From NCBI GenBank assembly GCA_000004985.1, contig GG739004.1: a stretch of DNA of 11,051 nt. One strand, given 5' to 3'. Below the pieces are notes generated by a model that ran no database searches, was not told the origin of the DNA, and saw only the letters and a list, made by a program, of their open reading frames with translations. The DNA comes from Naegleria gruberi. Its lineage: Eukaryota. Below are positions 1 to 11,051 of this stretch, piece after piece. The position numbers were made by a program, and so were the translations under genes. Every line of letters starts with the position of its first letter. Positions within the stretch are counted from its first letter, which is position 1.

Positions 1-857
1 ATCCCTTGTAACCAAATTATTCTTTTGTTGTTTAGTTGATTTGTGTCCATACCACGAGCAATAACTCTCGCATGACAACAAAATGGAGTGAGAAATGATA
101 AAATGAAGAGAACTAAGGTACAAATTACGGTTCCAAGAAGGGAATAATAACTGGTAAAATCGTCTTGAATGTTTTGGAAAGCTAATGGAAGATCCTTTCC
201 CTGAATGCTGCAAGATTGAGGATTGACTACTGTTTTTATCAATGAAAACCATCCATCTTCACAAAAGCAAACACTCTCACCTTGATATCCTTCTCCACAA
301 TCCATTTGGAGAAATTTTACATCGTCTTCTGAATGAATTTCTGAATATTTGCAAGAGTTTGACTCATCAATGTACTCGTCTGTTCCACAATTACTCTTTG
401 TCTCACAAACTTGTTTCAAACAATTGAAAATAAGATCTCCTGAGCAATTGGGTTTACAAAATGAATTAATAAGAATGGTGTCAGTTGGACAATTATATGG
501 AAGTCTGGAAGCTTTTGAATAATCGTGATGGGTTGAAGTAAACATATCATATGATGTTGGATCTAGATTTATCACTTGTTCATAAAAAGTAACCTGGCAA
601 TTTCTAACTGATGCTTTATAGTAGAAATTAAATCTATAATAGGAAAACGGTCCTATATTGAAAGAAAAAGATTGGAGTGAACATCCAGAAAGAAATAACT
701 CATCTGAAACAGATCTGTGGTTATTGTTGAAAACCTCCATGAAAGAATAACCTGTACTGTTAAACGTTGTTGAGCCCATCTCCACAACGTAAAGAGAGCA
801 AAAACCTGAGTGAATCTTAAAACCGATTACCAGAAGTGCCAACAACAAATCTAACAT
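1..857 (-). CDS. Cys-rich type-I membrane protein with EGF-like motif. The 5' end is complete (ATG is the reverse complement of 855-857); the 3' end runs past the window start.
   Basis: I translated the minus strand by hand from the ATG at 857 to position 1: 285 codons with no stop, ending ...NNKRIIWLQG. The ORF track omits it because it has no in-window stop. The N-terminus MLDLLLALLVIGFKIHSGFCS is hydrophobic and signal-peptide-like. The ectodomain is Cys-rich with NxS/T sites and one EGF-like signature, CGEGYQGESVCFCEDGWF. A single TM-like segment (YYSLLGTVICTLVLFILSFLTPFCC) is followed by basic residues (HARVIARG). The start context is A-rich (ccaaaaaaaaATG). At roughly one-third G+C, 285 open codons are very unlikely by chance. 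Confidence 0.55.
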   Translation of the reverse strand, partial: MLDLLLALLVIGFKIHSGFCSLYVVEMGSTTFNSTGYSFMEVFNNNHRSVSDELFLSGCSLQSFSFNIGPFSYYRFNFYYKASVRNCQVTFYEQVINLDPTSYDMFTSTHHDYSKASRLPYNCPTDTILINSFCKPNCSGDLIFNCLKQVCETKSNCGTDEYIDESNSCKYSEIHSEDDVKFLQMDCGEGYQGESVCFCEDGWFSLIKTVVNPQSCSIQGKDLPLAFQNIQDDFTSYYSLLGTVICTLVLFILSFLTPFCCHARVIARGMDTNQLNNKRIIWLQG

Positions 858-889
858 TTTTTTTTGGTTTTTTTTGGTAATTTCCTGAT
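858..889. repeat. 32-nt spacer between two same-strand (minus) CDSs, made of two oligo-T runs (tttttttttggtttttttt on the plus strand)
   Basis: Read directly. The homeodomain CDS stop is at 890-892 and the next CDS begins at 857. The spacer is almost entirely A/T homopolymer. Confidence 0.8.
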
Positions 890-1405
890 TTATTCCTTGA
901 TTATTTCTCCTTGTTGGAAAATACATTCCTTTGGAACTGTATCACCTACAGTTTTTTTCCAAGCCCTTCCTCTTGTATTGATAAACCAATTGGTTATTTG
1001 ATTTTTTGTTAAACCAGTCTGTTCCATCAACATTTTCTTTTCAGAACTTGTTGGGAAGGGGTGTGCTAAGTGGTCCAAAAACCAGTTGTTAAGAACATCT
1101 GTTGGTTTTCCTCCAAGGCTTAATTTTTGAGATTCAATAACACCAAGAGATTTGATTAATTCTTTTTCTCCTTCCTCTACAGCCTTTTCTTTATAGGTTT
1201 GGATCAGTAGGGTTGCCTTGGGGTTTAGGATGGATTTTAAAATTAATTCATCAAGATCAAACATAAGCTGGGACAAATGACCTTCAATTTCTTCCTTCCT
1301 ACTGATTGCTCTTTGGAATTTTTCTGATGTTGATGATATTTTCTCGTACCTGCTCTTAGTTTGTTCTCTAAAATCTTGAATCGAGGAAAACAACATTGCC
1401 GACAT
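890..1405 (-). CDS. TALE-class homeodomain transcription factor, 171 aa (CUP9/TOS8/MEIS/KNOX-like). The homeodomain is C-terminal.
   Basis: Complete ORF. The C-terminal region [51 protein letters not shown] carries the TALE signature: a three-residue loop extension (PFP) between helices 1 and 2, and the WFxNxR recognition helix. The best resemblance is to fungal Cup9/Tos8-type 'TGLTKxQxxNWFINxRRR'. The start context is A-rich (aaaaaaaATGtcg). Confidence 0.8.
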
Positions 1406-1514
1406 TTTTTTATTTTTAATAAAGGAAGATTCCTTAATTGCTTGCTGTAAAACAGTTCCAAGTGCCAGACTGATGGTTGACTTGACCAGTCAAAAAAAAT
1501 ATTTAAACATCATA
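1406..1514. promoter_or_regulatory. Divergent (bidirectional) promoter region, about 109 bp, between the homeodomain gene (minus) and the Rac-like GTPase gene (plus)
   Basis: Two start codons face away from each other, at 1405 (minus) and 1515 (plus). The region is A/T-rich and contains a short palindrome, tgacCAgtca. No specific factor site is claimed. Confidence 0.3.
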
Positions 1515-1992
1515 ATGTCTGACGAGGAGATTTTAAAAATCGTAACTGTTGGTGATGGTGCTGTTGGTAAAACATGTTTACTTTATGCCTACGCAAAGAA
1601 TGAATTCCCACAAGAATATGGTAAGTAACTTATTAACAATTTTTTAACAATAAATTCAATAGTACCAACCGTATTTGATAATTATAACACCATGGTTGAA
1701 ATTAATGACAAGGAAGTGAGCATAGGACTTTGGGTAAGTAAATCGAACTTCAATACTAACTGGATTTAAAGGATACTGCTGGACAAGAAGGTAATGTTTT
1801 TAATAATTATATTAACTAACAATCAAAGACTATGACAAGTTGCGTCCTCTCTCCTATCCTGGAACAAATTGTTTTATTGTTTGTTATGCTGTTACCAACC
1901 AAGCCTCTTATGAAAACGTAGAAGCTAAGTGGTATCCTGAATTACAAAAGAATTGCCCTGACGCACCTATTATTTTGTGGGAACTAAAATGA
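1515..1992 (+). CDS. Rac-like Rho-family small GTPase. Four exons are visible: 1515-1620, 1663-1733, 1772-1790 and 1829-1992. It is truncated by the assembly gap and carries an apparent 1-nt frameshift near 1975-1977.
   Basis: The spliced translation is [35 protein letters not shown]|[24 protein letters not shown]|DTAGQE|[50 protein letters not shown]. It then shifts to frame +1 to give VGTKMD (the G4 motif NKxD/TKxD). It has the P-loop [11 protein letters not shown], switch I with the FDNY motif, and switch [21 protein letters not shown] (Rac-type W; Cdc42 has F). Intron boundaries are GT..AG with phase continuity, which I verified codon by codon. Confidence 0.8.
1621..1662 (+). other. Intron 1 of the Rac-like gene (42 nt, phase 1)
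   Basis: GTAAGTaacttattaacaattttTTAACaataaattcaatAG. It has a canonical donor, a CTAAC-like branch point (TTAAC) and an AG acceptor. Splicing restores the conserved Y|VPTVFDNY sequence. Confidence 0.75.
1734..1771 (+). other. Intron 2 of the Rac-like gene (38 nt, phase 0)
   Basis: GTAAGTaaatcgaacttcaaTACTAACtggatttaaAG. It has a perfect yeast-type TACTAAC branch box 11 nt upstream of the acceptor. Splicing joins ...SIGLW to DTAGQE. Confidence 0.8.
1791..1828 (+). other. Intron 3 of the Rac-like gene (38 nt, phase 1)
   Basis: GTAATGtttttaataattatattAACTAACaatcaaAG. It has an ACTAAC branch box. Splicing restores DTAGQE|[11 protein letters not shown]. Confidence 0.75.
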
Positions 1993-2641
1993 NNNNNNNN
2001 NNNNNNNNNNNNNNNNNNNNNNNNNNNNNNNNNNNNNNNNNNNNNNNNNNNNNNNNNNNNNNNNNNNNNNNNNNNNNNNNNNNNNNNNNNNNNNNNNNNN
2101 NNNNNNNNNNNNNNNNNNNNNNNNNNNNNNNNNNNNNNNNNNNNNNNNNNNNNNNNNNNNNNNNNNNNNNNNNNNNNNNNNNNNNNNNNNNNNNNNNNNN
2201 NNNNNNNNNNNNNNNNNNNNNNNNNNNNNNNNNNNNNNNNNNNNNNNNNNNNNNNNNNNNNNNNNNNNNNNNNNNNNNNNNNNNNNNNNNNNNNNNNNNN
2301 NNNNNNNNNNNNNNNNNNNNNNNNNNNNNNNNNNNNNNNNNNNNNNNNNNNNNNNNNNNNNNNNNNNNNNNNNNNNNNNNNNNNNNNNNNNNNNNNNNNN
2401 NNNNNNNNNNNNNNNNNNNNNNNNNNNNNNNNNNNNNNNNNNNNNNNNNNNNNNNNNNNNNNNNNNNNNNNNNNNNNNNNNNNNNNNNNNNNNNNNNNNN
2501 NNNNNNNNNNNNNNNNNNNNNNNNNNNNNNNNNNNNNNNNNNNNNNNNNNNNNNNNNNNNNNNNNNNNNNNNNNNNNNNNNNNNNNNNNNNNNNNNNNNN
2601 NNNNNNNNNNNNNNNNNNNNNNNNNNNNNNNNNNNNNNNNN
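1993..2641. other. Assembly gap (649 N)
   Basis: A literal run of n. The six-frame ORFs 1908..2660 (minus) and 1977..2678 (plus) are poly-X artefacts across it. Confidence 1.
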
Positions 2642-2717
2642 AAAGCCTTGTCAAATCCATCAGGTGGTCACAATGTAGTAAAAAGAGCGTAGTAAAAAGT
2701 TAACCTGATGAATTAAT

Positions 2718-3554
2718 TTATTCATCTTGAGTGCTTTCTTCTGTTTCTTCTTTTGGTTCCTTTGCCTCTTCATCTTCACCATACTGAATAGTCATATCAA
2801 CATAGGAGAGGATGTATTCTATCGATTCTTCATCAGTAATATCCAATTCAAGAAATCCAACCATGTTGAAGTTGTCAATTAATGAAACAATTGCATGATT
2901 GAGTTTGGAGAAAGATGAATTTCTCTTGTGGGGATTGGTTTCTTTCTCTAAAGCGTAGAGAAGCTCAGTTTTGTCAGGAACTTTTAGCTTTTCTAAAATG
3001 TTTGATCTTTCCTTATTTCCTTTTAGAGTATCACATTTTGTGAAAATATTGACATGAGGAGTCTCGAATTGAATCATTGCAGAAAGGGCCTGGGTAATAC
3101 CACTGATATATTTTGTAACATCTTCTATAAATTGTACGTCCATACAATAGACACAACAAACCCTATATCCTCTTCGTTCCAACTCCTTTACAAATAACTG
3201 CATGATTGGTACATGACTGTAAAGTTCAATTTGACCTGGACAATCAAAGATTAAATAGTCATTCTCATAATCACTCAATTCTTCCGAGAACCAATCTTCT
3301 AAATTCTGCATTAAATATTCCATACAGTAAACTAGACCTCCGTTAGGACCAAGTTGAAACTCCTCCATGACATCCTCCAATGTTACCAAGTCACGAATAT
3401 CAAATGCACATTGATATTTAAACTCCTCAGCCGCAGGATCTAAATTTACAACATGAATAATTCTCTTTGTATTGTTACCATGTTCTTGAATTTGGCAATA
3501 AGTCGATTTTCCGGAACCAGCAGGTCCAATCACTAGTTGTGCGTGTTTCCCCAT
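2718..3554 (-). CDS. GPN3: GPN-loop GTPase 3 (GPN3/Fet5 family), complete, 278 aa, no intron
   Basis: The N-terminus MGKHAQLVIGPAGSGKSTYC is the hallmark GPN3 start (P-loop GPAGSGKST). The C-tail is acidic (EDEEAKEPKEETEESTQDE). The start context is A-rich (caaaaaaaATGggg) and the stop is TAA. Confidence 0.9.
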   Translation of the reverse strand: MGKHAQLVIGPAGSGKSTYCQIQEHGNNTKRIIHVVNLDPAAEEFKYQCAFDIRDLVTLEDVMEEFQLGPNGGLVYCMEYLMQNLEDWFSEELSDYENDYLIFDCPGQIELYSHVPIMQLFVKELERRGYRVCCVYCMDVQFIEDVTKYISGITQALSAMIQFETPHVNIFTKCDTLKGNKERSNILEKLKVPDKTELLYALEKETNPHKRNSSFSKLNHAIVSLIDNFNMVGFLELDITDEESIEYILSYVDMTIQYGEDEEAKEPKEETEESTQDE

Positions 3555-4459
3555 TTTTTTTGAGTATTAAAAATGTTGTGGGCTGCTTCCACCACAGATA
3601 ACCAAAGGTCCTTGTCTCTAAGGTTGTTAGCAACAAAGTCAATTTGCTCTTTACAACAACACTTCATTCCACATTTGAGGAGGTTCTCAATGGTAATTGT
3701 GTCTCTTTCATTCTCTACAACCCTTGAAAAACATTGAAGCAATCCAGAACAAATTAGGTCATAGTTTTCATTTGTAATATTGTATCCAGATTGTTTAGCA
3801 ACTAAATTGGCCAAATCTAGGAGGTAAGGTTTTATATTTCCTGAAAGAAGTATCGAGAAAAACTCATGACATTTGTCTAAATATGATTCACGTTTTTCTT
3901 TCAAAGTTATGGGTGTGTATGTTTGATCTAAAGCTACCAGAGAACGTTGATTGAGAAGAATGTTGGATTCATTTCCCTCATTGTCCCAAAAATATGAGCA
4001 GGGGGTTCTGTCTGAGTTATTGAGCAAAATGTCAACAAATAACAGCTTTCCAAAATCAATCCAAACTTGTTCTTTTTCGAAATCTCGAAGTTTTTGTAAG
4101 CTAACGAGGTTGGGCACGGATTCCATCACTAATATTGACTTCATATGACTGAATTCTGATTCAATTTTTAAAACTATTTCCTGTTTTTCAACACGAACTC
4201 CCCAGTCGTGAATTTTTTGAATCCAAATATCAACAGAGAATCGAGGATCATTACATTGAAACAAAACAAACATTTGAGGAGAATACAGCCCAAAAAACGA
4301 AGCAAAACAGGTTCCAAACACCTGCTCAGCCAAGTCATATTTGCAACATTTCAAAACCAAGGAGATTTTTTCATATTGGACAAATAGAATACTAGCGTCA
4401 TATTTCGAGCAGGGAACAACCGAAATCACTTCTCCAGTGTTTGTAAAATCCAAAGACAT
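3533..4459 (-). CDS. Hypothetical protein, 308 aa, with no confidently recognised domain. Its 3' end overlaps the GPN3 start by 22 nt.
   Basis: An ORF of 309 codons in AT-rich sequence is far too long to be chance. The start context is A-rich. It contains kinase-like short motifs (VLK...AEQ...LVME...WIDFGK...VDILLNN) and several Cys pairs (LKCCKY, KCCCKE). None is diagnostic. Confidence 0.55.
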   Translation of the reverse strand: MSLDFTNTGEVISVVPCSKYDASILFVQYEKISLVLKCCKYDLAEQVFGTCFASFFGLYSPQMFVLFQCNDPRFSVDIWIQKIHDWGVRVEKQEIVLKIESEFSHMKSILVMESVPNLVSLQKLRDFEKEQVWIDFGKLLFVDILLNNSDRTPCSYFWDNEGNESNILLNQRSLVALDQTYTPITLKEKRESYLDKCHEFFSILLSGNIKPYLLDLANLVAKQSGYNITNENYDLICSGLLQCFSRVVENERDTITIENLLKCGMKCCCKEQIDFVANNLRDKDLWLSVVEAAHNIFNTQKKWGNTHN

Positions 4460-4507
4460 TCTTTTTTTTAATTTAGGAATTGGTTTTGTTTTGTTCTTTT
4501 AACAAAA
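4460..4507. promoter_or_regulatory. 48-nt spacer between divergently transcribed CDSs (308-aa minus and 162-aa plus); a minimal bidirectional promoter/5'UTR region
   Basis: Start codons at 4459 (minus) and 4508 (plus). The spacer is T/A-rich: ctttttttaatttaggaattggttttgttttgttcttttaacaaaa. Confidence 0.3.
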
Positions 4508-4996
4508 ATGAGTTTACTAGATGCACCACTTATTTCCCCAATTTCCATTGCAAATTCTTCTGCTCCTGTTTTACGAAGGAATGATACAATACCAAGGGCT
4601 TCCATCATGGAGTCCTCTTTTTTGGAAGATATTTCAGAAATTCATGAGGTTACGATCAATAGAAACATAAATGATGAACTGAACAGTCTTCAACACGATC
4701 TTTCCAGAATTTCTCAAGGAAGAATATTTGACACAGGACCAATTGATGAAATTATGCAAGATACAATATTTACAACCGAAGAAAGAAATGAAATTTACTT
4801 AAATGATAAGATAATTAACGATTTTTCATCACGAGTAATGCTTGAAAATTATATTCTATCTAAATGTGAATCGGAACTTGACAATACAAAGAATAACAAA
4901 ATTTGGAATGAAGATGTAAGAGAAAAATTTATTGGTACTGATGATTGGGATTACCTACATCATGATGAGCTCAAATCTGCCTTCAAAAAATTTTAA
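4508..4996 (+). CDS. Hypothetical protein, 162 aa (acidic, Ser/Asn/Glu/Asp-rich; no recognised domain)
   Basis: Complete ORF with an A-rich start context (aacaaaaATGagt) and a TAA stop, 52 nt before the second gap. 163 open codons is unlikely by chance at this base composition (about 7% stop-codon frequency per codon). Confidence 0.5.
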   Translation: MSLLDAPLISPISIANSSAPVLRRNDTIPRASIMESSFLEDISEIHEVTINRNINDELNSLQHDLSRISQGRIFDTGPIDEIMQDTIFTTEERNEIYLNDKIINDFSSRVMLENYILSKCESELDNTKNNKIWNEDVREKFIGTDDWDYLHHDELKSAFKKF

Positions 4997-5048
4997 TTTT
5001 ACTTATTTACAATTATTATCGAATACTTCTCATGTTTCTTGGAGCAGT

Positions 5049-8000
5049 NNNNNNNNNNNNNNNNNNNNNNNNNNNNNNNNNNNNNNNNNNNNNNNNNNNN
5101 NNNNNNNNNNNNNNNNNNNNNNNNNNNNNNNNNNNNNNNNNNNNNNNNNNNNNNNNNNNNNNNNNNNNNNNNNNNNNNNNNNNNNNNNNNNNNNNNNNNN
5201 NNNNNNNNNNNNNNNNNNNNNNNNNNNNNNNNNNNNNNNNNNNNNNNNNNNNNNNNNNNNNNNNNNNNNNNNNNNNNNNNNNNNNNNNNNNNNNNNNNNN
5301 NNNNNNNNNNNNNNNNNNNNNNNNNNNNNNNNNNNNNNNNNNNNNNNNNNNNNNNNNNNNNNNNNNNNNNNNNNNNNNNNNNNNNNNNNNNNNNNNNNNN
5401 NNNNNNNNNNNNNNNNNNNNNNNNNNNNNNNNNNNNNNNNNNNNNNNNNNNNNNNNNNNNNNNNNNNNNNNNNNNNNNNNNNNNNNNNNNNNNNNNNNNN
5501 NNNNNNNNNNNNNNNNNNNNNNNNNNNNNNNNNNNNNNNNNNNNNNNNNNNNNNNNNNNNNNNNNNNNNNNNNNNNNNNNNNNNNNNNNNNNNNNNNNNN
5601 NNNNNNNNNNNNNNNNNNNNNNNNNNNNNNNNNNNNNNNNNNNNNNNNNNNNNNNNNNNNNNNNNNNNNNNNNNNNNNNNNNNNNNNNNNNNNNNNNNNN
5701 NNNNNNNNNNNNNNNNNNNNNNNNNNNNNNNNNNNNNNNNNNNNNNNNNNNNNNNNNNNNNNNNNNNNNNNNNNNNNNNNNNNNNNNNNNNNNNNNNNNN
5801 NNNNNNNNNNNNNNNNNNNNNNNNNNNNNNNNNNNNNNNNNNNNNNNNNNNNNNNNNNNNNNNNNNNNNNNNNNNNNNNNNNNNNNNNNNNNNNNNNNNN
5901 NNNNNNNNNNNNNNNNNNNNNNNNNNNNNNNNNNNNNNNNNNNNNNNNNNNNNNNNNNNNNNNNNNNNNNNNNNNNNNNNNNNNNNNNNNNNNNNNNNNN
6001 NNNNNNNNNNNNNNNNNNNNNNNNNNNNNNNNNNNNNNNNNNNNNNNNNNNNNNNNNNNNNNNNNNNNNNNNNNNNNNNNNNNNNNNNNNNNNNNNNNNN
6101 NNNNNNNNNNNNNNNNNNNNNNNNNNNNNNNNNNNNNNNNNNNNNNNNNNNNNNNNNNNNNNNNNNNNNNNNNNNNNNNNNNNNNNNNNNNNNNNNNNNN
6201 NNNNNNNNNNNNNNNNNNNNNNNNNNNNNNNNNNNNNNNNNNNNNNNNNNNNNNNNNNNNNNNNNNNNNNNNNNNNNNNNNNNNNNNNNNNNNNNNNNNN
6301 NNNNNNNNNNNNNNNNNNNNNNNNNNNNNNNNNNNNNNNNNNNNNNNNNNNNNNNNNNNNNNNNNNNNNNNNNNNNNNNNNNNNNNNNNNNNNNNNNNNN
6401 NNNNNNNNNNNNNNNNNNNNNNNNNNNNNNNNNNNNNNNNNNNNNNNNNNNNNNNNNNNNNNNNNNNNNNNNNNNNNNNNNNNNNNNNNNNNNNNNNNNN
6501 NNNNNNNNNNNNNNNNNNNNNNNNNNNNNNNNNNNNNNNNNNNNNNNNNNNNNNNNNNNNNNNNNNNNNNNNNNNNNNNNNNNNNNNNNNNNNNNNNNNN
6601 NNNNNNNNNNNNNNNNNNNNNNNNNNNNNNNNNNNNNNNNNNNNNNNNNNNNNNNNNNNNNNNNNNNNNNNNNNNNNNNNNNNNNNNNNNNNNNNNNNNN
6701 NNNNNNNNNNNNNNNNNNNNNNNNNNNNNNNNNNNNNNNNNNNNNNNNNNNNNNNNNNNNNNNNNNNNNNNNNNNNNNNNNNNNNNNNNNNNNNNNNNNN
6801 NNNNNNNNNNNNNNNNNNNNNNNNNNNNNNNNNNNNNNNNNNNNNNNNNNNNNNNNNNNNNNNNNNNNNNNNNNNNNNNNNNNNNNNNNNNNNNNNNNNN
6901 NNNNNNNNNNNNNNNNNNNNNNNNNNNNNNNNNNNNNNNNNNNNNNNNNNNNNNNNNNNNNNNNNNNNNNNNNNNNNNNNNNNNNNNNNNNNNNNNNNNN
7001 NNNNNNNNNNNNNNNNNNNNNNNNNNNNNNNNNNNNNNNNNNNNNNNNNNNNNNNNNNNNNNNNNNNNNNNNNNNNNNNNNNNNNNNNNNNNNNNNNNNN
7101 NNNNNNNNNNNNNNNNNNNNNNNNNNNNNNNNNNNNNNNNNNNNNNNNNNNNNNNNNNNNNNNNNNNNNNNNNNNNNNNNNNNNNNNNNNNNNNNNNNNN
7201 NNNNNNNNNNNNNNNNNNNNNNNNNNNNNNNNNNNNNNNNNNNNNNNNNNNNNNNNNNNNNNNNNNNNNNNNNNNNNNNNNNNNNNNNNNNNNNNNNNNN
7301 NNNNNNNNNNNNNNNNNNNNNNNNNNNNNNNNNNNNNNNNNNNNNNNNNNNNNNNNNNNNNNNNNNNNNNNNNNNNNNNNNNNNNNNNNNNNNNNNNNNN
7401 NNNNNNNNNNNNNNNNNNNNNNNNNNNNNNNNNNNNNNNNNNNNNNNNNNNNNNNNNNNNNNNNNNNNNNNNNNNNNNNNNNNNNNNNNNNNNNNNNNNN
7501 NNNNNNNNNNNNNNNNNNNNNNNNNNNNNNNNNNNNNNNNNNNNNNNNNNNNNNNNNNNNNNNNNNNNNNNNNNNNNNNNNNNNNNNNNNNNNNNNNNNN
7601 NNNNNNNNNNNNNNNNNNNNNNNNNNNNNNNNNNNNNNNNNNNNNNNNNNNNNNNNNNNNNNNNNNNNNNNNNNNNNNNNNNNNNNNNNNNNNNNNNNNN
7701 NNNNNNNNNNNNNNNNNNNNNNNNNNNNNNNNNNNNNNNNNNNNNNNNNNNNNNNNNNNNNNNNNNNNNNNNNNNNNNNNNNNNNNNNNNNNNNNNNNNN
7801 NNNNNNNNNNNNNNNNNNNNNNNNNNNNNNNNNNNNNNNNNNNNNNNNNNNNNNNNNNNNNNNNNNNNNNNNNNNNNNNNNNNNNNNNNNNNNNNNNNNN
7901 NNNNNNNNNNNNNNNNNNNNNNNNNNNNNNNNNNNNNNNNNNNNNNNNNNNNNNNNNNNNNNNNNNNNNNNNNNNNNNNNNNNNNNNNNNNNNNNNNNNN

Positions 8001-8938
8001 NNNNNNNNNNNNNNNNNNNNNNNNNNNNNNNNNNNNNNNNNNNNNNNNNNNNNNNNNNNNNNNNNNNNNNNNNNNNNNNNNNNNNNNNNNNNNNNNNNNN
8101 NNNNNNNNNNNNNNNNNNNNNNNNNNNNNNNNNNNNNNNNNNNNNNNNNNNNNNNNNNNNNNNNNNNNNNNNNNNNNNNNNNNNNNNNNNNNNNNNNNNN
8201 NNNNNNNNNNNNNNNNNNNNNNNNNNNNNNNNNNNNNNNNNNNNNNNNNNNNNNNNNNNNNNNNNNNNNNNNNNNNNNNNNNNNNNNNNNNNNNNNNNNN
8301 NNNNNNNNNNNNNNNNNNNNNNNNNNNNNNNNNNNNNNNNNNNNNNNNNNNNNNNNNNNNNNNNNNNNNNNNNNNNNNNNNNNNNNNNNNNNNNNNNNNN
8401 NNNNNNNNNNNNNNNNNNNNNNNNNNNNNNNNNNNNNNNNNNNNNNNNNNNNNNNNNNNNNNNNNNNNNNNNNNNNNNNNNNNNNNNNNNNNNNNNNNNN
8501 NNNNNNNNNNNNNNNNNNNNNNNNNNNNNNNNNNNNNNNNNNNNNNNNNNNNNNNNNNNNNNNNNNNNNNNNNNNNNNNNNNNNNNNNNNNNNNNNNNNN
8601 NNNNNNNNNNNNNNNNNNNNNNNNNNNNNNNNNNNNNNNNNNNNNNNNNNNNNNNNNNNNNNNNNNNNNNNNNNNNNNNNNNNNNNNNNNNNNNNNNNNN
8701 NNNNNNNNNNNNNNNNNNNNNNNNNNNNNNNNNNNNNNNNNNNNNNNNNNNNNNNNNNNNNNNNNNNNNNNNNNNNNNNNNNNNNNNNNNNNNNNNNNNN
8801 NNNNNNNNNNNNNNNNNNNNNNNNNNNNNNNNNNNNNNNNNNNNNNNNNNNNNNNNNNNNNNNNNNNNNNNNNNNNNNNNNNNNNNNNNNNNNNNNNNNN
8901 NNNNNNNNNNNNNNNNNNNNNNNNNNNNNNNNNNNNNN
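5049..8938. other. Assembly gap (3890 N)
   Basis: A literal run of n. ORFs 4932..8954, 5030..8950, 5032..9033 and 5039..8959, and the X-portion of 5016..9926, are artefacts. Confidence 1.
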
Positions 8939-9896
8939 GATCACCACCATATAATTTGATAATATCCATGGTTGCCATGGCTAAACCAGCACCATTGACA
9001 ATACAACCAATATTACCATCAAGACCAATATAATTCAAATCATATTTAGCAGCACGAACATCACGAGGATCTTCTTGAGTGATATCTTTAAGTGCAAAAA
9101 GTTCTTTTTGACGGAAGAAAGCATTGTCATCAATGTTAACTTTAGCATCTGCACAAATAACTTTTCCGTCAGCAGTTTCAATGAGAGGATTAATTTCCAA
9201 AAGTACAGAGTCTGTCTTCATAAACAAATTGTACAATTTTGTAATTTGGTCAACAGCTTGGTCAAGCAATTCATCACGGAAACCCAATTTACGAGCTAAA
9301 CCTTCAGCTTGTGATTTGTGCAATCCTTCCTTTACACTAATAGGAATTGTATGAATTTCTTCAGGACTTTCTCTAGCAACATCTTCAATGGCCATACCAC
9401 CTTGGGTACTACCAATTAATACAGGTCCACCAGATTGACGATCCAAAAGAATAGCCAAGTATAATTCTCTACGAGCATATAATCTTTCTTGAACATAAAC
9501 CTTGTTACATGGTTTACCTTCAGCACCAGTTTGTTTTGTAACTAGTACTTGTCCTAGCATCTTTGATACGTAATCTTCAGCTTCTCCAATTGAAAGAGCC
9601 TTTTGAACACCTCCTTTAAGTCCACTCTTAAATTTACCTCTACCTCTACCACCAGCTAACACTTGAGCCTTGACAATATAATCGACATGATTTCCCAATT
9701 CAGTGCAGGCCTTCTTGGTTTCTGTTGCACTTGTTAGTACTTTGCCTCTTGGAACGGAAATATCATAACTTCTGAACAAATCTTGTGCTTGGTATTCGTG
9801 GAGATTGAGAAGACGTTTTTGTGTTGTGTTGGTTGAGATTTGAGAGAGGTTCTTTTTACCCAATACTCTAAAGATACGATTGGATGATGAGAACAT
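8939..9896 (-). CDS. LSC2: Succinyl-CoA ligase (succinate--CoA ligase, ADP/GDP-forming) beta subunit, mitochondrial. The N-terminal ~319 aa are visible; the 3' part is lost in the gap.
   Basis: The real start is the ATG that is the reverse complement of 9894-9896 (MFSSSNRIFRVLGKK...), not the upstream TTG the ORF track used. It begins with a basic, Ser-rich presequence, then the ATP-grasp N-domain LHEYQAQDLFRSYDISVPRG...KAQVLAGGRGRGKF and the CoA-ligase signature GNIGCIVNGAGLAMATMDIIKLYGG. The 5' leader is A/C-rich: aacaacaaaaaacaacaacaaaaaATG. Confidence 0.9.
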
Positions 9897-10483
9897 TTTT
9901 TGTTGTTGTTTTTTGTTGTTATTCAAGAATCCCGTTAGCGTATGATAAAGAGGAGCTTTCTTCGCCTTTTCTTACAAAGTTTTTAGGGCATTGTCGTCAT
10001 CATTGAGAAACTTCATTTTTGCTTGTTTCACGAAATTATGCACCTATCAAAGCATTAGGATATTGTTTTTTTATCATTAGAATTAAGAGTTAATTTCGCC
10101 ATTTATCTTGTTTTTCAAAACTTAAAACATGGTTATGTTGTCATGCAACTTTTAAATCAAAGATATTAACTTCGTCAAAAGAATAAGAAAAAAAATGAAA
10201 ACCAATCTCCATTGCTGTGGTTGGTAGTGGTTTGAGTGCATTGGAGCACAATATTTCACTGTCAGAAGTGAACAATTCAAGGAGCAAGTAAATCAATGGA
10301 TAGATCAGAAACAAGTAATTTTATGGGATGATCCTATTATATCATTAGAGAATGACATGACAATTAGGCCAAAATCCGCCCAACTTGGCTGTTTGAGCGA
10401 TAATAATAACTCTAACGACGTGATTTCAAGATATATTTCAACAAGTAATGGTATGAATGCTCTTTGTAAATCAATGAAATCAG

Positions 10484-10552
10484 AGATTTTAGACACAGCC
10501 AAAATTTCAAATGTTTATGTCAATTTTGAAATTTTGGCTGTGTCTAAAATCT
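10484..10552. repeat. Perfect inverted repeat: 28-bp arms (10484-10511 and 10525-10552) around a 13-nt loop. It would form a hairpin in either strand.
   Basis: The left arm agattttagacacagccaaaatttcaaa is exactly the reverse complement of the right arm tttgaaattttggctgtgtctaaaatct, checked base by base. The loop is tgtttatgtcaat. Confidence 0.9.
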
Positions 10553-10814
10553 TTTATGAAACTATTAGAACGTTTCTAAAACAAGAATGGGTCTGAAATT
10601 ATTACACAAGCTGCTGATCATGTCAATGTTCATAGATGGAGATATTCTATTCCATTTTCAACAAATTCAACCTACTCTGGAAGTGAATGGTATAATGATG
10701 GAATTGGTGATTGGACTAACAGGGAAGAGTCGAAGGAGCTTACTTAAGTGGAGTTGAAATGGCTGATTTCTTAATTTCAAAATTGTAGTTTATTTCAGTT
10801 TGTTTTTTAATAAT

Positions 10815-11051
10815 TTAATTCTTCTTCAATAAAGCTTCAACACTTTCACGGAAAACTCTAGTATGGACATCAACATCTTCTTCAGTATGGTTAACACAAA
10901 TTAAAGCCATGTTGTGGAATGGTGTCATCAAAATACCACGATTAAGGGCATACAAGTGCATATATTGGTCCAATTCAAAGTCACAAACAGCAGCAGCTTC
11001 TCCACCATTGACTGGTTCGGTTGGTCTAAACCAATATTCAGTACGACAACC
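10815..11051 (-). CDS. C-terminal fragment (78 aa plus stop) of a PLP-dependent class-III aminotransferase-like protein (glutamate-1-semialdehyde aminomutase-like C-terminus). The 5' part lies beyond the window end.
   Basis: Reading the minus strand from 11051 gives GCRTEYWFRPTEPVNGGEAAAVCDFELDQYMHLYALNRGILMTPFHNMALICVNHTEEDVDVHTRVFRESVEALLKKN*, with no stop for 78 codons and a TAA stop that is the reverse complement of 10815-10817. The '...HTEEDVD...' segment resembles the conserved C-terminal region of class-III aminotransferases/GSA-aminomutases. The ORF track omits it because it has no in-window start. Confidence 0.45.
   Translation of the reverse strand, partial: GCRTEYWFRPTEPVNGGEAAAVCDFELDQYMHLYALNRGILMTPFHNMALICVNHTEEDVDVHTRVFRESVEALLKKN

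Follow-up and report, generated by a model that had tools for sequence, protein, structure and literature searches.

Two genes 32 nucleotides apart in Naegleria gruberi, with a poly(A) signal over the stop codon of the upstream homeobox gene

Gene content of the window

Naegleria gruberi is a free-living heterolobosean amoeboflagellate that has both mitochondria and spliceosomal introns. The stretch of DNA analysed in this work, hereafter the window, is a complete small scaffold of N. gruberi NEG-M, 11,051 bp in length. Its genes and ORFs include the following:

1-857, minus strand: gene for a Cys-rich type I membrane protein, 285 codons, the scaffold ending a few residues before the stop
890-1405, minus strand: TALE-class homeobox gene, single exon, 171 aa, stop codon TAA at 892-890
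start at 1515, end at 2642-2678, plus strand: Rac/Rho-type GTPase gene with introns, its middle falling in a run of N
2718-3554, minus strand: GPN3 (GPN-loop GTPase 3), 278 aa
3533-4459, minus strand: AFK-like (actin-fragmin-kinase-like) ORF, matching Pfam Act-Frag_cataly with E = 3.6e-12
10196-10790, plus strand: FAD/NAD-binding oxidoreductase-like gene, apparently frameshifted
right end of the window, minus strand: class-III aminotransferase-like gene, stop region at 10814-10819

Along the window the strands follow the order -,-,+,(gap),-,-,+,(gap),-,+,-, with same-strand runs of at most two genes. The gaps are two runs of N, at 1993-2641 (649 nt) and 5049-8938 (3,890 nt). A 3' portion of the Rac-like gene is lost in them, as is the C-terminal portion of succinyl-CoA ligase beta. 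The protein encoded by the GPN3 ORF is identical to EFC35847.1 / XP_002668591.1 of N. gruberi (NAEGRDRAFT_44893). As a second copy of GPN3 (279 aa, >90% identical) is found on a 782-kb scaffold, the small scaffold may correspond to an allelic or duplicated region. Rfam and tRNA scans over the whole window gave no matches.

The homeobox ORF matches Pfam Homeobox_KN with an E value of 1.4e-18 (66.9 bits, for a cutoff of 24). In a full HMMER scan of 1.84 billion representatives, we found three relatives that align with it end to end, all of 169-172 aa: P0004, encoded on a contig that we call L001 (49% identity), and KAL9651226.1 and KAL9648317.1 of Willaertia magna. The alignment retains an N-terminal motif, the TALE loop HPFP and WFINxRGR, and the termini agree within a few residues. 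The homeodomain residues W48, F49, N51 and R53 are intact together with the HPFP loop, and NWFINTRGR is kept throughout the four-member family, which places it in the TALE class. No related locus was found among metagenome contigs.

As for the membrane-protein ORF, it contains 17 Cys residues and is hydrophobic at residues 1-20 and about 237-263 (Kyte-Doolittle windows >1.8). The combination of a predicted signal sequence at M1, as judged from Kyte-Doolittle hydropathy, and a C-terminal transmembrane segment is that of a secreted or type I membrane protein. The ORF has no family match in Pfam. Exact and word-based searches of protein collections in which the GPN3 protein of this scaffold is present returned no match for the homeobox, membrane-protein and AFK-like ORFs; the three genes are therefore probably unannotated in N. 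gruberi.

The spacer and the stop codon of the homeobox gene

Between the TAA of the homeobox gene (892-890) and the ATG of the membrane-protein gene (857-855), the spacer covers positions 889-858 of the minus strand and is exactly 32 nt long, ATCAGGAAATTACCAAAAAAAACCAAAAAAAA. The coordinates of this same-strand gap, first noted in a sequence-only reading of the window, are confirmed. That reading described the spacer as essentially all oligo-T/A; this applies to its 3' 20 nt, a perfect tandem duplication of CCAAAAAAAA with no further copies in the window, but not to its first 12 nt, which are of mixed sequence. The junction comprises the following features, listed in the direction of transcription:

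924-926, minus strand: nearest ATG upstream of the membrane-protein ATG, in frame with the membrane-protein ORF and inside the homeobox CDS
922-925, minus strand: UGUA motif, 28 nt upstream of the hexamer
889-894, minus strand: AATAAA poly(A) signal containing the homeobox stop TAA 892-890 (gAA-TAA-Atc), a 'dual-use' stop
868-877, minus strand: first CCAAAAAAAA copy, 12-21 nt past the end of the hexamer, predicted cleavage/polyadenylation region
858-867, minus strand: second CCAAAAAAAA copy, an A-rich leader abutting the downstream ATG, candidate transcription start region
839-854, minus strand: U/GU-rich stretch TTAGATTTGTTGTTGG within the opening codons of the membrane-protein gene

The polyadenylation of N. 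gruberi mRNAs has been described by direct-RNA nanopore sequencing. AAUAAA is the top poly(A) signal, located about 15-20 nt upstream of cleavage, with UGUA enriched upstream and U-rich sequence downstream, and the median 3'UTR is 39 nt (PMC11529991). Between 11 and 13% of the stops overlap AAUAAA, and the transcripts concerned have a median 3'UTR of 22 nt (PMC11529991). The homeobox stop belongs to this category, in which AAUAAA or AUUAAA overlaps the stop codon. Cleavage 15-20 nt past the hexamer would fall at about 879-869, which corresponds to TTACC and then the first A8 run. The segment from 889 to 868 ends with that run and has exactly 22 nt, which equals the published median for dual-use stops. 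CA dinucleotides are found 14 and 24 nt after the hexamer. The spacer had been considered too short for a 3'UTR and a poly(A) site. This does not hold in a species whose dual-use stops are followed by 3'UTRs with a median length of 22 nt: with the stop within AATAAA, and with the short 3'UTRs of N. gruberi, the spacer is long enough for both. The UGUA motif is not conserved in L001 and is a weak candidate for an auxiliary element. The U/GU-rich stretch at 839-854 may act as a downstream element in the cleavage of the homeobox mRNA.

Overlaps between hexamers and stops are found elsewhere in the window. AATAAA occurs six times on the minus strand in 6.5 kb, and three of the six are at or just past the stops of minus-strand genes. 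GPN3 ends with GAA-TAA-A (AATAAA at 2717-2722, minus strand), and the aminotransferase-like gene ends with AAT-TAA-A (ATTAAA at 10814-10819, minus strand), with an additional AATAAA 23 nt downstream. We counted spacers, stops and starts over four small loci, namely the window and the related loci L001, L002 and L003. In this sample, which was selected around one gene family and includes paralogous segments, the A[AT]TAAA register applies to 9 of 18 TAA stops, compared with 11.3% of all TAA trinucleotides (P = 5.6e-5). As for the AFK-like ORF, no AWTAAA was seen within 60 nt after its stop, and the end of its mRNA is therefore probably inside GPN3. The A7 leader and ATG of GPN3 in turn sit inside the AFK-like ORF.

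Conservation of the layout in relatives

The contig L001, from the Logan assembly of SRR29240419, is syntenic with the window: it harbours the Rac GTPase, homeobox and membrane-protein genes. Its Rac gene keeps introns, indicating that the contig represents genomic DNA. The gene pair has the same layout there:

1050-1568 of L001: homeobox gene, followed by a 35-nt spacer
1604-2530 of L001: gene for a 308-aa membrane protein, with the stop of a convergent neighbour 3 nt away

The AATAAA of L001 ends 1 nt ahead of the stop of the homeobox gene, and both W. magna relatives end with GAA-TAA-A, i.e. AATAAA over the stop, such that the hexamer is present at the homeobox stop in all four members of the family. 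The ATG of the L001 membrane-protein gene is preceded by CCAAAAAAAAC. The 35-nt spacer also contains a further ATG, out of frame and beginning 20 nt ahead of the main one. With a longer leader this additional ATG would open an upstream ORF, which favours a transcription start in the last ~17 nt, at CCA8. The two membrane proteins align end to end, M1 to M1 (BLASTP E = 1e-12). The L001 protein starts with MSSYSYCIVWFLVFSSVVCAQT, a clear signal peptide, and is hydrophobic at residues 4-23 and about 252-289 (Kyte-Doolittle windows >1.8).

Short distances between genes are common in these loci. Over the window and the three related loci, the junction is of at most 50 nt for 10 of 22 CDS-CDS pairs and for 6 of 12 tail-to-head pairs. 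For one of the W. magna homeobox genes, the next gene, 41 nt away, encodes a prefoldin, and 8 nt lie between the prefoldin gene and the gene that comes after it. In the window, the 22-nt overlap between the end of the AFK-like ORF and the start of GPN3 (3533-3554) and the 48-nt divergent spacer at 4460-4507, both pointed out in the sequence-only reading, are correct as ORF coordinates.

The N. gruberi genome has a size of 41 Mb. It is ~58% coding, with about 16,000 genes of a mean length of 1,677 bp (PMC9928731). Combining these gene numbers and lengths with the genome size, we derived a mean spacing of ~0.9 kb. The 32-nt spacer is far below this mean, yet it is not unusual in the lineage. Small as the sample is, it shows a spacer of this size to be typical of the lineage and stable over considerable divergence.

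Some junctions are tighter still. Convergent stops are 3 nt and 5 nt apart at L001 2528-2536 and L002 8319-8325, respectively, and the tail-to-head spacers from the prefoldin gene to the next gene (L002 8579-8593 and L003 5047-5056) measure 8 nt in one locus and 13 nt in the other. In these 8- and 13-nt W. magna pairs, the first downstream AWUAAA is within the first codons of the next gene, leaving aside the one that overlaps the stop in L003.

A-runs before start codons

An A-rich run is found just 5' of every placeable start codon in the window, and 6 of its 9 strand-specific A-runs of at least 7 nt are directly upstream of a start. The signature is general over the four loci, which include paralogous segments: 13 of 25 starts have an A-run of at least 7 nt within the 30 nt upstream, compared with a background of 1.9% of all 30-nt windows (binomial P = 1.6e-16) or 3.3% of the windows located 5' of any ATG. 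The second CCA8 copy is thus a normal start context for ATG 857. The CA(n) signature before starts may mark initiators, and so strong a signature of A-runs may be of use in defining the start sites and initiators of the lineage. Our literature search on 5'UTR lengths, start sites, promoters and overlapping transcripts in Naegleria found nothing specific, and we identified no promoter motif for the membrane-protein gene at the locus.

A probable pair of separate transcription units

The gene pair most probably consists of two independent monocistronic N. gruberi genes packed tail to head, and the best reading is that the two transcription units are separate and abut or slightly overlap. The homeobox mRNA would be cleaved and polyadenylated about 11-22 nt past the stop, in or just before the first CCAAAAAAAA copy; cleavage so close to the stop would be possible because the TAA is embedded in AAUAAA. 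That such an overlap acts as a poly(A) signal and yields a 3'UTR of ~22 nt comes from the literature on this species (PMC11529991). The membrane-protein mRNA would begin at, or shortly upstream of, the second CCA8 copy, and the protein would be translated from ATG 857. Its leader would then be very short and made of the A-rich second CCAAAAAAAA copy, or at most begin in the last 66 nt before the ATG. These 66 nt (923-858) contain no ATG, so that any transcription start within them leaves AUG-857 as the first AUG. With such a short leader, the core promoter of the membrane-protein gene would have to be located in the terminal portion of the homeobox CDS and in the 3'UTR. The precise 3' end assigned here to the homeobox mRNA, the start assigned to the membrane-protein mRNA and the placement of its promoter are inferred.

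The sequence-only reading had also objected that the spacer is too short for an independent promoter. We concur on this point, as no independent promoter is confined to the spacer, and elements of the downstream transcription unit are required to overlap with the upstream gene. GPN3, with an ATG that sits within the AFK-like ORF, and the divergent spacer of 48 nt hint in the same direction. With so little sequence downstream of the poly(A) site, some read-through past it is plausible.

Alternative explanations

It is tempting to speculate that CA(n) serves as a bifunctional 'punctuation' in Naegleria and Willaertia. CCAAAAAAAA may be both the cleavage/poly(A) site of the upstream gene and an initiator for the downstream one, the latter with a poly(A)-like leader and a 5'UTR of at most 10 nt. 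Complete units would then abut within about 30 nt without overlap, and the tandem copies would serve one role each. Alternatively, the conserved pair might be truly bicistronic, which would make it the first operon-like gene pair in Heterolobosea. That one or the other of these two possibilities applies appears rather unlikely to us.

In its general form, the bicistronic or read-through reading holds that Pol II starting from the homeobox promoter covers both ORFs, and that the membrane protein is produced by reinitiation, leaky scanning or processing. Polycistronic transcription had been put forward on first inspection of the locus. It would account for a spacer too short for a promoter and for the linkage and order of the two genes, which are conserved in L001, and there is precedent in Euglenozoa, fellow members of Discoba, which transcribe polycistronically (bioRxiv 10.64898/2026.07.29.740908). 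We nevertheless consider it unlikely, first because a canonical AATAAA stands between the two ORFs, at the same position at the upstream stop in every family member. Translation of the second cistron would need reinitiation after a 171-codon ORF, a process that is inefficient in eukaryotes. We know of no spliced-leader trans-splicing in Heterolobosea, and our literature search on Naegleria found no report of it.

Gene order also argues against polycistrony. Heterolobosea have ~2 genes per directon, with no heavy tail, and their intra-directon spacers are no shorter than the inter-directon ones (bioRxiv 10.64898/2026.07.29.740908). This amounts to a monocistronic pattern. Directional clusters are lacking in these organisms, the strands alternate in the window, and the pair is not part of a long same-strand array such as would characterize an operon. 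Furthermore, the downstream neighbours of the two W. magna homeobox paralogs differ, and the pairing is therefore not an obligatory functional unit.

Another reading supposes that one or both ORFs are not expressed, as pseudogenes or degenerate copies on a small, gap-rich and possibly allelic scaffold, in which case their spacing would have no functional meaning. The scaffold also bears a Rac-like gene without a terminal CAAX box and the apparently frameshifted oxidoreductase-like gene at 10196-10790, and neither the homeobox nor the membrane-protein ORF was matched in the protein collections. Degeneration of this pair is nonetheless unlikely. Both ORFs are intact, the diagnostic homeodomain residues and the HPFP loop are retained, and three species agree in protein length and termini. 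By our own estimate, the chance of a 285-codon open frame at 34% GC is roughly 1e-9, and the same arrangement of the two genes is found in L001.

The least probable of these readings is that the downstream start has been mis-assigned, the true one being either Met27, with a longer 5'UTR, or the in-frame ATG 926-924 within the homeobox CDS. Both codons are in the frame of the membrane-protein ORF: Met27 (VVEMGST) had been suggested as an internal start in the sequence-only reading, and initiation at ATG 926 would add 23 residues to the protein. A protein that has a Cys-rich ectodomain and, after it, a C-terminal transmembrane segment requires a hydrophobic N-terminal segment, which is what M1 opens into. 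The M1 of the ortholog likewise opens into a signal peptide, the two proteins align from M1 to M1, and both M1 ATGs come after CCA8. In L001 the position aligned with Met27 holds a T, so that this methionine is not conserved, and the suggestion of an internal start is rejected. As for the 23-residue extension, it is hydrophilic and has no counterpart in L001, in which the sole upstream ATG is out of frame. ATG 857, in contrast, carries the typical A8 context.

Two other candidates were rejected. Fusion of the homeobox and membrane-protein ORFs through an intron or a frameshift is contradicted by the position of the stop before the homopolymer runs, by the lack of a GT donor near the stop and by L001, in which each of the two proteins is complete by itself; and an assembly artefact is contradicted by the recurrence of the arrangement in an independent assembly of another species.

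Comparison with known systems

The closest parallel is found in the species itself. The dual-use stops of N. gruberi (Genome Res 2024, PMC11529991) share with the homeobox stop the location of the stop within AAUAAA, and the sequence here allows a 22-nt 3'UTR; the UGUA and the U/GU-rich stretch of the locus are possible counterparts of the auxiliary elements. In contrast with the mapped 3' ends of that work, the one described here is predicted, and the next ATG is only 10 nt past the predicted poly(A) site. We found no individual report of this locus in the main text of PMC11529991. The locus adds one case to the dual-use stops and ultrashort 3'UTRs already published for N. gruberi; what is new here is only this apparently unannotated conserved gene pair and the CA(n) signature before starts.

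Ultrashort UTRs and a poly(A) signal at or over the stop are also found in Giardia lamblia and Entamoeba histolytica. In these organisms, 5'UTRs are very short and A/T-rich elements are located close to the start. The Giardia signal, WGURAA, is located 8-9 nt before cleavage, whereas the Naegleria AAUAAA is 15-20 nt before it, and Naegleria also differs in its free-living habit, in having mitochondria and in the 41-Mb size of its genome.

Microsporidia and nucleomorphs similarly have spacers of tens of bases, with the signals of one gene within its neighbour. Many of their mRNAs span several genes, and termination signals have been lost. Here, in contrast, a canonical and conserved poly(A) signal separates the genes, and the genome is only ~58% coding. 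The locus had been likened to microsporidia and considered puzzling, given that it keeps introns and a TCA enzyme. The locus is indeed very compact, but the puzzle dissolves with the host being a free-living heterolobosean.

Euglenozoa (trypanosomatids, diplonemids and euglenids) are, like Naegleria, members of Discoba, and they too have same-strand neighbours with short spacers. Their units are long directional arrays processed with spliced-leader trans-splicing, whereas directons in Heterolobosea comprise ~2 genes and strands alternate in the window.

The significance of the locus beyond annotation is slight. It is a conserved example of gene spacing of about 30 nt in a eukaryote that is free-living and whose introns and mitochondria are ordinary, achieved by merging the poly(A) signal with the stop codon and by keeping the A-rich leaders very short. 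For Heterolobosea, near-zero spacers should be permitted in gene finding and in UTR models, and very short spacers in Naegleria are not to be taken as evidence for operons.

Other observations on the neighbouring genes

The Rac-like protein of the window ends with ...KPCQIHQVVTM*, while its L001 ortholog (274-300, minus strand) ends with ...KKPCQIL*, a normal CAAX box. Without a terminal CAAX box, the window copy would escape prenylation, which points to degeneration of this copy or allele, or else to an error in the sequence. In the oxidoreductase-like gene, the ATG at 10196 is one base out of frame relative to the Rossmann motif (KPISIAVVGSGLSAL), and later segments are in other frames. The gene could be a pseudogene, contain unrecognised short introns or be affected by homopolymer errors.

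In Willaertia magna, a gene for a 102-aa protein (L002 5647-5955, plus strand) is located 136 nt 3' of the homeobox gene. The protein starts with MNLLFSSEEQFISKL, which resembles the N-terminal motif M..SMLF.SEQDF of the homeobox family, and the gene may be a tandem partial duplicate without the homeodomain.

The divergent spacer between the Rac and homeobox genes is of 109 nt in the window and 102 nt in L001. The two spacers share an exact 11-mer, GTCAACCATCA, located at 1471-1481 (minus strand) in the window and at about 978-988 (plus strand) in L001. An AAGGAAT-TTC block is also common to both, and these shared blocks are candidate bidirectional promoter elements.

Follow-up and report, generated by a model that had tools for sequence, protein, structure and literature searches.

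A 22-nt same-strand overlap between an actin-fragmin-kinase-like open reading frame and GPN3 in Naegleria gruberi

The stretch of DNA analysed here, referred to below as the window, comprises 11,051 nt of contig GG739004.1 of the Naegleria gruberi assembly GCA_000004985.1. It is a complete small scaffold of strain NEG-M, probably an alternative haplotype, and is gapped by two runs of N (1993-2641 and 5049-8938). On its minus strand, two intact open reading frames (ORFs) in different frames share 22 nt, with the GPN3 frame lying at -1 relative to the frame of the upstream, kinase-like ORF. The features of the locus are collected in the table. The initial annotation had reported both ORFs, their coordinates and the shared A8 run and ATG, and the ORF list and the junction sequence bear it out on all of these points. 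In the kinase frame, the junction reads ...gcc cac aac att ttt aat act caa aaa aaa tgg gga aac acg cac aac TAG TGA, and the GPN3 ATG takes its A from the end of the second aaa codon and its TG from the beginning of tgg. The kinase-like protein ends in ...AAHNIFNTQKKWGNTHN, followed by the TAG at 3535..3533 and directly by an in-frame TGA at 3532..3530; the peptide ...NIFNTQKKWGNTHN would belong to its C-terminal tail. The GPN3 product begins with MGKHAQLVIGPAGSGKST, from the ATG at 3554..3552. An A_AAA_AAA heptamer, in phase with the kinase frame, lies at 3560..3554 inside the A8 run.

Table. Features of the overlapping locus, in coordinates of the window
Feature	Position	Strand	Description
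Shared coding stretch	3533..3554	minus	22 nt; kinase codons 302-308 and stop; GPN3 codons 1-7 and the first base of codon 8
Kinase-like ORF	3533..4459	minus	308 aa; TAG stop at 3535..3533
GPN3	2718..3554	minus	278 aa; start ATG at 3554..3552
A8 run	3554..3561	minus	A-rich leader and the A of the GPN3 ATG; read in the kinase frame as (C)AA-AAA-AAA = Q-K-K
Tandem stops TAG-TGA	3530..3535	minus	End of the kinase ORF; built from GPN3 codons Leu7-Val8-Ile9 (CTA GTG ATT)
GPN3-frame TAA	3567..3569	minus	Four codons 5' of the ATG; bars an unspliced 5' extension of GPN3
Spacer	4460..4507		48 nt separating the start codons of the kinase (4459, minus) and of a divergent 162-aa ORF (4508, plus)

The identity of the downstream gene is clear. 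Its product matches Pfam family PF03029 with an E-value of 1.1e-76 (258 bits against a cut-off of 27), and the P-loop GPAGSGKS at residues 10-17 and the GPNG motif (Gly-Pro-Asn) are both visible in the translation. The protein is identical to N. gruberi XP_002668591.1/EFC35847.1, which bears the UniRef name GPN-loop GTPase 3, and is 99% identical to the allele EFC46522.1 (279 aa) on a 782-kb N. gruberi scaffold. Identity amounts to 90-91% with the N. fowleri and N. lovaniensis proteins and to 51-60% with plant, fungal and animal GPN3. The copy in the window is without a conserved Thr codon found in the main allele. The start of GPN3 is immovable, since an in-frame TAA lies four codons 5' of the ATG and the next methionine is residue 63, beyond the P-loop. 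An alternative start was considered and is ruled out by this TAA (3569..3567) and by the location of Met63 after the P-loop. The N-terminus MGK[H/Y/F]AQ[L/I]V is common to N. lovaniensis, N. fowleri and Willaertia magna; together with the TAA and the position of the P-loop it fixes the start, in agreement with the earlier view that the start had not been mis-called.

The upstream 308-aa ORF is predicted, by homology, to encode a complete actin-fragmin-kinase-like catalytic domain, and its kinase activity is likewise a prediction. Residues 18-172 match PF09192 (actin-fragmin kinase, catalytic) with an E-value of 3.6e-12 and 46.8 bits, the gathering cut-off of this family being 24 bits. At the local base composition (35% GC), the probability of encountering no stop in 308 codons is 1.5e-10. 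This low probability and the presence of a recognisable protein domain lead us to conclude that the ORF is not a chance ORF. A word-indexed homology search with the 308-aa sequence gave no match, and an exhaustive HMMER search was required. Among 1.84 billion representatives, it returned 151 homologues with a top identity of 37%; those that can be named come from Willaertia magna, N. fowleri and Acrasis kona, and identity to the relatives ranges from 25 to 37%. In an alignment with 11 heterolobosean-type homologues, the ORF keeps all 18 invariant columns, among them K37, E113, D143, N147, N148, D150, R151 and D178, which include the motif D143-x3-N147-N148-x-D150-R151. These conserved residues are presumed to be catalytic. 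The ATG of the ORF stands in the usual A-rich context (aaaaaaaagaATG). Most homologues carry an N-terminal extension of about 50 residues, from which the ORF is free. Its closest relative, the N. fowleri protein P0123, is also without the extension, and the absence is therefore a trait of the subfamily. P0123 comes from an unrelated locus of the N. fowleri assemblies, where its ORF is flanked by a WD40 gene and a Ras gene.

The predicted structure agrees with this assignment. An AlphaFold2 model built on the family alignment reached a pLDDT of 87.9 and a pTM of 0.87. A Foldseek search of this model against the PDB placed 1CJA_A at the top (E 9.8e-13, TM 0.65), with 310 aligned columns that span the whole ORF; the runner-up had an E-value of 1.4e-3. 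Family and fold thus match the catalytic domain of the Physarum actin-fragmin kinase (PDB 1CJA; PF09192) along the full Naegleria ORF, which differs from the Physarum kinase in being only 18% identical to 1CJA and in consisting of the catalytic domain alone. Homology and fold together indicate that both of the overlapping ORFs encode genuine proteins. Neither the kinase ORF nor anything more than 37% identical to it was found in any protein collection searched, and the gene appears to be unannotated in N. gruberi. What this analysis adds is therefore an actin-fragmin-kinase-like gene that the N. gruberi catalogue apparently does not contain and that the initial annotation did not recognise.

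The junction is found a second time in a 1,390-bp metagenome contig from ENA (assembly ERZ929261; L007), which holds the last 146 codons of the kinase and a 279-aa GPN3. The gene calls on this contig, 3-443 and 422-1261, produce the same 22-nt overlap. L007 and the window agree at every base between 3975 and 3493, A8 included, and L007 departs from the window by 7 SNPs and a 3-nt indel, all within GPN3. Because its GPN3 protein is distinct from those of the two NEG-M alleles, we regard L007 as an independent third haplotype that was independently assembled.

The length of the overlap can be understood from the GPN3 sequence itself. Each kinase-frame codon consists of positions 2-3 of one GPN3 codon and position 1 of the next. 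At the start codon, ATG|G yields TGG; obtaining TGA there would require a codon for residue 2 that starts with A, yet Gly2 is conserved. The boundaries from Gly2/Lys3 to Gln6/Leu7 (G-K-H-A-Q-L) give GGA, AAC, ACG, CAC and AAC, with no stops among them. The first possible kinase-frame stop falls at Leu7|Val8 (CTA|G = TAG), and a backup follows at Val8|Ile9 (GTG|A = TGA). As these codons show, the conserved MGKHAQ peptide permits no kinase-frame stop ahead of the Leu7/Val8 codons. The GPN3 gene of N. lovaniensis has the identical CTAGTGATT, yet no same-strand ORF lies upstream of it, which implies that TAG-TGA is pre-existing GPN3 sequence. In N. fowleri the corresponding sequence is CTGGTGATT, which would place a TGA one codon later. 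For an ORF that enters the GPN3 leader in the kinase frame, the 22-nt overlap is therefore obligatory. At the local composition, a random frame continues for about 14 codons on average before it meets a stop; given this value and a GPN3 peptide that offers no possible stop before codons 7-9, the length of the overlap is unsurprising.

The A8 run also has a simple counterpart elsewhere. In all GPN3 orthologues compared, a run of A7-A9 lies 0-20 nt 5' of the ATG, and at least four A occupy positions -6 to -1 in 17 of the 22 annotated genes at three related loci. The A-run is the usual start context across the genus. The A-rich Kozak context and the Q-K-K-W reading that were first pointed out for A8 are both present; of the two, the A-rich context is simply that of the genus, as the 17 of 22 genes show.

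The genomic surroundings of GPN3 differ among the species examined. The gene 5' of GPN3 is transcribed from the opposite strand, at a distance of 20-252 nt, in N. fowleri, N. lovaniensis and Willaertia and likewise in L006, a Naegleria-like metagenome contig. Since the upstream neighbour is on the opposite strand in these four relatives, GPN3 can be regarded as an independent unit that has a promoter of its own. The adjacency of the kinase and GPN3 seems to be specific to the N. gruberi lineage. Two metagenome scans, one for the kinase protein and the other for a degenerate A6-ATG-GPN3 pattern, gave no match and no second species with this adjacency. An insertion of the kinase between conserved neighbours was also considered and could not be shown, the divergent 162-aa ORF of the window not being homologous to the 479-aa gene that lies 5' of GPN3 in N. 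fowleri. When the 70 nt 5' of GPN3 were aligned for five taxa, the A-run alone was common to them and no convincing promoter motif was seen. A scan for bacterial promoters and terminators, which are irrelevant in Naegleria, remained at background level, and no tRNA or Rfam family was detected in the window.

Genes are closely spaced in the annotated loci of these relatives. Spacers measure 2-162 nt between convergent genes (including values of 2, 3 and 4), 31-438 nt between divergent genes and 50-537 nt between tandem genes, in a small sample of 23 pairs. Because annotated spacers are so short, transcript overlap must be common in the relatives. The smallest tandem spacer is 50 nt among the 8 annotated tandem pairs, and a true overlap of coding sequences (CDSs) lies beyond this sampled range. 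RsfS and CDC45 are apparently fused in the N. lovaniensis annotation. Literature searches returned nothing specific on Naegleria UTRs, overlaps or polycistrons. The description of the arrangement as exceptional for a eukaryote, which was made initially, appears too strong in view of the shortest spacers in the relatives, which measure 2-4 nt for convergent, 31 nt for divergent and 50 nt for tandem genes, and of the overlapping transcription in microsporidia summarised in PMC2742732.

We propose that the locus contains two real, separately transcribed genes that are very tightly packed and give rise to overlapping transcripts, and we consider this reading probable. In the compact N. gruberi genome, the kinase and GPN3 follow one another on the same strand without any spacer, and they would function separately. 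Having no stop of its own before the GPN3 leader, the kinase frame runs via CAA AAA AAA, takes ATG-G as TGG and continues through GPN3 codons 2-6, until it is stopped at the first possible TAG (Leu7-Val8, CTA|G) with the TGA behind it. On this reading, the nine-residue tail QKKWGNTHN is a by-product of the GPN3 sequence, appended to the last helix of the kinase. Transcription of GPN3 may begin from its own start region within the last kinase codons, leaving a very short A-rich 5' leader, and the kinase mRNA may be cleaved and polyadenylated within the GPN3 CDS, so that the two transcripts would overlap. Each protein would be translated from its own mRNA, and the adjacency would have arisen in the N. 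gruberi lineage. Among the alternatives that were originally put forward, we regard overlapping transcripts as the likeliest; a bicistronic read-through mRNA, although conceivable, finds no support. The arrangement looks like the ordinary outcome of very tight gene packing and not like a new mechanism.

Two alternatives would remove the overlap altogether. The kinase gene might end before 3554 by way of an unrecognised 3' intron or an alternative 3' exon, in which case the two CDSs would not overlap. Short introns of 45-48 nt do occur in Naegleria genes, and in the kinase model, whose last helix spans residues 283-307, the confidence is only about 60 for the final eight residues, over the overlapped tail, as expected for a weakly constrained tail. 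However, no GT[AG][ATG]GT donor is present in the kinase ORF or in the 400 nt that follow it. The introns used as a reference were three from annotated Naegleria and Willaertia neighbours, 45-48 nt long, of which two start with GTAGGT or GTAAGT and the Willaertia one with GTCAAT. The homologues are colinear with the ORF to its C-terminal end, and the structural match to 1CJA covers the entire ORF. Past the last aligned motif, the tail is between 10 residues shorter and 7 longer than those of the homologues, which is within the family range, whereas no member of the family alignment would have a shorter C-terminus than a protein deprived of the overlapped tail. The comparison of C-termini that the initial annotation had suggested therefore supports the ...WGNTHN ending. 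Since the homologues are colinear to the end and a donor-like motif is absent, the 3' intron that it had also envisaged finds no support, and we judge this alternative very unlikely. Alternatively, the overlap could be an artefact, due either to a length error in the A8 homopolymer or to a mis-join of the small gapped scaffold. The window is indeed a minor scaffold of 11 kb, interrupted by two N gaps, and its GPN3 is missing the conserved Thr codon of the main allele. L007, however, stems from a different haplotype and spans the junction identically from 3975 to 3493, with the same A8. As its junction is identical base for base, A8 is not a sequencing error; the indel that had been envisaged for this run is refuted, and an artefact is extremely improbable.

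Two further alternatives accept the overlap and differ in what they make of it. The upstream ORF might be a silent or dying lineage-specific paralogue that happens to lie beside GPN3 and is not expressed, so that a single functional CDS would use the shared 22 nt. Several observations fit such a history: the ORF occurs neither in the N. gruberi proteome nor in any collection searched, it is merely 25-37% identical to any relative and is without a close orthologue, it is not beside GPN3 in the other species examined, and it is without the N-terminal extension of about 50 residues found in most homologues. The last of these is weakened by P0123, in which the absence is a subfamily trait, and the first may be explained by eukaryotic gene finders, which normally forbid an overlap of same-strand CDSs; we find this a plausible reason for the missing annotation. 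A silent copy would also not be expected to keep 308 stop-free codons in DNA of 35% GC (P = 1.5e-10), 18 of 18 invariant family residues, a confident full-domain fold and the usual A-rich context at its start. Between the two haplotypes, moreover, 0 differences in 442 nt of the kinase compare with 7 in 837 nt of GPN3, although these numbers are small. We therefore consider a silent copy unlikely. The other alternative is a translational linkage on one mRNA, either by termination-reinitiation or through a kinase-GPN3 fusion, produced by a -1 slip on A_AAA_AAA or by transcriptional slippage that lengthens the run to A9. The geometry is suggestive. The first base of the GPN3 ATG lies 19 nt 5' of the kinase stop TAG, a distance compatible with termination-reinitiation, and a conventional promoter would not fit outside the CDS. 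The GPN3 frame is exactly -1 with respect to the kinase frame, and A_AAA_AAA (3560..3554) follows the last GPN3-frame stop (TAA 3569..3567), the GPN3 frame being open from 3566, so that a slippery heptamer leads into an open -1 frame. A slip would yield ...NTQKK-MGKHAQ..., with the fusion peptide ...NTQKKMGKHAQLVIGPAGSGK. However, neither a stimulatory structure nor conservation in relatives, which would be looked for in programmed -1 frameshifting, was found. The 126 nt 3' of the A-run fold no better than their shuffles (MFE -16.7 against a mean of -18.7 kcal/mol, z = +0.69, with 155 of 200 shuffles as good), and four relatives have GPN3 by itself, with a divergent gene as its upstream neighbour. 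In this genus, the A-run is part of the generic context of start codons, a combination of frame and heptamer phase like this one would arise by chance in about one third of cases, and no PF09192 domain occurs among the GPN3 homologues listed. Reinitiation is inefficient in the known viral cases and would poorly suit an essential housekeeping gene. Translational linkage is accordingly a highly improbable account of the locus. That A8 is a functional recoding or coupling site, acting through a -1 slip or an A9 fusion or through reinitiation at the GPN3 AUG on a bicistronic mRNA, we hold to be more doubtful still; if it were true, such coupling would be exemplified in a cellular eukaryotic gene pair and not in a virus, and in an organism related to the polycistronic Euglenozoa.

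The reading as two separately transcribed, tightly packed genes can be set beside several known systems. Termination-reinitiation is known from viral gene pairs such as RSV M2-1/M2-2, calicivirus VP1/VP2 and influenza B M1/BM2, in which the AUG lies from a few to about 30 nt 5' of the upstream stop. The Naegleria geometry fits both viral reinitiation and -1 frameshifting, with A_AAA_AAA in the right phase; unlike the viral systems, the locus is without a downstream RNA structure, its A-run is generic, and a bicistronic mRNA is unsupported. Prokaryotic overlaps are mostly 1 or 4 nt long and serve translational coupling on polycistronic mRNA. Same-strand overlaps in prokaryotes typically originate from the loss of a stop codon, with the ORF extending to the next stop (PMC3887535, PMC10666635). 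The Naegleria pair resembles them in that the downstream start is embedded, in another frame, in the final part of the upstream ORF; in contrast to the prokaryotic pairs, nothing at the Naegleria locus indicates coupling or a shared mRNA.

Among eukaryotes, short CDS overlaps have been reported in nucleomorph genomes. The compact genomes of the microsporidia Encephalitozoon cuniculi and Antonospora locustae form overlapping transcripts, each mRNA giving rise to one protein, as related in the part of PMC2742732 that cites Williams et al. 2005 and Corradi et al. 2008. The likeness to microsporidia resides in the dense packing and in transcription of one gene that begins or ends in its neighbour, as outlined there (PMC2742732); for the Naegleria pair, we infer such a transcript overlap. 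Unlike the microsporidia and nucleomorphs, Naegleria is a free-living amoeba and not a reduced parasite or endosymbiont, and the overlap involves same-strand CDSs and not UTRs alone. The Naegleria genome is about 41 Mb in size.

The overlap alone reveals no new mechanism, and a clean, short same-strand CDS overlap in a free-living heterolobosean is a modest novelty. For the evolution of such pairs, the locus illustrates how a conserved downstream N-terminus sets both the length and the sequence of an overprinted C-terminal tail. It further offers a concrete place in a free-living eukaryote at which promoter and poly(A) function inside a neighbouring coding sequence may be considered. The kinase gene was probably missed because gene finders disallow same-strand CDS overlap, which serves as a warning for annotation: tightly packed Naegleria genes may be dropped or fused.

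The window, which is a whole scaffold of N. gruberi NEG-M, duplicates part of the 782-kb scaffold, with 99% protein identity, and from this sequence comparison the 11,051-bp scaffold probably represents an unmerged alternative haplotype. Runs of N break it in two places (1993-2641 and 5049-8938). The GPN3 allele carried by the window differs at codon 22 (3492/3493, minus strand), where one codon (AAC/ACA) is missing and Thr22 is lost from YCQ-T-IQEH, just C-terminal of the P-loop. Sequence comparison places Thr at this position in the main-scaffold allele, in L007 (a metagenome contig of a separate haplotype), and in N. fowleri, N. lovaniensis and Acrasis; the matching residue in Willaertia GPN3 is Ala. 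The missing codon is either a true in-frame deletion allele or an error of the minor scaffold.

Further ORFs of the window and some features in relatives are listed in the table below. The exact sequence of the 171-aa homeobox ORF was not found in the protein collections searched; therefore, its annotated model, if any exists, differs from the ORF called here. The succinyl-CoA ligase beta-type ORF is truncated by a 3,890-nt gap. The TTG given as its start codon is probably incorrect; 10 codons further in there is an ATG (MFSSSNRIF...).

Coordinates of additional ORFs in the window and of related or closely spaced genes in other species
Feature	Locus	Position	Strand	Basis
162-aa ORF, divergent from the kinase ORF	window	4508..4996	plus	ORF listing
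171-aa ORF, TALE/KN homeobox domain	window	890..1405	minus	PF05920, E 1.4e-18
Succinyl-CoA ligase beta-type protein, N-terminal part	window	8939..9926	minus	ATP-grasp_2, E 1.5e-69
P0123 ORF	L008 (N. fowleri assembly)	3596-4606		ORF call
P0123 ORF	L009 (N. fowleri assembly)	73-1083		ORF call
Convergent pair, 2-4 nt spacer	L001 (N. fowleri)	10119/10123		
Convergent pair, 2-4 nt spacer	L005 (Willaertia)	5425/5428		
Convergent pair, 2-4 nt spacer	L005 (Willaertia)	6846/6851		

The nearest relative of the 308-aa actin-fragmin-kinase-like ORF is P0123, a 336-aa N. fowleri ORF with a PF09192 domain. P0123 is known solely as an ORF called on N. fowleri contigs from ENA and Logan, and not as an NCBI-named protein. 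Annotation of this subfamily may be incomplete in N. fowleri as well.

Close packing is evident on the other side of the kinase ORF, where only 48 nt (4460..4507) separate its ATG on the minus strand from that of the divergent 162-aa ORF on the plus strand. This spacer has to hold both 5' leaders and any bidirectional promoter. For the 162-aa ORF, a Pfam search gave no match and the protein collections searched did not contain the exact sequence.

Tight spacing also appears in the relatives. The N. lovaniensis locus L004 carries a single annotated 942-aa product with CDC45 and RsfS domains (10042-12837, cut by the locus end), whereas N. fowleri L001 has two separate genes (10123-11010 and 11088-12834) with a 77-nt spacer. 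Judged by this arrangement, the N. lovaniensis product is probably an annotation fusion of close tandem genes. Convergent pairs in N. fowleri and Willaertia are packed even to stop-to-stop spacers of only 2-4 nt; therefore, their 3' UTRs must overlap the neighbor's coding region on the opposite strand.
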